A stretch of DNA of 64,000 nucleotides from sequence record PZ053912.1, one strand, 5' to 3'. A program made the position numbers and the translations under genes. The notes under the pieces are model-generated. The model was not told the DNA's origin and ran no database searches. It saw only the letters and a list, made by a program, of their open reading frames with translations. The stretch comes from a phage. Of the stretch, positions 1-64,000 are shown piece after piece. Numbering within the stretch: the stretch's first letter is position 1; each line of letters starts with the position of its first letter.

Positions 1-414
1 CATACAGTGAGTGGTAATACTAGTTCCGCAGGAGCTCACCAACACGCGCGTTCAGGTCCTCAGGTACAAGGCGGCATACCCACTAGCGTATTCTATGATG
101 GATACAATAGTGCGGGTCCAAACGGCAACGCTAAATTCACTGCAACCGTGAGCGGTGCTACTGCATCGTCGAATATGGCCAAAACTTCTTCAGACGGTGC
201 CCACACCCATAGTTGGTCAGGAACTACTAGCGCTACGGGTAACCATGCTCATACTGTAGGTATCGGTGCCCATACACATACTGTAGGTATTGGTGCCCAC
301 TCTCATTCGGTAGCGATTGGTTCCCATGGACATACAATAACTGTAAATGCCACAGGAAATACAGAAAACACAGTTAAAAACGTTGCTTTTAACTATATCG
401 TTCGTTTAGCATAA
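1..414 (+). CDS. 37: long tail fiber distal subunit gp37, C-terminal fragment (5' part outside window)
   Basis: Frame open from position 1 (track ORF 7..414); His-rich GxHxH repeats (GAHTHS, GNHAHTVGIGAHTHTVGIGAHSHSVAIGSHGHT) and C-terminus ..NYIVRLA typical of T-even gp37 tip; followed by 38 and t as in T4. Confidence 0.8.
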   Translation, partial: HTVSGNTSSAGAHQHARSGPQVQGGIPTSVFYDGYNSAGPNGNAKFTATVSGATASSNMAKTSSDGAHTHSWSGTTSATGNHAHTVGIGAHTHTVGIGAHSHSVAIGSHGHTITVNATGNTENTVKNVAFNYIVRLA

Positions 415-418
415 GGAG

Positions 419-439
419 AAGGGACTTCGGTCCCTTTTT
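419..439 (+). terminator. rho-independent terminator after gene 37 (stem aagggac/gtccctt, loop ttcg, T5 run)
   Basis: Hairpin plus T-run read directly from sequence. Confidence 0.6.
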
Positions 440-444
440 ATAAT

Positions 445-996
445 ATGAAACTCTATCACTATTATTTTGACACTAAAGAATTTTACAAAGAAGAAAATTA
501 TAAACCATTAAAAGGCGTAGGATTTCCGGCTCATTCGACACCAAAAAAACCTTTAGACCCTAAAGAAGGCTATGCTGTTGTATTTGATGAACGCGAACAA
601 GAATGGGTATATGTTGAAGACCATCGTGGAAAAACAGTATGGACTTATGATAAGCAAAAAATTGTTATTGACACTCCAGGTGCTCTTCAAAATGTTACTA
701 CAGAAGAACCTGGTGAATTTGACATTTGGACCGACGACGGGTGGAAGGAAGATGAAGCATATAAACGCGTAGTTCAACGTGATAAGAAAATTCATGAACT
801 CTATAAATTATTCAGTGTTTTAAGTTCTCTTATTGACGCAGAGGTTGCTAATAGAGAAGAAAAACGAAAATTTAAAGAGCTCAAAAAATTCTTTGCCCTT
901 TTAGAAAAACATGAACATCTTGGCGGCGAATTCCCTAAATTCCCTGACCTTGAAAACAAATCTATTATCAAAGCGATTATAAATATCTTTAAGTAA
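445..996 (+). CDS. 38: gp38, T4-type tail fiber assembly chaperone (183 aa)
   Basis: ATG at 445; N-terminus MKLYHYYFDTKEFYKEENYKP and C-terminal LLEKHEHLGGEFP resemble T4 gp38; same length as T4 gp38; position between 37 and t. Confidence 0.75.
   Translation: MKLYHYYFDTKEFYKEENYKPLKGVGFPAHSTPKKPLDPKEGYAVVFDEREQEWVYVEDHRGKTVWTYDKQKIVIDTPGALQNVTTEEPGEFDIWTDDGWKEDEAYKRVVQRDKKIHELYKLFSVLSSLIDAEVANREEKRKFKELKKFFALLEKHEHLGGEFPKFPDLENKSIIKAIINIFK
978..985 (+). promoter_or_regulatory. late promoter box TATAAATA upstream of holin t (inside 3' end of gene 38)
   Basis: Exact TATAAATA about 20 nt upstream of t start codon. Confidence 0.5.
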
Positions 997-1005
997 GGAG
1001 GTATT

Positions 1006-1665
1006 ATGGCAACACCAAAAGTATCATTTTCGCCTAGTGATATTCTATTTGGGTTGCTAGATCGTATTTTCAAAGATAACGCTACTGGAAAGGTTTTAAT
1101 GTCCCGAGTAGCGGTAATTATTCTTTTGTTCCTAATGGCACTAATATGGTACAAAGGAAGTATTTTGCTGGATTATTATGTAAGAGCTAAGTATGATACT
1201 TATACTGAAATAATCCAAAAAGAACGAGCTTTACGTTTTGAATCTGCGGCTCTAGAACAACTGCAAATAGTTCATATCTCATCTGGTGCAGATTTTAGTG
1301 CTGTGTATTCTTTCAGACCTAAAAACTTAAATTATTTTGTCGACCTTATAGCTTATGAAGGCAAACTACCTAGCACAATTTCTGAAAAGTCCCTTGGCGG
1401 ATTCCCAGTGGATAAAACGGCCGATGAATATATAATTCATTTAAGCGGCCGTCATTTCTCATCTAAATCAGAATTTGCATTTTTGCCTACAAAATCTAAG
1501 ACTGCCGAACTTTCTTATATGTATAGCTGTCCATACTTTAATTTGGATAACATCTATGCTGGAACTGTGACGATGTATTGGTATAAGGGGAATAATATAC
1601 TTGAGGAGGACCGCTTAGCGGCTATATGCAACCAAGCGGTCCGAATACTAGGAAGGGCTAAATAA
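1006..1665 (+). CDS. t: holin T (lysis timing, LIN)
   Basis: AAGGAGG SD then ATG at 1006; 219 aa; MATPKVSFSPSDILFGLLDRIFKDNATGKV..ILGRAK closely resembles T4 holin t; N-terminal TM segment. Confidence 0.9.
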   Translation: MATPKVSFSPSDILFGLLDRIFKDNATGKVLMSRVAVIILLFLMALIWYKGSILLDYYVRAKYDTYTEIIQKERALRFESAALEQLQIVHISSGADFSAVYSFRPKNLNYFVDLIAYEGKLPSTISEKSLGGFPVDKTADEYIIHLSGRHFSSKSEFAFLPTKSKTAELSYMYSCPYFNLDNIYAGTVTMYWYKGNNILEEDRLAAICNQAVRILGRAK

Positions 1666-1938
1666 TTAGTTGTTAGAATACATCGCTAAATGACGATAAA
1701 TATTTTCAAAACCTTCATTGAATTCACTAATCAGTGTTTTCTTTTCTTCGGCAGTTAAATTTGTAATTAGTTTTCTAAAAGAATTCTGATTTAGCTGCCG
1801 ACCATCTTTTTTAATTCCAATCTCATTCAAGAATCCGATGAAACTTGCTCGGTCTTCAACAATATCTTCCCTAGAGAATTTAATCAAAATAGAAGCAATA
1901 GTAATAATTTCACGTACGATTTCAATGTCTTTATTCAT
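1666..1938 (-). CDS. asiA: anti-sigma70 factor AsiA
   Basis: 90 aa; MNKDIEIVREIITIASILIKFSREDIVE.. matches T4 AsiA in length and sequence; convergent with t. Confidence 0.9.
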   Translation of the reverse strand: MNKDIEIVREIITIASILIKFSREDIVEDRASFIGFLNEIGIKKDGRQLNQNSFRKLITNLTAEEKKTLISEFNEGFENIYRHLAMYSNN

Positions 1939-1984
1939 AACGTTTTATTCATTCCACTTAGTTGATATGGATATAGTACCATTA

Positions 1985-2200
1985 TCAGTGTTGATTGTAA
2001 ATGGCTTTTTCTACGCTTTTAACGTAATTGATGTAGTCTTCCTGTTCGTACGAGTTTAAGGCTAAGAACAAAGCTAATAGTTCATTATAGACTAAAGCCT
2101 CACGCTCCCGTTCGGCCTCTACTACGTTCTGAAGATTATGACTCATATTGTTCCTTATAACTATCAATGTAGTCCTGTATGTCAAAGAATGACATTTCAT
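1985..2200 (-). CDS. hypothetical small protein (asiA-motA interval; start may be internal ATG at 2146)
   Basis: ORF track; AAGGAAC SD precedes ATG at 2146; position equivalent to T4 asiA.1/arn region. Confidence 0.4.
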   Translation of the reverse strand: MKCHSLTYRTTLIVIRNNMSHNLQNVVEAEREREALVYNELLALFLALNSYEQEDYINYVKSVEKAIYNQH

Positions 2201-2522
2201 ATTCTAGGACATTAAGAGCCCGTTCTTCAGTATAGTCGGAACCAAAGACGATAGTGATTTCACCAGGCTTCATGTGATTGAAATCAACACTAAAAGGAAT
2301 ACGAGAACAGACTTCATCTTCCATATCTACGATAACACTACGACACACTTCTCGGTTAACCTGATAAAGCTCTGCAAGTTCTTCGCATCGAATAACAAGT
2401 TCAGTGGCAGGATTTTCTTTGATTTTAGTAAGCATAGTCTTTACCCTTATGTTTTTGTTTGCGTTTAGATTGAAGTTCTGATTTCTTCTTGTCCTTATGG
2501 ACGGAAGCCTTATTGAAATCAT
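2136..2522 (-). CDS. hypothetical protein (asiA-motA interval)
   Basis: ORF track; ATGA start/stop overlap with upstream gene at 2519-2522. Confidence 0.5.
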   Translation of the reverse strand: MISIRLPSIRTRRNQNFNLNANKNIRVKTMLTKIKENPATELVIRCEELAELYQVNREVCRSVIVDMEDEVCSRIPFSVDFNHMKPGEITIVFGSDYTEERALNVLEYEMSFFDIQDYIDSYKEQYES

Positions 2523-2737
2523 GTTTTGCTACAAGATTGTTCATAATGCTTTATAACCTCGTTTAAACATTTACTAGTGAAAGAAAACTTTTTAGCCACA
2601 GAACATTCGATAATGTGCTCTTTCAAATCTTTAGAGTCAGTATAACCCATCTCAGTAATAAAGCGGCGAATTAAAGCTTTATTCTTATCATTAACAGAAT
2701 TAAAATAATCTGCTTTAGAATCAATTATTCTCATCAT
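2519..2737 (-). CDS. hypothetical protein
   Basis: ORF track, ATG start, co-oriented packed early gene. Confidence 0.45.
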   Translation of the reverse strand: MMRIIDSKADYFNSVNDKNKALIRRFITEMGYTDSKDLKEHIIECSVAKKFSFTSKCLNEVIKHYEQSCSKT

Positions 2738-3002
2738 CTAATTTCCTTAATTGATATTGCAACGAGCTAATAATTTCTTCGTTCATTTTAATATACATGT
2801 CACGCAAGAAAGGTTTTAACCCATCACGAATAATTGCTAACGTATCACCTTTACATAAATTAACCAAATAAGGATGGTCTAAAGCATCCCAACCAGGCTG
2901 ATTAGCATACATACCATAATTTTCTTCCATCATAGCATTCAGGCGTTTGATATGATTAATGTGGGCTTCAATAGCATCAATCTGGAGTTGTTTAAGATTC
3001 AT
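2721..3002 (-). CDS. hypothetical protein (size and position compatible with arn-region ORF)
   Basis: ORF track 93 aa; TAATG overlap with upstream gene at 3002. Confidence 0.45.
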   Translation of the reverse strand: MNLKQLQIDAIEAHINHIKRLNAMMEENYGMYANQPGWDALDHPYLVNLCKGDTLAIIRDGLKPFLRDMYIKMNEEIISSLQYQLRKLDDENN

Positions 3003-3463
3003 TAGTAAAGGTCCTCAGAGTAAAGTTCTTTTTCATTACCACCACGTTCAATACGTACTTGTCCAGCGTAAGTTGCAATAATCATTGCTTCTTCACGTGT
3101 CCAGTAATTAGAGTATTGATCAATAAAGCCTTGGTCGTCGCCACAAACTTGCTGCGAGACTAATTGAGGACCAACTATATCAAGTACTTCAGCCATATCT
3201 TTAGAGTAATGACGAGCACCTGGAATAATAAGAGTTCGTCCATCTTTTAATTTAAAACGATTAGCTGCACAGACAATTCGTCGTTGGTACTTTTGGTTTT
3301 CATCCCAATACAGAGTCTGCCAACAGATTTCAGGAACTTCATCTAAAACATTTTGTTCTGTATATTCACCGCCGTAAGAAGCTAATTTAGCAGCCAGACT
3401 TTCCGGAGTCTCACGCGACAAAGCTTTATCTAACAGAGCTAAACGTTCTTTAAAAGTTTTCAT
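3002..3463 (-). CDS. hypothetical protein
   Basis: ORF track 153 aa; tightly packed with neighbours. Confidence 0.5.
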
Positions 3464-3789
3464 TTAAACCATCCTTTAATACGTTGCCAAATAGATTTTT
3501 GTGCTTGTTTATTTACACCAATCGAACGAATAACCGGTTGTGACTGCTGATATTCTTTATAATCTTCTTTATAGATTTCGTAAGCTGCATCAACAAATGA
3601 ACTGATCGCTGCCATGTAGTTTTTACGAAGGCCAAATGGCGCGTCATTATTTTCACGAATAACCGTATATTGGCCTGCTTTAATCTTTACAATTGTCCCT
3701 AAATAAGCCCCGTGGTACCAAATATCCCATCCTTCCTGAGTAGGTTCTGCACATTTACGAAGTTCGTTAATAATATTCAGCTTATTCAT
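3460..3789 (-). CDS. hypothetical protein (motA.1-like position)
   Basis: ORF track 109 aa; ATGA overlap with upstream gene. Confidence 0.5.
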
Positions 3790-3799
3790 TATGTATTCC

Positions 3800-4432
3800 T
3801 CACAGTACGTTAGTTACAAGGGTAATGATTTCTTTGGACACATTAGGGAAGTCAATGTAAGTATATTTACCACCGATCTTAATCTTAACATCATTTTCAA
3901 GAGAAGTAAACAGCTTTGATTCAGTTTCTGACATGTTGTATGCAAAGATTCTAAGAGAACCATCTCGACGAATTTCTATCTGACGAATACCTAGAACTCG
4001 TTTTGCAAATCGAACTTCCAAGTTACTACGGTTTTCACCGATTTCTTTAACTTCAACTTTATCTTTAATATTTTCAAAAACAAAGTTTGCTAATTCATGC
4101 ATTTCAGGAGTAACTCCACGTGCTTTTCTAGTGTTACGTTTCTGAAGAAGTTCTGGAGCATTTTCTTGGGCAAAGAGGTCTGCAGCTTTTTGGATAATAT
4201 CCATTGCTTCGCCTGTTGCTATAAGTCCATCACCAGATTTTTCGACTAAACCTTTCTTAATCAATACACCAATGTTAGAGTTAACAACCGATGCATTGTA
4301 TTCCGCTTCCAGAGCTTCACGGACATTGGCAGCAGTGGTGAAGTTGTTCTTAATGATATAAACCATTATTGCAGCAGTTTTTTCATTCAGAGCGTTTTCG
4401 GAAGCTTTGATGATGTAAGCAACTTTAGACAT
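3800..4432 (-). CDS. motA: MotA, activator of middle transcription
   Basis: 210 aa; MSKVAYIIKAS..NSNIGVLIKKGLVEKSGDGLI..ENAPELL matches T4 MotA (211 aa); synteny asiA-motA-52. Confidence 0.9.
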   Translation of the reverse strand: MSKVAYIIKASENALNEKTAAIMVYIIKNNFTTAANVREALEAEYNASVVNSNIGVLIKKGLVEKSGDGLIATGEAMDIIQKAADLFAQENAPELLQKRNTRKARGVTPEMHELANFVFENIKDKVEVKEIGENRSNLEVRFAKRVLGIRQIEIRRDGSLRIFAYNMSETESKLFTSLENDVKIKIGGKYTYIDFPNVSKEIITLVTNVL

Positions 4433-4470
4433 TTTATTTCTCCAATTTGGTTGTTTTGTTTTGATAGGTC

Positions 4471-4500
4471 TATAATATCATGTTTGAAGCACATGTAAAC
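4471..4500 (-). promoter_or_regulatory. early sigma70-type promoter upstream of motA (minus strand GTTTACA-N17-TATTAT)
   Basis: Read from sequence; member of repeated ttgataggtctataat cassette family. Confidence 0.5.
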
Positions 4501-4509
4501 TGTTTTGTG

Positions 4510-4543
4510 AGAAAAAAATGCACAAAAGGGAGCCGAAGCTCCC
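4510..4543 (-). terminator. CUUCGG hairpin plus U-run downstream of gene 52
   Basis: gggagccgaagctccc followed (minus sense) by U-rich tract. Confidence 0.55.
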
Positions 4544-4619
4544 TAATCATGTTTGTCCAACCAATACAGCCAAATCACTAGTGCAGCTATTGCACCTAGA
4601 AATCCTAAGGCTAGGGCAC

Positions 4620-5945
4620 TCAAAGAGCCTCCAAGTCTTTAGTGTACTCTGTCACAACATCAGTAGACTTCCAATACTCATTTTCTTCTTTCTTAGCTTT
4701 AGCTTCTTCTGCTAGTTTACGTGCTTCATCGGAAGTGATATGGAAGATGTTAAGACCTACCAGTTTATCGACATGTTCTTTATACATTTCGATTTGTGCT
4801 AGCTCTTCAGTCAAAGCTTTACGAGTCTTGCCCTGAATCACAATTTCGCCACTGATAACTTTTTTGATGAAGTGTGCCTTAGCAAAAGCAAGTTTAAATG
4901 CTTTTTCAGATTCAAGGATTTTGTTGTCAATACGTTTCTGAACGTAAGTCTTACGGACTTCAACAAAATCTTTGATTAAGTCCACTACGTTATCGTAGAC
5001 AGCTAATTTACCCTTTTCATTAATCACTGTGATGTTTTGTGAACGACGTTCGATGAGACTAAAATCTTTCATGATTTTTTCATGACGTAGCTCTTCATCA
5101 TCAGGAAGCGAGTACTCTTTACGGAACTTCACCTTAAACCCAAAGCCGTGTTCACCGCAATCATCTTCCCATGAGATTAGACCTTTGTCTTCCAACGGGT
5201 CAAGAACCTTACTCACATACGTTTCACGGTCGAATTTATATGGGATTTCAGTTATCTGCATTTGAGTGCGAGATGTGAACTTATATGTTCCGTGAATCTC
5301 ATAACGCCCATCAACTTCATGCACTTCACCACGGAATTCCGGGAATTCAACTTTTGGTTTAGTGACATTTTTACCTTGAAGAGCTTGTAATACAGCCTTT
5401 TTGACTGATTTAAAACTATGAGGCAGAATATTTGTTGCGTAACCGGTTGCAATACCAGAGACGCCATTCAAAAGAACTGTCGGAATAATAGGAAGATAGA
5501 ATTTTGGTGGAACGTGTTCTTTATCTTCATGAGCTGGAGCATATTCAGTATCTTTATATACGTTATAGAAATTTTTACTTACACGAGCAAAAATATAACG
5601 AGATGCTGCAGCTTTTTGAACTGTTCGAGAACCAAAGTTGCCTTGGCCATCTAACAGTGGATAGTTGTTGTTCCATGTGTTAGCCATCAATGCACCTGCA
5701 TCTTGTGCAGAAGATTCACCATGGTGATAACCTAAATCTGCAACACCGCCTGCAATTGACGCAAGTTTATGAAATTTTTCTTTATTACCACGAGCCAAAT
5801 CTAACACACGATGAACCACAAAACGTTGAACCGGCTTAAATCCATCAATCATGTTTGGGATTGCACGGTTTTCAACGGTGTACATCGCATATGCTAAGGC
5901 TTCGTTATCAATAATACTTTTTAGATTACGAGAATTTAATTGCAT
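4620..5945 (-). CDS. 52: DNA topoisomerase II medium subunit gp52 (GyrA-like)
   Basis: 441 aa (T4 gp52 442 aa); MQLNSRNLKSIIDNEALAYAMYTVENRAIP..; position after motA as in T4. Confidence 0.9.
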   Translation of the reverse strand: MQLNSRNLKSIIDNEALAYAMYTVENRAIPNMIDGFKPVQRFVVHRVLDLARGNKEKFHKLASIAGGVADLGYHHGESSAQDAGALMANTWNNNYPLLDGQGNFGSRTVQKAAASRYIFARVSKNFYNVYKDTEYAPAHEDKEHVPPKFYLPIIPTVLLNGVSGIATGYATNILPHSFKSVKKAVLQALQGKNVTKPKVEFPEFRGEVHEVDGRYEIHGTYKFTSRTQMQITEIPYKFDRETYVSKVLDPLEDKGLISWEDDCGEHGFGFKVKFRKEYSLPDDEELRHEKIMKDFSLIERRSQNITVINEKGKLAVYDNVVDLIKDFVEVRKTYVQKRIDNKILESEKAFKLAFAKAHFIKKVISGEIVIQGKTRKALTEELAQIEMYKEHVDKLVGLNIFHITSDEARKLAEEAKAKKEENEYWKSTDVVTEYTKDLEAL

Positions 5946-5949
5946 ATTT

Positions 5950-6090
5950 TCACCATATTAATGAACGAATAGCCATTATAATATCTGAAATGAAAAGCAC
6001 TACTTGGATTAGTCCAAACATCACACCATAGTACAGAACCGTAAGCAACAACAAGAGCCCGAAGGCTCCTGCTAAGATTTTCTTAATCAT
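5950..6090 (-). CDS. small hydrophobic membrane protein (46 aa; T4 ac/stp-region analogue)
   Basis: Manual translation MIKKILAGAFGLLLLLTVLYYGVMFGLIQVVLFISDIIMAIRSLIW; below ORF-track size cutoff; ATGA overlap with next small ORF. Confidence 0.4.
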   Translation of the reverse strand: MIKKILAGAFGLLLLLTVLYYGVMFGLIQVVLFISDIIMAIRSLIW

Positions 6091-6236
6091 TGCTCGCCTT
6101 TTAATACGTTAAGAAGAGCTAAGACCGCTAAGGTACCTTGTGACACAGCCTGTTGAAATACTGTTGTTTCGCCTGTAACTAAAGTGTTAACGAATAAAAA
6201 CGACCAACACAGCAATGCAATAATCCATGCTACCAT
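6087..6236 (-). CDS. small hydrophobic protein (49 aa)
   Basis: Manual translation MVAWIIALLCWSFLFVNTLVTGETTVFQQAVSQGTLAVLALLNVLKGEQ; GAGGT SD upstream. Confidence 0.4.
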   Translation of the reverse strand: MVAWIIALLCWSFLFVNTLVTGETTVFQQAVSQGTLAVLALLNVLKGEQ

Positions 6237-6288
6237 TTTAATTACCTCAAAAATAAATTAAAGGCCTAACTTAATAGGCCTATATAAA

Positions 6289-6735
6289 TTAGTAACTCTG
6301 CAGAATGAATTTGAAATTATCGGCCAGAAGACGGTTCATTTCAGTGAGTGTTTGATATTCTGATGTATGATTGCGAGTGAATGCCAGAGCCAATTGACCT
6401 TTACCATAACCAGTAGTCAGTGGTTTCATGTTCTTAGCTGCAACAAAGATTACATCATATTCAATATTGTTAGTGCCCATGGTACGGGCTAGTTGCGAAC
6501 GGCCTTGACGAATGTGAGAAAGAATTGCATCCAACCCTTGTTTAGAACGTTGACGTCCTACAAAGAATCGTGCTGCTACTTGTCGCCAGTCAGATGAACC
6601 TTTAACAAAGAAGTAAAAACCTTCACGAGAACGAAACTCTTTAGAAACTTCAGAACCGTATTCGCCATTACGAACTACTGCAACAACTTCACCGCCAACT
6701 GCCAGAAGGTCTTTACGAGTTAAATATTTGGACAT
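6289..6735 (-). CDS. ndd: nucleoid disruption protein Ndd
   Basis: 148 aa; motifs [69 protein letters not shown] resemble T4 Ndd; position between 52 and rIIB. Confidence 0.7.
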
Positions 6736-6779
6736 GCTAATTTCCTCAATTGATTAATGTTTTTGTAATCCATGAGAGC

Positions 6780-6808
6780 ATTATACTCTGCTCTCAAGAG
6801 TTTGTACA
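6780..6808 (-). promoter_or_regulatory. early promoter upstream of ndd (TTGTACA-N17-TATAAT) within gagagca..tgctctc inverted repeat
   Basis: Read from sequence; 37-bp identical copy at 52037-52073. Confidence 0.5.
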
Positions 6809-6811
6809 ATT

Positions 6812-7012
6812 TTATTCGGCTATATCAGAACGTTCAAAAAGCTCTTCAACAGTTAAACATTCAGTGTCATCTTCAATAAAGAATCGAGTCCAACATGTTG
6901 GGGCGATACAGTTATGAGTTTGTCCGGCGATAGAAGCTACACGAATAAGCTGCTGACCATTATTCAGAACAAATTTTTCACCAATTTCAACATCTTTAAA
7001 AAGCTTAGCCAT
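6812..7012 (-). CDS. hypothetical protein (66 aa)
   Basis: ORF track, ATG start. Confidence 0.45.
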   Translation of the reverse strand: MAKLFKDVEIGEKFVLNNGQQLIRVASIAGQTHNCIAPTCWTRFFIEDDTECLTVEELFERSDIAE

Positions 7013-7040
7013 TTTGTGTTCCTCATGTTTCAGTAGGACT

Positions 7041-7070
7041 ACTATACCATAATCCTACCTTGTTGTAAAC
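7041..7070 (-). promoter_or_regulatory. early promoter (GTTTACA-N18-TATAGT) in gtagga/tcctac palindrome
   Basis: Read from sequence; family taggactactata also at 7545-7583 and 28721-28758. Confidence 0.45.
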
Positions 7071-7262
7071 AATTAAATTACATTAAAATATGTTAAAGCC
7101 AACCATGATCCGGTGAACGAACATGCGATGTAAAAACCCGTATCACAAATTGTTCTTAGTACAATAATAAGTGCATTTTTCATAAGTACCTCAATACAAT
7201 TGAAAATACTATACAAATCATAGGGATACTAAGCAACCATATTCCGATCCACATTTTAGAGC

Positions 7263-7526
7263 TCATATCTCAACTTCCGCGAGTTCCATATATCCTTTGT
7301 TGATAACCTCTTTAAGGTCTTTAGAAAGAATAACACTAAAATGGTCGTTCATATGTCCATTAACCAGACGAGTTATTTCGGCTTCAGATGACATATAAGG
7401 CACGTCTGAGTCCCAATGAGATAGACCCAAATGGGTATAAATCATCCCTTCGTCATCTGCAGTGTTGTACATTGAAACAAATTCGCCTGTTACTTTATGT
7501 TTTGCGTAGAAAAATTTAAATTTCAT
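7263..7526 (-). CDS. hypothetical protein (87 aa)
   Basis: ORF track, ATG start. Confidence 0.5.
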   Translation of the reverse strand: MKFKFFYAKHKVTGEFVSMYNTADDEGMIYTHLGLSHWDSDVPYMSSEAEITRLVNGHMNDHFSVILSKDLKEVINKGYMELAEVEI

Positions 7527-7552
7527 GATGTTATCCTCTTTTAGATAGGACT

Positions 7553-7582
7553 ACTATATCATAGTCCTACTTAGTTGTAAAC
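7553..7582 (-). promoter_or_regulatory. early promoter (GTTTACA-N17-TATAGT)
   Basis: Read from sequence. Confidence 0.45.
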
Positions 7583-7594
7583 ACTTTTATGAAA

Positions 7595-8152
7595 TTAAAG
7601 TTGAAGATACCAGCCGTTGTAGTTGCTCTTGCGGACGATTTTCTTTAGGTCTTCATGGTCTCCCACGAACTTTATAGAATAAGAGAAGACGTCAGGTGAG
7701 GTTTCTTTGACATTCAATATAATAATACAGTCAGCGACTCGATGATTAAGGAAGGGCCCTATGTTGATTCCGTTGCCACCCGGATAATCACCACTGTATC
7801 CTGTGGTAACCGAAATCCATTTCGAATCCATCTGATGGGTCTTTACTTCTACGCGTAGACCACAGTACTTAGGATGAGCTAACACGTCCCACGCATATGT
7901 ATACGGGTCTTCTACATCTTCAATACCTTTATTAACATATCCGTCTAGCCAATTTGCTACTACATACTCTGCAAAGACTGCAACCTTACAACGTCGAACT
8001 ACATCTTCTTTGTTTTGGTCTGGATTTTGGCTCAACGAATATCGAGCAGTGTCAGCAATCTTCACCTTCATTTCACTAGTCAAAAACTCATTCGACAGGA
8101 TAAATGTCGGAAGATTCTTCAGTCTCAACAGTCCCAAGTTCGTCTTTACCAT
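7595..8152 (-). CDS. hypothetical protein, possibly endonuclease IV DenB (185 aa if start at 8152)
   Basis: ORF track 7595..8215 trimmed to ATG at 8152 preceded by GAGGT SD; length equals T4 DenB; position between ndd and rIIB; no motif-level confirmation. Confidence 0.35.
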   Translation of the reverse strand: MVKTNLGLLRLKNLPTFILSNEFLTSEMKVKIADTARYSLSQNPDQNKEDVVRRCKVAVFAEYVVANWLDGYVNKGIEDVEDPYTYAWDVLAHPKYCGLRVEVKTHQMDSKWISVTTGYSGDYPGGNGINIGPFLNHRVADCIIILNVKETSPDVFSYSIKFVGDHEDLKKIVRKSNYNGWYLQL

Positions 8153-8375
8153 AGATACCTCTGATGTGTAGTTCGCCAAAATAAATGCGGTCTCCTTCTT
8201 CAAGATATTCAGCATCTAAAGGTGGAATTTCATTAACAACTTCGTCGCATTCTAACCAGCCGTAGTGTGCATCACCAGGATGTTTTACCAATTTAGCACA
8301 ATAAACTGATTTACACTTATGATGACCACGAAGATTAGCAATTTTGGATTCTGATACGTCAAATGGATGAATCAT
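8088..8375 (-). CDS. hypothetical protein (95 aa)
   Basis: ORF track; follows rIIB. Confidence 0.4.
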   Translation of the reverse strand: MIHPFDVSESKIANLRGHHKCKSVYCAKLVKHPGDAHYGWLECDEVVNEIPPLDAEYLEEGDRIYFGELHIRGIYGKDELGTVETEESSDIYPVE

Positions 8376-8379
8376 AATT

Positions 8380-8412
8380 ACCCCTAAAGAAAAAAGGGGA
8401 CCGAAGTCCCCA
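8380..8412 (-). terminator. CUUCGG hairpin (ggggaccgaagtcccc) plus U-run downstream of rIIB
   Basis: Read from sequence. Confidence 0.55.
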
Positions 8413-8416
8413 ATTA

Positions 8417-9364
8417 TTATTCTGCAAATAATTCAGTAACGTCTGAAATTACTTCATAACGACAAGTACGCATCTTAGCATCACCATAGTCAACCGGGAT
8501 GGATACAACATCACGTGGATGAACTTTAACCTTAACAACTTTATCTGAGCTTGAACCAAAGTGGCGAATATAAGATTTAGCACAAACGTGGAGACCGCGA
8601 GAACAGGTTTGAGTATCATCGTCGTTAACTCGAGTACGAGGCATTGAAACAACTTTACCTGGGGAGTTGTCAAATGTACCACTATAGCAGTCTAAATAGT
8701 CCTTACGAACTACTTTCCACGCGTAGAAATGCCCATCTTCGGTGATTTCAATATCATTTGCAACCAAGAAGTCGAATAAACGTTGTACAGCTTTTTCACT
8801 CGGGTTTTCTAACAGGTTTTCAAGGAACGGCAGATAGAATTTAAAGTCTTCGCCTTTTTCCATGGAATCAATAATACGGTTAACCAGTCCTGAACGAATC
8901 TCTATACCTTGATAAAATAAACTACCACCTTCAATAACAACATTACCGTCAACAAACTTACTAATAGCTTTCTTGATGTTAATAAGTTCGACAGCTTTAC
9001 TAAGGTTTCCTGCGACCAGATTAGCTTTGATTTCTTCAAAATTTGCATGACTTGATGGAGTCGCATTGTATGCTACGCGTCCTTCAATAATTGAAATAAA
9101 TTTAGACGACGCGTTCCATACGATTTCAGGACGATGTCCGCCGATAATAGGTTCATCATTTTCTGGAACTTCTTCGATTACATAAGAGGCATCGTTTGCT
9201 TCAGGGACAATGCCTTCTGCTTTAAAATTCTTAACAATCTTACGAAGAGTATCTGTTGAAATGTCGAAGTAATCGGCAATTTCTTTACGAGTCCATTTGC
9301 CTGATTCAACCAGGCCATAAGCTTCTAACTGTTCTTCTTGGGACAAGCATTTAATATTGTACAT
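8417..9364 (-). CDS. rIIB: rIIB (lysis inhibition / Rex exclusion related membrane-associated protein)
   Basis: 315 aa; MYNIKCL.., GGSLFYQ, KFYLPFLENLLENPSEKAVQRLFDFLVANDIEITEDG, PRTRVNDDDTQTCSRGLHVC match T4 rIIB. Confidence 0.9.
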   Translation of the reverse strand: MYNIKCLSQEEQLEAYGLVESGKWTRKEIADYFDISTDTLRKIVKNFKAEGIVPEANDASYVIEEVPENDEPIIGGHRPEIVWNASSKFISIIEGRVAYNATPSSHANFEEIKANLVAGNLSKAVELINIKKAISKFVDGNVVIEGGSLFYQGIEIRSGLVNRIIDSMEKGEDFKFYLPFLENLLENPSEKAVQRLFDFLVANDIEITEDGHFYAWKVVRKDYLDCYSGTFDNSPGKVVSMPRTRVNDDDTQTCSRGLHVCAKSYIRHFGSSSDKVVKVKVHPRDVVSIPVDYGDAKMRTCRYEVISDVTELFAE

Positions 9365-9373
9365 AATGTTTCC

Positions 9374-11587
9374 TTATTTGGCCGCTTCCACGGCCTTCAT
9401 GAATTTAACGATTTGAGCGACCTGTTCTTTGGAAAGAGTACCACGTCGTCCCATGTATTCTGACACAATATGATAATTGGTTTCGAATTCAATAACCATT
9501 TTATCATCATTATCGTAAGCATTATCTTTAAGCTTATCGAAAATTTTAGCACACAATTCTAACTTCTTATTCAGGTCTGTATTAGTAGCACCTGCGAATC
9601 GATTCCATCCCCAACGATTATTTACTGTTGAGAGTTTTGCAAAGTCTTTACTGATTTCTTTGTTCTTAGAGCTAAAATACTTACTAAGGAAGTTAAGCTC
9701 TTCGTTACGAGTAATATGATTCAAATAAGGCTGTGCTCTACGACTTGGTGATACATACTCATCATAATCCACTTTATCAATTAGCGTAATATAGTCATTA
9801 ATTGATTTTTCGAACAAGCATTCTACTTCACCAAGTTTACGAACTTTCTTAGCAATCTGTGGACGAACTACAGTGAACTCTTTAATACCTGACAAATCAG
9901 CAATACGGGTCAAGAAATTGGAGTCATAGTTCAACCAACCTTTATCTGCGTCAAGACATTCAGCATTAGAACGATTACGAACTATAGCATAACCTTGGAT
10001 TTCATCTGCTTCACTCGCTGGAATAAAGAGATCTTCTGATACCCAAACGTCGTTTTCATTCTTAAAGAATCGATGAGCACTTGGCGATTTAGGACGAGGC
10101 TCATTAGTCCGTTTCCTGACTTCAATCCATGGCTTAACGATTTGTAAAAGCTCTGAAGTCTTGTACATGTTAATGTTGTCGCCATCAAAGATAACTTTAA
10201 GGCGTTCCAGAAGTTTCATTGCATCTTCGTCTGTAGGGTCAACGAATAGTACACTTTTACCAAAACCGCGTGGAACTTTACCAGTTAATTTAACCTCGTC
10301 TTTAGACATTTCAATTGAATTAAGAGCTCGCATTAATGGAACGCGTCCCTTAACGTCGTCAATAACGATTTCAACATTTTTAATGTTAATGCCAATCAGG
10401 CTGTTAATTGAAATGGTCGATGATGAGCTACCACTTTCACGAATACGACGAAGACGAGGGGATTCAACGATATCATATACGACGCCAAGATTACACCACT
10501 CAGGCCCCATTTTAAAACGTTTGTACAACTCAGAATAAGTTAGTTGTTCTTTAGAGTATTTCAGTGATTCAATATTAGACCCAGCCTTTTCCATGTATTT
10601 ACGAGCGGTATAACCAAGAGAATCAATTTCACGGAACACATGACGTGGGTATTTACAATCAATCCATTTCTTAGAATCTTCAGCGAACAATTTAGCATCG
10701 ATTTCTGCAACGCGTTTATGGATATTTGCTACTGTACGTTTATCAAATGACAATGCTTCACGAGACGGAGCTACGTCTAGTTCACCCATAGGGAATTTAA
10801 TATAAGCTGTGGTGCATCGAGTCATCATCCATGTTTGTTCTTTAATAACACTTCCGATTGGATATACAATACCACCGTAAACAGCCATGATATTACCGCG
10901 TTCACCCCATGGAGCTTCCTTGGCCAAATATACATCGTCAAATTCAGGGAAGTATTTAATATCTTTAACACCACGAACTTCTGCAATATCACCTAGAGGA
11001 CGCATAACATATGCAATTTCGGATGCAAACTTTTCAAAATCTTCCGGGTTAACCGGTACAACTACTTCTACACCCGTACGGTCATCAGGACCCATCTTAT
11101 CTACAAAGGTCGGCTTAATCTGTGGACCTGTGTCATCTTGGTAGATTACGTAACCATGAACTTCACCATTATGATAAGACGTAAGGTTAAACGTATCAGT
11201 ATATGCTAATGGAGCTTTAGAGCCGAGTCCGAATCCACCAATGAAATCGTTACTCGATGTTTTAGTTGAAGCAAAATATGAGTTATAAATTCCTGGCTCT
11301 TCGTCATTACCACGAATAGTGAAATCACTCATACCAGGTCCAAAATCACGAACTACAAAACGTGGGTCTAAACGACCTGGAGCCTGAACAATAAACTTAT
11401 CAGTGCAACCATTAAGAATTTGCCCATCAATACAGTTTGTGATTAATTCACGTACACAAGCCAATTCTTTGTTTGTATAAAGGTCATTAGACAAAATCTT
11501 ATAAACTTTGCTATTGCCTTGAATAGTAAATGCTGTGCTCTTACCGCCTGAACCAATAATCGTTTCTTTAGCCGTTTCAATAATCAT
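9374..11587 (-). CDS. rIIA: rIIA
   Basis: 737 aa (T4 725 aa); MIIETAKETIIGSGGKSTAF..KVYKILSNDLYTNK resembles T4 rIIA; directly upstream of rIIB. Confidence 0.9.
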   Translation of the reverse strand: MIIETAKETIIGSGGKSTAFTIQGNSKVYKILSNDLYTNKELACVRELITNCIDGQILNGCTDKFIVQAPGRLDPRFVVRDFGPGMSDFTIRGNDEEPGIYNSYFASTKTSSNDFIGGFGLGSKAPLAYTDTFNLTSYHNGEVHGYVIYQDDTGPQIKPTFVDKMGPDDRTGVEVVVPVNPEDFEKFASEIAYVMRPLGDIAEVRGVKDIKYFPEFDDVYLAKEAPWGERGNIMAVYGGIVYPIGSVIKEQTWMMTRCTTAYIKFPMGELDVAPSREALSFDKRTVANIHKRVAEIDAKLFAEDSKKWIDCKYPRHVFREIDSLGYTARKYMEKAGSNIESLKYSKEQLTYSELYKRFKMGPEWCNLGVVYDIVESPRLRRIRESGSSSSTISINSLIGINIKNVEIVIDDVKGRVPLMRALNSIEMSKDEVKLTGKVPRGFGKSVLFVDPTDEDAMKLLERLKVIFDGDNINMYKTSELLQIVKPWIEVRKRTNEPRPKSPSAHRFFKNENDVWVSEDLFIPASEADEIQGYAIVRNRSNAECLDADKGWLNYDSNFLTRIADLSGIKEFTVVRPQIAKKVRKLGEVECLFEKSINDYITLIDKVDYDEYVSPSRRAQPYLNHITRNEELNFLSKYFSSKNKEISKDFAKLSTVNNRWGWNRFAGATNTDLNKKLELCAKIFDKLKDNAYDNDDKMVIEFETNYHIVSEYMGRRGTLSKEQVAQIVKFMKAVEAAK

Positions 11588-11599
11588 ATTTTTCTCTCA

Positions 11600-11800
11600 T
11601 CACAAGTTACGTTTAAAAATTTCTGCTACTTCAAGAAGTTCTTCTTTAGTAGCTGTATCGGTTTGTATTTTATATCGAATTTCTTTAAAGCGTTCTTTAA
11701 AGGACTCTGCTGACTCGATATCAAAAAATCTTTGGATAAGCCGGAATTCCCGGAGTACAGCTTTATCAAAAAGTTCCAAGTCCACGTTATATGTTCTCAT
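11600..11800 (-). CDS. rIIA.1: hypothetical protein (rIIA.1 position)
   Basis: ORF track 66 aa, ATG start; synteny. Confidence 0.5.
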   Translation of the reverse strand: MRTYNVDLELFDKAVLREFRLIQRFFDIESAESFKERFKEIRYKIQTDTATKEELLEVAEIFKRNL

Positions 11801-11825
11801 AATATTCTCTTCAGTAGATTCCTAG

Positions 11826-11876
11826 GGCACTATTACTAAAGACCATATAATCTATCATCTTATGTGTAATAGTGCC
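11826..11876. repeat. 11-bp perfect inverted repeat (ggcactattac / gtaatagtgcc) with 29-nt loop
   Basis: Read from sequence; between glycosyltransferase candidate and rIIA.1. Confidence 0.6.
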
Positions 11877-11892
11877 TCAGGCTATTCAGGAT

Positions 11893-12993
11893 TTACGCTG
11901 TGAAGATTTTATCCCACATCGCAACAACTGCATCTCGGTTATACTTCTTCCATACTGCTTCAGCACGTTTAACTCGAGCTTCGTATGTGTCAGTGAATTC
12001 TAATACAGCTTTTGTGTAAAGCGCAACTACTTCTTTCTTAGGAGTAGAGGAATCAATTTCTACACGCACAGTATCTGGGTCGTATTCGAATGTCGCATGA
12101 GGATAATCCTTAAAAACTAACTGGATTACAGGGACACCTTTAGAGATAGCTTCAATAGAACTATTCTCTACTGTACCTGTGTCAGGACACGTATTAATAA
12201 GTGCTTTAGCTGTTTTAAGACGTTCCATGATTTCACTGTGTGGAGCATCAATAATAACAGGATATTTAGCTGGTGGTGCCCATTTGCTTGGACAGTATCC
12301 TACACCATTTTCGCCTAGTGCTTTAATCGCTTCAAGAGCAACATCAGTACGACGCATTTTAGTGTCATAACGTTGTGCACTAATAATCAGATCAGTCGCC
12401 GGAAGAACTTCAGGTTTCTCATTCAAACAAATAACCGGATAATCTTCGGCTTCAAACAATGGATTTGCTCGCCAATAATCATAATCAATTTTGTCAGTCA
12501 GAGCTGAAGTCATATGGCAATATTTACGTTCAAATTCACGGAAGGCTTTAGTAGGAGCATAACTCTTACCACCATTCTTATGAATTTGAATAGTCTGGTC
12601 CCAAATTTGAACAATGCCACGAGATACCGGTTCAAATGGTGTTGCCATAAAATTCTTATGAACTTTAGAGAGACCTGCGTCTTTAATTGCCTGAACGGTT
12701 AGTTTAGTCGGTTCCATAGTAACAACAAAATCGTATTCATGGATGCCGGCTAGTTCAACAATCTTACGAGCCATAGTATAACTCATACCTAGACTGAATT
12801 TAGTCAGATGACCAACAGGATGGTGTGTAACTTTCCAGTCACCAAACGTGTCATTATCAAAGCCGATATAATCAATATCAGCACCGATGGACACAAGATA
12901 TTTCAACACATTTAAATGTACTGCTTCAAGGCCACCTTGTACACGGTCGGGATTAAATGGGACTGCGCGAGATGGGATAAACATAACTTTCAT
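11893..12993 (-). CDS. putative GT-B fold glycosyltransferase (candidate hmC-DNA pentosyl/arabinosyltransferase)
   Basis: 366 aa; C-terminal VENSSIEAISKGVPVI resembles GT4/GT-B nucleotide-sugar binding motif (E..EA...G.PV); occupies the locus where T4 has gene 60; T4 a-gt and b-gt loci lack a glucosyltransferase here. Confidence 0.55.
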   Translation of the reverse strand: MKVMFIPSRAVPFNPDRVQGGLEAVHLNVLKYLVSIGADIDYIGFDNDTFGDWKVTHHPVGHLTKFSLGMSYTMARKIVELAGIHEYDFVVTMEPTKLTVQAIKDAGLSKVHKNFMATPFEPVSRGIVQIWDQTIQIHKNGGKSYAPTKAFREFERKYCHMTSALTDKIDYDYWRANPLFEAEDYPVICLNEKPEVLPATDLIISAQRYDTKMRRTDVALEAIKALGENGVGYCPSKWAPPAKYPVIIDAPHSEIMERLKTAKALINTCPDTGTVENSSIEAISKGVPVIQLVFKDYPHATFEYDPDTVRVEIDSSTPKKEVVALYTKAVLEFTDTYEARVKRAEAVWKKYNRDAVVAMWDKIFTA

Positions 12994-13009
12994 AATTAAG
13001 CCTTATTAA

Positions 13010-13036
13010 AATTAAAATGAAGCTCCCGAAGGAGCT
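13010..13036 (-). terminator. CUUCGG hairpin (agctcccgaaggagct) downstream of HNH gene
   Basis: Read from sequence. Confidence 0.45.
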
Positions 13037-13833
13037 TAGGACATCCAACACATTTTATAACCTTTGCAGGTTCTGTTAGGATTATTTAATGCTTTCAATA
13101 TATTAGAAGACCCTATATCTAAATACTCCCTTAATTCATAAAGATAGTTAAAATCAATAGTTTCACCTGTTTTTACACTTGTGATTCTTATAGGCCTTCT
13201 TTCATATTTAGATTTATACAACTCTCTAGTCTTAGCTTTAGTTTCTTCTGACCTAGGAGTGTATGGTTTAAATCCTTTTGTTTTAAATGTTTCCATTCTT
13301 GATTTAGTTATTTTATCCTGGTGTTCTTTTGTTTTTACAGGTGCTTTTCGCCCATTCTCCCAAGATAACTTGTTGGCCTGTATTATTTTATCTATTGCTT
13401 CTTGCGTATGAGTTTTACCATAAAATGGATTTAATTCGCCTATACGTTGTGAAGCAATATGTGACATTAATTCTCTTGTTGCTTTAGTATGTTTTTTACC
13501 TTTAAATGGGTTGCCATTTTTAGCAATCCATTCTTTCATAAATCTAGAGTGCTCTTTAGAGAATTCTTGTTTAAGCCAATCATAATCTCTAGAATTTCTA
13601 GCTCCCATGTAAAAAGCTCTAATAGCCATAAGCATAGAACGGTTCTTATGAATTTTATAAAGCAATAAATGGGCGATAAAATGCTCTCTAGGGGTCATTT
13701 TAACTAGATTTGATTTATCATTACTCCCACCCATAGATTTAGGCAAAATATGGTGAGTTTCAGTATAATTAGGAATAGTGCTGCGGTTTTTAGCCGCAGC
13801 GATAAGTTTATCATAAATTTTACGGTAATTCAT
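13036..13833 (-). CDS. free-standing HNH homing endonuclease with NUMOD3-like repeats (Mob-type)
   Basis: HHILPKSMGGSNDKSNLVKMTPREHFIAH HNH motif; repeated NPFKGKKHT / NPFYGKTHT motifs; ATG at 13833 overlapping gp39 stop (TAATG); track start 13848 is TTG. Confidence 0.8.
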   Translation of the reverse strand: MNYRKIYDKLIAAAKNRSTIPNYTETHHILPKSMGGSNDKSNLVKMTPREHFIAHLLLYKIHKNRSMLMAIRAFYMGARNSRDYDWLKQEFSKEHSRFMKEWIAKNGNPFKGKKHTKATRELMSHIASQRIGELNPFYGKTHTQEAIDKIIQANKLSWENGRKAPVKTKEHQDKITKSRMETFKTKGFKPYTPRSEETKAKTRELYKSKYERRPIRITSVKTGETIDFNYLYELREYLDIGSSNILKALNNPNRTCKGYKMCWMS

Positions 13834-15653
13834 TATCCTAGCATCCAATCTTTACGGAGTTCAGGGTCGTTACCCATGAGCATTTCAAATAGTTCTTTCC
13901 AATTTTCAGGAAGTTTAACTACGTCGTACACAGGGTTTTGAATCATTTCTTTATATTCATCCCGCTGAAGTGAGCCCAATCCCTTGATGTATCGAATACT
14001 ATGCTTAGGCAGTGTATCTTTAGCTTCTTCATACTCAGCTACAGTATAAAACCATTTTTGAGTTTTGCCAATTTGTGCAATAATTACAGGCGTTTTAACA
14101 AAGCGAATACGTCCTTGTTCAAACAATTCAGGCCAATTACTAAAGAAAGCAAGCAAAGCCGGATAGATACTTCCAAGACCGTCATGATCGGCATCGGTCA
14201 TAATTGCAATATTACGATAGTTCGTATTCTCTGCCTTTTCACCAAGAATAAGACCTGTGATAGCACAGATATCGAAGAGCTCTTTGTTCTTCATCATATC
14301 GGCATATGACATACCCCAGCTATTCATCACCTTACCACGTAATGGGAATCCGCCGTGTAGTTCACGGTCACGAACATCAATGAGATAACCAATTGCCGAA
14401 TCACCTTCTGTTAAAAACAATGTCGTATCTGCATCTTTACCACATTGGTTAGCTTTAATATGCTTATGAACCTTAGCTTTAGTTGCCTTTTTAGCTGCTT
14501 TAGTTTCTGCAGCCTTTTCTGCTGCCAATTTACGAGCTAATGCTGCTTCAACAATAGGCATAATCAAGGCTTCGTTTTTAAGAAGTGCCTGAGCAATTTT
14601 CTTAGCATCTAATTGGATATGATTACGAATATCACCATACGTTGACGTTAAACGTTCTTTAGTCTGAGAATCAAAACGCATGTTGCTCATGTCTCTAATA
14701 AACATCAACATTGTGAGACATTCTTTAACACGAGCTTTAGTGACTTCAATACCCTTATATTTCTTTTTAATACCGGGCAAAAGATGTTCGCAGATATCAT
14801 CCATTACACATTCAACATGATGACCACCATTTTTAGTATGGATGTTATTCACATAAGTTAAATGACGGAAGCCGTCTGGTGATGTTGTGAATGCTATAGA
14901 GACTTTATCATTTTCTTGAATGATGTTATCTTCGCCAAATTGTTTAGCAAATCGTTTAAAATTACCATCAACTTTTTTACCATTAAATGTGAACTTGATA
15001 TCAGGATAAACGACTGCCAATGTTTGAAGTCGGTCTAAAGTAATATCTAAATAAATTTGAGATAAATTATGCTCTTCAAATGAAGAGAAATCAGGAGTGA
15101 AGATTACTTTGGTGCCTTTACCTTTAGATTTCTTAGAAGACCATGATTTGTTTTCCATTCCGTTTGAACAGTTAACAGTGATTTCATTTTCGCCATCTGA
15201 CGTGATGCCTGTAAACAACGTAGAGAAGATATTAGTTAAACTACTCCCGACGCCGTTCATACCACCAGTCTTGCGTTCAGAGTCATCACCAAAATTACCA
15301 CCAGCCTTTGGAATAGTCCAGGCTGCTACAGGCCCAGGAATTTGTTCACCTGTTTGGTCGGTGACCATTGCTTGAGGAATACCACGTCCGTTATCTTCCA
15401 CCGAAACTTGATTATTTTTAATTTGCACATCAATTTTATTTGCAAACTTAAATGATGTACGAATAGCTTCATCAACCGAGTTGTCAATAATCTCATCGAT
15501 TAATTTAATCAGACCAGGAACATATTCAACTTGTTGATATTTACCAAACAAAAAACGCTCGTGGGCTTCTTTGGCCGAAGAACCAATATACATGCCACTG
15601 CGTTTCTTAATATGTTCTACATCTGACAATACCTTAATTTCATTTTTAATCAT
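13833..15653 (-). CDS. 39: DNA topoisomerase II large (ATPase, GyrB-like) subunit gp39, uninterrupted 606 aa form
   Basis: MIKNEIKVLSDVEHIKKRSGMYIGS..LIDEIIDNSVDEAIR GHKL ATPase; 606 aa equals T4 gp39+gp60 fused, so no separate gene 60. Confidence 0.9.
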   Translation of the reverse strand: MIKNEIKVLSDVEHIKKRSGMYIGSSAKEAHERFLFGKYQQVEYVPGLIKLIDEIIDNSVDEAIRTSFKFANKIDVQIKNNQVSVEDNGRGIPQAMVTDQTGEQIPGPVAAWTIPKAGGNFGDDSERKTGGMNGVGSSLTNIFSTLFTGITSDGENEITVNCSNGMENKSWSSKKSKGKGTKVIFTPDFSSFEEHNLSQIYLDITLDRLQTLAVVYPDIKFTFNGKKVDGNFKRFAKQFGEDNIIQENDKVSIAFTTSPDGFRHLTYVNNIHTKNGGHHVECVMDDICEHLLPGIKKKYKGIEVTKARVKECLTMLMFIRDMSNMRFDSQTKERLTSTYGDIRNHIQLDAKKIAQALLKNEALIMPIVEAALARKLAAEKAAETKAAKKATKAKVHKHIKANQCGKDADTTLFLTEGDSAIGYLIDVRDRELHGGFPLRGKVMNSWGMSYADMMKNKELFDICAITGLILGEKAENTNYRNIAIMTDADHDGLGSIYPALLAFFSNWPELFEQGRIRFVKTPVIIAQIGKTQKWFYTVAEYEEAKDTLPKHSIRYIKGLGSLQRDEYKEMIQNPVYDVVKLPENWKELFEMLMGNDPELRKDWMLG

Positions 15654-15693
15654 GTTGTCTCCTCGTTATGAAGGTATTCTATCATCCGAAATC

Positions 15694-15716
15694 TAAAGCA
15701 AAAAGGGCCGAAGCCC
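15694..15716 (-). terminator. CUUCGG hairpin (gggccgaagccc) plus U-run
   Basis: Read from sequence. Confidence 0.45.
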
Positions 15717-16142
15717 TTATTTAAATTTAATTTTCTGAAGTGCATCAATTGCAGCCAAACGCCCTTGTTCACTTTTAACTGTAATGACCACATCGCCTGA
15801 TACGATCACCGAACCATCAACAAATTCTATAGAGCCTTTTTTGAAATCGACAGCTGTATCTGGTTCCGGAACTTCTTCAAAAAATTTAAATTCTGCACCA
15901 TAAAGCAGAATATCACCTTGCATACTATGAATAGTTCGGCCATAATCGCCTACGGCTTCTACAGCAATCACCGAAACGCCGTAACCAATCATCTCTTCCG
16001 CAATAAAATCTTTGGACAATAAAGTAGTATGCAGATTAGTATTAAGACGTTTACCAGTCGTATTAAGAATTCTCAAGAAATTATCTTCCTGTCCTTTGAT
16101 AATACGATATTTCTTACCAACTTCAAAACCTTTAAAAGCCAT
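15717..16142 (-). CDS. hypothetical protein (141 aa; size and position compatible with T4 goF)
   Basis: ORF track, ATG start at 16142; immediately downstream of 39. Confidence 0.4.
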   Translation of the reverse strand: MAFKGFEVGKKYRIIKGQEDNFLRILNTTGKRLNTNLHTTLLSKDFIAEEMIGYGVSVIAVEAVGDYGRTIHSMQGDILLYGAEFKFFEEVPEPDTAVDFKKGSIEFVDGSVIVSGDVVITVKSEQGRLAAIDALQKIKFK

Positions 16143-16144
16143 AA

Positions 16145-16324
16145 TTAACCCTTCTTAAGTAAGTCGTAAAAACCGCCGTTCACATGTTTAGGAGCAGAAA
16201 CCCGACGAGTAGACAGACGATGACATTCAGGGCAAACATCGTTTTCTCGTTCAGAAATCCTTTTAATTTTTTCATATTCATGACCACAATCTTCAGATTG
16301 ACATTTATAGTCGTATAACGGCAT
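16145..16324 (-). CDS. small zinc-ribbon protein, FmdB-like (59 aa)
   Basis: Manual translation MPLYDYKCQSEDCGHEYEKIKRISERENDVCPECHRLSTRRVSAPKHVNGGFYDLLKKG; two CxxC-type pairs; AAGGA SD; absent from ORF track (<60 aa). Confidence 0.5.
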   Translation of the reverse strand: MPLYDYKCQSEDCGHEYEKIKRISERENDVCPECHRLSTRRVSAPKHVNGGFYDLLKKG

Positions 16325-16326
16325 TA

Positions 16327-16737
16327 TTATTCCTTAAAATGTGCTTTCAACATTTGATACAAAGACCATGCCTGGTCGTTATTTTCGATAGTAATCGTCA
16401 TCACCGGAAATTCAGACAATTCGTCAAGATCACCAGAATCTTGCTCTTCGGACGCTAGATATGGATTTTCAACTTCGTCAAAGAACTCTGCTTCATTCGT
16501 GGAGAGCCAGATAAAGTTTTCATCAAGGATATCACCGCCTGTTGCGTATCCAACCGTGCCAGTAGATGTCACAATTTTAGTAGGACGACCAAGATGGTCA
16601 ACATCTAATACTTTAAATGGTTCCATGCCAAGCCGTCGTGCATAAATCCCATTATCAGTGTGGTCTTTAATAAACTCTTCTTGGGCACGTTTATCTATAA
16701 ATTGGTACCATGAGTTAACGCGGAATTTATTAGCCAT
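16327..16737 (-). CDS. hypothetical acidic protein
   Basis: ORF track trimmed to ATG at 16737 (TAATG overlap with upstream gene). Confidence 0.45.
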
Positions 16738-16964
16738 TAGTAAGTTTCCTTCCAATAAGTTGTACCGTTTTCAGTGATTTCACGGAAGATACCATAGATA
16801 GGCATTTCATCGCCGAGTTTTTCGTAAACGTAAACCACTTCGGTGTAGCATAAAAATTCGGTCCAGTTTTTCTGTACAACAACTAAATCAGGATTAAACA
16901 GAACATCTTCAAACTCATCGATGTTTGAATCAGTAGTTACGTTTTTAATGATTTGACGTTTCAT
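16737..16964 (-). CDS. hypothetical protein (75 aa from ATG 16964)
   Basis: AGGAG SD before ATG at 16964; track N-terminal extension would run through the promoter. Confidence 0.45.
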
Positions 16965-16993
16965 AATATTCTCCTCTTGTTTTGATAAGTCTA

Positions 16994-17018
16994 TAGTATC
17001 ATAGACCATAGTTGTTGT
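16994..17018 (-). promoter_or_regulatory. early promoter (TGTACA-N17-TACTAT)
   Basis: Read from sequence. Confidence 0.4.
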
Positions 17019-17021
17019 ACA

Positions 17022-17546
17022 TCATTTTAGCAAAATAAAATCAACTTGTTCTGCCAATGAACGTCTAAACATTAATTGACAACTTCCGAGGATGAAATCA
17101 GGTGCTTCATAGACCGCGATGTAGTATCCTTTAGCTTTCAAGAGTTCAACATCCACCTGGTCATCAAACCATGCATAAACCGCGCCAACGCTTTCAAATC
17201 CAAAATAGAACCCTTGAGCCCAATCTTCACTCAATTCAAATGTGTACTCAATTCTATGGTATCTTAAGATATTTTGTTCAAGAAGTTTGTCTTCATTTAC
17301 TGTAGGACGATTAGGGACATTATAGTTGTCGCCGTGATGGTAGAAGTTACCTGAGAGTATTCCATGCTTATCAAGGAACTCCCATGTTTCTTCAGAGTTG
17401 TCAGTGCCAGACCAACCGTAAGGTGAGCGAGGTTCTTTATTCCAAGAGGTTTCCCAAATTCTGACGGCTTTACCGTCTTTGATAGCAATTCCTGGTAATG
17501 ATTCACGTTGAGTACAAAAACTACGTTCTACGCGGTAAACTAACAT
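17022..17546 (-). CDS. hypothetical protein (174 aa)
   Basis: ORF track; ATG with AGGAG SD. Confidence 0.5.
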   Translation of the reverse strand: MLVYRVERSFCTQRESLPGIAIKDGKAVRIWETSWNKEPRSPYGWSGTDNSEETWEFLDKHGILSGNFYHHGDNYNVPNRPTVNEDKLLEQNILRYHRIEYTFELSEDWAQGFYFGFESVGAVYAWFDDQVDVELLKAKGYYIAVYEAPDFILGSCQLMFRRSLAEQVDFILLK

Positions 17547-17552
17547 ATTATT

Positions 17553-17601
17553 CTCCTCTGGTTGATATGGTTATAATATCAAAACCAGAGGAGAAGTAAA
17601 C
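17553..17601 (-). promoter_or_regulatory. early promoter (GTTTAC-N17-TATTAT) with -10 enclosed by perfect 11-bp inverted repeat ctcctctggtt / aaccagaggag
   Basis: Read from sequence. Confidence 0.5.
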
Positions 17602-17605
17602 AACT

Positions 17606-18025
17606 TTATGCGAAAGCAGCTGGGCTATATTTTTTAATTTGGAATTCAGGAACTACCATGAACTGACCAGCGAAAACGATGTTATAAAGCTTAACACCAT
17701 CTTCTACCCAACGGTCGCTAATAAATCCGGCGATTTGCTTAGTTTTCCATGGCGTTCCATCAGTTGCCGCAGCAATAGTGAATTCATGGTCTTTTTCAAC
17801 AGAAACTGATCTGCATAGTCCCCATTTGAACGCTTTTTCTTCTGGCTCAATGAACTGGCTTGAGACGTAGCCAATATTACCATTAGCATCACGAACTTTA
17901 ACTTGGTTACGACCAAAAACCGGATCACTCACAGAAAGAACTTCAACCAGCTTCCCGGCAACTTTAGAGCGAGAAGCAACAGATACATATACGTAATCAC
18001 CTGTAGAGAGATTTACAATATTCAT
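17606..18025 (-). CDS. hypothetical protein, member of tandem paralog trio (139 aa)
   Basis: Shares C-terminal motif GFISD(R/Q)WVEDG.KLYNIVF.G.F.VV with the next two genes. Confidence 0.55.
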   Translation of the reverse strand: MNIVNLSTGDYVYVSVASRSKVAGKLVEVLSVSDPVFGRNQVKVRDANGNIGYVSSQFIEPEEKAFKWGLCRSVSVEKDHEFTIAAATDGTPWKTKQIAGFISDRWVEDGVKLYNIVFAGQFMVVPEFQIKKYSPAAFA

Positions 18026-18034
18026 AATAATTCC

Positions 18035-18490
18035 TTAAGCTTTACGAGGAGACACATAGCGAGTGATTTCAGATTCTTTAACAACTCGGAAGTCACCTAA
18101 GAATACGATATTGTATAACTTTTCACCATCTTCAACCCATTGGTCACTGATGAAGCCGCACATAATATCAGTTTTGTTTGGATAACCATATTCGTCGATG
18201 AAATCAAATTCTTTATCAGTCCGGAATTCAACGCCTTTGCAAAGGGCCCATTTGAACTGTACATTAGGTTCAGTAGAAGCAAAATGAGCGCTCACATGAG
18301 TTTCCAAGAATTTAGGACTTACGTAAGCGTACTGAGTTTCAGTTTTTCCAGAACTAGGAATGATTCGAACTTTAACTTCTTTAACACGTCCAGTACCATT
18401 AGTACGAAGTCCTACCACTTCAACTAGACGACCTGCAGCTTTAGAACGAGATGCAGACGATACACGCTTAATTTCACCAATAGTAATCAT
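18035..18490 (-). CDS. hypothetical protein, tandem paralog (151 aa from ATG 18490)
   Basis: As above; track start 18553 trimmed to internal ATG. Confidence 0.5.
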   Translation of the reverse strand: MITIGEIKRVSSASRSKAAGRLVEVVGLRTNGTGRVKEVKVRIIPSSGKTETQYAYVSPKFLETHVSAHFASTEPNVQFKWALCKGVEFRTDKEFDFIDEYGYPNKTDIMCGFISDQWVEDGEKLYNIVFLGDFRVVKESEITRYVSPRKA

Positions 18491-18520
18491 AATTTCTCTC
18501 TCTTTGTTTAAATTGAATTC

Positions 18521-18550
18521 ATTATACTCCATCCATCCTTGGATGTACAA
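18521..18550 (-). promoter_or_regulatory. early promoter (TTGTACA-N17-TATAAT), attatactccatccatccttgg cassette
   Basis: Read from sequence. Confidence 0.45.
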
Positions 18551-18552
18551 CA

Positions 18553-19047
18553 TTAATTAAGGATATTAACCACAGCACTACGTGGAACTACACTAAAATC
18601 ACCTGCATGAACAACGTTCAGAAGTTCAACACCGTCTTCAATCCACTGATCAGTTACCCATCCATTTACTGGACCTGCGAACGGACGTCGAATTGAAACA
18701 TATTTACACAACAAATCAGTAGGCTCAATAGGCTTAATCAGAGTACCGTACATACAAGCGATATCCATATCAATACAGATATCTTTAACGGGTTCTACTT
18801 CTTCAATCAACAGTTCAAAGTCGGTGCTTGGAAGGGCGGTAGTAGAAATTGTACCATATGAATTTTTAATTTCTAAGAATAACCAAGGGCCTTCAACTTG
18901 TTTGATGAAGTTAACAATAGTGAAACTATTACCTTGAGTGGCACCTAAAATTTCACAAAACTTTTCATAAGCTCGCACTGAAGCACCGTACCAGTTGATT
19001 TGTTTTTCATCTTTCAGGATGTAAGTAGCCGTTGTATTGATATTCAT
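18553..19047 (-). CDS. hypothetical protein, tandem paralog (164 aa from ATG 19047)
   Basis: C-terminal GWVTDQWIEDGVELLNVVHAGDFSVV; AGGAAA SD; track start 19089 is TTG. Confidence 0.5.
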   Translation of the reverse strand: MNINTTATYILKDEKQINWYGASVRAYEKFCEILGATQGNSFTIVNFIKQVEGPWLFLEIKNSYGTISTTALPSTDFELLIEEVEPVKDICIDMDIACMYGTLIKPIEPTDLLCKYVSIRRPFAGPVNGWVTDQWIEDGVELLNVVHAGDFSVVPRSAVVNILN

Positions 19048-19077
19048 AATGTTTTCCTGTTTGGTTAAGATAGAAAG

Positions 19078-19107
19078 ATTATACTCCAACCATCCTTGGT
19101 TGTAAAC
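19078..19107 (-). promoter_or_regulatory. early promoter (GTTTACA-N17-TATAAT) within 46-bp cassette repeated at 60172-60217
   Basis: Read from sequence. Confidence 0.5.
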
Positions 19108-19112
19108 TGGTT

Positions 19113-19790
19113 TTATCGCTGTTTTACACTTAACAGGTCAGGATTCTCAGGGACATCTTCAAGGCCAAGCGCATAACGCTGAGCATATTTTAACATCAAA
19201 ATATCTTTAGCACAATCGTGAATACTATCATGGGCAACGAATCCTTTTAGCGTACCCATCGGTAATGGACACATACTTAATCCTCGTGTCAACGAGTAAG
19301 CTTCGATTGCTGTACGAATATCACGTTGAGCCCAGAATTTAACTGGTTCTAATTTATCAGTATCAATATCTGGTTCAAGAACACCTTCATCACGATAGAG
19401 GTCACGAATCAAATCGACCAAGATCGGGAAGTCAAAGCTCATACCACGGCACCACATCTGTGATTTCCATTGGTCAACTTTATTAGCTCGACAATAATCT
19501 AAAAAGATTTTAATGCCTTCAAGCGTAGTGACATCGTCTTCAGACGGAGTCAAGTTTTTACGCGCTTCTGCTGATTGTTCTTTCCACCATTTCATAGTGG
19601 ATTTAGCGAAAACTCGCTTCCCTTTCTGAGAAGCTAAATTAAATTTAATTCGCTTACCTCGTTGAACAAGTTCTTCAAATGATTCAACAACTTCTGGGTC
19701 GGAATTATATGCAATAACCGCAAGGTCAATAACAGCCGCTTTTGATGTATTGCCGAATGTTTCAAAATCTATAATAACATCAGTGCTCAT
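19113..19790 (-). CDS. dexA: exonuclease A (DEDDh 3'-5' exonuclease)
   Basis: 225 aa (T4 227); N-terminal IDFETFG exonuclease motif; upstream of dda as in T4. Confidence 0.85.
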   Translation of the reverse strand: MSTDVIIDFETFGNTSKAAVIDLAVIAYNSDPEVVESFEELVQRGKRIKFNLASQKGKRVFAKSTMKWWKEQSAEARKNLTPSEDDVTTLEGIKIFLDYCRANKVDQWKSQMWCRGMSFDFPILVDLIRDLYRDEGVLEPDIDTDKLEPVKFWAQRDIRTAIEAYSLTRGLSMCPLPMGTLKGFVAHDSIHDCAKDILMLKYAQRYALGLEDVPENPDLLSVKQR

Positions 19791-19799
19791 AATTTTCTC

Positions 19800-21113
19800 T
19801 CAAATAAAATGGACGTCAAACCGGCCACGAGTTGTGCCGACATACAATAACTGTTTAGCTAATTCTGAATCGGCATAATGGATACATGGTGTATAAACAA
19901 AGGCCGTGTCAACAGACATACCCTGGGCCTTATGGAAGGTTGATACTGGTAGTGCCTTCACCTTAGTGAACATACGTTTAGCATCCCAGAATTCGCTCCA
20001 TGGAGCTTTACCACCTTTATTCCAGAATTTGTATGTTTCTGCTGTCTTAGCCAAAAACAAATTGAATTTATAAAGCTCTTCTTCAGAAGAAATAACCTTT
20101 ATATCTTCACGGATGTATTCTTCATCATCCCCATATGTTTCTACTGTAAGATTCCAATATCGTATCATATATTCGCCCGAAACACCACGTGCTTTAACGA
20201 ATGTAGACGTTTCTACAGCATCTCGAATACGAACGAATTGCCCGTTATTGAAAAGCATTTCGGTCATATTTTTACCATCTAGCTTATATGTCTTAGTAAA
20301 TGGCTCTTGTAGAACAATGACTTCGTCTTTAATAAATGGTTTTTCTGTTTCAAGAAGTTTTCGGCGAATAATTGAATTTAACTTGTCCACCGACTTATTT
20401 GTGAATGCCATCATTCGATTTTCGAAAAGGTCTTCAGGAGTTTTAACGACGTTAAAATAGTTCATCATATACGATTTAAGGTCTGTATATCCATGAACAC
20501 CATGCCCATCAACTACTTTATCGTAAATCCATTTGCCATTACGAATATCAGTAGCAACATCAATAATTGGTGCATTGCTACGTTTAACTTCTGTAAGGTT
20601 GCATTGCACGAAGTCTTTGTGAGTGAAGAAAGGACTTAGATATGCAGTTGATTCGCCTGGGTCTACCGGACGAATCTGGCACCGGTCGCCGATTCCAATT
20701 ACTGTACACCATTTAGGGATACTAGCTAACATTATTTTAAACAGAGAACGGTCGCACATTGACGCTTCATCAAATAACAGTACACGGCACAAGGCTAAGT
20801 CGGGAACCTTTTTCTGTTCAAACAATACGTTTTCTTCGTATGTAGTTGGGTTGATTTTAAGAATGCTATGAATAGTCGATGCTTCTTGACCCGCAAGTTT
20901 GCTTAGAACCTTTTTAGCGGCATGTGTAGGGGCTGCTAAAATAATACCTGATTCTCCAGAAGAAATAAGGGCTTCAACGATGAATCTAGTAAGGGTTGTT
21001 TTACCTGTACCAGCAGGCCCATTAATAGTTACGTGATGTTTCTTTTCTTTAATAGCGTTCATAACAACGTTGAAGGCGTTTTTCTGGCCTTCAGTCAAAT
21101 CATCAAATGTCAT
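19800..21113 (-). CDS. dda: Dda DNA helicase (SF1B)
   Basis: 437 aa; MTFDDLTEGQKNAFN.., GPAGTGKTT Walker A, matches T4 Dda. Confidence 0.9.
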   Translation of the reverse strand: MTFDDLTEGQKNAFNVVMNAIKEKKHHVTINGPAGTGKTTLTRFIVEALISSGESGIILAAPTHAAKKVLSKLAGQEASTIHSILKINPTTYEENVLFEQKKVPDLALCRVLLFDEASMCDRSLFKIMLASIPKWCTVIGIGDRCQIRPVDPGESTAYLSPFFTHKDFVQCNLTEVKRSNAPIIDVATDIRNGKWIYDKVVDGHGVHGYTDLKSYMMNYFNVVKTPEDLFENRMMAFTNKSVDKLNSIIRRKLLETEKPFIKDEVIVLQEPFTKTYKLDGKNMTEMLFNNGQFVRIRDAVETSTFVKARGVSGEYMIRYWNLTVETYGDDEEYIREDIKVISSEEELYKFNLFLAKTAETYKFWNKGGKAPWSEFWDAKRMFTKVKALPVSTFHKAQGMSVDTAFVYTPCIHYADSELAKQLLYVGTTRGRFDVHFI

Positions 21114-21421
21114 CGTAAAGTCCCTGCAATTGGAATACTAACAATACGGCCTGTATCCAGGATTCGTTGATACAATTTTTGCGTCTCCGCATCTAGTTTA
21201 ATGTGTTTCATTTCAAGCTTATTAAACCAGAACTTACGCGGAGTTTCGACCATTCTTAGAACTCCCATTTTTAAATCTGTTTTATACTGTGTTTTCAAAG
21301 TATCGAAAACTTTATCTGCAATATCCTTTCTAAAAAATACTGCAGGACGATGCTCATCAAGTGGAACTGGGACAGTAAATCCTTCCATATCTCGATAAAC
21401 TATTGCATATACATAAACCAT
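21110..21421 (-). CDS. dda.1: hypothetical protein (dda.1 position)
   Basis: ORF track 103 aa; ATGA overlap with dda. Confidence 0.5.
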   Translation of the reverse strand: MVYVYAIVYRDMEGFTVPVPLDEHRPAVFFRKDIADKVFDTLKTQYKTDLKMGVLRMVETPRKFWFNKLEMKHIKLDAETQKLYQRILDTGRIVSIPIAGTLR

Positions 21422-21423
21422 AA

Positions 21424-22170
21424 TTAACCTTTAATCAGTTGGAATAATGATGCGCTAAGTGGTAAGCCACGTTTCAATTTTAATTTACCAATGAAACCAA
21501 TCTTTTCAAAACGTTGCAGACCTTGGATAACTTTATCATATGTATCGAAAAGCGATTCAGCGTCAGTTAATTTAGTTTTAGTTTTCCAGTCAGAGCCTTT
21601 AAGAAGAACGTTGAGTTTAGTAAGTTCATGACCTTCTGCTTGATGTGAGCCATTAATGCGTGCTTTCAAAGCAACAATTCTAAGTTTAGATTCGTTAGAT
21701 AAAGGTTGATTTTTCATCATGTTCGCCATATGCTTAACACGATTTTCACGTTTTGCTCGGATTTTTAAAATAGTACCATAAACCTTTTTAATTTGGGCCC
21801 ATTTCTTCTCGTCGAGATTAAGTTTCTCTACTTTACGGGCAGAAGGATTAGCGATACGTCTTGCAATGGCATCACGTTTTTCAATAAGTTCTTCTAATGT
21901 TAAATCAGAACGAGCCGTGTTATATTTTTTCTTAACTGGGATAACATTACCTTTAATGTAGCCGATATCGTTATTAAAACGTTCTAAGGATAATTTCTCA
22001 CCTTCAACAGAGTTATTGAAAGATTCACCTGAGTAAGCGCAGACCTTTTGATCAAGAATGTTTTTAAGGTAATTAAAATCTAAGTTAAAATCCTTAGAGC
22101 GTCTCTTCGCAGAAGCTCTGGTGTGGTCAAGACGACGATTGATTTTGTTAATTTTATTATTTGATAACAT
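21424..22170 (-). CDS. hypothetical basic protein (size and position compatible with T4 srd)
   Basis: ORF track 248 aa; synteny only. Confidence 0.4.
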   Translation of the reverse strand: MLSNNKINKINRRLDHTRASAKRRSKDFNLDFNYLKNILDQKVCAYSGESFNNSVEGEKLSLERFNNDIGYIKGNVIPVKKKYNTARSDLTLEELIEKRDAIARRIANPSARKVEKLNLDEKKWAQIKKVYGTILKIRAKRENRVKHMANMMKNQPLSNESKLRIVALKARINGSHQAEGHELTKLNVLLKGSDWKTKTKLTDAESLFDTYDKVIQGLQRFEKIGFIGKLKLKRGLPLSASLFQLIKG

Positions 22171-22219
22171 AATATTTTCCTCTGTCTTACGGACGTTAGG
22201 TCATTTATCTGATAGGTCT

Positions 22220-22248
22220 ATAATATCATGCCCTCAGGTAGTGTACAC
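22220..22248 (-). promoter_or_regulatory. early promoter (TGTACA-N17-TATTAT), ataggtctataat cassette
   Basis: Read from sequence. Confidence 0.45.
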
Positions 22249-22321
22249 TCTTTTTCATAAAATGCTTTAATTTTTTATGTGTTATAATGGTTCTGAGTTC
22301 CATTCGGTTATTCCAATTCAG

Positions 22322-22930
22322 TCAGTAACTGACAATAGACAGATTCCAGATTGTATAACGTCCATCCTGAATAATAGAATCTACACGCAGTGTAGTCCCT
22401 ATAGGGAGCATAAATTCACATTCGTCGGATATAAGTCTAGCATTAGACCGTCTTGTCGCTTCAGGGAAAGCTCCATTGAACTCACAAGATGGCGCAGCCA
22501 GAATCATGTTAAGCATATGTTCACGGAAGTTGAAAGCAAATGGTGCATCTTTGATGCAGAACATAGTAAATGTTCCGTAAAAATTATACGAAGCAAAGTT
22601 ACGTGCTACACCGAACACTGGGCTGAAGCTCATTACTCTGTCAAATTTAATAATACTACCAATGCCTTTATCATCGAGTGTGGCCATAGTTTTCTTAGAG
22701 ATTCCACGATACATTGTCTCAGGAACAGAAGACGTCCAATTTCTACGAACAATTGCACTTAAATCTTGTTGGATGCTATCAGGCTTGTTTTCCATACACT
22801 GCCACAGTACACTTTGTTCAATGTCGCTGAATTGACTATCAATTTCGTACTGCAATACATCTTGATATTCGGGGTTTTGAGCACGACGAACCATTTCTTC
22901 AATTTCACATTCATTATACGGCATAAACAT
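22322..22930 (-). CDS. modA: ADP-ribosyltransferase, ModA/ModB family
   Basis: 202 aa; R-S-ExE signature (MYRGIS, SFSP, ECEFMLP); position as T4 modA/modB. Confidence 0.7.
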   Translation of the reverse strand: MFMPYNECEIEEMVRRAQNPEYQDVLQYEIDSQFSDIEQSVLWQCMENKPDSIQQDLSAIVRRNWTSSVPETMYRGISKKTMATLDDKGIGSIIKFDRVMSFSPVFGVARNFASYNFYGTFTMFCIKDAPFAFNFREHMLNMILAAPSCEFNGAFPEATRRSNARLISDECEFMLPIGTTLRVDSIIQDGRYTIWNLSIVSY

Positions 22931-22958
22931 TTAGGTTTCTCCTGTGGTTGATAAAAGT

Positions 22959-22987
22959 ATAGTATCATCGTCAGTAGAGTTTGTACA
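22959..22987 (-). promoter_or_regulatory. early promoter (TGTACA-N17-TACTAT)
   Basis: Read from sequence. Confidence 0.4.
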
Positions 22988-23277
22988 CTAAAAATTCAAC
23001 ATTTTCAAATGAATGATTTTGTTAGGTATTCGCGTTCTTGAAGTTCAGATTGACATGTCATGATAGACCTCCATTTAAAGATAAGCCTATCATAACACGA
23101 GAGGAGGGAATGTAAACTACTTTTTAAGCTTTCCTACTAAAGGTCCATCAGGACCTGGTTGTTCTAACATGAATAATGATGCTTTAAAAAGCAATGCCAA
23201 CCCTTTCACCATTCGATACCATGTCTCAAAGTCTTTTTCCTTGATTTCTAGTAAGAATTTCTCTTTAAATTTCTCTT

Positions 23278-23466
23278 TCATTTCCAAGGACTCCATGGTG
23301 GAGGGTCGTCATAATAAGAGGCAAGGTCTTTCAGGGCTTCAACAGGTAAACTAAAGCCGTGTCGTTGTATAATACTATCTAGTTCATCAATAAGTTCACT
23401 ACGATGCACTTTAGGAGCCTCAACTTCAGGCTCATCAAACATACTCATCAAGTCCATATTATTCAC
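23278..23466 (-). CDS. hypothetical acidic small protein
   Basis: ORF track 62 aa. Confidence 0.35.
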   Translation of the reverse strand: MNNMDLMSMFDEPEVEAPKVHRSELIDELDSIIQRHGFSLPVEALKDLASYYDDPPPWSPWK

Positions 23467-23923
23467 CGAGATAAAAACTAGCAGGTTCAGAGAATGTTTC
23501 TAGTGCTACACCTTTTGTCTTAAAAAATTTCCAAATAGCTCGTTGCAAATGGGTTAAATCTGCTAATGATGTAATAAAGTATTTTTTAGCAAAATACTTA
23601 TGGTCTCGCTTTTCAAACAGGTCTAAACGCTTTTCTGGATTCACATAAACTGCATTTTCCGTAGATTCATAACCTAAGTCCTTTATGCCTTCTTCAAGAC
23701 TAAACGGAGAATTTTTAGAATGAGTAATAGCTCCAACTCGCTCTACACGAATTTTGTAACCTTTAGGAATCTGCAATTTGCAGAATTCTTCTACGATATA
23801 TTGCGGATTATTTAGACTTTTGTTAATGAGAATAGCTATTTCTAGTGGAGTCTTATCTTCTACTGGTATATGTTTAAACGACTTGGCTTCAAGCAAATAC
23901 ATTTTAAATAACATAGCATCCAT
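23459..23923 (-). CDS. hypothetical protein (154 aa; mrh-region position)
   Basis: ORF track. Confidence 0.45.
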   Translation of the reverse strand: MDAMLFKMYLLEAKSFKHIPVEDKTPLEIAILINKSLNNPQYIVEEFCKLQIPKGYKIRVERVGAITHSKNSPFSLEEGIKDLGYESTENAVYVNPEKRLDLFEKRDHKYFAKKYFITSLADLTHLQRAIWKFFKTKGVALETFSEPASFYLGE

Positions 23924-24098
23924 TACAATTTCCTCGATGGTTCACCCATATAAAGTTTTACAATACGTTCGCCTTCATCTTCGATGAGCTTCTCTTCGTG
24001 TTTCTGGAATTCTTTAGCCATATTCTCTTCAAGAACATCCAGCCAATCTTCTGGACCGACACCATCGTCCCAGCTTTTAAACCATTTAACTATCTTGT

Positions 24099-24300
24099 TC
24101 ATTCGCAGCTCCCTGAGCTTGAATCACAATCAGAATAACTTGACCCAGAATCACCAGACCAAGACGATACGTATGAATGATTATAATCGGAAGAGCTTGA
24201 AGCATTAACCTGTTTTGTTTTTGGACGAACAACTTCTTCCATCATTCCGTCGCCGATATATTCCCAACTTTTTTCGTGTGTATCAGGAATCGGCATCATA
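24099..24300 (-). CDS. small protein with Ser/Asp-rich C-terminal tail (66 aa from ATG 24300)
   Basis: AAGGT SD; tail SSSSDYNHSYVSSWSGDSGSSYSDCDSSSGSCE. Confidence 0.35.
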
Positions 24301-24312
24301 CCTTCGCCTGGT

Positions 24313-24540
24313 TTAACAGCAAACAACTTCTTCAGCATCGTAAGCATTAATTGTTCCTCGAACAAAACGAACACCACCGTCATCCCAACGGATTTCGGCA
24401 TTAAATTTGACGTCTTCACCATCCATCATGAACGAGTGTACGACTACGTCATCATAATATCCAAGGCCGTATTTCAACGAAACTTCTTGAGCAATCAAAG
24501 CACCTAATGTGTTATTAGGTTTAATCCAACGATTTAACAT
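24313..24540 (-). CDS. hypothetical protein (75 aa from ATG 24540)
   Basis: AGGAG SD; promoter-like cassette just upstream. Confidence 0.4.
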   Translation of the reverse strand: MLNRWIKPNNTLGALIAQEVSLKYGLGYYDDVVVHSFMMDGEDVKFNAEIRWDDGGVRFVRGTINAYDAEEVVCC

Positions 24541-24568
24541 ATTGTTCTCCTCTTGAGTAAGTAAGAAT

Positions 24569-24598
24569 ATCTTAACACAGTTTTTAGTGGTTGTAAAC
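24569..24598 (-). promoter_or_regulatory. promoter-like element (GTTTACA-N17-TAAGAT)
   Basis: Read from sequence. Confidence 0.35.
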
Positions 24599-24599
24599 T

Positions 24600-24630
24600 G
24601 TAGAAACAAAAAAGGAATCCCGAAGGATTC
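24600..24630 (-). terminator. CUUCGG hairpin (ggaatcccgaaggattcc) plus U6 run downstream of soc
   Basis: Read from sequence. Confidence 0.6.
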
Positions 24631-24640
24631 CTTAAATTAT

Positions 24641-24877
24641 TTAACCACTTACTGGTGTAGGGGTAAACATTGCAGCGTTCTTAGTTTTCCAATCAGCGGC
24701 ATCAGAAACTACAGTAGAATATGCTGCCTTTTCTGACGGAAAGATTTGATAATGAGAATCTGCAATACGATGTTCGTTTGAATAAATCTCAAACGGTACA
24801 GAAACTTCCATACCTTTAACTTCTTTACCTTCACCAGCAGGATGCGTAAAGGTTTTGATGTTTACATAACCACCCAT
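24641..24877 (-). CDS. soc: small outer capsid protein Soc
   Basis: 78 aa; GYVNIKTF.., HYQIFPSEKAAYSTV match T4 Soc. Confidence 0.85.
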   Translation of the reverse strand: MGGYVNIKTFTHPAGEGKEVKGMEVSVPFEIYSNEHRIADSHYQIFPSEKAAYSTVVSDAADWKTKNAAMFTPTPVSG

Positions 24878-24908
24878 AATAAACTCCTTTGTTGTTTAAT
24901 TACAGGTG

Positions 24909-24916
24909 TATTTATA
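24909..24916 (-). promoter_or_regulatory. late promoter TATAAATA (minus strand) upstream of soc
   Basis: Exact box about 32 nt upstream of soc ATG. Confidence 0.6.
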
Positions 24917-24918
24917 AC

Positions 24919-25200
24919 TTACAATTTGGCGGCTTGGACTGCTTTATTGGCTTCAGTCATTTTAGCTAGATTTTCAGCAGTAGGATTGGCAATGTATTCG
25001 GCTGTAGCTTGAGCAAAAACATTATGAGTTTCGATTACATTTTTAGCATTTTCAGTATTCATATCAATTTCTTGTTTAGATAAATTTTTTAGTTGATTGG
25101 CTAAGAGTTCTACAAAGATTTCAACATTAGCGTTTTCAATTATAGCATTAATATGCTTCTTACGAGCTTTCTTAAGTTGACGTTTATTTAAACGAGCCAT
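24919..25200 (-). CDS. hypothetical protein (93 aa)
   Basis: ORF track. Confidence 0.45.
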   Translation of the reverse strand: MARLNKRQLKKARKKHINAIIENANVEIFVELLANQLKNLSKQEIDMNTENAKNVIETHNVFAQATAEYIANPTAENLAKMTEANKAVQAAKL

Positions 25201-25721
25201 TAATAACCTCGGTCTTGGCGAGCAAAGTTCTCGGCATTTTTCAGGTAATACAGTTTAAAGATTTCTTCTGCTGTCAGACCAAGACCATGGAACATATTCA
25301 GAACAAAGTGCAGAATATCAATCATTTCGAATTTAATTTCGAGCTGGTCTTCAGGAGACAAATCGTTAATCAGGGTTTCACGACGTTCAGCATGTTGAGC
25401 TTTCCAAGGCTTCCATACAGCGCTCGCATCTTTTTCGCCATTGCTCATGCCACCAAGAGAAGTCAGAAGTTCGCGGAATTCATCATCAATATAATCTTTC
25501 TGATTACGCAGCCAATCAACAACATCGCCAGCAGTGGCTAATTCATCAGGATGTTTGTTATGTTCAGGCTTGTCATTTGCCAGACGAACCTGTAAAGATT
25601 TCTGCATATCAAGCATTACCTGCAGAGGGTCTTTATCTTCATGAATCAGAGCATTAAAATAAGCTTCTTCTGCTTTATCAACACCAGAAATAAGTTGTGA
25701 ACATTCGTTAAAGTGTGCCAT
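25200..25721 (-). CDS. 56: dCTPase/dUTPase gp56 (MazG-like)
   Basis: Start trimmed to ATG 25721 (MAHFNEC..) with AAGGA SD; size and sequence resemble T4 gp56. Confidence 0.8.
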   Translation of the reverse strand: MAHFNECSQLISGVDKAEEAYFNALIHEDKDPLQVMLDMQKSLQVRLANDKPEHNKHPDELATAGDVVDWLRNQKDYIDDEFRELLTSLGGMSNGEKDASAVWKPWKAQHAERRETLINDLSPEDQLEIKFEMIDILHFVLNMFHGLGLTAEEIFKLYYLKNAENFARQDRGY

Positions 25722-25811
25722 TATTTTTCCTTTCAATTCAGTATAAGAGAAGTTAATTCTAACATTAATTTTATAAAGCGTAATAAATAATAAGGTAACT
25801 AAGGAGATATT

Positions 25812-26009
25812 ATGTTTAAACTTCCATCGTTAATCAACGCTATTAAAGGCAATAAAAAGAAAACTGCTATCGCTGCAATAGTTGTAGGTGGCATTATTTC
25901 ATGGAACTTCGTGGTTGCGCCATTGTTAGTTGCCCATGGTATTATAGTTCCTTCTGTTCCATTGGATACTGTAGTTGATTTAGCCTTTGCTATTATAGGG
26001 CTTGTCTAA
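25812..26009 (+). CDS. small hydrophobic protein on the opposite strand (65 aa)
   Basis: Strong AAGGAG SD 5 nt upstream of ATG 25812; lies in a gap between 56 and 61. Confidence 0.4.
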   Translation: MFKLPSLINAIKGNKKKTAIAAIVVGGIISWNFVVAPLLVAHGIIVPSVPLDTVVDLAFAIIGLV

Positions 26010-27028
26010 ATCTTAGAATAACGAGATAATCTCATTTTAGCATGCAACCCACTTGAAATATTCTGTTTCATATATTCTAAAATTTCTTGTGGTGTTGCAT
26101 TTTCTTTCATTACCATATCATTCACATCCTTTGATCTCCATGGAGCTCGGTCCCAGAACATAACACGTTCGCCTGCATCAACTAATCGCTTCATGCGAGC
26201 TATAGTATCCGGATGCCTAGGTTCATTATCCATTACCCATACCCGACGTTCTTTAAATGGTACCACATCTAAATCTATTGAGCCGCCTGTAATAGCGATT
26301 GCATTGGGTATGAATAAACTATCAATAGGGCCTTCCATTACCCAGACGTCTCCTTCCTTAACACGTTCAACACCATAAATTTTTGTTGCAGACTCAAACG
26401 CTTTAATAGTGATATATTTCTGAGGAGCATCTTTACGAAGTGCACGTCCTTGGAATGACTCGGCCTTCCCATCTTTATTAAAAATAGGAATCACTAAACG
26501 TGGTTCGGGAATCTCTTTCTTATACGTACCAGGTTGAATCTTGTTGACCAATTTAGGCCATTCTAATGTGAACCATAATCTGTTCCACGATTCTTTAGGA
26601 ATACACCGAGACTTAACATATTTCACAATAGGATGCTCTTCGGGCAGCTTGTCCAGACGAGAACAAGACGGCAAAGAATTTATAGTCTTTTTCTCCGGTT
26701 CCGGTTTATGTTCAGGAACCTTTTCAATCTTTGGTTCCATTCTAGCTTTTTCTTTACGAACTTCCATTAGATATTCGCGATAAAGCTCTTCATCATACTC
26801 TTTTAAGTATCCGGAAATTGTATTGTGGTATTGACAATTATAGCAATGTACATTACCAGGAGTACCGCCATAATACCATCCACGAGCTTTCATTGCATCT
26901 GTCTGGGAGTCGCCACAAACTGGACAACGAAATGTTAATTTAAATGTACTTGAATTATTGATTTGTCTAAAACGAGGTAGGTGAGAAAACGCACGATAAG
27001 CAAATTCATTATCTATCCATTCAGCCAT
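26006..27028 (-). CDS. 61: DNA primase gp61
   Basis: 340 aa (T4 342); zinc finger CPVCGDS..CYNC; TOPRIM region. Confidence 0.9.
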   Translation of the reverse strand: MAEWIDNEFAYRAFSHLPRFRQINNSSTFKLTFRCPVCGDSQTDAMKARGWYYGGTPGNVHCYNCQYHNTISGYLKEYDEELYREYLMEVRKEKARMEPKIEKVPEHKPEPEKKTINSLPSCSRLDKLPEEHPIVKYVKSRCIPKESWNRLWFTLEWPKLVNKIQPGTYKKEIPEPRLVIPIFNKDGKAESFQGRALRKDAPQKYITIKAFESATKIYGVERVKEGDVWVMEGPIDSLFIPNAIAITGGSIDLDVVPFKERRVWVMDNEPRHPDTIARMKRLVDAGERVMFWDRAPWRSKDVNDMVMKENATPQEILEYMKQNISSGLHAKMRLSRYSKI

Positions 27029-27067
27029 AGTATTCTCCAGAGGCCTTAAATTAATAAGGCCATCATA

Positions 27068-27535
27068 TCACAACTTATTAATATTTACTTTAATTCGCTT
27101 TCTTTTCTTGGAAGGAATTTGTTCTGGACCTTTATTTACGACTGCACCTGAAGTAGTTCCTGATGCAATAGCTTGAGGACTACCGCCTGAATCGCCGGCA
27201 ACCATATCCTCAAATAAAGGGAGTTCTTTAAATATTTCTTTCTGCTGTTCTTCCGTAATGTTATAGCGTGAAGCTACAGCACTCCAGGCAGACATCATTG
27301 AGGCCATTCCATTAAGACCTGGAACAGTGCTCATCATTCGCTTCATTGAACGAACTGAAGCATGAAAAGGTGTATAAGCCGCTTTCTCTTCAGGAGTGGA
27401 AGGGCGTTTAAGAACACTTCCACGTTCATCGATGATTTTGGCTTCGTATGCTTTCCATTCGGTAAAAGGTTTTTGCATTAGTCGAATAAACTTATATGCG
27501 TAAACAGAATCTATTGCAGTGTTAATAATACCCAT
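27068..27535 (-). CDS. hypothetical protein (61.1 position)
   Basis: Trimmed to ATG 27535 with AGGAGG SD. Confidence 0.5.
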   Translation of the reverse strand: MGIINTAIDSVYAYKFIRLMQKPFTEWKAYEAKIIDERGSVLKRPSTPEEKAAYTPFHASVRSMKRMMSTVPGLNGMASMMSAWSAVASRYNITEEQQKEIFKELPLFEDMVAGDSGGSPQAIASGTTSGAVVNKGPEQIPSKKRKRIKVNINKL

Positions 27536-27554
27536 AGGTACCTCCTGAGTATAT

Positions 27555-27752
27555 TTAATCAATTACAAAGATTGCTTTGTCACCATTTATATCCGTGACT
27601 TCATATGTAGTGCCTTCATACTGTGGAATATTCCAAATTACACCATCATTAGCTTTTACGCTAATATGGCATTGGTGTTTTGAAACAACTTCATAATCTT
27701 CAAAACTTGTAAAAACACTAATTTTAGAACCCGTGCAAATTGCAATAGTCAT
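27555..27752 (-). CDS. hypothetical protein (65 aa)
   Basis: ORF track. Confidence 0.45.
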   Translation of the reverse strand: MTIAICTGSKISVFTSFEDYEVVSKHQCHISVKANDGVIWNIPQYEGTTYEVTDINGDKAIFVID

Positions 27753-27753
27753 T

Positions 27754-28413
27754 TTAACCTCGATTCATAAATGCATTAAATATTTGGTCATCAACAGAAA
27801 TTTCTAATTCGACTTCAATTGCTTCAGCCTTTTCTTCAGGTGGTAATTCGTATCCACACACTACAATTTTTTCATCGATATCAAAATATACAGAAGCAAT
27901 ATGATTAATGTTATTTTCGGTTAAGTCTAAATCAACATCAACATCTTTTTGACCTACACTTAAAGGATAACTAATACGGGTTATTTTATTATCTTTAACA
28001 AAGAGTCCGCCAACATACTCTGTACTACGTTTGAAGTTTACACGTTTCCGAAATGAAAGATATGATGCATCTTTACCGTGAGCTCGGCTCATAGGACATA
28101 ATGAATAGCTAGAATAAGAGATGTCAAATCCTACGCCTTCAATATGAGCCAACGTGTCATGAGTAAACCAATTATAATCATATGCCAAATCCATTATATT
28201 GTAATATGTGAAAGGCACAGGATTAACATCATATGTTGTACCTTTAAAATCTGCCCAGGCAACGATTTCATTATCTTTAACAATTACAAAAATTACACCA
28301 ATATGGTATCCGTTATTATTTTCATTCGGCGTTATATTATAACATTGTGCATTAGGAAATTTACCATATTTAAATGGCGCGTTTTTGTGCATATAATAAA
28401 TCATATTATTCAC
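27754..28413 (-). CDS. hypothetical protein (219 aa)
   Basis: ORF track. Confidence 0.5.
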   Translation of the reverse strand: MNNMIYYMHKNAPFKYGKFPNAQCYNITPNENNNGYHIGVIFVIVKDNEIVAWADFKGTTYDVNPVPFTYYNIMDLAYDYNWFTHDTLAHIEGVGFDISYSSYSLCPMSRAHGKDASYLSFRKRVNFKRSTEYVGGLFVKDNKITRISYPLSVGQKDVDVDLDLTENNINHIASVYFDIDEKIVVCGYELPPEEKAEAIEVELEISVDDQIFNAFMNRG

Positions 28414-28699
28414 CTGTGATTTCGGTTACGATATCTTTGTTATCGAAATTAGGGTCACAATACAAAACATAATTGTACTGCATGATACCGCCAGACTTAA
28501 GTTGTTCAACAACTTTATTAACCATATTAGGACGGTCTCGTTTAGTGATGTTCATGATATCAGAGAAGATTTGTTGTTCAACATCTTCTTGATTTGCAGT
28601 CATTGACCACTCACAGAGGTCTTTATCATAACCTGCTGTAACTGGAGCTGGTGCACATGATACTGCAAGTAAGATTGCTGCCAATGATAACTTTTTCAT
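28406..28699 (-). CDS. sp: Spackle (Sp) periplasmic superinfection-exclusion protein
   Basis: 97 aa with signal peptide; GYDKDLCEWSMTA..KRDRP..LKSGGIMQYNYVLYCD matches T4 Sp. Confidence 0.8.
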   Translation of the reverse strand: MKKLSLAAILLAVSCAPAPVTAGYDKDLCEWSMTANQEDVEQQIFSDIMNITKRDRPNMVNKVVEQLKSGGIMQYNYVLYCDPNFDNKDIVTEITGE

Positions 28700-28728
28700 T
28701 TTAACTCCTTAGTTGATTTGATAGGACT

Positions 28729-28758
28729 ACTATACTATAGTCCATCTATAATGTAAAC
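28729..28758 (-). promoter_or_regulatory. early promoter upstream of sp (GTTTACA-N17-TATAGT)
   Basis: Read from sequence. Confidence 0.45.
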
Positions 28759-28762
28759 AAGT

Positions 28763-29011
28763 TTATTCTTTTTCGCGAATAATAATTACTTGTTGAGGCT
28801 GCTGAGCAGATTTCTTTTCGGCAACGATAGACCAAATTAAAGTTCCAATCCAACCAACCATCGTCCAGTTAAAGAGTAAAGATACGAAGAAGATTGCTGT
28901 TGTGCTTTTTGTGCCACGAATAAGTGCGATTACCCAAGGCAACATGTAAATGATGATTGAACCAATACCTGCGATTAAAACTGCTACTGAACTAGCTACG
29001 AATAATTCCAT
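28763..29011 (-). CDS. imm: superinfection immunity (Imm-like) inner-membrane protein
   Basis: 82 aa, two TM segments; LPWVIALIRG..AIFFVSLLFNWTMVGWIGTLIWSIV resembles the Imm family core; adjacent to sp rather than between 42 and 43. Confidence 0.5.
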   Translation of the reverse strand: MELFVASSVAVLIAGIGSIIIYMLPWVIALIRGTKSTTAIFFVSLLFNWTMVGWIGTLIWSIVAEKKSAQQPQQVIIIREKE

Positions 29012-29072
29012 GTTAATTTCCTCTTGATTTGTTATGTTTATAGTATCTTGGTTTAACTTTAGTGTAAACCAA

Positions 29073-29441
29073 TTAATTAAATTTGTTTAAACGTTCAATA
29101 CACTGGATGTAGTTATTCGCGATTTGTTTCTGGGTAGGCTCTTTACCAGTTGTTTCAACATAGCGAATGAATGCGATTTCAGTAGCCTGTAAGCAATGTT
29201 CTTTAACGCGCTGTTCTTTTGACATAGCTACAGTATCAGAATCACGATAACGTTGAGCATGAGCATCAGCTTGAATCATTCGATTACCTACAGTAACCGG
29301 GTCTTCCACTTCAACTTTAGGTTGGTTGTACTGTTTAACATTAGGATTGTAAATCAGTTGGCCAACGTTATTAGGGATAAAGCCATGGGCACCACATCCG
29401 GTTAATCCAAATACCATTGCTAAAGCGATTAATTTTTTCAT
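29073..29441 (-). CDS. putative lipoprotein
   Basis: Signal peptide with lipobox LTGC. Confidence 0.55.
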   Translation of the reverse strand: MKKLIALAMVFGLTGCGAHGFIPNNVGQLIYNPNVKQYNQPKVEVEDPVTVGNRMIQADAHAQRYRDSDTVAMSKEQRVKEHCLQATEIAFIRYVETTGKEPTQKQIANNYIQCIERLNKFN

Positions 29442-29501
29442 TTCAATTTCCTCTGTAGTTGATAAAAAGATAGTAACACAGTATGTGGTGCTTGTAAACA
29501 G

Positions 29502-29759
29502 TTATTTTAAACTTTTGCGAAATTTGCGTTTTTCTTGACGAATCTGTCGTTTAGTCGGACGTACAGCAAATTTAACGAAGTCCACTTTGCCGTGTGGAAA
29601 CTTTTCAGATGCTTCACAGTCCATCATTAGTTCCCATCCTTCCAGAATAAGAGCTTTCCATTGTGTAGTTGATGCAAATTCGTATGTTGATGGTTTAAAC
29701 ACAGTTGAATACATATTATCCTCTGAAATCAGCTTCGAAAACTTTCTCGTCATTAACAA
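29502..29759 (-). CDS. hypothetical protein with basic C-terminal VRPTKRQIR motif
   Basis: ORF track 85 aa; paralogous tail at 57587..57784. Confidence 0.45.
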   Translation of the reverse strand: MLMTRKFSKLISEDNMYSTVFKPSTYEFASTTQWKALILEGWELMMDCEASEKFPHGKVDFVKFAVRPTKRQIRQEKRKFRKSLK

Positions 29760-29910
29760 ATGCTTTAACTAATGCTTTATTAATTTCAGCAAACTGCATG
29801 GTAGCCCACATGATATGCTCTTTGTCTGTTATATCCATGCGGATTTCTTTGGTAAACATACTACCGTTTTCAAACCAACCAATAAAAACTACTTTAGCAA
29901 ACTCTTCCAT
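29716..29910 (-). CDS. dmd: Dmd-like antitoxin (inhibitor of host RnlA/LsoA RNase toxins)
   Basis: 64 aa; VVFIGWFENGSMFTKEIRMDITDKEHIMWATMQFAEINKALVKAF; position between sp and 41 as T4 dmd; identification by recollection. Confidence 0.55.
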   Translation of the reverse strand: MEEFAKVVFIGWFENGSMFTKEIRMDITDKEHIMWATMQFAEINKALVKAFVNDEKVFEADFRG

Positions 29911-30228
29911 TTAGATTTCCTCACAGAACGCCCATTCAGCATGATAAACTGTAGCGCCTTTAGTATCATTCATTTGAACTACATCTACCGGAGAAATTAC
30001 TCGATAGAGACGTGGTTCACCTCCATAAGAGCGTGCTGCTCGTCCTGCATAAATCTTTGCTAAACCGATATCTTCAGTAAAGAATACACGATCCAAGTTT
30101 TTCTTACGTCCTGTTTCAGACAGAACTCCTGTTTCCTCAGGAGGACAAAGCATGTTTTCGATGTTAGCTGAACTACTTGAACCGTGATAAAAAATCTTAA
30201 ATTCTGCTTTACAATCGATGGTTTTCAT
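29911..30228 (-). CDS. hypothetical protein (105 aa)
   Basis: ORF track. Confidence 0.5.
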   Translation of the reverse strand: MKTIDCKAEFKIFYHGSSSSANIENMLCPPEETGVLSETGRKKNLDRVFFTEDIGLAKIYAGRAARSYGGEPRLYRVISPVDVVQMNDTKGATVYHAEWAFCEEI

Positions 30229-30254
30229 TTTGTTCTCCAGTAGTTGATAGGTCT

Positions 30255-30283
30255 ATAATAACACAACTACTGGAGAAGTAAAC
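30255..30283 (-). promoter_or_regulatory. early promoter (GTTTAC-N17-TATTAT) flanked by perfect 10-bp inverted repeat ccagtagttg / caactactgg
   Basis: Read from sequence; 27/28-nt match to 62808-62835. Confidence 0.5.
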
Positions 30284-30658
30284 TTAAAAACGTAATTTAG
30301 ATATATCTGCGTTGATTTCGTTTTGGTTTGCGTCGTATGCAATTAAACGAACCGCTTTAGATGGGTCATTCAATGCATAGAAATGATGGAACATTGCTCG
30401 AACGATATCACCATTTACGAGTTCTACCTGGATAGGAGAACCTTTTTCGAGTTGGAAATGTTCATAAGCTTTGATGGTTCGTAGATAATCAAGTTTTTGA
30501 TTTCCAGCTCCAACTATTTGTACGATACGTTTGCCCATGTTTTCCATACGAGATACAATAGTTTTAGGAGCAAGAATAACGTAGGTTGCCAGCGGAGAAA
30601 CTACTTCAACAGTTGTGTTTTCGGTGATTGCAGTAAAAATTGCTTGAGACATATTCAT
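30284..30658 (-). CDS. hypothetical protein (124 aa)
   Basis: ORF track. Confidence 0.5.
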   Translation of the reverse strand: MNMSQAIFTAITENTTVEVVSPLATYVILAPKTIVSRMENMGKRIVQIVGAGNQKLDYLRTIKAYEHFQLEKGSPIQVELVNGDIVRAMFHHFYALNDPSKAVRLIAYDANQNEINADISKLRF

Positions 30659-30687
30659 AATGTTTTCCTCTTGGTTGGTGTAAGTTC

Positions 30688-30717
30688 ATCATATCATGCC
30701 TAGAGGAAGATGTAAAC
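30688..30717 (-). promoter_or_regulatory. early promoter (GTTTACA-N17-TATGAT)
   Basis: Read from sequence. Confidence 0.4.
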
Positions 30718-30724
30718 CCCGAAA

Positions 30725-30745
30725 GGAGACCGAAGTCTCCTTTTT
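30725..30745 (-). terminator. CUUCGG hairpin (ggagaccgaagtctcc) downstream of gene 41
   Basis: Read from sequence. Confidence 0.5.
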
Positions 30746-30746
30746 A

Positions 30747-32189
30747 TTAAAATTTTAACTCATTAGCTAAGCTATCTAGGTCAGCACGTGTTGCTTTGGC
30801 TTTACCTACGCGTTCCGTACGATTCACCTCTGCCTTACGCATCTGAGCACCTGCGTTTTCATTTACTGTGTTAGGTGTGTTCATGCCTTCTTGCTCAATC
30901 TCAATCCATTTCTGGTTGCCTTTACGTACACCCATTAGGAATTTATTCCATTTATTCTTATCACCATATCGTGATTTGATTTGTTTGATAAGTTGTTGTT
31001 CAGCTTGTGCAAGTTCTTCGGTTTCAATTACGGCCAACATGAAATCTGCCGTTGCTGGTAAACCTGCTGATTCTGCAATATCGCTCATGTTCATATCCGA
31101 AGCATCCCATGCTGCACGTCCTACTTGAGCTGCAGTCCATAGAACTGTTTCAGATTCTACTGCTAATGCACGAAGTTCTTCTGCGATAGCTTTAACTAAT
31201 GTGTAGCTATTTTCAGTGTAAACTCTGATACGACAAGACCCACAAATGCCTAAGTAATCAACCATGATTACAGATGGCACAAAGTTCTTCTTAAGTTTTA
31301 ACTCATTAAGCAATGCACGAAATGTATTAGCATTAGCTCCACCAGTAGGATACTGTTTAACTACTAAACGTCCTAATGTTGTTTTTGAACGCCATTTTTC
31401 CATCTTGGCTTTATATTCAGCATAAGATACGTTACCATCATCGATATCATCAAGTGATACGTCAAGCATGTTTGCATCTATACGCTTAGCACAAACTTCT
31501 TCGGCCATTTCCATGGAAATATAAAGAACATTATGACCTGTTTGAAGATAATCTGCAGCAAGTGAACAAAGGCCTAAAGATTTACCGACGTTAACACCAG
31601 CCATTAAAACGTTTAGTGTACCTGTTTCTGCACCGCCTTTAGTTATTTTATTCAGAATGTTTAATTTGAACGGGACCTTACGTGCTTTGTTCAGATAAGA
31701 AAGCCAGCGTGCTTCATAGTCTTCCATCCAGTCATGTCCAACATAACTATCAAACGAAATTGAAAGTGCTTGACGCATAATATCAGGAATAGCTCCTACG
31801 TCAGGCATTTTCTTGTTACGTTGTTCTGGAGGTAGTTCAGCATTAGACTGAATCTCAATGATTTTGGATGTAGCATTATACATCGCTTTTTGCTGGACAT
31901 ATTTCTCAGTTTCTTTAACCAACCATTCGTGGTCTTCAGGAGTATCAGCCAATTTTTCAATTAGGTCTGAAGTTCCTTTATACTCTGCTTCAGTTAAAGA
32001 ACTGTTATCTAAAGCCACCTTTAATGCATTGATAGACGGCATTGCATTATATTCGTTAACGTGGCTCTTTATAATTTTAAAGACATTTTTTGCCGGTCCA
32101 CGCTCAAAATACTCAGAATCCATATAAGGCCAAACCTTAGAAAAATAAGCCTGGTCATATACTAGATGAGACAAAATAATTTCTACCAC
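30747..32189 (-). CDS. 41: replicative DNA helicase gp41 (DnaB-like)
   Basis: 480 aa (T4 475); Walker A GVNVGKS, RecA-like C-terminal domain. Confidence 0.9.
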   Translation of the reverse strand: MVEIILSHLVYDQAYFSKVWPYMDSEYFERGPAKNVFKIIKSHVNEYNAMPSINALKVALDNSSLTEAEYKGTSDLIEKLADTPEDHEWLVKETEKYVQQKAMYNATSKIIEIQSNAELPPEQRNKKMPDVGAIPDIMRQALSISFDSYVGHDWMEDYEARWLSYLNKARKVPFKLNILNKITKGGAETGTLNVLMAGVNVGKSLGLCSLAADYLQTGHNVLYISMEMAEEVCAKRIDANMLDVSLDDIDDGNVSYAEYKAKMEKWRSKTTLGRLVVKQYPTGGANANTFRALLNELKLKKNFVPSVIMVDYLGICGSCRIRVYTENSYTLVKAIAEELRALAVESETVLWTAAQVGRAAWDASDMNMSDIAESAGLPATADFMLAVIETEELAQAEQQLIKQIKSRYGDKNKWNKFLMGVRKGNQKWIEIEQEGMNTPNTVNENAGAQMRKAEVNRTERVGKAKATRADLDSLANELKF

Positions 32190-32198
32190 GATAACTCC

Positions 32199-32561
32199 TT
32201 AAAAGAATTTAAATTTTTTCTTGGTCCGTTCATTAAAAGCTTGTTGTACTTGCATTGTAACACATTTTTCAACATGTGGTGCAAGTTCTGCTTTTCTATC
32301 CTGGTCAAGAACTGCAAAGTCCATTACGATTTTACCATCAACCCAGTCTAGTTTTGTAATATAGACTATATGATGAGAACCGTCTTCAAGTGTAATCAGA
32401 ATCTCTTGAATGACATTTTCCATTGCTGAACGGATAATTTTAAGAGATTCATTAAACACTCGTTCTTTGCGAATGTCTTCCCCTTCCGAAGAAGGGGATT
32501 CATCAACGATTTCTAGATTTAAATCATCGAGATTATTCATCGAAATCTTCCATTTCGTCAA
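32199..32561 (-). CDS. 40: hypothetical protein at gene 40 position
   Basis: 120 aa; synteny between 41 and uvsX. Confidence 0.45.
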   Translation of the reverse strand: MTKWKISMNNLDDLNLEIVDESPSSEGEDIRKERVFNESLKIIRSAMENVIQEILITLEDGSHHIVYITKLDWVDGKIVMDFAVLDQDRKAELAPHVEKCVTMQVQQAFNERTKKKFKFF

Positions 32562-33705
32562 GGTCGTTTTCTATATCTGCTGCAGACGGAGCATCAGAAG
32601 TTTTAACCGGAACTTTAGTTGTTGCTTTGCAATTAATAAGGTCATTAACAGCGTCATCAACTTCTTTAATAGAAGAGATAGCACCTAGTTTATATTTAGT
32701 TTCAATTGCATCTCGGAAAGGTTTGTGTTTAAACAACGGTCCCCAGAATTCTACACAATCAGTAGCTTTAGCACGCCATGATTTCTCTTCACGAATCATT
32801 TCGCCTGTTTCTTCGTCAAGGAATTCTCGAGCATACCAACCAGCTTTAGGCTTAACCACAAAACCGATTTCAGTTGCCATTTCTAACAAGCCACTGAATG
32901 GGTCGATACCACCATCGAAATTAACCGTGATTGGGAAAGTAGATTTCTCTTTAACTGTACGAGATTTTTCTGCTTTCAACGTGAAGTCATAACCGGTCAA
33001 TTCTGTACCTTCTTTAACCTGACGTTTAGAGATAAAGAATACGGTGTTAGCAGAGTAAAGAATACCTGTGCCACCGCCCATAATCTCTTTAGGATACAAT
33101 CCGCCAATTTCCATTGCTGTATGGTTGATTGCAACACATGGAATATCTTTAATAGTCAGATAAGGAGTCACAATGCGGAACAGAGATTTAAGTGCCTTAG
33201 CACGAGACATATCACCTACGACTTTCTCGTTCAATGCATCTTCGGTTTCTTTCTTAGATGCAGTATTACCGATTGAATCGATAAAGATAATAACTTTATC
33301 ACCGCGTTCAATCGCGTCAAGCTGATTAGTCATATCAACTTTAAGTTGTTCGACAGATTGAATCGGAGTATGAACTACACGGTCTAAATCAACACCCATT
33401 GAACGAAAATAAGATTCTGAAGCACCAAATTCTGAATCATAGAACAAACAAATTGCATCTTTATATTTCTTCATATATGCTGCAACCATGGTCAGTCCAA
33501 ACAACGTTTTAAAGTGTTTAGAAGGAGCAGCAAAAATAGTTAAGCCTGATTGCAACCCGGCATTCAGTGCACCACCTAATGCAATATTCAACATCGGAAT
33601 ACGAGTAGGGACTTCATCGCGATTATTAAACAGCTTAGACTTAGTCAAGTCTGCAGTCATTTTAGAAGTAGAAGCTTTAATCAGACGAGATTTTAAATCA
33701 GACAT
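32533..33705 (-). CDS. uvsX: UvsX recombinase (RecA/Rad51 family)
   Basis: 390 aa; MSDLKSRLIKASTSK.., acidic C-terminus, matches T4 UvsX. Confidence 0.9.
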   Translation of the reverse strand: MSDLKSRLIKASTSKMTADLTKSKLFNNRDEVPTRIPMLNIALGGALNAGLQSGLTIFAAPSKHFKTLFGLTMVAAYMKKYKDAICLFYDSEFGASESYFRSMGVDLDRVVHTPIQSVEQLKVDMTNQLDAIERGDKVIIFIDSIGNTASKKETEDALNEKVVGDMSRAKALKSLFRIVTPYLTIKDIPCVAINHTAMEIGGLYPKEIMGGGTGILYSANTVFFISKRQVKEGTELTGYDFTLKAEKSRTVKEKSTFPITVNFDGGIDPFSGLLEMATEIGFVVKPKAGWYAREFLDEETGEMIREEKSWRAKATDCVEFWGPLFKHKPFRDAIETKYKLGAISSIKEVDDAVNDLINCKATTKVPVKTSDAPSAADIENDLDEMEDFDE

Positions 33706-33759
33706 TGTATTTTTCCATAGGCATCATTATATTTTACTCATGTTTAAAAGATAAGATGA

Positions 33760-33786
33760 TTATATACTAAGGGTTATACAGCATTT
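33760..33786 (-). promoter_or_regulatory. candidate MotA-dependent middle promoter upstream of uvsX (AAATGCTGTA box plus TATATAAT)
   Basis: MotA-box-like sequence 10-12 nt upstream of a -10 element; T4 uvsX has a known middle promoter. Confidence 0.35.
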
Positions 33787-33804
33787 AAAACTTTAAACAG
33801 GCTC

Positions 33805-34353
33805 TTAACGAGCCCATTTGATAATTTCTGTAATCAAATAATTACGTTCGCTTGCATTAAATCCTATAACTTTGTTAGCACCGTCATGATTAAGTAATTG
33901 ATACGTTTGGATTTTGTTATGAATTGCAAACTCTTCAAAATATGAAATGACTGTATTAAAACCGAATGAAGACAAAGTAATAAGATCGTCTTCAAAACTT
34001 TCAGTCATTTCGTTACGTGTTAAAATAATTGTGAACACATCATGGTTTTGGCAAAGACGAACATAATCCTGTTCATAAACGTCAAGAACCGAGTCCGCAT
34101 CTTGTCGAATACGTCCATAAACCCAGTTACTAATATATCCACGGTCTAACAGATAAATCTTAGTAGGGTCTAAATAATTCAACATCGTTTCGAAACAGCC
34201 AACTTCATTTCGAGACTTAACATCGAAACGTCCATCAACTGTTCGTTTAGGGAAATCAATCTTTACATATCTTTCACTAATTTCCATTATGTCATTAATG
34301 AAAGTTGTTTTACCAGCATTATCCGGGCCATCTACTAAAATAATTTTAGCCAT
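33805..34353 (-). CDS. P-loop nucleotide kinase, thymidylate-kinase-like
   Basis: 182 aa; Walker A GPDNAGKTT and LLDRGYISNWVYG (DRY-type NMP-binding motif); sits where T4 has b-gt. Confidence 0.5.
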   Translation of the reverse strand: MAKIILVDGPDNAGKTTFINDIMEISERYVKIDFPKRTVDGRFDVKSRNEVGCFETMLNYLDPTKIYLLDRGYISNWVYGRIRQDADSVLDVYEQDYVRLCQNHDVFTIILTRNEMTESFEDDLITLSSFGFNTVISYFEEFAIHNKIQTYQLLNHDGANKVIGFNASERNYLITEIIKWAR

Positions 34354-34354
34354 T

Positions 34355-35254
34355 TTATTCCTCGATTACGACATCTTCATATTTAGGTATATTATACGGC
34401 GAAGAAATTAAAGCGTTAAAGTAGATGAACTCGCCAAGACCTGGATGGAATACTTCTTCAGGATTTTCGAAATATTGAATCTTCGGCCGTCCTTTAAGAA
34501 TTTGATAGTACTCAGTTTTAGTTGGTTTAAAAATTCGAATCAGCGCTTCTTCAGGATACTTATTTCTGTCGAAGCTATTATTTGGATCGGTTATATAAAG
34601 CGGTTGGCCTAATTGAATTGCACATTCAACCACTTGTTCAAAACGATAGCACGGGTCACTAATTCGAAATGGATGAAAAATACCATCTAGATGAATAGGA
34701 GCCAAATCACCTACAAGACGCTGCATGATGGAAGGACGTATAACTTTCTGGGTTACGATAATCTTATTACCATCTGCACCTGCGTTAACCAGCACTTCTT
34801 TTTGACGTTCATTCAACACAGTAGTTTGAAGTGAACGATTAACCGACAACATATCAGTTTTTAAGAATTCGTCAATATAAAAACGTGGTTTATTAGGGTC
34901 TGCAGTGATATTGAAATTGAATTCCACATCAAAAGCGCCGTCATATCCGGTGATATCTGTGATTAGAAAATCACAATCATAATAAGCAATTAATGAATCA
35001 ACCACAAATTCATTTTCAGACCAGAAATATTTACGAGTGTTATACGCGTTATCTTTATACCATAATGGAACAAACTTAAATTCTGGAAAAAGACGTTCGC
35101 ATTCTTTAATATCAGATGCATTACGTGGATATGTAATCACATCACCCGGATTAGCACGGTGCAAATGAAGTTGGAAGTTGCCATCCTTAAGGATAGCATA
35201 CTGTCCAGTTTCATAAGACCGCATACTCAAGATAGGTACGCGGAAATTAGCCAT
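34355..35254 (-). CDS. hypothetical protein (299 aa) at T4 b-gt locus
   Basis: ORF track; no recognisable motif by eye. Confidence 0.5.
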   Translation of the reverse strand: MANFRVPILSMRSYETGQYAILKDGNFQLHLHRANPGDVITYPRNASDIKECERLFPEFKFVPLWYKDNAYNTRKYFWSENEFVVDSLIAYYDCDFLITDITGYDGAFDVEFNFNITADPNKPRFYIDEFLKTDMLSVNRSLQTTVLNERQKEVLVNAGADGNKIIVTQKVIRPSIMQRLVGDLAPIHLDGIFHPFRISDPCYRFEQVVECAIQLGQPLYITDPNNSFDRNKYPEEALIRIFKPTKTEYYQILKGRPKIQYFENPEEVFHPGLGEFIYFNALISSPYNIPKYEDVVIEE

Positions 35255-35970
35255 TAGTCAAGGAATCCTTTAACATAATCAAAATCACGTTCAAACACAT
35301 GGGCACTTACCATGGTATGAGTATAATCACCAACTTCTACACCACATTCGTTAGCGATATAATGAAGTAATTTTCCTTGGAGATAAAAATCCAACTGCAT
35401 AACAACAGCACAGTTCTGAGAACGCATATGACAGTGGGTATAAAGCTTACCATCACGAATATAATAAGTCACTGAGTCAGTACATGGATATTCAAGTGTT
35501 TCGTCCGAATCAAGCAAAGCCTGATCTGAACTTTCAAGAATTTGAAACACAACTCTTCGAGAGTTAGGTTTCTCTTTAAGTTCTTTGAGAAGAGCTGGTA
35601 ATTGGGCCGCAATGCGAGGACCATAGAAAGTGTTGAAGTTCGCCGGCAAAACATCTGATTTTGGTTTAGAAATAAATTTAGCGACATTAGGATATGCCTT
35701 AAACGCTTCTTCTGCGTTGGTACCACCAGAAATCATAAACTTCCAGAAGTCTTCGGCATATTCATAAGAGATGCGGTTAATACGTGGGTCGGTCATTTTG
35801 AATGATGATGGAGTGTCAACAACTACTGTCATAGACCCAATTTCATTACAACGTCCAATACGAGAATCAGTTACGAATTCCGGGTTTTCTAAAATTTCAC
35901 GATTGACTGCTTTAAATGCGGTTTGAAAATCTGCGGCTTTGATATATTTCATTGTGTTATGTTTTCCCAT
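35254..35970 (-). CDS. 42: dCMP hydroxymethylase gp42 (thymidylate synthase fold)
   Basis: 238 aa; GAGGT SD; CTDSVTYYIRDGKLYTHCHMRSQNCAVV resembles T4 gp42 catalytic region. Confidence 0.75.
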   Translation of the reverse strand: MGKHNTMKYIKAADFQTAFKAVNREILENPEFVTDSRIGRCNEIGSMTVVVDTPSSFKMTDPRINRISYEYAEDFWKFMISGGTNAEEAFKAYPNVAKFISKPKSDVLPANFNTFYGPRIAAQLPALLKELKEKPNSRRVVFQILESSDQALLDSDETLEYPCTDSVTYYIRDGKLYTHCHMRSQNCAVVMQLDFYLQGKLLHYIANECGVEVGDYTHTMVSAHVFERDFDYVKGFLD

Positions 35971-36153
35971 GTTTACCTCAATACAATTTATTATATACTC
36001 AATTCGTAAAGCTTATTTGAATTTCTTGACAATGTTGATATAACGTAAAGCTTCAGCATCGATACTTCCAAGAACACTATGAAGAAATGCATCAGCGTAG
36101 TATTCCAATTGAACAGGTTTCTTTAATCACTTTAGCCGCTTTAGTTTCAAACA

Positions 36154-36177
36154 GGCCCTTATGGGCCTGTTTAAGAA
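36154..36177 (-). terminator. perfect 10-bp stem hairpin (aaacaggccc / gggcctgttt) downstream of the sugar cassette
   Basis: Read from sequence; weak U-tract. Confidence 0.4.
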
Positions 36178-36249
36178 TTTGTTCGTTGCTGTTAATTTTC
36201 ATAGTCAAAATCTCTTCATTAAGTTGGTGGTTAAAAGTTTTTCTAGAAA

Positions 36250-37410
36250 TCATTCCGGGTACCTCAAAGCGTCATCAGAGTTAGTTATATCAATAATAGA
36301 TATAGAGTTTTCTGCTAACCCATTTTTAGATAACTGACGTTTATAATATCTTTCACAATATGTACACGTCGTCCCGCAGATTTCATTAGCACAATCGAAA
36401 TCTGGATGTCTGAACCACCTTTTTTCTAAAAAGCCGTCTAACAAAGAGGTTTCAATATTTACTGTATGTGAAAACTCAATTTCGTTTTCAAGAGTGAAAA
36501 TAGTCTCTAAAGGCTTCCACAGTTCTAACAAATTACCTTCAAACTTTTCAGAAGCGTATGCTTCAAGAACTTTCAAAATGTAGTCTGTGCTACCTGTACG
36601 TCCTGAAACTTTGAATTGAGTGATACCAATATCATTATAAAGTTTCAAATCTTGAGGACGAACAAAACGAGTTCTCAACCAGTTAAATGGGTCTGTATCA
36701 CGAGCTTTAATACAGTGCTGCATAGGATATCCGTTTAAGGATTTAGCATCATCAGCTGTAACATCAGTACTATGGAAAATATAGCAAGAGTCACGATAGC
36801 TACAATGTGTTGTATACCCTTTACCAGCATTAGAACAGAACTCATTTACAAGAACTTCAAATATTATATTGTTCTTATTGCAAAACTCTGCTGCACGCTT
36901 CAGGAAAGAAACTGAACGGTTCTTATGAATTCCACAGCAGACCTTTTTGATATTATATTGGTCATGCAAATATTTGATTTGAGTTACAGCATCGACATGT
37001 AGAATTGTTGAAACTTCAATCTCAATGTCTTTATTGACTTCACGAACAATTTCCATAACAACAGGGTTAGCGATAGTAATACGCCATACGCCTATTGACC
37101 AAAGATACTGAACATAATCCTGAATAGCTTTCTTCTTCCACTCAACTAGTTCTCTTTTTGAACCAGGATTTATCGTGTTGAGTGTATAGTTAAAGCAAAT
37201 ACCTAATTCGTTACAACGTTTAACGTAATCTTCTAACATCTTTTTGTCAACGTCAGGAAGCCTAAAATCAGGTCTGGCTGCTACAAAAGCCATTTCTCTT
37301 GTAGAGCCGTATACTTCATTTATCAAGCTATTAGGATAAGTTTTATTGAGCTCTACGATTTTATCAAGAAGAGCTAAATCAAAATTCGTTCCGATTTTAA
37401 AAGTATTCAT
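36250..37410 (-). CDS. Cys-rich putative metalloenzyme, possibly peptidase-U32-family-like (Fe-S?)
   Basis: 386 aa; IFEVLVNEFCSNAGKGYTTHCSYRDSC and C-terminal CANEICGTTCTYC (Cx4Cx3Cx2C) cluster; co-operonic with the sugar genes. Confidence 0.4.
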   Translation of the reverse strand: MNTFKIGTNFDLALLDKIVELNKTYPNSLINEVYGSTREMAFVAARPDFRLPDVDKKMLEDYVKRCNELGICFNYTLNTINPGSKRELVEWKKKAIQDYVQYLWSIGVWRITIANPVVMEIVREVNKDIEIEVSTILHVDAVTQIKYLHDQYNIKKVCCGIHKNRSVSFLKRAAEFCNKNNIIFEVLVNEFCSNAGKGYTTHCSYRDSCYIFHSTDVTADDAKSLNGYPMQHCIKARDTDPFNWLRTRFVRPQDLKLYNDIGITQFKVSGRTGSTDYILKVLEAYASEKFEGNLLELWKPLETIFTLENEIEFSHTVNIETSLLDGFLEKRWFRHPDFDCANEICGTTCTYCERYYKRQLSKNGLAENSISIIDITNSDDALRYPE

Positions 37411-37467
37411 TTTTTTACATCTCGCGTTAATTGATGCGATGGTTTTTTGCAGGTCTTACTTAAATTA

Positions 37468-37869
37468 TTATAGATTCGGTTTATATGATTTAAATGTTTC
37501 GAATTCGCCTTTATTCATAAGAGCTTTGAATTCGTCAGGACGCATAGCTTTGTCGTCGATAATCCAATCATATACTGGTTTATGTGTTAGCAAATTATGG
37601 TACTTCAAGCCAATGTTTGCCAAGTTCTGAATCAGACTTGGGAGAATGTCAATTGCTATACGACCAGGACCTACTGACTTCATACCACGAGCAGTGTAAA
37701 GCGTTATGGTATGCCCTGCATCATACAGGGCATTAATGGCAGACACCATTTCGACGTCTGGTTTGAAGTTCACGTAATCACGATTGTTATTCCACTCTGT
37801 TATACAATCATCGACATCAAAACAAAGATTAAGCATGTTTTCTACACGGTGCATTAGATTCGTTCCCAT
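37468..37869 (-). CDS. putative HAD-like phosphatase
   Basis: 133 aa; N-terminal FDVDDCIT resembles HAD motif I (DxDx[TV]); short for the family. Confidence 0.4.
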   Translation of the reverse strand: MGTNLMHRVENMLNLCFDVDDCITEWNNNRDYVNFKPDVEMVSAINALYDAGHTITLYTARGMKSVGPGRIAIDILPSLIQNLANIGLKYHNLLTHKPVYDWIIDDKAMRPDEFKALMNKGEFETFKSYKPNL

Positions 37870-39542
37870 TGATGAGTGATATCGCCACCGATTGGACGAT
37901 AGGAAACACCAGTTTCTTTATCAGTTAGTACCCATTTACCAGGATTTTTTGTAATCAGAGTAGCCGTTACAGGTTCTGCTACGTCATAACTAATAGAGCC
38001 GTCTTGAAGTACACGGCCCATGTTACGTAATTGCTTAGTCAGAAGTTCCATACCTTTATAATATGCGGCTACCGCTTTAAGTGGATTATTCTTGAAATAA
38101 CCACCTAATGCAATCCAGATAATTGCCACTGCCAAATGATGATACTCGTTAAACGAACTCATCTTTCCATATTTGTAAACTAATGGATTGATGTTAATAG
38201 TCACATTACAAGTTGTTTCATCAATAGTAAACTGTCCCCAGGTCGGATTAGCATTGAATTCATCATAACCTGAAACAGCATAAAGCACTTTAGCTTCATC
38301 GTACAATTTTGGCCCGTAAATCTTGGTTTCGCCAAAATATCCACGAGGGTCGATAAACTTGACTTCACCATTATCAGTAATCATAGTATTACTGAAGTTC
38401 GGGTCACCATGAATAACAGAGTACTGTCCCTGAGAACGGTTATGATAACGAATAAGGTGTTCTAAAGCTTGTTTCAACATTGGCTTCAGACGTCCAATCT
38501 TAGTGTAGTTCACATGTGTGATTTTACCGAATGAATCAATCAATGGTTGAATACTTTCACAACGATCAATAACTTTCGTATAGAACTCTTTAGTGAAATC
38601 ACGGCGAACAGTTTCAGGACTTACAAAATAAGTGTCTGTGCTGAATTTCAGTGCATCTAAAATTGCATCAACAATTTGTGGACGAGCAAGACTCGATTTG
38701 GATTTAATATATTCAAATGCCGGCTTACCTTTAATGCGTTCCATAATAAAGTGGCCGCCAGGATGATAACTTACAATCCGTGGAACTGAATCTGATTTAA
38801 CTTTCTTATACCAATTGACTTCATCTTTTTGAAGTGCAACGCCCTGTTCTGTTAAAGCAATCTTTGTTACCGTTTCTTCGCCAATTTCAACTGCATTAAA
38901 ACTACGATTAAGTTCACGAACTTCATGAGCTTTTTCAAGTTTAGGCATATCACCAAGGTCGATGATATTCATAAGCTCTGATTTATTGAATGCGCTGCCG
39001 TAAAGGAATTCTACGAAATCACGTCCTTTGCAGTATTCATGAATTTCCTCATCAGTAGAACCCATATAGAATTCCCAGTCTTTGAACTGATAAATTCCTA
39101 CAACATTACCACCTGTTGAACCTACATTAGTGATATTTTCACCGTCGAAATTATATCGACATTCGTCACCCTTAACATAGATTGCGTTAACATTCCAAGA
39201 CCACGAACCAAAATCAGGAATAATATCACACCAGTTAACAATTACATTATGGCCGTCTAAATCTTTGTGCAATTTAGCAAGAGCATAAGCAGAACCATAC
39301 GCTTCATCAACTGTACGAATAGTCACATTGAACCCTTCTTGCTCACAATAAGCTCGAACAGTTTCAGCAAATTTTGAATGAACTACTACAATAATTTCAT
39401 CTGCGCCAAGGTCAGAATAAATTGTATACAAATTGCTCAGAATAGTGTCTTGTTTATAGTTAACAAGCACCTTAGGAATATGATGCGTTATTGGATACAA
39501 ACGAGTTGCCAGTCCAGCACCAAGAATAACAGCTTTTTTCAT
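37854..39542 (-). CDS. bifunctional sugar-1-phosphate nucleotidyltransferase / sugar kinase
   Basis: 562 aa; N-terminal ILGAGLATRLYPIT (G-x-G-T-R-L NTP-transferase motif); C-terminal HGDPNFSN...FIDPRGYFG (APH/choline-kinase-like catalytic loop and DFG-like). Confidence 0.7.
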   Translation of the reverse strand: MKKAVILGAGLATRLYPITHHIPKVLVNYKQDTILSNLYTIYSDLGADEIIVVVHSKFAETVRAYCEQEGFNVTIRTVDEAYGSAYALAKLHKDLDGHNVIVNWCDIIPDFGSWSWNVNAIYVKGDECRYNFDGENITNVGSTGGNVVGIYQFKDWEFYMGSTDEEIHEYCKGRDFVEFLYGSAFNKSELMNIIDLGDMPKLEKAHEVRELNRSFNAVEIGEETVTKIALTEQGVALQKDEVNWYKKVKSDSVPRIVSYHPGGHFIMERIKGKPAFEYIKSKSSLARPQIVDAILDALKFSTDTYFVSPETVRRDFTKEFYTKVIDRCESIQPLIDSFGKITHVNYTKIGRLKPMLKQALEHLIRYHNRSQGQYSVIHGDPNFSNTMITDNGEVKFIDPRGYFGETKIYGPKLYDEAKVLYAVSGYDEFNANPTWGQFTIDETTCNVTININPLVYKYGKMSSFNEYHHLAVAIIWIALGGYFKNNPLKAVAAYYKGMELLTKQLRNMGRVLQDGSISYDVAEPVTATLITKNPGKWVLTDKETGVSYRPIGGDITHQWERI

Positions 39543-39583
39543 GTTGTGGTCCTCATTGGTAAGTAGGAGTATTGTACACTATT

Positions 39584-39727
39584 CTAGTTAAAGCATTCAT
39601 ACTTTGCTTGTAGTCCAATCATAATCCATCCAATTACAAGTGTTGGAATCATTACTGGAGCCGTTAAGCTCCAGTAGATAGTCATGACAAGCATCAATAG
39701 TAAAAGTCCTATTGTTATTGCTTTCAT
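39584..39727 (-). CDS. small hydrophobic membrane protein (47 aa)
   Basis: Manual translation MKAITIGLLLLMLVMTIYWSLTAPVMIPTLVIGWIMIGLQAKYECFN; ATGA overlap with SIS gene stop. Confidence 0.35.
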   Translation of the reverse strand: MKAITIGLLLLMLVMTIYWSLTAPVMIPTLVIGWIMIGLQAKYECFN

Positions 39728-40359
39728 TGTTCGCCTCGTAACATGGCACCTAGTGCACCGCCAGGGTGGAACTTAAGGAAGTCATTAGAGGTAAATCCAC
39801 GCTCAGACGAAAGGTTGATAGCAAACGTATCGATAAGCGCTAACAACAATGTAGTGGACATGGTCGGAGCCAGAGAATTCTCATCAACCTCTACTGCGAT
39901 GCCTGTACAGAAAGAGTAATCAAAAAGGGCTTCATTTTCTTGTGGAATGTCCGGGTTACAATGCAACAGAATCTGTTTGACGTTCGGACGAATCATTTTA
40001 AGATGCTTAGCCACGCCTATCATTTCTTCAGTTTTACCAGAACGACTAATATGAATCAACACATCATTAGGCGCAATGAATCCTGCATCACCGTGAGAAT
40101 AATGCCCAGTGTTCAAGTACATACTCGGGATACCGAGTGAAGCAAATGTCTCAGAAGCTTTAGTTGCAATATTAGCATTCTTACCAACACCTGTAATAAT
40201 TACTCGGCTTTCATAATTACTAAGTCCTGGGCGTCGAAGAGTTTCTAGAATAGCATTATAACGAGCAGGGTTTTGACTAATTACTTTGGCCATAGCGGCC
40301 AAAGAAGAAGCTTGTTTTATGATTGCGTCAATAGCGATAGTAATAGGAGTAGTTTTCAT
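39724..40359 (-). CDS. SIS-domain phosphosugar isomerase, KdsD/GutQ-like (putative arabinose-5-phosphate isomerase)
   Basis: 211 aa; VIITGVGKNANIA, HGDAG, SRSGKTEE, APTMSTT, FHPGGALG align with KdsD/GutQ SIS motifs; lacks CBS domains. Confidence 0.75.
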   Translation of the reverse strand: MKTTPITIAIDAIIKQASSLAAMAKVISQNPARYNAILETLRRPGLSNYESRVIITGVGKNANIATKASETFASLGIPSMYLNTGHYSHGDAGFIAPNDVLIHISRSGKTEEMIGVAKHLKMIRPNVKQILLHCNPDIPQENEALFDYSFCTGIAVEVDENSLAPTMSTTLLLALIDTFAINLSSERGFTSNDFLKFHPGGALGAMLRGEQ

Positions 40360-40399
40360 ATTTCTCTCATTTAATTAGTTTACCGTCCATGACATTATA

Positions 40400-43111
40400 T
40401 CAAAAATCGAACATATCGAACAGAGATGCTTTCTTCTCGTAATCGAGTTTCGCTGCTGATGTGAATCCTTCAAGTGGTTTAATAAATGTCTTCTCAAGGA
40501 GAACAGTGTAGTCCATCCAATGAAGTACGTCGTCTTTAATTAAATCGGTGATTTCAGTACCAGAAGGCCATGCGATACATTTATCACCGAATGGGTTTCC
40601 TTCACGTAAAGGCAGAACATATACTTTTTCACCTTCTACAACTTGCGGTGCATCGATATTACCTTTGATAGCCCGGTTATACGTCAGAATTCCACGAATA
40701 TGGAACGGGCATTTGGGACCAGGGAATCCACCTACATCATATTTAGCAATGTTATTCGCAGAAGATACCGACGCGATGCTAATATAATTCAATTGACGGA
40801 ATTCTTTTTCAAACTCTTTAAAATATTCTTGTAATGATTCTTCACCTTCTTGAAGCATACGACGAATACATTCTTTAAGAGCTTTCTGTACTGCTTTAGG
40901 AGTCGAAGATTTCTGAGTCTCTAGACCCATGATTTTGAGTTTAGGCTCAGCGTAACGAGTACCTTCCATATCCCACACGTTTAATGCATAACGTTTCTTA
41001 CCAGTCCAGAATCCACCAATACCTTTAGAACCGAGTGGAGGCCCAGCGATAGCTTCTCGGTCCATGAACATTAAGTGTTGTTTATTGTTCATGTATTCAC
41101 ACATTTCACGGAAACCTCTATCAATAGCTGGTTCCATACGTTCACGAGCGAACTTATCTAAGAAGTCTACCCAATGGTTGGTATCACGGAATTTAGATTC
41201 ACCAACCTTATCGATAATTTTATCAGCAGATACGTAAATAGAGTCTGTATCACCATAAAGAACGAAAGCTTCACCTTCTGTACCACAAACTTCATTCAGA
41301 TATTCATTAACTTTACGTTCAATCCACTGTAAAGCCATTTGACCAAATGTTGTGATTGCAGTAGCATTACGCAAATCATAATAACGGAACCAAACGTTGC
41401 CAAGTGCACCATAAAGTGAGTTGATAAGCAATTTACGGTTAATTTGGGCAGTCATACCTGCAACTTCAGTACGTTGAGCTCTAAACAACATTTCATTAAG
41501 AGATTTAGCAGACAACTTTTTAATCTTTTCTTTAATCTCATCGCTGAAGTCGAAACGATAATCAACATCTAATGGTTCGTCAACAGAAAGATTAGGATTA
41601 TGCAATGCCTCTTTAATTATTTCGCCATTACGTTGAGCCGCAAGCATATAACCTTTATGTTCTTTACGTTGATTAAAGACCTTAGTGATTTCAGTTGGAA
41701 CTACACCATCACGGTCTTTATAATACATCATGCCGTTAGGAGAGCAACTGTACACATCGGAAGGACGTTCAGCGATTGCGTTAATATAATCATGTAGTGG
41801 AGCTACTTTAAACGTTCCTGCTATTGTTTCTGGGCTAATATTCACTTGGCGAATAATACTTGGATACAGAGATGTAAGGTCGAAACTCATTACATATTTG
41901 TATCGATTTGGAATAGGTTCCTTAACAAAAGCGCCGGGATAAGGTTGAACCGGGTGAGAACGACCTTGTGGAATCACCTTGTTCTGCTCTTTAAGGCTAT
42001 TAAAAATAATAGCATCCCATGTTTTAATTGGGCTAAACACAGATTGAATCTGTATCTTAGCATAATAACCCATGTCCAAACTCAAGTTGATGAACTGACG
42101 CTTAGCATCAATTTGCAATACACGATACACGTCGATAATGTTATAAGAAATATATCGTTGGTGATTGCTTTCACGAAGCTTAGAAATAGGGCCGTCATAT
42201 TTCAGTTTACCAACGTTCAATTCAAATTCTGAAATGTAATCCAGAGAATATGACGGTTGATTGGTAAAAGAGAATTTTTTGTAAAGGTCAATGTAATCAA
42301 GAACAGAGATACCGAACAATGTAATGATTTCACGAGAACCATACATGTTTTCGATAACTTTAACACGAGTTTTACGATGTGGTGATAAACGTTTCGCAGT
42401 AGATTCGCCAAAAATATTCTTGATTCGGTTATACACATATGGAATATCAAATGACTCAACGTTCCATCCAGTCAAAATGACAGGAGTTTTCTGTTGCCAG
42501 AAGTTGAGATATTCCATCAACAATTCTTTTTCGTTATCGAACGGCATATAAATGATTTTATCGATAATTTCTGATGGAACTTCATCACCACCTTGTTCTT
42601 GAAGCTTAGCCGCAATTTCGATAGACCATTCTTCTACATTACCATATGGAGAATTCAATAGATCAAATACGTAGAACCTGTCATCAATTGAGTCATAATG
42701 GGTGATAGCATCAATCGGATGTTTTGCTTGCGACGGCTCAGGGAACCCATCCGGAGATGTTACTTCGATGTCGAAGTTAGCCACACGAATTTTTGTATGG
42801 TCGTATTTGATTTCATAGTTATAAGTGTCAGACAAATACGCCAATTTGAAATCGTCCATGCCAAGTGCTTCAAGTCCGATATCTTCCATGCGTTTAATCC
42901 ATTGGGAGGCATCACGCATATTAGCGAACAACTTACGAGTGCACGGCTTACCGTAGATATCGAAATATTTCGTAGCCTGACTTTCTGGACAATGAGCAAA
43001 CAGTGATGGTTTATATTCTACTTCACGAGTACGTTCACGACCATTAGAATCGATGTAACGTTCAAAAATTGAATCACCAATCTGTTCAACCGTTAAGTAA
43101 AATTCTTTCAT
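40400..43111 (-). CDS. 43: DNA polymerase gp43 (family B)
   Basis: 903 aa; MKEFYLTVEQIGDSIFERYIDSNG.. with exonuclease (FDIE) and polymerase (YGDTDS) motifs; matches recollection of RB69 gp43. Confidence 0.95.
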   Translation of the reverse strand: MKEFYLTVEQIGDSIFERYIDSNGRERTREVEYKPSLFAHCPESQATKYFDIYGKPCTRKLFANMRDASQWIKRMEDIGLEALGMDDFKLAYLSDTYNYEIKYDHTKIRVANFDIEVTSPDGFPEPSQAKHPIDAITHYDSIDDRFYVFDLLNSPYGNVEEWSIEIAAKLQEQGGDEVPSEIIDKIIYMPFDNEKELLMEYLNFWQQKTPVILTGWNVESFDIPYVYNRIKNIFGESTAKRLSPHRKTRVKVIENMYGSREIITLFGISVLDYIDLYKKFSFTNQPSYSLDYISEFELNVGKLKYDGPISKLRESNHQRYISYNIIDVYRVLQIDAKRQFINLSLDMGYYAKIQIQSVFSPIKTWDAIIFNSLKEQNKVIPQGRSHPVQPYPGAFVKEPIPNRYKYVMSFDLTSLYPSIIRQVNISPETIAGTFKVAPLHDYINAIAERPSDVYSCSPNGMMYYKDRDGVVPTEITKVFNQRKEHKGYMLAAQRNGEIIKEALHNPNLSVDEPLDVDYRFDFSDEIKEKIKKLSAKSLNEMLFRAQRTEVAGMTAQINRKLLINSLYGALGNVWFRYYDLRNATAITTFGQMALQWIERKVNEYLNEVCGTEGEAFVLYGDTDSIYVSADKIIDKVGESKFRDTNHWVDFLDKFARERMEPAIDRGFREMCEYMNNKQHLMFMDREAIAGPPLGSKGIGGFWTGKKRYALNVWDMEGTRYAEPKLKIMGLETQKSSTPKAVQKALKECIRRMLQEGEESLQEYFKEFEKEFRQLNYISIASVSSANNIAKYDVGGFPGPKCPFHIRGILTYNRAIKGNIDAPQVVEGEKVYVLPLREGNPFGDKCIAWPSGTEITDLIKDDVLHWMDYTVLLEKTFIKPLEGFTSAAKLDYEKKASLFDMFDF

Positions 43112-43172
43112 TTAATTTCCTTTAGACGAGTTATTGTCTTTTGTTTGTTGATGAACTTATTATACTCCAAAT

Positions 43173-43186
43173 GGGACCGAAGTCCC
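43173..43186 (-). other. CUUCGG hairpin (gggaccgaagtccc) downstream of regA
   Basis: Read from sequence; no U-run, so RNA structure rather than clear terminator. Confidence 0.4.
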
Positions 43187-43192
43187 ATTGCT

Positions 43193-43570
43193 TTAATTAC
43201 CAATTGTATATTTTGCTTTCAAAGTCCAGTCATCTTTCTGTTTAAAGGAGATAACACGGAAGTTATTAGTCAGGCCAAACAGATCTTCACGAGCAGAATC
43301 TTCAATAACAATCAATCCCCAGTCTTCAAGCAACTGAGCAATCGAATCACGTCGCTGATAGTCTTCACCGTCAATATCAACCTGACGTCCATCCATACGC
43401 AACATTTCTTTAAAGTGGACGATATAGTACTTACCTTGCTTTTGGAGGATATGACAAGACTGGTAAAGGACTTTATCCTTGTTATTAGCGATGCCCATGC
43501 GGGTCAAAGTCTCTTTGACTTTCAGAAAATCTTCAGGGTTCTTCAATTTAATTTCAATCATTTTTACCAT
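43193..43570 (-). CDS. regA: RegA translational repressor
   Basis: 125 aa; [43 protein letters not shown] matches T4 RegA. Confidence 0.9.
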
Positions 43571-44127
43571 TCCAATGCTAATTTTTTAAATTGTTTTTGT
43601 TCTTTCACATTTTTTGTAACTTCTTTGAGAAACTCATCAGTGACCATGGCCTTCAGTTCTTTAAGGACTATTGGCAACTTGTTATTTTTTTCAAGGAGCC
43701 ACTTATACTCAGTAGCATCATTCATGTTGATTGTGTAATGTTTCATCAACAGTTTGATAACTAGTAACTCTGAAGTGTCTTCGACTAGTTTAGCCCATTT
43801 AGAGAATCGACGACCACGCGGAATTGCCGCCATCATATAGTTGAAGTGCGCTTCATCACTTAATTCAGAACCGACTAAGTTCATCATGTAAACAGCTGGC
43901 ATACATTCTGGGAACTGGGATAATGAGTTCTCAACCATAAATTTTGAGTAGTCAACCTGAGCAATTGACATAGATTTCTTTTCATTAATAGCATTAATGA
44001 TTTTAAAGAATTCATTCTCAGGTTTTTCTTTAAACATATCAGCACATTTTTGAATCGCATCAGCGTCATTAGACTTCCATGCAATTTGGTGCTCGTTAAG
44101 CTGGACGTCATCATCGAATAAGTTCAT
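43564..44127 (-). CDS. 62: clamp loader small subunit gp62
   Basis: 187 aa (T4 187); synteny regA-62-44. Confidence 0.8.
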
Positions 44128-44128
44128 A

Positions 44129-45091
44129 TTATTTCCAAGTCAGTTCACAGGTCAGTTGAAGAAGCATATACATAACATGTAATTCAATATTACTTGCTAG
44201 TCCATGAAACTTATTATTTTCGCCTGCAATTTCGTAAAGCGAAATAATACTTTTACCAGGTGCAACTTGGTCATAACATTCTGAAACTAATTTATCGATG
44301 AACCATGAATAATCTGCAGCATATTTTGGAGCTAATGCACGAAGTTGTTTGATATCTTTGTTCTTCATTGCTTCAATAACATCAGAGACTGTGCCACGGT
44401 CATTAGTTACAATAGACAGAATACCTGCATCAAGAACACCTTTAGATGAGTACTGGTCTAATTGGCCAATTGTACGACGAAAGTCTGGGAAGTTCTTTTT
44501 AACAAGAGCTGCAACAACTTTCATATCAGCGATTTCGATATTTTCGTTCTTACAGATTTCAACCATACGATGAATCATTTTCTTCATCATCGAGATTTTA
44601 TCTTCTTCGGTTGGACGCCCGAATTCGATAACTCGACAACGACTACGTAATGGTTCAATAATTCCATCGATGTTGTTAGCAGTAATAATAATAGAACAGT
44701 TACTAGAGAATTCTTCCATAAACGTACGAAGGTGACGTTGTGATTCGGCGAGGCCACTACGGTCAAATTCATCGATAACAATAACTTTTGGCTTGCCTTC
44801 CATTGAGACTGAACGAGCAAATGCAGTTAATGGACCGCGTACAAAATCAATTTTACAATCGGAACCGTTGACGAACATCATTTCAGCGTTGATATCATTA
44901 CATAATGCTTTTGCTACGGTTGTTTTACCTGTACCAGGAGAAGGAGAGTGCAAAATAATATGAGGAAGTTTTCCTTTAGATACTAAAGACTTGAATGTTT
45001 CATGGTCATACGCAGGCAGAATACATTCGTCAATGGAAGAAGGACGATATTTCTGTTCTAGAATGTGTTCTTTGGAATTGATAGTAATCAT
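44129..45091 (-). CDS. 44: clamp loader AAA+ subunit gp44
   Basis: 320 aa; Walker [14 protein letters not shown] motif LRSRC. Confidence 0.9.
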
Positions 45092-45166
45092 GTAATTTTC
45101 CTCATTATCATTAAACTGGAGGATTTCTCCTCCATAATCGTATCACAATAAACGTAAAGCTTTGAC

Positions 45167-45853
45167 TTAGAAGTCGTGAGTAGAATCGGCTTCCATCGCA
45201 ATAACATAACTTACTTGAGAGCTTTCAAACTTGGCTGCAACTTTATCACCAGCTCCCCACAACATTACTTTATAATTACCCGGCTGAATTTTCATATTAG
45301 CCATATTGATTACGAAGTTAAAGTTATTAGAACCATCATAATCGGTAAGAGTCAAAGAATACTTAGGACGAGTTAGTCCAGAATCTTCAACTTTATTATA
45401 GCCATTGATAACAATTTTACCATCTTTATTTGTAATAGCAATTGTATCAATCTGAAGACCACGTGAAACTCGAAGCAATTGTTGAAGGTCTTCAGCTTTA
45501 ATTTCAGTAATCACAGAAGCCACTGGGAATTGAATTGGCTTATTAGGAAAAACAATGGTGCTCTTGTCAGCGGCAGGCCAATAAACTGTGGAACGTGTAT
45601 CTGCAATTTTAATATTGCCATCAGTGTGCATTGAAATTTCAGCATCATCAGACACTAGACTCAAAATGCTTAAGAAGCTATTCAAATCATAAAGTGCTAC
45701 GTCAAAATCAATTTCATCAGAGATATTTGCTTCCGCATAAGTGGTGCCATTAACTGCACGAGTCATAATAAATTTACCTTGACTCAGCAGAATGCCAGAG
45801 TTAATAGAGGCAAAGTTTTTCAGAATAGCGATAGTATCTTTAGACAGTTTCAT
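45167..45853 (-). CDS. 45: sliding clamp gp45
   Basis: Trimmed to ATG 45853 (MKLSKDT.., 228 aa as T4 gp45). Confidence 0.9.
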   Translation of the reverse strand: MKLSKDTIAILKNFASINSGILLSQGKFIMTRAVNGTTYAEANISDEIDFDVALYDLNSFLSILSLVSDDAEISMHTDGNIKIADTRSTVYWPAADKSTIVFPNKPIQFPVASVITEIKAEDLQQLLRVSRGLQIDTIAITNKDGKIVINGYNKVEDSGLTRPKYSLTLTDYDGSNNFNFVINMANMKIQPGNYKVMLWGAGDKVAAKFESSQVSYVIAMEADSTHDF

Positions 45854-45893
45854 TTTATTTCCTTTCAAGACAATTCAAAGTTTAACAAATTTA

Positions 45894-46310
45894 TTATGCA
45901 GCAACCATTTGCTTTTTGATAGCTTCAGGCAGTGATTCAATATATTCTGGAATTTTAGAAGCAACAATTTCGCCAGCTGCAATTAGTTGTTCGTCGGCAT
46001 CAACACAGTAGAGATCTTCCAGACGCTCAGAACCATCTTTATCAAGAACGATTTTTCCGCCGGCTTCAATAGAATCTTTATAGTGCTTACGCATCAGATG
46101 AATCCACATATCAGATACATCGTTATCAATAAAACCATAAATCATAAAACGAGTTTCTTGTGGCAAAGATTGGAGTTTTTTAGCACTTGCGTCATCACAA
46201 TGCAGGACCCATGCTTTACGAACACGATTATGGTTATGTGGGTTAGCGTCAGTACGGATAGAAGTAACTTTCAGATCAGCAGCAGTGAAACCTTTAGCAG
46301 TAGTAAACAT
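45894..46310 (-). CDS. rpbA: RNA polymerase binding protein RpbA
   Basis: 138 aa; position between 45 and 46. Confidence 0.55.
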   Translation of the reverse strand: MFTTAKGFTAADLKVTSIRTDANPHNHNRVRKAWVLHCDDASAKKLQSLPQETRFMIYGFIDNDVSDMWIHLMRKHYKDSIEAGGKIVLDKDGSERLEDLYCVDADEQLIAAGEIVASKIPEYIESLPEAIKKQMVAA

Positions 46311-46322
46311 ATTATTTCTCTC

Positions 46323-46523
46323 TTATTCGTAGAAGTCGGTAACTGTCCATGCGGAATTGCGATTAGACATTATTTTATTATACTCATCTTTAAAAGCAGA
46401 TTTGAGCATTTGTTCAGTAACAATATGTTCTTCACCTGAAAACGTATTGGTCAAAACATATTTTTTAATTTCAGGGACAACGAGAAGATGTTGGCCGGTT
46501 GAATACTCCATGTTGTTCTCCAT
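46323..46523 (-). CDS. hypothetical protein (45.2 position)
   Basis: ORF track 66 aa. Confidence 0.4.
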   Translation of the reverse strand: MENNMEYSTGQHLLVVPEIKKYVLTNTFSGEEHIVTEQMLKSAFKDEYNKIMSNRNSAWTVTDFYE

Positions 46524-46565
46524 TTAATTTGATGTGGTCATTATAACCACATCATGTTAAAGCGT

Positions 46566-48254
46566 TTATGAAACAGTCATTACCGTAAATCGTCCAACTT
46601 TGCTCATTTGAAGATGTTGTCCATAACGTTGAGGGTCATGGTCTCGATGAGAGATAATGAACACATTAGTATTTTGTAAACTTCCAAGAATGGTATCTAT
46701 AGCCTTAACAGCCTCAGAATCGACAGCACCATCAAAAACCTCATCAAGAATCAGAGTGTTGATTTTAACACCAGAGACCTTTTCAGCAATATCTCGCCAT
46801 GTAAACAACAATGCGATATCGATACGTGCCTTTTCACCTTGACTAAATGAAGCATAACTAAAATCTTCACGACCACGTGATTTTATAGATTCATTGAATT
46901 CTTCATCAATAGAAAACACGTAATCAGCTTCCATGATTTTAAGATAATAGTTAATCTGCTTGTTGAACAGAGGCACATATTTTTTAATGATAGCACCTTT
47001 AATACCAGAATCTTTTAACATATCTGTGATAATACCACGATGGTATTTTTCAAGAACGATATCTGATTTTGTTTTAATGATTTTATCAAGTTCTTTTTGA
47101 AGCAAAGCTATCTCATCAGCATGGTCGATAAATTCCGCCGAGGCTTGTTCTATTGCAGCTTTAACTTTCTTAGCTTTATCAATAGTGGCAATCATTGCTT
47201 GTTTCTTGGTACGAATATCAGATGCAAGGTCCTGTTTAGTCTTAACATTAGCTCTATATTCGTCCACTAGGACACTCAGATTATCTCTGTGACATGTAAG
47301 TTGCTCGAATGAGTGATTACATTCATGAAGCTTATCGGTAATCTTAGAGACAATAGGATCACCCTGGTGCAACTGCGATGCACAAGTAGGACATGTACCA
47401 CCATCATGATACATCTTAATAACTTTGTTATACGAGTCAATTTTAGATTTAATCAAGAATGCTTCTTGTCCTATCTTGTTGAATGCCTCAGTAGGGTCTT
47501 CATCAAGAACGATATTAAGTAGTCGCTCATTAGCTTCTTCGATTTCTGCTTTTAATGAACGAGCTTCTTTGGCTAGGTCGTCATACATATTCTGTAGACG
47601 CGCTACATTATCACCAGATAATTTCTTTTGACGTTCGATATTCTCGTTATAAATCTTAATTTGTTGGATAACACCATCTTTCTTGGCATCGAGAACTTGT
47701 CCCTGGGAATTAAGTTCTCGAACTTGAGACTTATTGATTTTATCCATTTCAGCGAGTGTGCCGACTTCTAAAAGGTCTTCGACAAGTTTTCTACGAGCAG
47801 GGGTGCTAAGAGCCATGAAAGGGGTATACCCTGCCGTCCCAAGCACAACGATTTGTTTAAAAGACGCGTATGACATTCCGATGCTACGTTCAAATTCTTC
47901 TTGGAAGTCACGACTGCTGGCAGATTCATCAAGACGAACACCGTCAACGGAGATTTCGAAAATATTGGGTTTTTGGCCACGTTTAATGAAGTATTTTTTA
48001 CCATCGAATTCCATCCAAAGCTCAACTAAGAGCTCTTTCTTGTTCGTGCTATTAATGATTTGCCCTTTCTTAACATCACGAAATGGTTTACCAAAAAGTC
48101 CGAAAGTAATGGCTTCTAACATCGTAGATTTACCACCACCATTTTTACCAGTGATTAATGTCTTTTGGACTTTATCTAATTGGATGTCAATAGGATTCCC
48201 ACCTACCGACATGATGTTTTGATAACGAACACGATTTAATTTAAATGATTTCAT
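46566..48254 (-). CDS. 46: recombination endonuclease subunit gp46 (Rad50/SbcC-like)
   Basis: 562 aa; Walker A GKNGGGKST, central coiled coil with CPTC zinc hook, C-terminal LILDEVFDG signature. Confidence 0.9.
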   Translation of the reverse strand: MKSFKLNRVRYQNIMSVGGNPIDIQLDKVQKTLITGKNGGGKSTMLEAITFGLFGKPFRDVKKGQIINSTNKKELLVELWMEFDGKKYFIKRGQKPNIFEISVDGVRLDESASSRDFQEEFERSIGMSYASFKQIVVLGTAGYTPFMALSTPARRKLVEDLLEVGTLAEMDKINKSQVRELNSQGQVLDAKKDGVIQQIKIYNENIERQKKLSGDNVARLQNMYDDLAKEARSLKAEIEEANERLLNIVLDEDPTEAFNKIGQEAFLIKSKIDSYNKVIKMYHDGGTCPTCASQLHQGDPIVSKITDKLHECNHSFEQLTCHRDNLSVLVDEYRANVKTKQDLASDIRTKKQAMIATIDKAKKVKAAIEQASAEFIDHADEIALLQKELDKIIKTKSDIVLEKYHRGIITDMLKDSGIKGAIIKKYVPLFNKQINYYLKIMEADYVFSIDEEFNESIKSRGREDFSYASFSQGEKARIDIALLFTWRDIAEKVSGVKINTLILDEVFDGAVDSEAVKAIDTILGSLQNTNVFIISHRDHDPQRYGQHLQMSKVGRFTVMTVS

Positions 48255-48505
48255 ATGTATTCTCTTCGAATGAAGTCCTCTACATATTTTAACATGTCAT
48301 CTCTATCAGCAAAATATTCATCTAGTTCTGCATATATAACAACACCTGGCGCGTACTCACAGGTAACATACATTGTTCCAAAGAAACGAGGAGTTGATTC
48401 CTCGTAATTCTCAGTCCATTCAACGACGCCAATATAACCGTCACCAATACTAAATTCATGACGATGGATTTCATAATCAGTCTTCGTCATTATATGCATC
48501 CTCAA
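48251..48505 (-). CDS. hypothetical protein (46.1 position)
   Basis: ORF track 84 aa. Confidence 0.45.
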   Translation of the reverse strand: MRMHIMTKTDYEIHRHEFSIGDGYIGVVEWTENYEESTPRFFGTMYVTCEYAPGVVIYAELDEYFADRDDMLKYVEDFIRREYI

Positions 48506-48734
48506 TACACGCTTCAGCCATTTTAAGAATAGAGCCAGGAGTATCGTTGTCCATTATATTAAAGCTAAATTCAATAGCCCAGTCGGTGCAGACATGAACT
48601 GCTTTAACTTCATTGCCTTCAACGCGTAATGGCTCAATCCAATACTTGATAGTGTTCTCGAATCCATCATCGTCTTTAACGTCCATTTCGACTTCAAGCC
48701 TGAGTCCAGCATTGTTAAATTCATCTAAAGTCAT
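48477..48734 (-). CDS. hypothetical protein (46.2 position)
   Basis: ORF track 85 aa. Confidence 0.45.
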   Translation of the reverse strand: MTLDEFNNAGLRLEVEMDVKDDDGFENTIKYWIEPLRVEGNEVKAVHVCTDWAIEFSFNIMDNDTPGSILKMAEACIEDAYNDED

Positions 48735-49750
48735 TGTGTTGCCTCAATATAAAGTTCGTTGGAATATTTGACCAGCGCTTCTCTGTCTTCGTCTGAGATA
48801 TCTGGAATCGCGTCAATATATTCTTTAATGATATCTTGAAGTGATTTAATCTCGATTTCCTGGTCGTCATCAGATTCAACACTGTTATCAACTTTAGAAA
48901 CCATACGAAGAGAGTGGACTACTTTTTCAAGTTCAGATTCAAACTTAGTCAACTCTGAATCAATTTCTGATACTATAACACGTAAGGCTAGATTAGTATA
49001 ATCAGAATAATTGATTTTGCCTTTAAACGGATAAGTGATTCGTCGATGCCATGTTGTTTCATTAGGAATAAATTCCATACGTTCAACATCAGTGTCAAAT
49101 ACCCAGAATCCGCGCGGGTCGTTCTCATCGCCTGCAGTAAGGGTCCATGGTGTCCCAATATATTTGACGTTAGCAGCTTCAGAGATTGTGTGGAAGTGGC
49201 CGGACCAGACTTGTTTATAGGTCTTTAAGAAATCAGGTTCAAGCCCATGAGACTTCATTCCTTTATAGAAATAAAAGCCATTCAGTTCCCAGTGCCCAAC
49301 ACAATACGCGGCAGAAGAAGTCTTGATGTGCTCTAAGATTTCACCTGTATTTTCTTCACACATCCATGGAACGATATCAATCAGACATCCGTCAAAATCT
49401 ACAGTAGTTGGATGCTCGTAAATAGTAAAGTTTTCAAATTGAGTTAACAATTCAGAAACAGTGTTAGGTGTTATTGTATTCTTGAACGCCATGTCATGGT
49501 TTCCTATCGTGACATGAACGTGAATGCCTGCTTTAGAAATCATATCAACGATTTCACGATTGAATTCCATTGTACGATGTGTTATTGCTTTACGGACGTC
49601 AAACCAATCACCATACTGAATCCAAGTTTTAATCCCGTGTTTCTTAGAGTATTCAATTGCTTGACGAATACCATCACGTTGAATATCTTGAACCCATGGG
49701 TCATCTTGTTTGACTCCGATATGGAAGTCGCCTAAGTGCAAAATTTTCAT
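48731..49750 (-). CDS. 47: recombination endonuclease subunit gp47 (Mre11/SbcD-like)
   Basis: 339 aa; phosphoesterase motifs LHLGDFH, GNHD. Confidence 0.9.
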   Translation of the reverse strand: MKILHLGDFHIGVKQDDPWVQDIQRDGIRQAIEYSKKHGIKTWIQYGDWFDVRKAITHRTMEFNREIVDMISKAGIHVHVTIGNHDMAFKNTITPNTVSELLTQFENFTIYEHPTTVDFDGCLIDIVPWMCEENTGEILEHIKTSSAAYCVGHWELNGFYFYKGMKSHGLEPDFLKTYKQVWSGHFHTISEAANVKYIGTPWTLTAGDENDPRGFWVFDTDVERMEFIPNETTWHRRITYPFKGKINYSDYTNLALRVIVSEIDSELTKFESELEKVVHSLRMVSKVDNSVESDDDQEIEIKSLQDIIKEYIDAIPDISDEDREALVKYSNELYIEATQ

Positions 49751-49819
49751 ATTATTTCCTCATTAGTTAATTCATTCTATCATCCGTTTATAAAGCAAAA
49801 AAGGAACTCCGAAGAGTTC

Positions 49820-49993
49820 CTATCCACATAGTACACCGTACAGAGGCTCATTTGAACTTTTAAATCGAATGGGCTTGTATGTAATAGTTCCTTCGGCTTT
49901 AGCTTTATCATAAGACTCTTTAAAACGTCTCATTCTTTCTGCTTTGCCTTTACGGATTTTATCGAAATTTTCAGAGGTCAGGTCGTTCGTCAT
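49820..49993 (-). CDS. small basic protein (57 aa)
   Basis: Manual translation MTNDLTSENFDKIRKGKAERMRRFKESYDKAKAEGT..; GAGGTGA SD; below track cutoff. Confidence 0.3.
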   Translation of the reverse strand: MTNDLTSENFDKIRKGKAERMRRFKESYDKAKAEGTITYKPIRFKSSNEPLYGVLCG

Positions 49994-50032
49994 GCATAAT
50001 CACCTCTCAGAAAATACCTAAATCGATTTCTC

Positions 50033-50254
50033 TCATCGTTTCCACCATTTCTTAACTTGAAATGAATCAACCCACACGAGTTGTTTTGGGTCTGCCTTTA
50101 CAATAGGCGGACAAATTTCTGTAATAGAACCGTCGTGATATTCCTTTTCGGAAATTTTAACACAAAGAGGACCTCCCAATTTAAGGGTGAATCCTGCGTT
50201 CAGATTAAGACGTTTAAACTTTGTTTGAACTAGCGCCATTAATGATGTCCTCAA
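50033..50254 (-). CDS. hypothetical protein (73 aa)
   Basis: ORF track. Confidence 0.4.
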   Translation of the reverse strand: MRTSLMALVQTKFKRLNLNAGFTLKLGGPLCVKISEKEYHDGSITEICPPIVKADPKQLVWVDSFQVKKWWKR

Positions 50255-50537
50255 TAGCCTGACGAGTAGTAATCCACTGGATTTTAATTAACTTGTCATT
50301 ATATGGTTGTCGTAGAATATCCCGAGATTTCTTAATAGCATATTCGTAAGCTTCGAAGTTGTTTTGAATTGCTGCTTCTTGAGCATGAGCATAAAGACGG
50401 TTTAGTTCAAAACGATTCTTTTTAAGAATCTTTTCGGATTTTTTACGTGCTTCAGCTTCATTTTTCTTTTGGATTTCTTGTAGCATTTTAGCTACTGCAT
50501 CTTCTGCTTCTTTATTTTCAATAATCTCGGTAGTCAT
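50214..50537 (-). CDS. hypothetical protein (107 aa)
   Basis: ORF track. Confidence 0.45.
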   Translation of the reverse strand: MTTEIIENKEAEDAVAKMLQEIQKKNEAEARKKSEKILKKNRFELNRLYAHAQEAAIQNNFEAYEYAIKKSRDILRQPYNDKLIKIQWITTRQAIEDIINGASSNKV

Positions 50538-50538
50538 A

Positions 50539-50748
50539 TTATCTCATTAAATTAAAATAAAAACGTCCATCCTCTTCAATACAGAACTCATACTCAACCG
50601 GAGTCCCATTTATCGAAAATGACACGTCATGTGGGTTCAAAGGGTCGATGTCAAAATTAATTTTAAATTCACGACCCAACAGTTTTACCAAATAAGGGAT
50701 TGCTTCGTCAAAAGGTTCTTCTAAGTAGTTAGAGATGTCAATTGTCAT
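50539..50748 (-). CDS. hypothetical protein (about 69 aa from internal ATG)
   Basis: Track ORF 50539..50832 overlaps gp55; trimmed. Confidence 0.35.
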
Positions 50749-51295
50749 CCTCATATAAAAAATCCAAACTAGGCGAATCGCTAACAACTTCCTTCTTTTC
50801 AGCCCCAGGAGCTTTATAAGCGGATTCTTCATAATGCGTCATTTTATCGTAGATGTCTTGAATAAACGTTTCATCTACCAACGCTACCATATCATCGTCA
50901 TGACTGTCGTAGACATTATGAACGAAGTAACTATATTTCTTTGCAACTTCCTTACGTTCTTTTTTGATACGTTGGACAAAAGCATTAAAACAAGCTCGAG
51001 TTATGTATGCATGTGGGTTATTGTACTTAGTTTCGTCGAAATTATGAAGTCCCTTAATAGAGGCTTCAATCCCATCTGCAATCATCTCCTGCTTCCAAGA
51101 CTGGGTATATCCTGAAAAGTTGAAACGTTTGGACAGGCCTTCGGCGATAAGCATAATTGCTAAACCGATGGTATCATTCTGACGAATAATTTTGTTTGGG
51201 TCTTTATTATTTAAGAGCTCCTTTTTCCACTCGATTATAGCGGCGAGAAGCTCTTTATTATTCACATAGTTATTTTTAGGTTTTTGTTCAGTCAT
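50738..51295 (-). CDS. 55: late sigma factor gp55
   Basis: 185 aa; [52 protein letters not shown] matches T4 gp55. Confidence 0.9.
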
Positions 51296-51450
51296 AAGTA
51301 CCTCTTAGCTCAATTCATAGGTCTATTATATCATAATATTTAGAGACCTATCTTAAAGCACGAGATACTATCAAAGATACATAACTTTCATAAAGTTGTT
51401 GACTTAAAATTCACCAAACTTTTCTTCGGTTATAGCGATTCAAGATAGTT

Positions 51451-51678
51451 TCATTCTATTTCCTTTGCTGCAAATAAGGCAGCATCCAACGAATCAAATT
51501 GGTCAACGAAATCAATATTCAACGCATCGTCAACTGTAGCATATAACCACCATTGTTTGAATTCGTATTCAAGAATAAATCCAGGACCTTCAATCTGAGG
51601 AAGACCTAGGCTATTTGTACCAACTTCGTAACCAGCTAGACGCAGGTCATTAATCAAAGTTTCTGTTAATACGCTCAT
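51451..51678 (-). CDS. hypothetical protein (75 aa)
   Basis: ORF track. Confidence 0.45.
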   Translation of the reverse strand: MSVLTETLINDLRLAGYEVGTNSLGLPQIEGPGFILEYEFKQWWLYATVDDALNIDFVDQFDSLDAALFAAKEIE

Positions 51679-52007
51679 TTTACCGCCTTAACAATTTTCA
51701 AGTCAGCGAATTTTTTCTTACGTTGATTTTTCATACGACGGATAGTTTTTTCAGAGATTTCATGTTTCTGATAAGCTTTAGATTCAACACCAAATGCAGC
51801 AACGTCAAATTCAGAAAGAATATATTGTACTAGAATTTCGCGAATAGAATTACGTCCAATTTTCTGGTCGTGTTTTTGCATGATTTCATAAAGACGGAAT
51901 TCCCACGCGTCAAGAACTTGAGGAGTAACAATATTGCCGGATTCCAGAAGAGCAACAACTTTATCGAAAGCGAAAGAATTAACTACGTTTTTGATTTTAG
52001 TAGACAT
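51675..52007 (-). CDS. hypothetical protein (110 aa from ATG 52007)
   Basis: GAGGAAAA SD; track start lies within the promoter cassette. Confidence 0.45.
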   Translation of the reverse strand: MSTKIKNVVNSFAFDKVVALLESGNIVTPQVLDAWEFRLYEIMQKHDQKIGRNSIREILVQYILSEFDVAAFGVESKAYQKHEISEKTIRRMKNQRKKKFADLKIVKAVK

Positions 52008-52044
52008 ATTATTTTCCTCGGTTGTTTTATTATCCAATGAGAGC

Positions 52045-52073
52045 ATTATACTCTGCTCTCAAGAGTTTGTACA
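52045..52073 (-). promoter_or_regulatory. early promoter, second copy of the ndd-type cassette (37-bp identity with 6772-6808)
   Basis: Read from sequence. Confidence 0.5.
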
Positions 52074-52313
52074 TTATTTCGTGATAAGATAATGTAAATA
52101 GTTTGCTTGACGAACACTGATATCAACACCCATATCAAAGATACCTTTATAGAACGGGTATTTGTTTTCAGTAGAATCTAGACTAAAAGCCTTTCCACCA
52201 CAACTAACGGTAATAGCATCAGTTAAAGTGTCATATACAAACTTAATAGTTGAGCCATTCACTACGACTTCAAGACGTTTTTTCGATGTAGTAATGTCTA
52301 ATTCTTGTTCCAT
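52074..52313 (-). CDS. hypothetical protein (79 aa)
   Basis: ORF track. Confidence 0.45.
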   Translation of the reverse strand: MEQELDITTSKKRLEVVVNGSTIKFVYDTLTDAITVSCGGKAFSLDSTENKYPFYKGIFDMGVDISVRQANYLHYLITK

Positions 52314-52376
52314 GATATTTTCCTCATTTTAAGACGATAGGAATATAATAACATGTCTTCCTATCGTTGTACATTA

Positions 52377-52589
52377 TTAACCGAACTTTTTAGCGCCTTT
52401 CCAGCCTTCGTACATAACTGCGCAAGTCAGTAGTACAGCGTGCTGGCATTCTTTGTATTTGTAAATCCAGAACCAACGTAAAAAGTCTTCATCATCAACA
52501 CCGTTGAGTTTCATATTGGCAAAGAATTCGGCACGTTCTTCACGAAGTTGCCATGACACAATATTTTCAGGATTCATTTTGTGTTCCAC
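52377..52589 (-). CDS. hypothetical protein (70 aa)
   Basis: ORF track. Confidence 0.4.
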   Translation of the reverse strand: MEHKMNPENIVSWQLREERAEFFANMKLNGVDDEDFLRWFWIYKYKECQHAVLLTCAVMYEGWKGAKKFG

Positions 52590-52801
52590 GCCCCATTTTC
52601 ATCGATGAACTTAATCCAGTCATTTACAGACCATTTAGTTGTATCACCCTTTGGATTAGCATTTAAAGTATATAATCCCTGCTTAAAAAGCATTCGTTTG
52701 ATATTCATAATTTCCTCAACTGTACCGATAACATTCGTTAGCTTTACGTTTGGCTTCAGTATGAGAAGTATTATAATCATAATCTTCTTTACTGTAAACA
52801 T
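52574..52801 (-). CDS. hypothetical protein (75 aa)
   Basis: ORF track. Confidence 0.4.
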   Translation of the reverse strand: MFTVKKIMIIILLILKPNVKLTNVIGTVEEIMNIKRMLFKQGLYTLNANPKGDTTKWSVNDWIKFIDENGAWNTK

Positions 52802-53036
52802 CTTTTTTCAACTTACGAACTTCTTTGCGAAGTTGTCGATTCATTTCATTCTTGACTTCAGAATCAACGCCTTTCATACGTTTCCATTTATCTGAGCGGA
52901 AAATGTTTTCAACCATGTCTTTGTGGCTAACACCGTCAGGAGCTTTACGCTTACCAAAATAGTCGTAATCACGAACTTTCAAATCTTTACGACGATACGT
53001 TTTACCCATAGGTACCTCAGAGGTTGATTGATACAA
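52716..53036 (-). CDS. hypothetical basic protein (106 aa; start uncertain)
   Basis: ORF track; overlaps neighbour. Confidence 0.4.
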   Translation of the reverse strand: MYQSTSEVPMGKTYRRKDLKVRDYDYFGKRKAPDGVSHKDMVENIFRSDKWKRMKGVDSEVKNEMNRQLRKEVRKLKKDVYSKEDYDYNTSHTEAKRKANECYRYS

Positions 53037-53385
53037 TGCGTTTGATAAAATTCACTTCACTTACTGAAAGGTCTTTAAGACCGATTGATTCTAAACGCTG
53101 AGTAAGCGTCAACATTGGGATATAGTCCCATTGTGTTTTAGACGTTTGATAAGTACGGACGCCATTAGCAATTTCAACATGCAAATCGGAAATGGTAATG
53201 AATATCAGACGTTCGTTGTTTACATTAAGAGTTAGAACAACTTTCTTTGAATCTAAACTAATCATTTTATTTTCCTCTATAGTAGATGGTTTAATCTTAA
53301 CACATCTATTGAGGATGTAAACTGTTTTATGAAAATATTTTCGATTTGAGAGGGGCACAAGGAGATAGTGAAGTGAAGATTCCAA
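53017..53385 (-). CDS. hypothetical protein (122 aa)
   Basis: ORF track. Confidence 0.45.
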   Translation of the reverse strand: MESSLHYLLVPLSNRKYFHKTVYILNRCVKIKPSTIEENKMISLDSKKVVLTLNVNNERLIFITISDLHVEIANGVRTYQTSKTQWDYIPMLTLTQRLESIGLKDLSVSEVNFIKRIVSINL

Positions 53386-53430
53386 TGGATTATATTAGAA
53401 ATGAGATAAAGAAGACCAGGCGGCACCTGG

Positions 53431-53754
53431 TCAATCTTCTATGATATCAGAGTCATATCCTAATGAAATCAAGGACTTTTTAAACTCTGCAATATTCTTT
53501 TGTTTCTTATCATTTAAAAATATGACAGGATAACGAATATTAAGTGAAGTGAATCCTGCACGTTTAGCAAGAGATACGATTAAAGGACGGTCGTATTCAA
53601 TCTTACCATTATTAGTGAGGACTTTATAAAACGTATAAGGAGCATTGAGCTCCTTTAAAAGTTTTGTAACAGTATAACATCCCGGACAACGTCCTACTTC
53701 TTCAGGGATGCCATAAATTTCAATCTTGTTCTTTAAGTTCGAGTTTTGTTCCAC
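53431..53754 (-). CDS. nrdH: glutaredoxin-like protein (NrdH-type, CPGC active site), probable GTG start
   Basis: IEIYGIPEEVGRCPGCY thioredoxin-fold motif; no in-frame ATG downstream of the overlapping upstream gene; GTG at 53754 with AAGGAA SD. Confidence 0.5.
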   Translation of the reverse strand: MEQNSNLKNKIEIYGIPEEVGRCPGCYTVTKLLKELNAPYTFYKVLTNNGKIEYDRPLIVSLAKRAGFTSLNIRYPVIFLNDKKQKNIAEFKKSLISLGYDSDIIED

Positions 53755-54037
53755 GAGAAATAATTCCTTGGTAAGCCCAATAAGGAGGATTAACAGAATC
53801 CTCACCAGAGTTTTCTTCAGGAAAATAAACCTGGATAACAAATCCAGATTCATCAAAGGTAAAATAAACCGTAGGCAGTTCACCTAACAATTCGGCGCGA
53901 GCATTAATTTCTTCGAGATCTCGTTCACGTCCAGCCCAAAAACTAGGATTTAGATTACATTCGTAAAAATAATAGTCATTACCGAACATATCAAACCCAT
54001 TCCAACTCTCTACCACGTACCGCTCAAAACTAATCAT
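53720..54037 (-). CDS. hypothetical acidic protein (105 aa)
   Basis: ORF track. Confidence 0.45.
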   Translation of the reverse strand: MISFERYVVESWNGFDMFGNDYYFYECNLNPSFWAGRERDLEEINARAELLGELPTVYFTFDESGFVIQVYFPEENSGEDSVNPPYWAYQGIISRGTKLELKEQD

Positions 54038-54039
54038 AA

Positions 54040-54255
54040 TTAAGCCTTTTTATCAAGAACAGAATTCAGTTTGTTAGTAATTTTGTCCAAACGTTCATTG
54101 AATTCGCTGGAGGATAAACCCTTTTCCGGAGAAATTAAACTAATCAAGAAAAATACAACAGTAAAAGGAATAAGAAAAATAGCTCCAACTGCCATAAACA
54201 GAAAGAATGTTACAGTTGTAAGAAAATCAGCTAAACCTTTACGAAATTTATACAT
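54040..54255 (-). CDS. small membrane protein (71 aa)
   Basis: ORF track; hydrophobic core. Confidence 0.45.
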   Translation of the reverse strand: MYKFRKGLADFLTTVTFFLFMAVGAIFLIPFTVVFFLISLISPEKGLSSSEFNERLDKITNKLNSVLDKKA

Positions 54256-54365
54256 ATTTACCCTTAATTAACTAAGCATTGATAAGCACTAAACTATATT
54301 GCGAATAAAATTCTGGACCAAAACGAAAAATCATATCATTTATAGTATCCATAATGTAATTCAAT

Positions 54366-54836
54366 TTAATCATGTTTCCACACCCCATCGGTATTTGACC
54401 AAAGTCGCTGATTATCTGATCCTCGCCACAGCTTTTTAGTCGGAAGATTTTTCTCATACTTCCCATCAATAATAACATCAACATATTTAAGCATTTCTAG
54501 TTGTTTAATATCTTCAAACTTATATCCTGTCCACAACCAAATGCTTTTATTAGGATAAAGATTTTTTACTGTTTGAACGATGCAATGAACAACATCTCGG
54601 TTGTCAGGATAGAGAGGGTCACCTCCGGTTATAGTCAATCCTTCTATATAATCATTATTCAAGCATTCAATTAATTGTTCTAGTGTCTCTCCAGTGAATG
54701 GAATGCCATTTCTAGCATTCCATGTTGATTTATTATAACACCCTTCGCATTTATGCAAACAACCTGTAACGAAAAGAACGACCCTGCATCCAGGGCCATT
54801 CACAAAATCGCAAGGATAAAATCTATCATAATTCAT
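54366..54836 (-). CDS. nrdG: anaerobic ribonucleotide reductase activating protein NrdG (radical SAM)
   Basis: 156 aa; CDFVNGPGCRVVLFVTGCLHKCEGC. Confidence 0.85.
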   Translation of the reverse strand: MNYDRFYPCDFVNGPGCRVVLFVTGCLHKCEGCYNKSTWNARNGIPFTGETLEQLIECLNNDYIEGLTITGGDPLYPDNRDVVHCIVQTVKNLYPNKSIWLWTGYKFEDIKQLEMLKYVDVIIDGKYEKNLPTKKLWRGSDNQRLWSNTDGVWKHD

Positions 54837-56650
54837 TGGTGTTTAACCCTATGCATGATTTCTTTATTTTTACCGAGATTAAATCCGCGTTCGTTCGGAT
54901 TTCCCAAATAACCGCATGTTCTTCTTATGGTGTTCATCTTTTTAGGATCACTTTCTCCACAAATAGAACAAACAAATCCGTTTTCAGTAGGAGTCATTTC
55001 ATGGGTACTTCCACATGTAAAACATTTATCTACTGGCATATTAACACCAAAATAATCTAAATGCTGTGCAGCATAATCCCATACAGCCTCAAGACCTTTT
55101 AGGTTATTTTTCATATCAGGAAGTTCAACATAAGAAATGTGACCACCTGTTGCAATGAAATGATACGGGGCTTCGCGAGAAATCTTTTCAAACGGAGTAA
55201 TATTTTCTTCTACCGAAACGTGGAAACTATTAGTGTACCAGCCTTTATCAGTAACATCTTTTACACTTCCATATTTCTCAGTATCAAGTTTACAGAAGCG
55301 ATAGCACAGGTTTTCAGCAGGTGTAGAATACAAGCTAAAAGCAAAACCGGTTCTTTCAGTCCACTGCTTAAGACGAGCATTCATTTTAGTTAAAATTTCC
55401 TGTCCAATATCACGTCCGACAAGAATATTCAATTCGTGAATACCAATGTATCCTAGGGACACTGAACTTCTACCATTTTTAAATAACTCAATTATATCGT
55501 CATCAGGTTTAAGACGAACCCCGAATGCACCTTCTTGGTAAAGAATAGGAGCTACAGTTGCTTTAACACCCTTTAAAGAACTAATTCTACACATCAAAGC
55601 TTCAAAACACAGATCCATTCGTTCATTAAATAGCTCAACAAATTTCTGTTCATTGAATTGTGTTCCAATATAAGAATCTAATGCAATACGAGGAAGATTC
55701 AGTGTTACAACACCAAGATTATTACGTCCATCAAGAATTTCATTACCAGTCGAATCTTTCCATACGCTCAAGAAACTACGACAGCCCATCGGAGAAACAG
55801 GAACTGAAGAACCAGTAATAGCTTTATTATTCTTAACCGAAATAATGTCAGGATACATTCTTTTGCTTGCACATTCTAACGCAAGTTGTTTAATATCATA
55901 GTTCGGATCATCTTTATAAAGATTAACACCTTCTTCAACAAACATAACAAGTTTAGGAAAAATAGGAGTTATCCCATCACGACCAAGGCCTTTAATGCGG
56001 TTTTTAAGAATTGTCTTCTGAATAATTCGTTCAGTCCAGTCAGTTCCAGTACCAAATGTAATTGTCACAAAAGGCGTTTGTCCGTTTGAACTAAAGAGAG
56101 TATTTACTTCATATTCATAAGCTTGGAATGCATCGTATACGTCTTTTTCTGTTTTAGATTGGGCGTAATTCAACGCATCAGCGATTTGCCATTTTTCTGC
56201 ATCCTCAATATGTTTTGCATAGGTGCGTTTAACATAAGGAGAAAGTACTTTATCTACATTCGCAAATGTAGTTCCACCATACTGATGCGAAGCAACTTGT
56301 GCAGTAATTTGTGCCATAATTGCAGTAGCAACGCCAATAGATTTAGGCGTTTCAATTTGAGCATTGCCTAATTTAAATCCATTCTCAAGCATTCCTTTTA
56401 AATCTACTAAACAGCAATTAGTAAATGGAAGAGCAGGAGAATAATCAATATCATGGAAATGGATAATTCCGCTTTCATGTGCTTTCATAATAAAAGACGG
56501 GACCATATTTTTGGCAATGTGCTTAGACACAATACCAGCCATAAGGTCCCGTTGAGTTGGAAAAACACGAGAATCTTTATTAGCATTCTCGTTCAAAAGA
56601 TCTTTATTAGTTTTATGAATTAATCCTTCAATTTCTTTTTCAATTTTCAT
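54833..56650 (-). CDS. nrdD: anaerobic ribonucleoside-triphosphate reductase NrdD (glycyl radical enzyme), uninterrupted
   Basis: 605 aa; C-terminal glycyl radical motif RTCGYLG and zinc ribbon CFTCG..CSICG; no intron. Confidence 0.9.
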   Translation of the reverse strand: MKIEKEIEGLIHKTNKDLLNENANKDSRVFPTQRDLMAGIVSKHIAKNMVPSFIMKAHESGIIHFHDIDYSPALPFTNCCLVDLKGMLENGFKLGNAQIETPKSIGVATAIMAQITAQVASHQYGGTTFANVDKVLSPYVKRTYAKHIEDAEKWQIADALNYAQSKTEKDVYDAFQAYEYEVNTLFSSNGQTPFVTITFGTGTDWTERIIQKTILKNRIKGLGRDGITPIFPKLVMFVEEGVNLYKDDPNYDIKQLALECASKRMYPDIISVKNNKAITGSSVPVSPMGCRSFLSVWKDSTGNEILDGRNNLGVVTLNLPRIALDSYIGTQFNEQKFVELFNERMDLCFEALMCRISSLKGVKATVAPILYQEGAFGVRLKPDDDIIELFKNGRSSVSLGYIGIHELNILVGRDIGQEILTKMNARLKQWTERTGFAFSLYSTPAENLCYRFCKLDTEKYGSVKDVTDKGWYTNSFHVSVEENITPFEKISREAPYHFIATGGHISYVELPDMKNNLKGLEAVWDYAAQHLDYFGVNMPVDKCFTCGSTHEMTPTENGFVCSICGESDPKKMNTIRRTCGYLGNPNERGFNLGKNKEIMHRVKHQ

Positions 56651-57120
56651 TTTAAACTCTTTCTAAGCTGCTTTTTGAATGAAGCTATTAATTGTGTTTT
56701 GGTATCAGATTCATTATATTCAAATCCTCTTTGAAGCATCTCGGACATCATTTCCTCTTTACCTAGTCTTGAGAACTCTTTAGTTTTGTCTGGAACAAAA
56801 TTAGGATGGATATTATTATCAGAATAATCTTGTTTCAAATAAGCAAGAAGAGCTTCAAGCCATTCGAGGTAGTCGACATCACGTCCTTTAAGACCGGAAC
56901 GGTTGAACTTATGCTTCATTTGACCTTCTGCTGCATTGCACAGATTACAGAGTAACCCACGAACTCTACCTGCTTTTGGCCCGTTTAATTCATGGTCGTG
57001 GTCAAGATGGTTACCTTGAACATCAGGGTCTAATTCACGGTGGCAAATAGGACACTTACCATTCTGTGCATCGTAAAATTTTTGTTTTTCTTCTTTATAT
57101 TTTGCGCCTGATAATAACAT
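56647..57120 (-). CDS. 49: endonuclease VII gp49 (Holliday junction resolvase)
   Basis: 157 aa; CPICHRELD..LDHDHELNG..GLLCNLCNAAEG. Confidence 0.9.
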   Translation of the reverse strand: MLLSGAKYKEEKQKFYDAQNGKCPICHRELDPDVQGNHLDHDHELNGPKAGRVRGLLCNLCNAAEGQMKHKFNRSGLKGRDVDYLEWLEALLAYLKQDYSDNNIHPNFVPDKTKEFSRLGKEEMMSEMLQRGFEYNESDTKTQLIASFKKQLRKSLK

Positions 57121-57123
57121 GAT

Positions 57124-57157
57124 AAACCCTTACCTTAAATAGATAAGGGTATTTATA
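57124..57157 (-). promoter_or_regulatory. late promoter TATAAATA (57150-57157, minus) fused to an RBS-sequestering hairpin (accctta / taagggt) upstream of gene 49
   Basis: Read from sequence; same architecture as described for T4 gene 49. Confidence 0.55.
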
Positions 57158-57159
57158 AT

Positions 57160-57585
57160 TTAGTAAACGTTATAAAAGTCTCGATGAAAACGTCTTTCTA
57201 AATATTCAATGTATTCCGCTGCGGCTTGCATCAGATTACCTTCATAACCGTCATTATTTTCTTGGGCGGCTAATTTAGCTAGAGCATAAGAAATACGTTC
57301 ACCTTCGAATTCGCCAACACAAACTACTTGGTCAATTTCTTCGAGTTCATCTATTGAATGGGATTCCCAGAAGCACCAAAGAGAAGTATCACGGTCATAG
57401 ATGCAAAGTTTCTCACCTGTGTTCAACATCACTTCGTTAATGCCATGGCCGCCATAACCATCTTCGGTAGTAGTACCAATTACCTTGATGAGTGTTCCTT
57501 TCTTTAATTCAGGAAACTTGACTTGTAGTTCTTCATCTTCTTTAACAATCTTGAACCATTTACCGCGAGTTTCAGAAATATTCAT
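57160..57585 (-). CDS. hypothetical acidic protein (141 aa from ATG 57585)
   Basis: Track ORF 57160..57723 trimmed; the N-terminal extension overlaps another ORF. Confidence 0.4.
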   Translation of the reverse strand: MNISETRGKWFKIVKEDEELQVKFPELKKGTLIKVIGTTTEDGYGGHGINEVMLNTGEKLCIYDRDTSLWCFWESHSIDELEEIDQVVCVGEFEGERISYALAKLAAQENNDGYEGNLMQAAAEYIEYLERRFHRDFYNVY

Positions 57586-57586
57586 A

Positions 57587-57784
57587 TCAATATTCTCTAT
57601 AAAAGTTACGATGAGAACGTTTAGCTTTGCGAAGCTGACGTTTAGTAGGACGAACTGTAAATGGTTGTCCAGAGAAAAAATTCGGATCGGTTTTAATAAG
57701 CAAATACCAATCATGCTTGCCATTTTTTAATAAACGGTACAATAATTTAACTTGCATAATAATCTCTTCCCATTTCCATATCAA
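57587..57784 (-). CDS. small basic protein with C-terminal VRPTKRQLR motif
   Basis: ORF track 65 aa; paralogous tail to 29502..29759 at protein and DNA level. Confidence 0.4.
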   Translation of the reverse strand: MIWKWEEIIMQVKLLYRLLKNGKHDWYLLIKTDPNFFSGQPFTVRPTKRQLRKAKRSHRNFYREY

Positions 57785-57885
57785 TTAATTCATTTATTGA
57801 AGGTTCATCATAACACGTTTCTTCGTCATTGTAAACTGTTTCGACGTCTGGCTCGACTGTCTCCCATCGAGCCGAATACCACGGT

Positions 57886-58242
57886 TTAACCCCGGAGTTT
57901 ATTGAGCTCTTCATAATCAATCCAGGATTCTAGTCCGGATGGCAGGTCACATTCAATGTTCCACAGAAGCTCTTCAATGGCTTGCAGGCGATTATATTCT
58001 TCAACGGTAATGGTAACCATTGGTGCAACCGGTTCTGCCTTTTTAACCATCATATCGTTCATCAGGACGTAAAGGTCATCACGAACGACAGTGTCGTTCC
58101 AACCCCATGATTTGGCTTCGTAAGCTAATGATGAAGGGAGCACATTTAAAACTTCAATAATAGTTGGAGCATCAGGACCAAGTTCATTGGCACAAACTTC
58201 GTATACATCTTGGAAATCTTTAAGATTTAATGAATATGTCAT
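57886..58242 (-). CDS. hypothetical acidic protein (118 aa)
   Basis: ORF track. Confidence 0.5.
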   Translation of the reverse strand: MTYSLNLKDFQDVYEVCANELGPDAPTIIEVLNVLPSSLAYEAKSWGWNDTVVRDDLYVLMNDMMVKKAEPVAPMVTITVEEYNRLQAIEELLWNIECDLPSGLESWIDYEELNKLRG

Positions 58243-58502
58243 TTAAAATATTCTCGTAGTTGGTCAAAGCCACCGATCGAAGTTCCATCAGGAGCAAACA
58301 CTTGAGGCATAGTCAATCCAACTTGTGATTCACGTCCAAGCTTAACCAGAAGCTCAGCAATTTTCTCATCATCGAACACACCTTTTTCTGGCATAACATT
58401 AATGAATTCGAATGGTTGTTTCTTAACAGTCAGCAATCGTTTCGCATTATCGCAATAAATGCATTTATGAATAGTAGAGTCATACCCGTACACTTTAAAC
58501 AT
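58239..58502 (-). CDS. nrdC: thioredoxin/glutaredoxin NrdC
   Basis: Trimmed to ATG 58502 (MFKVYGYDSTIHKCIYCDNAKRLL.., 87 aa) with AAAGGA SD; matches T4 NrdC. Confidence 0.85.
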   Translation of the reverse strand: MFKVYGYDSTIHKCIYCDNAKRLLTVKKQPFEFINVMPEKGVFDDEKIAELLVKLGRESQVGLTMPQVFAPDGTSIGGFDQLREYFK

Positions 58503-58908
58503 TATTTTTCCTTTCATCGATTAAATATGCAATGCCAAATACAATACATATAATAAAACCTGTGATACAGATAGAAACCAACAACACTGTACCAAAGAAC
58601 CAAATCAAGTTATCTTTAGTAGTTTGTTTGATATCCATCTCACGAATTTCTATAGCTATCGTATCACCTTTATTCAGAAGCGTATAAAACGATGGCGATA
58701 CACGCCTGTCAAAAACTCGTCCTTGCTCATCTTTATAGACTGCAATAAATTCTAATTTAGAATATTTTCCTGTAGATTGGCCTGAGATTAATTCCACTAC
58801 CTCCACAGGAATTACTTTAGTTTCCATGTAAGTATTCTGGCTGTTCCAAATGAATGGAATAATAGCAAAAACTAAAGCTGCGATAAAACAACGAAGGCTA
58901 TATCTCAT
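58495..58908 (-). CDS. membrane protein (137 aa, N- and C-terminal TM segments)
   Basis: ORF track. Confidence 0.5.
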   Translation of the reverse strand: MRYSLRCFIAALVFAIIPFIWNSQNTYMETKVIPVEVVELISGQSTGKYSKLEFIAVYKDEQGRVFDRRVSPSFYTLLNKGDTIAIEIREMDIKQTTKDNLIWFFGTVLLVSICITGFIICIVFGIAYLIDERKNNV

Positions 58909-59213
58909 TATAATGTTCTCTCAAATTTGTGGAAGCATTTACGGCATTTCAATTTCAAGTTATCAGTGGTCCAGTTAACCAGTTGGACTTGGATAGTTCC
59001 ACATTCCGGGCACGGATGTTTTGCTGCCGATTTGGCAGCATTTTCACGTCGTTCAACCATTTTCATTATTTCGTTCCATGCCGGAGGAACGAACTCTTCT
59101 TCACCGTGGATTTTATCTCGCTGAACAAATTCAATCTTTGAACTATCGTCAATAAACTTAACCAAGCCGTGATTAGTGCTCATATCAATATCCTCTAAAA
59201 GACGTAGTTTCAT
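58908..59213 (-). CDS. zinc-ribbon protein (101 aa)
   Basis: CPECG..x..CRKC four-Cys ribbon. Confidence 0.5.
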   Translation of the reverse strand: MKLRLLEDIDMSTNHGLVKFIDDSSKIEFVQRDKIHGEEEFVPPAWNEIMKMVERRENAAKSAAKHPCPECGTIQVQLVNWTTDNLKLKCRKCFHKFERTL

Positions 59214-60157
59214 TATAAAACCTCAATGGCATTTCGTAAACCATCAGCTTTTGCATTCAGAGCTTTTAATGATTTAGTTTGTTCTGCAATCTGGGCTTCG
59301 ACTTCTTTCAGGCGAGATTTGAGATATTCGCGTTCTTCTCTTAAGTTATCAACTTTTTCTGCTTTAGGCTCTTTAATAGGCTTATACTCGTTATGGTTCT
59401 TCAACTTAATTTGAATGCGAGAACTGTATAACATTGAACCATTATCTTCGGTTTCATCATACATTTCTACCACGTCCATGATTCTTAACATCATGCGAAG
59501 TTTATAAGACAGCGAACGAATGGTTTTGTTGTGCTTATTAATTTCTTCGGCTTTCATGGTACCGAGATTACGTGAGTAGTAATAAGGAACCTGGATATCA
59601 ATTGATAATGATGCGGTACCATTACCTGTTGGTTTGAACACTGCAGTAACCCAATCTTTAGCATGAACTGTATTTGTACGATCATCGCCACCTGTGAATA
59701 ATTTACGTGAATGTTTAAAAAGCATATTCACTTGGTTATTGAATTCACAAGCAAATTTATCAGCAAATTTAGTTTCAGGAATGGTAGATAACCAATCAGC
59801 CAAATGAGTCTTTTTAACATCGTTAATAATAGTAAATTCAACTAAATCAGTTTTAGATGTCACAGATTTAATAAAGCTCGGCTTCATAAAGTTTTTAATG
59901 TTATCACGAGCTACAGTAGAAGATAATAAACGAGAACGTTTGAACCATTGAAGCAGTGTCCCTAATGAATGAGAATATGCATTCTGAGTATCTTTACAGA
60001 TATGATTTTCTTGGCCTGTGTATGTACCAAAATCGCGAAGAATACCACTTACTACAACTCGGTGTGGAACATCAAATCCTAATGAACCAGAAGCACGTTG
60101 GGCATGAACGTTAGCGATAAGACCTGCAAAATAATCAATGTAATGTGAACGTGTCAT
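59213..60157 (-). CDS. hypothetical protein with C-terminal coiled coil (314 aa)
   Basis: ORF track; heptad-like C-terminus EREYLKSRLKEVEAQIAEQTKSLKALNAKADGLRNAIEVL. Confidence 0.55.
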   Translation of the reverse strand: MTRSHYIDYFAGLIANVHAQRASGSLGFDVPHRVVVSGILRDFGTYTGQENHICKDTQNAYSHSLGTLLQWFKRSRLLSSTVARDNIKNFMKPSFIKSVTSKTDLVEFTIINDVKKTHLADWLSTIPETKFADKFACEFNNQVNMLFKHSRKLFTGGDDRTNTVHAKDWVTAVFKPTGNGTASLSIDIQVPYYYSRNLGTMKAEEINKHNKTIRSLSYKLRMMLRIMDVVEMYDETEDNGSMLYSSRIQIKLKNHNEYKPIKEPKAEKVDNLREEREYLKSRLKEVEAQIAEQTKSLKALNAKADGLRNAIEVL

Positions 60158-60185
60158 AATATTTTCCTCTCGTTAAGATAGAAAG

Positions 60186-60215
60186 ATTATACTCCAACCA
60201 TCCTTGGTTGTAAAC
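60186..60215 (-). promoter_or_regulatory. early promoter, copy of the 19064-19109 cassette
   Basis: Read from sequence. Confidence 0.5.
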
Positions 60216-60219
60216 TGAT

Positions 60220-61155
60220 TTATGATTTTAATGCATTCATTGCGTTAAAAAGTTTAGAGTACTGCAACTGGAGCTTGGTAACTACTTGTTGAGCATCACG
60301 AAGCTTAGCTTGTGCTTTGTCAAGTTCAACAGACAGTTGGTCCACAGTGGCTTTGATTTGATTATAATAGTAATCTTCGGCAGGAAGAAGACCGTTAGAG
60401 ATTTCCAGTTTAGTCGACGGTGAAGTGTATATAGATGGAGCAGTAAAATATGCACCTTGAACTTCAGCATTGCCAATTGGGGTTGTAGTAATTGACGCTT
60501 CGAACGTTGCATTTTCCTTTTTAAGATTTTTATAATATTCAGAGTCTTTGTGCCACCATGGCGCAGGAACCTTTTTACCAATAGATACACGAGCCTGGAT
60601 AGCGATATGGCCCTTATTCTTGATAGGGTTGATAATATTAAGCTCACGAGAATAAATTGCTTTAATCTGGTGAATATTATCACCTAACACTTCCAACGCT
60701 TGGTGGAATACACGAGCAACGTTATCATTCTTAGGTTTATACGTAAGAGTGAACTCGTTCTCACTGATAACCATGATTTCTAACTTATCGTAAGTATATT
60801 TCAAATGTTTCATGTTAATTGCTTGAGGACGAATACGAGAAGCAATGGCCATCAGATTGTTAAGGTTATTTCTGAACTGTTTAGCAAAATATTGTCCTTC
60901 ACCGCCAATACAAAAATTACGAAGTTTCTGTTTGGCTAATAAACGGCTGAACTCACCATTTTTAATGAACTCTTTAACGGGTGTGTTAGTAACGCATTCA
61001 AATTGAGTAAACTTACGAGAATTAATCCCATAATATGAACAGATTTCCTCAATCTCTTCAGGAGTCTTTACAGGCATACGGATAGGATTAGGTCCTGGGG
61101 TATATGCGTTCGAGGTAAATTCTTTGATAAGTTCTCTACGTGTAATAGAAGCCAT
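60220..61155 (-). CDS. hypothetical protein with C-terminal coiled coil (311 aa)
   Basis: ORF track. Confidence 0.55.
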   Translation of the reverse strand: MASITRRELIKEFTSNAYTPGPNPIRMPVKTPEEIEEICSYYGINSRKFTQFECVTNTPVKEFIKNGEFSRLLAKQKLRNFCIGGEGQYFAKQFRNNLNNLMAIASRIRPQAINMKHLKYTYDKLEIMVISENEFTLTYKPKNDNVARVFHQALEVLGDNIHQIKAIYSRELNIINPIKNKGHIAIQARVSIGKKVPAPWWHKDSEYYKNLKKENATFEASITTTPIGNAEVQGAYFTAPSIYTSPSTKLEISNGLLPAEDYYYNQIKATVDQLSVELDKAQAKLRDAQQVVTKLQLQYSKLFNAMNALKS

Positions 61156-61181
61156 TTTATATTCCTCATGTTGAAAAATTT

Positions 61182-61210
61182 ATTATACTCCAACCATCCT
61201 TGGTTGTACA
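61182..61210 (-). promoter_or_regulatory. early promoter, same cassette family (tattatactccaaccatccttggttgtaca)
   Basis: Read from sequence. Confidence 0.5.
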
Positions 61211-62206
61211 TCATTCCTTAAGAAGTTTTACTACCTGAATAAGATTAGCTCGTTCTGTTTTATTTTTACTGTTTAAGCCTGCTAATCGTGAGATTTCATC
61301 GTCAGTCTGTTGAATAGTTACATTAAGTTCGTTAATCAAAGCTTCAAAGTATTTGATTTGCTCAGCATGTTTTGATTCGAATTTCTGAACCGGAATAACG
61401 TCTTGGTTTAGTTCATCAATAAGGTCTTTAAGAGCATCTTCTTGGTTGATATCATATTCAACTTCTTTTATTTCTTCAACGAGCTCGTCTTTATATCTAA
61501 CGTCTTTTAGTCCTGGTGCTGGTCCTGAAATCTCTTCTTTAAGAGTACAAACATATCCAATACGGTATCCAATGCTGTCTCGCTTGATATCAACTTCGTC
61601 GATAAATCCACAATGTTTAAGTCCAGAGCCGATTAGGTCAAAATATCCTTGACGTCGTCCTTCAAACGTTACACGAACTACTAAGACAGTTTTACCTGCG
61701 ACCTTTTGAAGCTCACATTTATAAAAGTCTGTTGAACCTGAATAACGTGGATGAGTTTTAAAGTTCATCTGACGATCTAGGCCCATTTGTAAGCGTGCTG
61801 ATACGGCCATAAAACGTGTTTGATTCTCGTTAAGATGAGCAACAATCCATTTCAAAGGCATTTTACACTGTTCACGACCGAACAAATCAGTACGTCCTAG
61901 ATTACGCAGGATGTTGTTAGAGTTAATCATCGACAGAACGTTAAGTTTATTCAGCGCGCTGAAGATTCCATCGGCCATTGATTTTCCGTAACCTTTACAC
62001 GCTTTAATAAGCGCTCGTGGTAGGTTAGTATAGATTTCAGACGGCATATGAAAATCAAATTTACTAGTCAGTAATTGATGAACTTGGATAGCAATTTGCT
62101 CATAATTAAGTGCTCTGCGATCATTATGGTCTTTAAACCACACTTTAATCTGTGAAGCACATAAACCGTTAATTTCATGTTTTACCGCATCAGATGTAAT
62201 GCTCAT
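61211..62206 (-). CDS. hypothetical protein with C-terminal coiled coil (331 aa)
   Basis: ORF track. Confidence 0.55.
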   Translation of the reverse strand: MSITSDAVKHEINGLCASQIKVWFKDHNDRRALNYEQIAIQVHQLLTSKFDFHMPSEIYTNLPRALIKACKGYGKSMADGIFSALNKLNVLSMINSNNILRNLGRTDLFGREQCKMPLKWIVAHLNENQTRFMAVSARLQMGLDRQMNFKTHPRYSGSTDFYKCELQKVAGKTVLVVRVTFEGRRQGYFDLIGSGLKHCGFIDEVDIKRDSIGYRIGYVCTLKEEISGPAPGLKDVRYKDELVEEIKEVEYDINQEDALKDLIDELNQDVIPVQKFESKHAEQIKYFEALINELNVTIQQTDDEISRLAGLNSKNKTERANLIQVVKLLKE

Positions 62207-62268
62207 AACTATTTCCTCAGATTGAATTGGAACTCAAAACCATTATAACCCGTCCTTGGGTAAAGCGT

Positions 62269-62796
62269 TTATGCGTGAACCGTCTTTAAACGTTCTTCAA
62301 ATTTCCGAAGAGTACTAATACGTTCTGCTTTCTGTTTTGTATAGTTTGCAATACGTTCTGAAGTGAGAGCGTATCGTTCGTTTACTGTTTCTTTCATGAA
62401 GTCAGGGATTTCACGAGAAGCTTTAATTTCATCAAACTTATCGAGTACTGCCTGGTCTTCAGCAATTAAATTTTCGTACATCTCGATATCTTTCTTGATG
62501 AAGTCGATATCTTCCTGGGTTACTTTGGATAAACGAGATGCTTTATCCTTTTTGTACTGCTCGTTAGTTTCACGAGACCAGAATAATGTACGTTTTTTGT
62601 TAGTGTTTTTGTAGACTTCCACAATTCCAACTGAATCGATGATAACAATCCAATTCCAGCGAGATTTGAAAATCTGACCTCCGTCCACGGTAATCTCGTT
62701 ACCATAAGCAACGTCATTAAAGAACTTGCTTTGTGCTTCAGATTTAAATTTACCGTCGTTATAATTTACCAGGTTGAAAATATCTTTAGCGTTCAT
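62269..62796 (-). CDS. hypothetical protein (175 aa)
   Basis: ORF track. Confidence 0.5.
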   Translation of the reverse strand: MNAKDIFNLVNYNDGKFKSEAQSKFFNDVAYGNEITVDGGQIFKSRWNWIVIIDSVGIVEVYKNTNKKRTLFWSRETNEQYKKDKASRLSKVTQEDIDFIKKDIEMYENLIAEDQAVLDKFDEIKASREIPDFMKETVNERYALTSERIANYTKQKAERISTLRKFEERLKTVHA

Positions 62797-62823
62797 GTTT
62801 TACCTCCAGTAGTTGATAGGTCT

Positions 62824-62852
62824 ATAATAACATAAACATAGACCTTGTAAAC
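62824..62852 (-). promoter_or_regulatory. early promoter (GTTTAC-N17-TATTAT), ccagtagttgataggtctataataaca cassette
   Basis: Read from sequence; near-identical to 30237-30263. Confidence 0.5.
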
Positions 62853-62854
62853 AA

Positions 62855-63142
62855 CTAAAAGAAACTTTTTTCGGTATTTTTTCCACTGAACCAAACCGAC
62901 TTCGGGACTTTCTGTAATTTTTCGGATTTAAGTTTCTCTTCCTGTTCTTTCTTATATGCATCCTTGTCGTACTGGAACAACTCTAGGGCATTCTTTTGCA
63001 AACGATCTAAGGTAATTAAGGCTTTAGTTTTTCCTTTCAAGGAAGAGTCCTGGCGAACCTCCTCGCTATATTGCATCGTAGAACTAACCATACGATGAGC
63101 ATAGAGTTCTACTGCGGCTTTAATTTTTTGCATAAAATCCAT
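62855..63142 (-). CDS. hypothetical protein (95 aa)
   Basis: ORF track. Confidence 0.45.
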   Translation of the reverse strand: MDFMQKIKAAVELYAHRMVSSTMQYSEEVRQDSSLKGKTKALITLDRLQKNALELFQYDKDAYKKEQEEKLKSEKLQKVPKSVWFSGKNTEKSFF

Positions 63143-63280
63143 AACATATCCTCTTTGATTTGTACATCATTATTTTTAAATATTTCTATGCCCTCAGTAG
63201 GTTCCTGGTGTCCTTATTTGAGGTAAGCCATATGATTATTCATCTTTATGGCTTTTGTTACCTCAGGACTTCCTGTAAGC

Positions 63281-63991
63281 TTATTTCAGTAAAGTTACTT
63301 CAGAGATTTCCTCCCAACCATCTTTATCAGTTGAAATAAAATCTGCTACGTAAAGAGCCGTACGTAATGATACATTGCGAAGACGAGATACGTTAGCCTT
63401 CATCCAGGACAATGCTTTATACGTTTCTGCATCCGTCAGACCACGTTTCTGCATCATGTCAGTAGATAATATTACATCTTCAACTCGAACCATAATCTCT
63501 TCATTAGAGTGTACTCCAAGGTCGAGATACACTGAACGAGATACTAAAGCTTGAAGGTGTGGGGCAAGTTTCGAACCGCGTTCTAACTCTTTATCGATAT
63601 CAACGTTAGTAATGAAAACGATAGTACCTTCAAACTCAAATTCTTTATCAATACCCTTATCATCGAGATAAGATGACGCAGTGCTCCAACAAACTTTGCG
63701 TTTATCTCCAGTATCTAATGCTGCTTTAAGAAGGTTCAAGATGTCCATATCTGAGAATACGTCAACGTCGTCGATTAAGAGAACGCTGTCTGCATCACGG
63801 TTGAGCCAAAGTTGTTCGTAAAGGCCGATACCAGAGATTTTACCATTAATGCTTTTGTATTTGATGAAACCATTATCATTAGCGTTATTAAGTGCTTTAT
63901 CCAGAGAATACGTCTTACCAATACCGGCTGCACCTGAAATAATGAGTGAACGAATTTTGCCATCAATAATGCCATTCGTCATCATGTTCAT
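63281..63991 (-). CDS. P-loop ATPase (AAA-like)
   Basis: 236 aa; Walker A SGAAGIGKTY and Walker B VLLIDDVD. Confidence 0.6.
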   Translation of the reverse strand: MNMMTNGIIDGKIRSLIISGAAGIGKTYSLDKALNNANDNGFIKYKSINGKISGIGLYEQLWLNRDADSVLLIDDVDVFSDMDILNLLKAALDTGDKRKVCWSTASSYLDDKGIDKEFEFEGTIVFITNVDIDKELERGSKLAPHLQALVSRSVYLDLGVHSNEEIMVRVEDVILSTDMMQKRGLTDAETYKALSWMKANVSRLRNVSLRTALYVADFISTDKDGWEEISEVTLLK

Positions 63992-64000
63992 TACTTTAAA

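Follow-up and report, generated by a model that had tools for sequence, protein, structure and literature searches.

A candidate dNMP kinase and a candidate first arabinosyltransferase at the b-gt locus of a Mosigvirus: possible core of arabinosyl-5-hydroxycytosine DNA hypermodification

Results

A kinase-transferase gene pair in an RB69-like hypermodification cluster

Two adjacent genes in the window (the whole stretch of DNA analysed, 64,000 nucleotides of phage record PZ053912.1) encode a 182-aa kinase and a 299-aa glycosyltransferase which, in a reading that we hold to be somewhat better than even, make up the core of an RB69-like arabinosyl-5-hydroxycytosine DNA hypermodification system, as a dedicated dNMP kinase for 5-substituted dCMP and the first arabinosyltransferase acting on DNA. 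The window belongs to a Mosigvirus, with a DNA identity of 98.6% to RB69 and 99.2% to HY126 (33700-35300), and its cluster genes are collinear, one for one, with RB69 gp45-gp55. By DNA identity and collinearity, the 182-aa and 299-aa ORFs are orthologs of RB69 gp45 and gp46:47, and likewise of the HY126 'Afh' genes and DLP3 gp78/gp79, with which gene order, folds and neighbours agree; XAN60473 (kinase) and XAN60474 (transferase) are among the homologs. Nothing of substance sets the window apart from RB69: a single additional T breaks the transferase of the RB69 GenBank record into ORF046c/047c, and the window has an intact 299-aa ORF. The cluster is already known from papers published between 2018 and 2026, and these are rediscovered genes; apart from substrate details, the roles of gp45 and gp46:47 are also in print, being given, both from structure models, as 'nucleotide kinase' and 'arabinosyltransferase 1' (PMC13326640, Table 1). 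Our own analysis arrived independently at matching folds. Arabinosyl-5-hydroxy-dC has been found in virion DNA of RB69, NP, HY126 and Bas46/47 (PMC13326640, PMC13390438).

The original prediction had placed the two ORFs between uvsX and gene 42, where T4 has b-gt. T4 shows the order uvsX-segA-b-gt-42 at the equivalent place, and the claim therefore stands, with the following ORFs and flanking features:

32533-33705: uvsX, downstream flank of the kinase/transferase pair
33805..34353, minus strand: 182-aa ORF, TMPK-fold nucleotide kinase, RB69 gp45
34355..35254, minus strand: 299-aa ORF, minimal GT-B (GT4-like) glycosyltransferase, RB69 gp46:47
35254..35970, minus strand: 238-aa ThyA-family gene, upstream flank, 5-hydroxy-dCMP synthase
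35990..36014, minus strand: putative T4-type middle promoter (MotA-box-like aaGCTTTA, 11-nt spacer, TATAAT), predicted to drive the hydroxylase-transferase-kinase unit

The transferase start and the hydroxylase stop codon overlap (TAATG), and the kinase ATG lies 1 nt past the transferase stop codon; hydroxylase, transferase and kinase are a translationally coupled three-gene unit in which our two ORFs come last. The promoter call is a tentative one, made by reading the sequence against the T4 middle-promoter consensus; a generic sigma-70 and terminator scan showed no enrichment in the region. Both ORFs are genuine genes, given that homologs were collected (138 for the 299-aa protein and 27 for the 182-aa protein) with many invariant residues in each family, and that tblastn matched the 299-aa protein in 349 phage records and the 182-aa protein in 344.

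The ThyA-family neighbour and the identity of the modified base

For the 238-aa ThyA homolog, PDB 9iqc/9ir2/9iqu of phage HY126 were near-identical matches (E 8e-161). Its identity to T4 gp42 was only 25%, and the active-site Asp of gp42 is replaced in it by Asn (RSQN vs RSND). This Asp-to-Asn change (D169N in E. coli ThyA) is the signature of 5-hydroxy-dCMP synthases, a function demonstrated for RB69 gp48 (PMC13326640). The neighbour is a flavin/O2-dependent 5-hydroxy-dCMP synthase and not a dCMP hydroxymethylase, so its identification as '42' was mistaken. As this enzyme makes 5-hydroxy-dCMP, the modified base is predicted to be arabinosyl-5-hydroxycytosine and not glycosyl-hmC, and the hmC framing of the original prediction has to be given up as well: the sugar is an arabinofuranose joined by an ether bond to the C5-O (PMC13326640).

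UDP-arabinose supply genes are present in the window (39724-40359, 37854-39542 and 37468-37869), among the following further pathway and cluster genes:

11896..12996, minus strand: 367-aa second glycosyltransferase (extension arabinosyltransferase), RB69 ORF003c / gp3 homolog
25203..25721, minus strand: gp56-type dCTPase (dCMP supply, dCTP depletion), found by tblastn with RB69 gp56, 94.8% identity over 173 aa
36250..37410, minus strand: 386-aa U32-family protein, RB69 gp50, cluster member (Pfam PF01136, E 7e-11)
37468..37869, minus strand: HAD-type sugar-phosphate phosphatase, RB69 gp51 / HY126 AfhF (PHROG 1238; TIGR01689 capsule-biosynthesis phosphatase, E 4e-13)
37854..39542, minus strand: 562-aa bifunctional arabinose-phosphate kinase / UDP-arabinose pyrophosphorylase, RB69 gp52:53 / HY126 AfhE (NTP_transferase and APH-like domains)
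39724..40359, minus strand: arabinose-5-phosphate isomerase, RB69 gp55 (KpsF/GutQ family E 2e-32, KdsD E 7e-31)

The role of the HAD phosphatase is the one given for RB69 gp51 / HY126 AfhF (PMC13326640). The role of the 562-aa protein follows PMC13326640 and PMC6024577, and its bifunctional activity was demonstrated for HY126 AfhE according to PMC13326640; its C-terminal domain is the sugar kinase of the pathway. The product of 11896-12996 was 98.6% identical to RB69 ORF003c and matched PDB 9iqz/9ir0, 'phage HY126 glycosyltransferase', with E 1.5e-252. The U32-family protein had a weak NCBIfam match to UbiU and ten invariant Cys, including C340-x4-C-x3-C-x2-C352; BLASTP against E. coli RlhA was not significant.

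Synteny and phyletic distribution

In a set of 44 dereplicated transferase loci, a ThyA homolog lay directly upstream of the transferase in 36 of the 43 testable cases. A TMPK-like ORF adjoined the transferase in approximately 34 of 42 loci, a count in which 8 cases include weak profile matches, and in about 6 more it had another place within the cluster. Stop/start codon coupling was seen both in the window and in distant loci, and a search for a kinase-transferase fusion protein found none, the one long ORF being a transferase domain with a HAD-phosphatase-like domain fused to it or adjoining it. In several lineages that have the hydroxylase-transferase-kinase trio, arabinose genes are missing within 6 kb, a pattern that links the kinase to the base and not to the sugar. 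When 50,697 phage records were searched by tblastn, the transferase was found in 349 and the kinase in 344, with an identical genus breakdown, while the second transferase was found in only 212 (some 137 fewer than the 299-aa gene) and was limited to Escherichia, Shigella and Acinetobacter phages, leaving whole genera that have the 299-aa gene without it. For these phage groups di- or tri-arabinose has been reported, and Thanatos, whose sole transferase is of the 299-aa type, is mono-arabinosylated (PMC13326640). What is new here is the common phyletic profile of transferase and kinase, their adjacency even in distant relatives, and the restriction of the second transferase.

Since it is more widespread than the other transferase and adjoins the hydroxylase, the 299-aa protein most likely adds the first, base-proximal sugar rather than being an extra transferase. 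The original prediction had proposed a second, divergent transferase adding a further sugar. That the protein is a divergent glycosyltransferase with a part in DNA modification is borne out; the extending enzyme is the ORF003c homolog. That the 299-aa protein should be an additional transferase placing a further sugar on already glycosylated hmC would accord with its GT fold and with the disaccharide present on RB69-type DNA (PMC13326640), yet we give it hardly any credence: the base is 5-hydroxycytosine, the 299-aa gene outnumbers the other transferase and occurs in genera that have no other, it is present in mono-arabinosylated Thanatos, and it sits beside the hydroxylase gene in most loci.

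The 182-aa kinase

The 182-aa ORF carries GPDNAGKTT and LLDRGYISNWVYG. The P-loop claimed for it in the original prediction is there (G9-P-D11-N-A-G14-K15-T16, a Walker A GxxxxGK[ST] whose third position is acidic), D11 being invariant in 24 sequences. The accompanying DRY motif does not hold in its strict form: compared with DR(Y/H/F), the invariant D70-R71 is followed by Gly and only then by Tyr, which puts the aromatic residue one position late. Three features are those of a dNMP kinase: GxDNxGKT with the invariant Asp, the invariant D70-R71 and an FPK(R) motif.

A TMPK fold was found for the protein, with genuine TMPKs as best fold matches. In contrast to thymidylate kinases (vaccinia 2v54, T. 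thermophilus 5x7j, S. tokodaii 2plr), it stayed under all curated sequence thresholds: there was no PF02223 match at E <= 0.1, TIGR00041 gave 15.6 bits (cut-off 83.25 bits), and divergent members of the kinase family reached 20-25 bits against Pfam Thymidylate_kin, just short of the threshold of 27. A profile of the family aligned with E. coli Tmk over the P-loop alone. In its P-loop, Asn takes the place of the Arg of type I TMPKs. The low scores count against its being an ordinary dTMP-kinase paralog, converting dTMP to dTDP independently of the host and without a specific role in modification, next to a 299-aa protein that would still be a transferase. Databases do annotate it as a thymidylate kinase, and the best fold matches point the same way, but we judge this improbable, as the kinase is distributed like the transferase (same genera) and not like T4-like phages generally, is absent from T4 at the b-gt locus and is translationally coupled to the transferase. 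Moreover, dTMP phosphorylation in T4-like phages is already covered by gp1.

In its likely role the kinase resembles the T4 gp1 dNMP kinase, as a phage kinase that would move a modified dCMP (hm-dCMP in T4; 5hodCMP for RB69 gp159) toward the triphosphate. Because it co-occurs with a 5hoC transferase, its substrate is probably a 5-substituted dCMP. Of the two kinds of substrate originally proposed, a modified nucleotide is thus retained as the most plausible, and a sugar or pentose is disfavoured by the dNMP-kinase P-loop, by the trios that have no arabinose genes nearby and by the presence of a sugar kinase in the 562-aa protein.

The 299-aa transferase

The 299-aa protein had been described as lacking obvious motifs, and it matched nothing in Pfam or NCBIfam (E <= 0.1) or in PDB by phmmer, nor did a 50-sequence profile of its family match PDB. 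Fold comparison was the only approach that gave matches, and these indicated a GT-B fold with two Rossmann-like domains and an inter-domain cleft, the closest structural neighbours being sucrose-phosphate synthase 6kih, BshA 6n1x, PimA 2gej and trehalose-6-P synthases. All members of the family have R197, K246 and H270-P271-G272 in their C-terminal half. Identity to GT4-type retaining GT-B enzymes (6kih, 6n1x, 2gej and T4 alpha-gt 1y6f) was only 7-12%, and unlike them the protein has no Pfam Glycos_transf_1 / Glyco_trans_4 match, is among the shortest GT-B enzymes and has a modified pyrimidine as predicted acceptor. T4 b-gt (GT63) resembles it in its equivalent position between uvsX and a ThyA-family gene, in the GT-B superfold and in its target, the C5-linked hydroxyl on a modified cytosine that is predicted for the 299-aa protein too, but shares no sequence or close structural similarity with it; no relation to either T4 b-gt or the second transferase emerged when the profile of the transferase family was compared with them. 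The pI was 5.1, against 9.05 for T4 b-gt and 6.1 for T4 a-gt; we dropped net charge and pI as a means of telling a DNA from a nucleotide acceptor, because the T4 a-gt value makes pI non-discriminating.

We found no demonstrated activity for either the 182-aa kinase or the 299-aa transferase in the accessible literature. With UDP-Araf or UDP-Arap as donor, the homolog DLP3 gp79 showed no activity on 5hoC-containing DNA (mentioned without data in PMC13326640), and the Thanatos homolog TH1_063 formed UDP-xylose from UTP and xylose-1-P, as seen by LC-MS/MS (PMC12838424). The latter result would fit an enzyme that does not transfer the sugar but activates it, as a UDP-pentose pyrophosphorylase. For the 299-aa protein we regard this as very improbable: its fold is GT-B and not that of a nucleotidyltransferase, some relatives have no sugar-activation genes nearby, the pathway already includes a bifunctional kinase/pyrophosphorylase (HY126 AfhE, as relayed in PMC13326640), and Thanatos-like lineages would be left without any transferase for the first sugar (PMC13326640).

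Discussion

In the pathway that we favour, the ThyA homolog converts dCMP to 5-hydroxy-dCMP, a step shown in the literature, and the 182-aa TMPK-fold enzyme would act as a dedicated dNMP kinase passing the 5-substituted dCMP toward the triphosphate used in replication. The 299-aa GT-B enzyme would then transfer arabinose from phage-made UDP-arabinofuranose to the cytosine 5-hydroxyl as the first, base-proximal sugar, a role suggested by fold, synteny and phyletic pattern; the site would by default be DNA, after replication. The ORF003c homolog (11896-12996) would add the second arabinose. The inactivity of DLP3 gp79, the UDP-xylose formed by TH1_063 and the position of the kinase below the Pfam/NCBIfam TMPK thresholds all count against this proposal. 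Furthermore, the gp1-type dNMP kinase of RB69, gp159, turns 5hodCMP into 5hodCDP in vitro, and 5hoC enters E. coli DNA when the hydroxylase is expressed alone (PMC13326640), so that a dedicated 5hodCMP kinase looks redundant.

The conservation of the kinase despite gp159 would be explained if the first sugar were added before replication, an alternative to which we assign a low though appreciable probability. The 299-aa enzyme would here arabinosylate 5-hydroxy-dCMP, and the kinase would be specific for the bulky arabinosyl-5-hydroxy-dCMP, on which gp1-type and host kinases would fail; the glycosylated dNTP would be polymerised, and only later arabinoses would be added on DNA. The gene order hydroxylase, transferase, kinase would mirror the order of reactions, and no feature of the family varies less than the transferase-kinase pairing, which is adjacent or overlapping in most loci, coupled by stop/start codons and near-identical in phyletic profile. 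The nearest structural neighbours (sucrose-phosphate synthase, BshA, PimA, trehalose-6-P synthases) mostly have small, often phosphorylated acceptors. Later transferases were active on DNA, whereas the DLP3 homolog of the 299-aa protein failed on 5hoC DNA, and the authors state that their own experiments cannot separate mononucleotide from post-replicative arabinosylation (PMC13326640). Set against this, the DLP3 negative is unpublished data and may stem from a preparation that was not active or from the lack of a partner, net charge is uninformative, and 5hodC nucleotides enter DNA readily in vivo (PMC13326640). Adjacency to the hydroxylase is not diagnostic either, because T4 b-gt adjoins gene 42 and yet acts on DNA. 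To our knowledge, all characterised phage DNA glycosylation is post-replicative.

Arabinosyl-5-hydroxycytosine protects Mosigvirus and related therapeutic-candidate phages against restriction enzymes, DNA glycosylases and some CRISPR systems. The modification also hampers the sequencing and engineering of these phages. The 182-aa kinase and the 299-aa transferase are the least characterised steps of the pathway in the accessible literature, and their near-universal pairing makes the question of whether the first sugar is placed on the mononucleotide or on DNA sharply testable with two purified proteins. Should addition before replication prove true, it would be the first virus case of nucleotide-level DNA glycosylation, and it would account for the presence of an own kinase beside the first transferase across 5-hydroxycytosine systems.

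Organization of the locus

At the place where T4 has the order uvsX-segA-b-gt-42-imm-43, the ORF listing confirmed two minus-strand ORFs of 182 and 299 aa, so the original prediction had correctly positioned them at the T4 b-gt site:

32533-33705, uvsX, downstream flank of the ORF pair
33805-34353, minus strand, 182-aa ORF (kinase) carrying GPDNAGKTT and LLDRGYISNWVYG
34355-35254, minus strand, 299-aa ORF (transferase) without recognisable motif
35254-35970, minus strand, ThyA-family gene (238 aa), upstream flank

The ThyA-family, 299-aa and 182-aa kinase genes, in that upstream-to-downstream order, are translationally coupled: the ThyA-family stop codon overlaps the start of the 299-aa gene (TAATG), and the kinase ATG lies one base after the 299-aa stop, with a GAGG Shine-Dalgarno sequence within the transferase gene. 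A generic promoter scan was uninformative, and MotA-type elements were read from the sequence directly, against the T4 promoter consensus. One MotA-box-like element (aaGCTTTA, 11 nt, TATAAT; 36014-35990) lies ahead of the ThyA-family gene, which suggests a single middle-mode transcription unit for this gene, the transferase and the kinase. A second one (aaTGCTGTA, 12 nt, TATAAT) was seen between the kinase stop codon and uvsX (33760-33800, minus strand), so that uvsX probably has a middle promoter of its own and the kinase would be the last gene of the modification unit.

Identity over the 1.6-kb stretch with the two ORFs was 99.2% to Escherichia phage HY126 and 98.6% to RB69, with 153 near-full-length matches in Mosigvirus genomes. 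RB69 gp33-gp56 are collinear with the entire neighbourhood, but the 299-aa gene, intact in the window, is broken into ORF046c and ORF047c in the RB69 record. Alignment at the split revealed one extra T in RB69 compared to the window and HY126, in agreement with PMC13326640, which attributes the split to a sequencing error. About 800 bp between the second transferase (ORF003c homolog) and gene 39 (approximately 13050-13840, minus strand) have no RB69 counterpart; the ORF they contain, about 264 aa long, combines an HNH motif (HHILPKSMGGSNDKSNL...) with repeated NPFxGKxHT modules and from its sequence looks like a homing endonuclease insertion relative to RB69.

The ThyA homolog and the modified base

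The ThyA homolog had been taken for gene 42, and the base for hmC, a premise that proved wrong. The protein is only 25% identical to T4 gp42, is essentially identical to the protein from HY126 in PDB entries 9iqc, 9ir2 and 9iqu (E 8e-161), and harbours an Asn at the active-site Asp of gp42 (RSQN vs RSND). RB69 gp48 and those relatives that share the Asp-to-Asn change (D169N in E. coli ThyA) are flavin-/O2-dependent 5-hydroxy-dCMP (5hodCMP) synthases (Lee et al. 2026, PMC13326640). RB69 DNA carries beta-D-Araf-(1-3)-alpha-D-Araf (Araf, arabinofuranose) joined by an ether bond to the oxygen at C5 of 5-hydroxy-dC (PMC13326640); according to PMC13390438, it had earlier been wrongly assigned as 'arabinosyl-hmC' (PMC6024577).

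In distant relatives, a Flavodoxin_2 gene (NAD(P)H-dependent FMN reductase-type) was found directly upstream of or near the ThyA-like hydroxylase (L005/L006, 6539-7054 and 1815-2330; L004, 1-523), consistent with a dedicated reduced-flavin supply for the flavin-dependent 5hodCMP synthase in these loci; no gene of this type lies within the modification cluster of the window. Adjoining the hydroxylase is a U32-family protein (386 aa, 36250-37410, minus strand), corresponding to RB69 gp50, which was labelled 'sugar or heterocycle reductase' (PMC13326640). It belongs to a family of O2-independent, prephenate-dependent Fe-S hydroxylases, including RlhA, which generates 5-hydroxycytidine in 23S rRNA, and TrhP/UbiU (PMC10990095, PMC5727448). 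Ten Cys are invariant among the phage proteins, C340-x4-C-x3-C-x2-C352 included; the 386-aa protein matched UbiU weakly, and BLASTP against RlhA was not significant. In four divergent loci (L053, L054, L057 and L059) the genes run kinase, transferase, U32, and ThyA homologs were absent within 6 kb. The U32 gene may represent an anaerobic (O2-independent) route to 5-hydroxycytosine (5hoC), complementing the O2-dependent ThyA-like synthase.

Predicted activities of the 299-aa and 182-aa proteins

Pfam and NCBIfam searches with the 299-aa protein yielded no family, its sole PHROG match was the function-unknown PHROG 3891, and PDB sequence searches, including one with a 50-sequence profile, gave no match (138 homologs were collected and 50 aligned). 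Its AlphaFold2 model (pLDDT 95, pTM 0.89) has a GT-B fold, which supports the proposal of a divergent transferase.

Structural comparison of the 299-aa model (score)
Sucrose-phosphate synthase 6kih: 17.7 (270 residues aligned)
BshA: 16.8
PimA: 16.0
HY126 glycosyltransferase 9iqz: 14.6
T4 alpha-gt: 13.2

Entries 9iqz/9ir0 correspond to the phage's other transferase, the ORF003c/gp3 homolog (11896-12996, minus strand). A function as UDP-pentose pyrophosphorylase, claimed for Thanatos TH1_063 (PMC12838424), is contradicted by the fold and by pathway logic, which makes it highly improbable.

The 182-aa protein matched PHROG 761 'thymidylate kinase' (E 6e-45), had no Pfam match and scored 15.6 bits against NCBIfam TIGR00041, below the 83-bit cut-off. 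Residues G9, D11, N12, G14, K15, T16, F34-P35-K36 and D70-R71 were invariant in the family alignment. A P-loop Asp and the FP(K/E)R and DR motifs are traits of dNMP (TMPK-type) kinases, and they argue for a deoxynucleoside monophosphate as substrate rather than a sugar, the other option originally considered. The sugar kinase of the pathway is the C-terminal domain of a 562-aa bifunctional protein (37854-39542; domain search and PMC13326640). Divergent TMPK-like partners beside the transferase in L057 and L060-L064 have a Walker A ending in GKD[TS], not GK[ST]T; an Asp that directly follows the P-loop Lys is uncommon and puts the catalytic activity of these members in question.

Distribution and synteny

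Distribution was counted among 50,697 phage genomes.

Phage records encoding each protein
299-aa transferase: 349 (Escherichia 177, Acinetobacter 57, Klebsiella 26, Shigella 15, others)
182-aa kinase: 344 (Escherichia 177, Acinetobacter 57, Klebsiella 25, Shigella 15, others)
ORF003c-type transferase: 212 (only Escherichia, Shigella and Acinetobacter phages)

The same order, ThyA homolog, transferase and a 185/186-aa protein matching the kinase profile (E about 3e-27), was found in distant relatives (a 355-kb jumbo-phage contig and other metagenomic contigs). Two such loci plus 58 from an IMG/VR scan gave 60 transferase genes, grouped into 44 clusters at 90% identity. The ThyA homolog lay directly upstream of the transferase in 36 of the 43 testable cases. 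Of 42 cases, 26 had the kinase immediately downstream and 6 had it at another place in the cluster. For the ten most divergent clusters, which gave no kinase-profile match at E 1e-3, a relaxed search revealed a TMPK-like ORF in eight, either in contact with the transferase gene or a short way from it (P-loops EGxDRxGK[TD][ST]; just below the Pfam Thymidylate_kin threshold, E 1.5e-5 to 5e-4), leaving L055 and L056 as the two without one. Several lineages (L005, L034-L047) contain the trio without arabinose genes within 6 kb. From synteny and phage-record distributions, transferase and kinase are the invariant core, linked to the modified base, and the second transferase is an add-on of groups known for di- or tri-arabinose.

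This phyletic profile contradicts an ordinary dTMP kinase, which we consider improbable. Addition of a further sugar on hmC by the 299-aa protein conflicts with both the chemistry and the distribution (349 vs 212 records) and is very unlikely; the protein would add the first sugar instead. The sugar order, hmC and the kinase's sugar substrate in the original prediction were not sustained, whereas the divergent transferase and, probably, the modified-nucleotide kinase were.

In L055 (5218-6198), a UDP-galactopyranose-mutase-like gene follows the transferase in place of the kinase, suggesting a galactofuranose-first variant that echoes the galactose-first chemistry of RL38J1 (PMC13326640). In L056 (5422-7083), KdsC/HAD-phosphatase-like and transferase domains share one uninterrupted 554-aa frame, a possible fusion.

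Proposed pathway

Both genes almost certainly belong to the arabinosyl-5-hydroxycytosine pathway. The entire chain from dCTP to di-arabinosylated DNA, which we favour with moderate confidence, would begin with the gp56 homolog (25203-25721) turning dCTP into dCMP, which the ThyA homolog would convert into 5hodCMP, a step shown in the literature. The TMPK-like kinase would presumably phosphorylate 5hodCMP in parallel to the gp1 homolog, and the triphosphate would be formed and built into DNA, where the 299-aa GT-B enzyme is predicted to add the first alpha-Araf from UDP-Araf and the ORF003c homolog would attach the second.

The main alternative places the first arabinose onto 5hodCMP, with the kinase dedicated to the glycosylated mononucleotide. 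Several points weaken the favoured chain and feed this alternative: the DLP3 transferase homolog was inactive on 5hoC DNA, RB69 gp159 already phosphorylates 5hodCMP, making the 182-aa kinase look redundant (PMC13326640), and the literature covered gave no published activity for either protein. According to the authors, the experiments in PMC13326640 do not tell the mononucleotide from DNA as acceptor of the first arabinose. The strict transferase-kinase pairing documented here is what this alternative predicts, although pairing is no proof. T4 b-gt likewise adjoins gene 42, yet acts on DNA; we deem glycosylation of the mononucleotide rather unlikely and retain transfer onto DNA.

He et al. 2026 and Mahler et al. 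2025 reportedly published these genes and predicted roles as well. The cluster (PMC6024577) and the predicted roles of gp45 and gp46:47, the RB69 kinase and transferase (PMC13326640), had already been published; the remaining interest lies in which acceptor the first transferase uses and what its obligate kinase partner phosphorylates.

Follow-up and report, generated by a model that had tools for sequence, protein, structure and literature searches.

Sugar-activation genes of a probable RB69/HY126-type arabinosyl-5-hydroxycytosine cluster in a Mosigvirus genome, and the U32-family gene that accompanies them

The co-oriented genes between the gene 42 and gene 43 positions of this phage raise the question of what they make and whether all of them contribute to the same product. 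The window (the whole 64,000-nucleotide stretch analysed, PZ053912.1) is part of a Mosigvirus genome; a 4.5 kb match is 98.3% identical to phage HY126 and 97.2% to RB69, and the cassette proteins are 98–100% identical to their counterparts in both, in agreement with the connection to RB69 made in the initial annotation. The four ORFs of that annotation lie where it placed them (SIS 39724–40359, a 562-aa fusion at 37854–39542, HAD-like 37468–37869 and Cys-rich 36250–37410), its motifs (GVGK, HGD, SRSGKTEE, FHPGGALG, GAGLATRL, HGDPNFSN..FIDPRG and FDVDD) are all in the translations, and two more small conserved ORFs (39584–39727 and 36092–36253) have to be added to the four. The cassette ORFs are all on the minus strand, and the features of the region are as follows.

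39724..40359, minus: SIS-domain D-arabinose-5-phosphate isomerase of KpsF/GutQ/KdsD type, RB69 gp55 ortholog (profiles, identity)
39584..39727, minus: 47-aa ORF, predicted two-helix membrane protein, RB69 ORF054c family (phrog_3610, 7e-27)
39571..39594, minus: T4 middle-promoter-like motif, GCTTTA, 12 nt, TACAAT (pattern search; consensus match only)
37854..39542, minus: bifunctional AfhE ortholog, 562 aa (profiles, identity; activities from HY126 AfhE)
37468..37854, minus: AfhF ortholog, small HAD-family Mg2+ phosphatase (profile, motif, identity, PDB)
36250..37410, minus: U32-family protein, RB69 gp50 ortholog (Pfam Peptidase_U32, 7e-11)
36013..36253, minus: small ORF of RB69 ORF049c family, 79 aa when intact (phrog_8601, 1e-27)
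36147..36174, minus: GC-rich RNA hairpin, 12-bp stem and AUAA loop, within the ORF049c-family ORF (folding)
35990..36012, minus: T4 middle-promoter-like motif, GCTTTA, 11 nt, TATAAT, ahead of the gene for the ThyA homolog (pattern search; consensus match only)
35254..35970, minus: ThyA-superfamily 5-hydroxy-dCMP synthase, flavin- and O2-dependent, at the T4 gene 42 position (identity, signature, PDB)
34355..35254, minus: putative first (base-proximal) DNA arabinosyltransferase, RB69 gp46:47 ortholog (phrog_3891, 4e-156)
33805..34353, minus: thymidylate-kinase-like nucleotide kinase, RB69 gp45 ortholog (phrog_761, 6e-45)

Gene order and content are those of the arabinosyl-5-hydroxycytosine clusters of the HY126/RB69/DLP3/Bas46/47 type, and the interval is very probably the sugar-activation half of this known RB69/HY126-type DNA hypermodification cluster. 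Nothing substantial differs from HY126 and RB69 apart from a frameshift in the ORF049c-family gene of the window. The isomerase matches Pfam SIS (1e-10), NCBIfam kpsF (2e-32) and KdsD (7e-31) and the PDB entries 3ETN (3e-25), 2XHZ (4e-19) and 5UQI, and shares 100% of its residues with RB69 gp55 and 99.1% with the HY126 ortholog. It has its catalytic domain in common with the KdsD/GutQ/KpsF isomerases of Kdo and capsule biosynthesis, but consists of the SIS domain alone (211 aa), with no CBS domains, and scores under the full-length equivalog cut-offs of these enzymes; its product would go to a nucleotide sugar, that of the KdsD type to Kdo-8-P. The fusion protein matches Pfam NTP_transferase (1e-9), NCBIfam sugar-1-phosphate nucleotidylyltransferase (7e-14) and PDB 1JYK (2e-5), with weak matches to APH/Fructosamin_kin for its APH/choline-kinase-type part, and is 99.6% identical to the HY126 and 100% to the PNJ-9 protein. 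The HAD-like ORF as called runs to 37869 while its orthologs begin at 37854; the protein carries the DxD motif FDVDD, matches NCBIfam TIGR01689 (capsule biosynthesis phosphatase, 4e-13) and PDB 9IQW (2e-87) and is 100% identical to its HY126 counterpart. Profile searches thus bear out the SIS, nucleotidyltransferase and HAD families assigned earlier. The genes for AfhE and the glycosyltransferase are intact single ORFs here; the RB69 reference record splits both, because of sequencing errors.

For HY126, the published biochemistry as summarised in PMC13326640 has the C-terminal APH/choline-kinase-like domain of AfhE phosphorylating arabinose-5-phosphate at C1, AfhF removing the 5-phosphate from the resulting arabinose-1,5-bisphosphate, and the N-terminal nucleotidyltransferase of AfhE converting Ara-1-P to UDP-arabinofuranose. 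By analogy with these reported activities of orthologs 99–100% identical, the SIS enzyme of this phage would convert host ribulose-5-phosphate to D-arabinose-5-phosphate, the kinase domain would yield the 1,5-bisphosphate, the HAD phosphatase would strip its 5-phosphate and the nucleotidyltransferase domain would deliver UDP-arabinofuranose. We are highly confident that this core pathway operates here, with no observation speaking against it, and the logic first proposed, from ribulose-5-phosphate through arabinose-5-phosphate to an NDP-arabinose used for glycosylating DNA, has held up. The cassette is already known, since the published route matches three of its genes and near-identical structures of the HAD and ThyA-type proteins are in the PDB. 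The pathway was published in 2025–2026, in He et al. 2026 for the HY126 Afh genes and Mahler et al. 2025 for Bas46/47, LC53 and 92A1, and in Lee et al. 2026 (PMC13326640) for the RB69 gp45–gp55 and DLP3 gp76–83 clusters. The earlier statement that its enzymology is not established is outdated by He et al., Mahler et al. and these structures.

Directly downstream of the cassette, the ThyA homolog would make the acceptor as 5-hydroxy-dCMP. It is 99.2% identical to RB69 gp48, which makes 5hodCMP by experiment (PMC13326640), it matches PDB 9IQC/9IR2 at 8e-161 (9IQC/9IR2/9IQU being near-identical structures), and it carries the L143E, D169N and N177D signature common to HY126 and RB69. D169N, the mark of 5hodCMP synthases, is absent from T4 gp42 in the residue comparison with the gene 42 homolog of the window. 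The acceptor is 5-hydroxycytosine, established by NMR, MS and 18O2 labelling, with the sugar ether-linked straight to C5 (PMC13326640, PMC13390438), and the ThyA-type hydroxylase requires reduced flavin (PMC13326640). Glycosyltransferases would then add one or two arabinoses onto the 5-hydroxyl in DNA. The putative base-proximal enzyme is 99.0% identical to the HY126 ortholog and the thymidylate-kinase-like protein 98.4% to RB69 gp45; the GT-B and kinase assignments follow Table 1 of PMC13326640.

T4 has the same genomic neighbourhood (uvsX ... 42 ... 43) and the same logic: dCMP is modified by a ThyA-superfamily enzyme ahead of replication, and the DNA receives its sugars from glycosyltransferases later. 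The 42–43 interval of T4 holds imm and imm.1, as the initial annotation said, with beta-gt beside gene 42; the window has the arabinose cassette instead. Whereas the gp42 dCMP hydroxymethylase and the alpha- and beta-glucosyltransferases of T4 produce glucosylated 5-hydroxymethylcytosine with UDP-glucose taken from the host, this phage, whose base is 5-hydroxycytosine, must produce its own UDP-arabinofuranose.

The small ORF between the isomerase and AfhE genes, whose start overlaps the SIS stop codon, has no match in Pfam or NCBIfam and does not resemble T4 Imm. Aligned with the DNA of RB69 and HY126, the ORF049c-family gene proves to be frameshifted here by an extra A, leaving 53 aa (36092–36253); of 163 phage records with a match, 155 have a single piece that covers 80% or more of the RB69 protein. 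A chorismate mutase assignment was considered for this ORF and rejected. The hairpin described at 36154–36177 as the end of the cassette is real (its 81-nt context folds at −22.3 kcal/mol, with z = −4.3 and none of 200 shuffles equally stable), but it lies at 36147–36174 inside this ORF, is followed by no U-run and was not listed by the terminator scan. Nor is the absence of an intervening promoter supported: searching for GCTTNA, 11–13 nt, TANNNT placed a T4 middle-promoter-like motif at 39594–39571, directly upstream of the fusion gene (29 nt from its start codon). Such motifs, all of them consensus matches only, are more frequent than expected in the window as a whole (33 versus 10.8 ± 3.7).

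The Cys-rich protein belongs to the U32 family and has no assigned sugar step, contrary to its earlier placement in the sugar cassette. Pairwise BLAST against the E. coli paralogs gave no significant match; hhalign relates it to UbiU/UbiV/RlhA/TrhP with a probability of 96% (E 3e-9), and its AF2 model (pLDDT 91) has 5D88 as the best fold match. The U32 domain, the TIM-barrel fold and cysteines aligned to Fe-S ligands are common to all of these proteins, although the phage clade is very divergent and its Cys motif rearranged. Among the ten invariant cysteines of the phage proteins, C203, C209 and C233 align with UbiU C169, C176 and C232, and UbiU C176A loses Fe-S binding (PMC10990095). The segment that would hold the fourth canonical cysteine, UbiU C193, is deleted in the phage clade, and the cluster site is therefore rearranged; the phage proteins have an extra invariant C-terminal CX4CX3CX2C and are without the C-terminal extensions that RlhA and TrhP carry. 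No other gene of the cluster is as strongly conserved across genera as U32 (79–87% identity versus 69% for gp43).

What these proteins do may be suggested by the O2-independent U32 systems, i.e. TrhP (tRNA ho5U34), RlhA (23S rRNA ho5C2501) and UbiU/UbiV. TrhP and RlhA yield ho5U and ho5C and require prephenate, and this type of reaction, pyrimidine C5 hydroxylation, is the one the phage needs; direct hydroxylase activity has been reconstituted for no U32 protein in the literature. The phage gene is likewise coupled genomically to prephenate-making enzymes. In five Straboviridae genera, a Pfam-significant chorismate mutase lies 0–1 genes away from U32; the enzyme is found in 51 phage records, always flanked by U32 and/or a ThyA homolog, and in Thanatos has moved with U32 as one unit; it is absent from the window and from all Mosigviruses. 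A distant set comprised 30 dereplicated U32 loci, 29 of them viral and one bacterial; in 8, chorismate mutase and/or DAHP synthase is no more than two genes away from U32. DAHPS/CM-DAHPS homologs occur in just 11 of 50,697 phage records. The gene directly upstream of U32 encodes a homolog of the base-proximal glycosyltransferase in 8 distant viral loci, and the one directly downstream a TAGT glycosyltransferase in 2 of the 30; a ThyA-family gene is found within ±10 kb, on contigs covered to that distance, in only one, the other 29 having U32 next to DNA glycosyltransferases with no ThyA homolog in that range. We tentatively read the phage protein, at somewhat under even odds, as a putative Fe-S, prephenate-dependent, O2-independent pyrimidine C5 hydroxylase, which would act on a deoxynucleotide or on DNA where other U32 systems act on RNA or a quinone.

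That all four genes form a single NDP-arabinose route, running from the isomerase through a phosphatase to free arabinose, an anomeric kinase and the nucleotidyltransferase, with the Cys-rich enzyme acting on the sugar at an unspecified point and hydroxymethylcytosine as the final acceptor, fits the protein families, the arabinosyl-hmC reported by Thomas et al. 2018 and Table 1 of PMC13326640, which keeps the older order ('dephosphorylates Araf5P to Ara', 'phosphorylates Ara to Araf1P'). It is nevertheless very improbable: the hmC acceptor is already refuted by the identification of 5-hydroxycytosine and disagrees with D169N in the window, the HY126 biochemistry, as summarised in PMC13326640, puts the kinase before the phosphatase, and U32 is missing from phages that still make arabinosyl-5hoC. 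The same absence bears on a role of U32 with a sugar or cofactor, as the 'sugar or heterocycle reductase' of that table or as an Fe-S partner reducing flavin for the ThyA-type hydroxylase, which would suit the position of the gene between those of the HAD and ThyA-type proteins and the flavin requirement of the latter. A sugar-related role keeps some room because AfhE-like genes (13 of 30) and SIS-like genes (10 of 30) accompany U32 in the distant loci, but mono-, di- and tri-arabinosylation proceeds without U32 in DLP3-, DLP1- and JS98-type clusters, 17 of the 30 loci have no nearby AfhE and 29 no ThyA homolog, the chorismate mutase and DAHP synthase genes that recur beside U32 stay unexplained, and no U32 member is known as a sugar or flavin reductase; we consider such a role unlikely.

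T-even-type phages encode tRNAs, and the characterised U32 enzymes of nucleic acids all act on RNA with prephenate. The protein might be a TrhP/RlhA-like hydroxylase that produces ho5U34 in tRNAs of the phage or its host, or ho5C in rRNA; the phage chorismate mutase would then supply prephenate both to U32 and to CmoA, and the association with DNA modification would be a coincidence. This is unlikely, as every Straboviridae genus examined has U32 embedded within its DNA-modification cluster, and in distant viruses its start and stop codons overlap with those of genes homologous to DNA glycosyltransferases, amid genes for dUTPase, dCMP deaminase, a Tmk-like kinase and DNA polymerase; the missing C-terminal extensions point the same way. 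Database entries call it a 'peptidase', 'collagenase-like protease' and similar, yet the family name is historical, its characterised members being Fe-S hydroxylation factors, and the ten invariant cysteines and a conservation above that of DNA polymerase make a genuine peptidase or a non-functional hitchhiker scarcely credible.

As a hydroxylase, U32 would provide the 5-hydroxypyrimidine acceptor by another route than the ThyA homolog, and the coexistence of this O2- and flavin-dependent enzyme with an O2-independent one for the same product would parallel TrhO with TrhP in tRNA ho5U and UbiI/H/F with UbiU/UbiV in ubiquinone synthesis. Arabinosylation in other phages, such as JS98 and Acinetobacter DLP1, does not need U32, and we infer that the gene is a separable accessory module and not a sugar enzyme. 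The oxygen lifestyle of the host accounts for only part of its distribution, since E. coli Dhakaviruses and Acinetobacter phages arabinosylate without it. The cassette itself is the RB69-like phage's own supply of activated arabinose for decorating the cytosines of its DNA, and DNA so arabinosylated blocks restriction enzymes and also some CRISPR systems.

Between the DNA polymerase gene and a ThyA-family gene in the 'gene 42' position, the window carries four large co-oriented ORFs whose coordinates are exactly those of the initial annotation. The motif strings quoted there were all found in translations of the window, the protein families it named agree with our Pfam, NCBIfam and PDB matches, and the equivalent interval of T4 holds imm and imm.1, as it stated. 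Two small conserved ORFs (39584-39727 and 36092-36253) were missing from that account, the second of which overlaps the stop codon of the gene for the Cys-rich protein, hereafter U32. In order of transcription, the region reads as follows.

40400-43111, minus strand: DNA polymerase gp43
39724-40359, minus strand: SIS protein (arabinose-5-P isomerase), 211 aa; kpsF 2e-32, KdsD 7e-31
39584-39727, minus strand: membrane ORF, 47 aa, two predicted helices; phrog_3610
37854-39542, minus strand: nucleotidyltransferase-kinase fusion (ortholog of HY126 AfhE), 562 aa; NTP_transferase 1e-9
37468-37869, minus strand: HAD-like protein (ortholog of HY126 AfhF), orthologs starting at 37854 (128 aa); TIGR01689 4e-13
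36250-37410, minus strand: Cys-rich protein (U32, ortholog of RB69 gp50), 386 aa; Peptidase_U32 PF01136 7e-11
36092-36253 as read, minus strand: small ORF of the RB69 ORF049c family, family span 36013-36253; phrog_8601
35254-35970, minus strand: ThyA-family gene; PDB 9IQC 8e-161

The 4.5-kb region has matches in 194 phage records, with Escherichia phage HY126 (98.3%) and other Mosigviruses the best and RB69 at 97.2%. The cassette proteins are 98-100% identical to their HY126 and RB69 orthologs: the SIS protein is 100% identical to RB69 gp55, the HAD protein is 100% identical to its HY126 ortholog, and the fusion protein shares 99.6% identity with that of HY126 and 100% with that of phage PNJ-9. 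In the window the fusion gene and the downstream gene for a 299-aa base-proximal glycosyltransferase (GT) are each one intact ORF, and it is because of sequencing errors that the RB69 reference record splits them (ORF052/053 and ORF046/047). Several RefSeq names in that record (NC_004928) are also misleading, the HAD phosphatase being called 'phosphoheptose isomerase', the U32 protein 'peptidase' and gp45 'thymidylate kinase'.

The gene set of an RB69/HY126-type cluster is present, namely the SIS isomerase, a single-ORF AfhE, AfhF, a ThyA homolog with the signature residues, and an adjacent GT and Tmk-like kinase; the latter two orthologs adjoin the cluster at 98-99% identity, the GT being a putative GT-B arabinosyltransferase by assignment from PMC13326640. 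A PDB sequence search matched the SIS protein to the solved arabinose-5-P isomerases 3ETN, 5UQI and 2XHZ. The N terminus of the fusion is of the sugar-1-phosphate nucleotidyltransferase type (Pfam 1e-9, NCBIfam 7e-14, PDB 1JYK), and its C terminus gives weak APH, fructosamine-kinase and choline-kinase-type matches around an HGD...D motif. The HAD protein matches the NCBIfam 'capsule biosynthesis phosphatase' TIGR01689 (4e-13) and PDB 9IQW (2e-87). ORF055c and ORF53_52c were put forward for UDP-arabinose synthesis by Thomas et al. 2018, and HY126 AfhF, in the summary of He et al. 2026 contained in PMC13326640, is a Mg2+-dependent phosphatase converting arabinose-1,5-bisphosphate to arabinose-1-phosphate. 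The kinase, by that summary, acts first, which reverses the phosphatase-then-kinase order originally proposed.

The acceptor base also differs from the hydroxymethylcytosine that had been proposed. In RB69 and DLP3 DNA it is 5-hydroxycytosine, mono- or poly-arabinosylated with the sugar ether-linked directly at C5 (Lee et al. 2026, PMC13326640), and mono- or di-arabinosyl-5-hydroxycytosine is reported for RB69, NP and HY126 (PMC13326640, PMC13390438). RB69 gp48, a ThyA homolog, makes 5-hydroxy-dCMP with flavin and O2 (PMC13326640). The window ThyA homolog is 99.2% identical to gp48 and near-identical to PDB entries 9IQC, 9IR2 and 9IQU (E 8e-161), and when aligned with T4 gp42 and with E. coli ThyA, whose numbering is used here, it shows the signature D169N, N177D and L143E. 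T4 gp42, a dCMP hydroxymethylase, keeps Asp169; with Asn in its place, the window protein departs from the T4 type. The outline of the first interpretation, a cassette for an NDP-arabinose that decorates phage DNA, therefore stands, with the acceptor and the order of steps corrected; its statement that the enzymology was not established has been overtaken by publications of 2025-2026 and by structures 9IQC, 9IR2, 9IQU and 9IQW. Because of these publications we count the cassette, correctly recognized at the outset, as a known system. In the published account it supplies RB69-type phages with a sugar nucleotide absent from their hosts and thereby protects their DNA against restriction enzymes and CRISPR. 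The lead left over is U32, together with its link to genes for chorismate mutase (CM) and DAHP synthase (DAHPS).

The arrangement of the cassette as a single unit closed by a terminator is not borne out. The hairpin noticed at its end is real (36147-36174, 12-bp stem, z = -4.3 against shuffles), but it lies inside a small ORF, lacks a U-tract and was not flagged by a terminator scan, and an intrinsic terminator ending the operon is thus ruled out. Motifs resembling T4 middle promoters (GCTTNA, 11-13 nt, TANNNT), scored as consensus matches only, are enriched about threefold (33 against 10.8 +/- 3.7 expected, a count reached in 0 of 100 shuffles), and copies lie on the minus strand directly upstream of the AfhE-like gene (39594-39571) and of the ThyA homolog (36012-35990), so that the absence of an intervening promoter is unsupported. 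Further minus-strand copies occur, for example at 34391-34414 and 45137-45160, many of them just upstream of minus-strand gene starts. Sigma-70-like sites were at chance level, and the scan for late-promoter boxes gave nothing above chance, with none in the region.

Both small ORFs have relatives elsewhere. The 47-aa membrane ORF overlaps the SIS stop codon at the position of T4 imm; it was considered as an Imm relative but has no detectable similarity to T4 Imm, and phage JS98 carries imm as well as a homolog of the membrane ORF. In the window an extra A (aaagaaacc versus aaagaacc) shifts the frame of the ORF049c-family ORF, 79 aa at full length, and leaves 53 aa; HY126 carries a different indel and has 40 aa annotated. 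Most relatives seem to keep the gene whole, since one tblastn piece spans 80% or more of the RB69 protein in 155 of the 163 phage records that match. For the frameshift in the window, either the sequence contains an error or the gene was inactivated recently. In phages PM2 and TG1 homologs of this ORF stand between U32 and CM. A diverged CM was considered for the family and ruled out, as it gives no CM_2 match and a true CM is also present in PM2 and TG1.

The relationship of the phage U32 protein to its bacterial namesakes is visible only to profile and fold methods, because pairwise BLAST against UbiU and RlhA gave nothing significant and a PDB sequence search was also empty. Profile alignment with E. 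coli UbiU, UbiV, RlhA and TrhP (hhalign) gives a probability of 96% (E 3e-9), and the AF2 model, a TIM-barrel with pLDDT 91.3, finds the only solved U32 structure, 5D88, as its top Foldseek match (E 4e-8). Ten cysteines are invariant among 41 homologs that are 48-85% identical. Three of these, C203, C209 and C233, candidate ligands of a 4Fe-4S cluster, align to UbiU C169, C176 and C232, of which C176 is required for Fe-S binding, lost in the C176A mutant (PMC10990095). The cysteine site of the phage proteins is rearranged and only partly canonical, since the clade has a deletion where UbiU carries C193; the invariant C192, C158 and C177 are candidate substitutes. The clade has, in addition, an invariant C-terminal CX4CX3CX2C (C340, C345, C349, C352; residues 340-352), a pattern that may mark a further site for a metal or an Fe-S cluster. 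In phages of Pectobacterium, Yersinia, Enterobacter, Proteus and Shewanella the U32 protein is 79-87% identical to that of the window, against 69% for gp43, 68-88% for UvsX, 42-71% for AfhE and 48-68% for the GT. Judged by these identities, U32 is under strong constraint.

Five genera of Straboviridae encode an AroQ-type CM (Pfam 33-47 bits against a gathering score of 27) on the downstream side of U32, with 0-1 genes between: Kanagawavirus, Mosugukvirus, Tegunavirus, Bragavirus and that of Shewanella phage Thanatos, where the U32-CM pair has been relocated together to another position in the cluster. The CM genes beside U32 in these other arabinosylating phages, each a separate comparison locus, are as follows.

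L010, 7158-7397: CM
L011, 8134-8391: CM
L012, 7325-7567: CM
L013, 7378-7671: CM
L014, 7399-7785: CM

This CM occurs in 51 phage records and is flanked every time by the U32 'peptidase', the ThyA homolog or both. There is none elsewhere in the window and none in the other Mosigviruses; the group either lost it or never had it. The CM neighbors, with those of the distant loci below, are indirect evidence that U32 may depend on prephenate.

Many uncultured phages encode U32 homologs with 37-58% identity. Within three ORFs on each side of U32 in 23 dereplicated loci, the most frequent families are Thymidylate_kin (7), DAHP_synth_1 (5), CM_2 (4), NTP_transferase (4) and SIS (4). A presence matrix was built over +/-10 kb of each contig for 30 dereplicated distant loci, 29 viral and one bacterial. 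CM and/or DAHPS stands within two genes of U32 in 8 of the 30, a homolog of the window GT lies directly upstream, often overlapping, in 8/30, and a TET-associated glycosyltransferase directly downstream in two, one of these calls being backed by Pfam (34 bits, above the gathering score). A ThyA-family gene is found within +/-10 kb in one locus only, and it resembles a canonical thymidylate synthase (244 bits). The shikimate-pathway neighbors are true DAHPS, several of them fused to CM. A Kdo-8-P synthase acting on arabinose-5-P was considered for the DAHP_synth_1 neighbor and ruled out by the scores (DAHP synthase 237 bits versus KDO8P synthase 63) and the frequent CM fusion. Of the 50,697 phage records deposited, just 11 have DAHPS or CM-DAHPS homologs, most of them short fragments without annotation; the association with U32 far exceeds this background. 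Other contexts of U32 include genes for dCMP deaminase, dUTPase/DCD, MazG-like proteins, UDG and DNA polymerase III alpha.

Some individual loci deserve description. In two uncultured phages (L017:5028-12179 and L045:9010-11979) U32 is flanked by a homolog of the RB69-type base-proximal GT and a TET-associated glycosyltransferase; the first also carries dUTPase/DCD and UDP-galactopyranose mutase, a set resembling that of Rhizobium phage RL38J1, a 5-hydroxycytosine glycosylator. On an 86-kb bacterial metagenome contig (L007:10001-17428) two U32 paralogs stand with an NT5C 5'-nucleotidase, a PnuC-like transporter, a deoxynucleoside kinase, a radical SAM/SPASM protein and a nucleoside 2-deoxyribosyltransferase-like gene, and from this gene content the locus may be a cellular deoxynucleoside-modifying cluster.

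In the literature searched, RB69 gp50 carries only the label 'sugar or heterocycle reductase', in a table of PMC13326640, and is discussed nowhere else. The Thanatos paper modeled its U32 homolog without comment, and our search, which covered papers other than Mahler et al. 2025 and He et al. 2026, returned none connecting U32, CM or prephenate to phage DNA modification. U32 may have a sugar-related role, as AfhE- and SIS-like genes also stand near it at 10-13 of the 30 distant loci. The clusters of Escherichia coli phage JS98 (a Dhakavirus) and Acinetobacter phage DLP1 pass straight from the HAD gene to that of the kinase or the ThyA homolog and have no U32 block, and the DLP3 cluster tri-arabinosylates without U32 (PMC13326640). 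Of the 222 phage records with U32, none evidently comes from Acinetobacter; of the 374 with AfhE, 57 do. This distribution makes U32 a separable module and, together with the other observations on the gene, suggests that it is not a sugar enzyme. A strict rule confining U32 to phages of facultative anaerobes is ruled out, as E. coli Dhakaviruses also lack it.

The characterized family members point to a different chemistry. RlhA is needed for 5-hydroxycytidine in 23S rRNA, TrhP for 5-hydroxyuridine in tRNA, and UbiU/V for anaerobic quinone hydroxylation; all require prephenate and Fe-S clusters and operate without O2, and TrhP coexists with the O2-dependent TrhO, which gives the same product. 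In vitro hydroxylation has so far been reconstituted for no member of the U32 family. Drawing on this family chemistry, on the 5-hydroxycytosine that the phages make and on the gene neighborhood, we tentatively propose as the simplest reading, at somewhat under an even chance, that the phage clade is a prephenate-dependent, O2-independent hydroxylase making the 5-hydroxypyrimidine acceptor for DNA glycosylation. In the specific form of this proposal, which is similarly tentative, U32 would be an Fe-S enzyme that hydroxylates C5 of cytosine or uracil, in deoxynucleotides or in DNA itself, an anaerobic twin in RB69-like phages and the sole acceptor-maker in many uncultured ones. In the former it would duplicate the flavin- and O2-dependent ThyA-type 5hodCMP synthase, with prephenate supplied, in Mosigviruses, which lack CM, by host PheA and TyrA. 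In many of the latter it would replace the ThyA-type enzyme, being paired with DNA glycosyltransferases, Tmk-like kinases and CM or DAHPS with no ThyA homolog nearby.

The only route to 5-hydroxycytosine described so far requires O2, and the gut and sediment bacteria that serve as hosts often grow without it. If the hydroxylase reading is true, the poorly understood U32 family, whose substrates are RNA and quinones, would also act on DNA precursors, and U32 with CM would offer a compact two-gene system for reconstituting U32 chemistry. A wide set of uncultured phages would then likely carry glycosylated 5-hydroxypyrimidines in their DNA.

Follow-up and report, generated by a model that had tools for sequence, protein, structure and literature searches.

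The closest described system is that of phage RB69, for which no homologues of the T4 glucosyltransferase genes a-gt and b-gt were reported (Thomas 2018, PMC6024577; Lee 2026, PMC13326640) and whose arabinosylation pathway has been published (Thomas 2018; Lee 2026; He 2026). RB69 DNA contains mono- and di-arabinosylated 5-hydroxycytosine, as determined by LC-MS and NMR (PMC13326640), and mono- and di-arabinosyl-5-hydroxy-dC was found in the virion DNA of the Mosigvirus NicPhage (PMC13390438). RB69 gp48 made 5hodC in vivo with incorporation of 18O2, and flavin-dependent hydroxylation of dCMP with O2 has been shown for this enzyme and is cited for its HY126 counterpart (PMC13326640); the HY126 system is the subject of He 2026, as cited in PMC13326640. 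Asparagine at the position of ThyA D169 was described as the signature of 5-hydroxy-dCMP synthases (Lee 2026, PMC13326640), and the function of a phosphatase and the UDP-arabinofuranose-making role of a bifunctional enzyme were assigned in the same work (PMC13326640). Both T4 and phage Mineola have a-gt in the slot bounded by a-gt.2 and gene 47.

The window analyzed here, i.e., the whole stretch of 64 kb out of a genome of ~168 kb, belongs to a Mosigvirus, an RB69-type T-even coliphage, and shows 99% identity to Mosigvirus genomes. The best genome matches are 97–98% identical across 25-kb stretches, in a pattern corresponding to a mosaic of Mosigvirus genomes. The closest genomes include HY126 (99.2% across the interval between genes 47 and 55), and the DNA of this interval is 98.5% identical to that of RB69, which contains the same four ORFs, likewise annotated as a-gt.2 to a-gt.5, and the same hairpin. 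There are also differences from RB69. A 299-aa transferase and a 562-aa kinase/nucleotidyltransferase are single intact ORFs in the window, whereas they are split in the RB69 record, where the splits were put down to sequencing errors (Lee 2026, PMC13326640); the ORF049c homologue is truncated, with 86% identity across the aligned part; and gene 39 is separated from the gp3-type transferase by an inserted HNH homing endonuclease. PhAPEC2, a 99%-identical relative, was used as a stand-in for the full genome, minus 533 bp inside gene 46. Because the window covers 64 of ~168 kb, the absence of genes beyond it is judged from PhAPEC2 and the literature.

The interval is bounded by the start codon of gene 47, which ends at 49750, and the stop codon of gene 55, which begins at 50738. 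Its features are as follows (percentages are identities to the T4 and RB69 counterparts):

48731–49750, minus strand: gene 47, SbcD-like recombination nuclease subunit, lower boundary (T4 gp47 75.5% over 339 aa; Metallophos domain)
49751–49786, minus strand: 36-nt spacer standing where T4 has 47.1, a-gt and mobB (sequence read directly)
49820–49993, minus strand: a-gt.2 orthologue, 57 aa (DUF5486, E = 4.5e-28; T4 75%; RB69 98%)
50033–50239, minus strand: a-gt.3 orthologue, 68 aa (phrog_1648; T4 69%; RB69 98.5% over 68 aa)
50214–50537, minus strand: a-gt.4 orthologue, 107 aa (DUF2654, E = 1.6e-27; T4 58%; RB69 99%)
50539–50748, minus strand: a-gt.5 orthologue, 69 aa (DUF5491, E = 5e-13; T4 47%; RB69 100%)
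50738–51295, minus strand: gene 55, late sigma factor, upper boundary (T4 gp55 90.7%)

The equivalent of gene 47 is annotated as gp47 in both PhAPEC2 and RB69, and the a-gt.5 orthologue shares 11 nt with the end of gene 55. A TTG-started, 73-aa reading of a-gt.3 (to 50254) probably does not represent the real start.

According to the preliminary description, a-gt is absent between genes 47 and 55, and the analysis bears this out. Only 69 nt (49751–49819) separate the a-gt.2 stop from the gene 47 start, with no a-gt between them, and a T4 block of 2254 bp (47.1, a-gt and mobB) corresponds to the 36 nt of 49751–49786; nucleotide homology to T4 restarts only at 49787, which is T4 L002 position 18703. 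The spacer contains the gene 47 Shine-Dalgarno sequence GAGGAAA (49761–49755) and a -10-like TAGAAT (49779–49774). Searches of the window by tblastn (word size 2, E up to 100) and phmmer --max against six-frame ORFs of at least 40 aa revealed no a-gt homologue (best E 1.1–1.4), and nothing in 49751–50737 matched a-gt significantly, the top match being a 44-aa stretch of a-gt.5 at E = 1.4. By tblastn, no a-gt homologue was found in the PhAPEC2 genome minus the 533 bp in gene 46 (best E = 0.087). The gene b-gt, also described as missing, had no homologue in the window (phmmer --max, best E 1.1) or in the nearly complete PhAPEC2 (best E 5.4), and ba-gt of the T2/T6 type (RB27 query) was found neither in the window (best E 0.099) nor in PhAPEC2 (0.81). 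As a positive control, the a-gt and b-gt queries recovered T4 at E = 0. The tblastn check with T4 a-gt and b-gt proposed in the preliminary description was therefore negative in both the window and PhAPEC2. A broader tblastn search with T4 a-gt in 50,697 phage records matched 657 of them; among the matches listed, all were Tequatrovirus-type or phages of Klebsiella/Raoultella, with no Mosigvirus, and the identity bands leave no room for the ~150 Mosigvirus records. The empty a-gt slot is real, but it has long been known and is already explained: RB69-like phages use arabinose-decorated 5-hydroxycytosine, the genes for which lie elsewhere in the window.

The small ORFs of 57–107 aa, previously counted as three or four, are four in number, all on the minus strand. 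Judged by their orthology, they are the usual neighbors of the a-gt slot and neither a replacement of a-gt nor peculiar to this phage; orthologues of a-gt.2 to a-gt.5 coexist with a-gt in T4 and Mineola. Their interpretation as fragments of a decayed a-gt was rejected, since each is a full-length orthologue of one of these genes.

We consider it highly probable that this phage is a Mosigvirus with an empty a-gt slot in which arabinosyl-5-hydroxycytosine DNA replaces the T4-type glucosyl-hmC. The relevant genes in the window are the following:

11893–12993, minus strand: second GT-B (GT4-like) glycosyltransferase, 366 aa, beside rIIA (RB69 ORF003c/gp3 orthologue; RB69p003 98.6%)
33805–34353, minus strand: thymidylate-kinase-like nucleotide kinase in the T4 b-gt/segA slot (RB69 gp45 orthologue; phrog_761, E = 6e-45; RB69p045 98.4%)
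34355–35254, minus strand: GT-B glycosyltransferase, 299 aa, at the T4 b-gt position (intact version of RB69 gp46:47)
35254–35970, minus strand: putative 5-hydroxy-dCMP synthase of the thymidylate synthase family, at the gene 42 position (RB69 gp48 orthologue; Thymidylat_synt, PF00303)
36250–37410, minus strand: Peptidase-U32-like protein (RB69 gp50 orthologue; PF01136, E = 7e-11; RB69p050 99%; Lee 2026, Table 1)
37468–37854, minus strand: HAD-like sugar phosphatase (RB69 gp51/HY126 AfhF analogue; phrog_1238; RB69p051 99.2%)
37854–39542, minus strand: bifunctional sugar-1-phosphate nucleotidyltransferase (N-terminal)/kinase (C-terminal) (RB69 gp52:53/HY126 AfhE analogue; RB69p052 and RB69p053 96–99%)
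39724–40359, minus strand: arabinose-5-phosphate isomerase (RB69 gp55 orthologue; SIS domain, E = 1e-10; RB69p055 100%)

Orthologues of RB69 gp45–gp55 and gp3 are all present at 96–100% identity, except for the short ORF049c. The UDP-arabinose supply genes (isomerase, kinase/nucleotidyltransferase and phosphatase) were recognized by their domains and RB69 orthology, and the synthesis cluster stands in place of imm between genes 42 and 43. In the bifunctional enzyme, the NTP_transferase domain was detected at E = 1e-9, and the kinase-family matches (APH, Fructosamin_kin, EcKL) were weak and below the Pfam cut-offs. Both imm and imm.1 are relocated in the window relative to T4. The 366-aa transferase matched PDB 9iqz/9ir0 over its full length (E = 2e-252), and 9iqz is described as 'phage HY126 glycosyltransferase'; both this protein and the synthase homologue are near-identical to the respective PDB chains (9iqz and 9iqc/9ir2). 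The entries 9iqc/9ir2/9iqu, named only 'Thymidylate synthase' in PDB, are probably HY126 proteins, to judge from the citation and the adjacent entry codes. The 299-aa protein adjoins the synthase and is modeled as a GT-B fold; it is proposed to be the first DNA arabinosyltransferase. Gene content, orthology, transferase fold, synthase signature residues and the lack of a T4-type glucosyltransferase were established in this analysis.

In the proposed pathway, the flavin-dependent thymidylate-synthase homologue (35254–35970) would convert dCMP to 5-hydroxy-dCMP, which would substitute for dC in the DNA. The isomerase (39724–40359), the kinase/uridylyltransferase (37854–39542) and the phosphatase (37468–37854) would form the UDP-arabinofuranose route, and the GT-B transferases at 34355–35254 and 11893–12993 would add arabinose to the 5-hydroxyl in two steps, first one residue and then another. 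We infer the modification in the phage itself from the 96–100% identity of these genes to those of RB69/HY126, and its chemistry from published work on RB69, HY126 and NicPhage. The difference from T4 is therefore considerable: nothing in the window has sequence homology to T4 a-gt or b-gt, and the slot is empty; the base would be 5-hydroxy-C instead of 5-hydroxymethyl-C; the sugar would be arabinofuranose instead of glucose; and the sugar donor must come from phage enzymes.

A key question is whether the base could still be T4-type hmC bearing another sugar, i.e., arabosylated 5-hydroxymethylcytosine. The arabinose reported in RB69 DNA was attributed to a modification named ara-hmC (Thomas 2018, PMC6024577), and the gene 42 position does encode an enzyme of the thymidylate synthase family. 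However, this enzyme shares only 24.8% identity with T4 gp42, whereas the neighboring flanking genes reach 62–91%, and its alignment (PCT, MRSQN, QLD) shows N, not D, at ThyA D169 and D at the ThyA N177 position. The enzyme has the fold family, the catalytic Cys, N177D (dCMP specificity) and D169N as the sequence features of a 5-hydroxy-dCMP synthase, and both the low identity and the lack of D at ThyA-169 depart from a gp42 orthologue. Moreover, the enzyme is 99.2% identical to RB69 gp48 (RB69p048), the in vivo producer of 5hodC (PMC13326640), and it matched PDB 9iqc/9ir2 at E = 8e-161 with 5 differences in 238 aa (~98% identity). MS fragment ions and NMR point to 5-hydroxycytosine and not hmC (PMC13326640), and no second gp42 homologue was found in the PhAPEC2 genome, where the synthase is the only gene-42 relative. 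Arabosylated hmC is thus very unlikely. The preliminary description had suggested a different hmC decoration from T4; a different decoration stands, but on these sequence features (24.8% identity to gp42, D169N) the base decorated in the phage is very probably not hmC. As the phage probably makes no hydroxymethylcytosine, a-gt and b-gt would not be needed.

Even less credible is that a-gt and/or b-gt were relocated outside the 64-kb window and the DNA is still glucosylated. T-even accessory genes do shuffle, as the moved imm and imm.1 illustrate, and the window shows only 64 of ~168 kb, but the PhAPEC2 searches with a-gt, b-gt and ba-gt never went below E = 0.087, against E = 0 in the T4 control for a-gt and b-gt; both the reports of Thomas 2018 and Lee 2026 on RB69 and the a-gt identity bands, which exclude the ~150 Mosigvirus records, argue in the same direction. 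A takeover of the a-gt function by any of the small ORFs is effectively refuted: these ORFs sit in the interval and are of unknown function, but at 57–107 aa they are much too short for a GT-B or GT-A transferase, their T4 orthologues occur alongside a-gt itself in T4 and Mineola, and two bona fide GT-B enzymes are encoded elsewhere in the window. Arabinosyl-5-hydroxycytosine DNA is accordingly the preferred reading. Nothing new was learned about the modification as such, because chemical and structural studies had resolved its pathway between 2018 and 2026.

The CUUCGG hairpin mentioned in the preliminary description was recovered on the minus strand at 49821–49802 as AGGAACUC-UUCG-GAGUUCCU with a U6 run after it; its folding energy is -13.9 kcal/mol (z = -2.7), and it was also called by a terminator scan. 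The other 'cttcgg' string, at ~49890, was rejected as a hairpin (minimum free energy 0). The hairpin is part of a larger putative element:

49774–49821, minus strand: predicted composite terminator/middle-promoter element, PmSL-like (hairpin, U-run, MotA-box, spacer, -10)

Here, a TGCTT Mot box and a properly spaced -10 come immediately after the stem-loop terminator: the MotA-box TTTGCTTTA (49799–49791), an 11-nt spacer and TAGAAT (49779–49774), which together constitute a predicted Mot-box promoter at 49799–49774. The Mot-box/-10 pattern was observed 3 times on the minus strand of the window, compared with 0.2 ± 0.4 in shuffled sequences; the composite also has a near-copy before gene 39 (15718–15676). 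The pattern search also accounts for the conserved GCTTTAT beside the hairpin. A generic sigma-70 scan gave no convincing minus-strand promoter near gene 47, which is expected because the predicted promoter is MotA-dependent, although such a miss is still no positive evidence. No late promoter (TATAAATA) was found in the interval, the window's only matches being at 978, 24909 and 57150. The single composite in the empty slot would end the transcript running from a-gt.5 to a-gt.2 and restart transcription into gene 47.

Composite terminator-promoters of this type have been described in T4-like phages as PeSLs/PmSLs (Comeau 2014, PMC4122927; Arbiol 2010, PMC2839356). The window resembles them in having a stem-loop followed by a promoter (TGCTT Mot box and -10) that is repeated in the genome and lies at an indel boundary. 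The comparisons in those papers concerned the pairs RB49/phi1, PST/T4 and nt-1/KVP40, and neither the a-gt slot nor RB69 is mentioned in the consulted part of PMC4122927; recombination at the a-gt site is our inference. The a-gt slot is filled in Tequatrovirus and Jiaodavirus, where a-gt (plus mobB in T4) lies between two composites: in T4 and Mineola, a UUCG hairpin with a Mot-box-like sequence behind it occurs on either side of the gene, and these composites are orthologous to the one in the window. In Mosigvirus and Dhakavirus, there is only a single hairpin/Mot-box composite. The composite in the window appears to mark the boundary of an a-gt cassette, and a-gt would have been gained or lost via recombination between composites. 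We tentatively suggest, as a possibility rather than the likelier case, that a-gt forms a discrete mobile cassette with a copy of the UUCG-terminator/MotA-box composite at either end, that the single copy in Mosigvirus/Dhakavirus is an 'empty-site' copy, and that recombination between such composites switches between glucosyl-hmC and arabinosyl-5hoC decoration.

To our knowledge, such a cassette model has not been stated before for the a-gt locus. If true, the cassette would be a specific and biologically important case for the PeSL/PmSL shuffling model.

The main value of the check is that 'different hmC decoration' becomes 'different base and different sugar', with the responsible genes located in the window. 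The combined absence of a-gt and b-gt is a quick genomic marker of a T-even-like phage without glucosyl-hmC DNA, and in this window it correctly indicates the RB69-type arabosyl-5-hydroxycytosine pathway. The type of decoration bears on recombination with T4 and on the behavior of the DNA in sequencing and cloning, as well as on which restriction, CRISPR and type IV systems (GmrSD/BrxU, McrBC) are evaded or triggered.

Every gene in this region of the window lies on the minus strand, and 49751-50737, where T4 carries the alpha-glucosyltransferase gene a-gt, is exactly the intergenic block between genes 47 and 55, because the boundaries of both genes abut it. The RB69 genes annotated a-gt.2 to a-gt.5 are 98-100% identical to the four small ORFs found there.

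Table. Genes of the 47-55 region, with identity to the T4 counterpart
48731-49750, minus strand, gene 47 (SbcD-like nuclease subunit), 75.5%
49820-49993, minus strand, a-gt.2, 57 aa, Pfam DUF5486, 75%
50033-50239, minus strand, a-gt.3, 68 aa, 69%
50214-50537, minus strand, a-gt.4, 107 aa, DUF2654, 58%
50539-50748, minus strand, a-gt.5, 69 aa, DUF5491, 47%
50738-51295, minus strand, gene 55 (late sigma factor), 90.7%

The preliminary description had claimed that only small ORFs (57-107 aa) and a CUUCGG hairpin occupy this slot, that a-gt is absent from it and that the beta-glucosyltransferase gene b-gt is missing as well; all of this was borne out. Queries for a-gt and b-gt (T4, NC_000866) and for the T2/T6-type ba-gt (RB27) found no homolog in the 64-kb window by tblastn and phmmer --max (best E = 1.1 for a-gt/b-gt and 0.099 for ba-gt). 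Since the window represents only ~ 38% of the genome, the genome of PhAPEC2, which is 99.3% identical over the region, was also searched, apart from 533 bp inside gene 46, and none of the three genes was detected (best E = 0.087). As a positive control, the a-gt and b-gt queries recovered T4 itself with E = 0. Relatives of a-gt occur in 657 of 50,697 phage records; among the matches listed, all belong to Tequatrovirus-type phages or phages of Klebsiella/Raoultella, and the distribution of identities cannot accommodate the roughly 150 Mosigvirus genomes.

Many Mosigvirus genomes, among them PhAPEC2, ST2, HY126, SF and moha, match the interval and its flanks at 99% identity. Over the interval, identity is 98.5% with RB69 and 98% with the Mosigvirus NicPhage; the best collection matches over 25-kb stretches reach 97-98%. 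The whole interval is present in one piece in ~ 148 records, and this arrangement is therefore typical of Mosigvirus. The gene is absent from Dhakavirus WG01 too (order 55, a-gt.5, a-gt.4, a-gt.3, a-gt.2, 47.1, 47), whereas in Jiaodavirus Mineola a-gt is present between a-gt.2 and 47.

Nucleotide homology with T4 ends at the gene 47 start and restarts at 49787, immediately beyond the Mot box behind the a-gt.2 hairpin; a 2254-bp T4 block (47.1, a-gt and the homing endonuclease gene mobB) is replaced by 36 nt in the window. The hairpin (49821-49802, minus strand) reads AGGAACUC-UUCG-GAGUUCCU followed by six U and begins within the stop codon of a-gt.2, precisely as its T4 counterpart does. It folds at -13.9 kcal/mol, a value equaled by 4 of 200 shuffles, and is detected by the terminator scan. 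Directly after the U-run lies a perfect MotA box, TTTGCTTTA (49799-49791), and then 11 nt, TAGAAT (49779-49774), the gene 47 Shine-Dalgarno sequence and ATG. The minus strand of the window contains three instances of the strict pattern WWWTGCTTYA-N11-13-TANNNT, versus 0.2 +/- 0.4 in dinucleotide shuffles. Upstream of gene 39, a second composite (15718-15676, minus strand) combines a UUCG hairpin with the TTTGCTTTA Mot box and the -10 element TAGAAT. The gene 39 and gene 47 composites (the latter 49774-49821, minus strand) are near-identical and share the 13-mer CGGATGATAGAAT; on sequence, they are PmSL-like (promoter-middle stem-loop) dispersed regulatory repeats and predicted promoters.

In T4 and Mineola, a-gt (with mobB in T4) lies between two hairpin/Mot-box-like composites, whereas RB69, the window and WG01 have one each. 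This pattern fits the PeSL/PmSL 'mobile regulatory cassette' model of Arbiol 2010 (PMC2839356) and Comeau 2014 (PMC4122927). The comparison of these short sequences suggests that a-gt may have been gained or lost as a cassette through recombination between composites.

The T4 b-gt slot, between uvsX and gene 42, holds two genes in the window; a further transferase gene adjoins rIIA.
33805-34353, minus strand, thymidylate-kinase-like gene
34355-35254, minus strand, 299-aa ORF
11893-12993, minus strand, second transferase, 98.6% identical to RB69 ORF003c (PDB 9iqz, E = 2e-252)

The 299-aa ORF has no match by Pfam or by PDB sequence. Its model matches sucrose-phosphate synthase (6kih, 17.4), BshA (16.5), PimA (15.8), the phage HY126 glycosyltransferase (9iqz, 14.5) and, at rank 32, T4 a-gt (1y6f, 13.1); it is thus a GT-B transferase, with kinship to a-gt at the fold level only.

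Between the ORF003c-type gene and gene 39 lies an inserted 270-aa HNH/NUMOD3 homing endonuclease (13036-13848, minus strand), which shares 46% identity with T4 MobB over the N-terminal 116 aa of the latter; T4 mobB likewise adjoins a DNA glycosyltransferase gene (a-gt). RB69 and PhAPEC2 lack this endonuclease, and of the 188 phage records that match, only 28 span its full stretch; it is therefore a polymorphic mobile element.

The gene 42 position and the slot between it and gene 43 contain the following genes.
35254-35970, minus strand, thymidylate-synthase-family ORF
36250-37410, minus strand, U32-peptidase-like gene, 386 aa, inside the arabinosylation cluster, 99% identical to RB69 gp50
37854-39542, minus strand, nucleotidyltransferase/kinase fusion, 562 aa
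between 35254-35970 and gene 43, minus strand, HAD-like phosphatase
between 35254-35970 and gene 43, minus strand, SIS-domain arabinose-5-phosphate isomerase

The 35254-35970 product is not a gp42 orthologue: its identity with T4 gp42 is only 24.8%, versus 62-91% for neighboring genes, and the PhAPEC2 genome has no gp42 relative other than a protein of this type. The window protein shares 99.2% identity with RB69 gp48, and 5 of its 238 residues differ from PDB 9iqc/9ir2. When it is aligned with T4 gp42, RB27 gp42, phage Td and E. coli ThyA (the ThyA and Td rows give the same register), the catalytic Cys is kept, the ThyA N177 position is D, conferring dCMP specificity, and the D169 position is N, versus D in gp42, Td and ThyA. 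D169N is the predictive signature reported by Lee et al. 2026 (PMC13326640), in whose work RB69 gp48 forms 5-hydroxy-dCMP with oxygen from O2 and a flavin cofactor.

The four 42-43 slot proteins are each 96-100% identical to their counterparts among RB69 gp50-gp55. These sugar-activation genes stand where T4 has imm and imm.1, whose homologues in the window (64% and 32% identity with T4) are located at 28766-29435 (minus strand), near sp and dmd. Flanked by the genes for the predicted 5hodCMP synthase and the U32-like protein, a homologue of RB69 ORF049c (36092-36253, minus strand) is truncated to 53 aa versus 79 aa in RB69, with only residues 1-49 aligning (86% identity). The 299-aa and 562-aa genes are single intact ORFs in the window, unlike in the RB69 reference record, where both are split (ORF046c/047c and ORF052c/053c), in line with the statement of Lee et al. 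2026 that sequencing errors account for these splits in RB69.

In RB69, Thomas et al. 2018 (PMC6024577) found arabinose in the DNA and no homologue of a-gt, b-gt or ba-gt; they suggested that ORF003c is the transferase and named the base ara-hmC. On the basis of LC-MS/MS and NMR, Lee et al. 2026 corrected the structure to 5-hydroxycytosine carrying one or two arabinoses, and assigned gp46:47 and gp3 a transferase role and gp51-gp55 a part in UDP-arabinofuranose synthesis; the U32-family gp50 is listed just as a 'sugar or heterocycle reductase', without a definite pathway step. The same cluster is described there for Mosigvirus, Dhakavirus and other genera, and He et al. (Nat Chem Biol 2026) is cited there for the HY126 'Afh' enzymes and their crystal structures. 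In NicPhage, 5-ara-dC and 5-ara-ara-dC were measured in the Durham Collection paper (PMC13390438).

A decoration different from that of T4, as the preliminary description proposed, thus holds, but 'different hmC decoration chemistry' is unsupported, because the evidence, for the window at the sequence level, points to a change of both sugar and base, the latter being 5-hydroxycytosine. The genes responsible lie in the same window and would make a-gt and b-gt dispensable, and the absence of a-gt and b-gt together with another decoration is already established for RB69-type phages.
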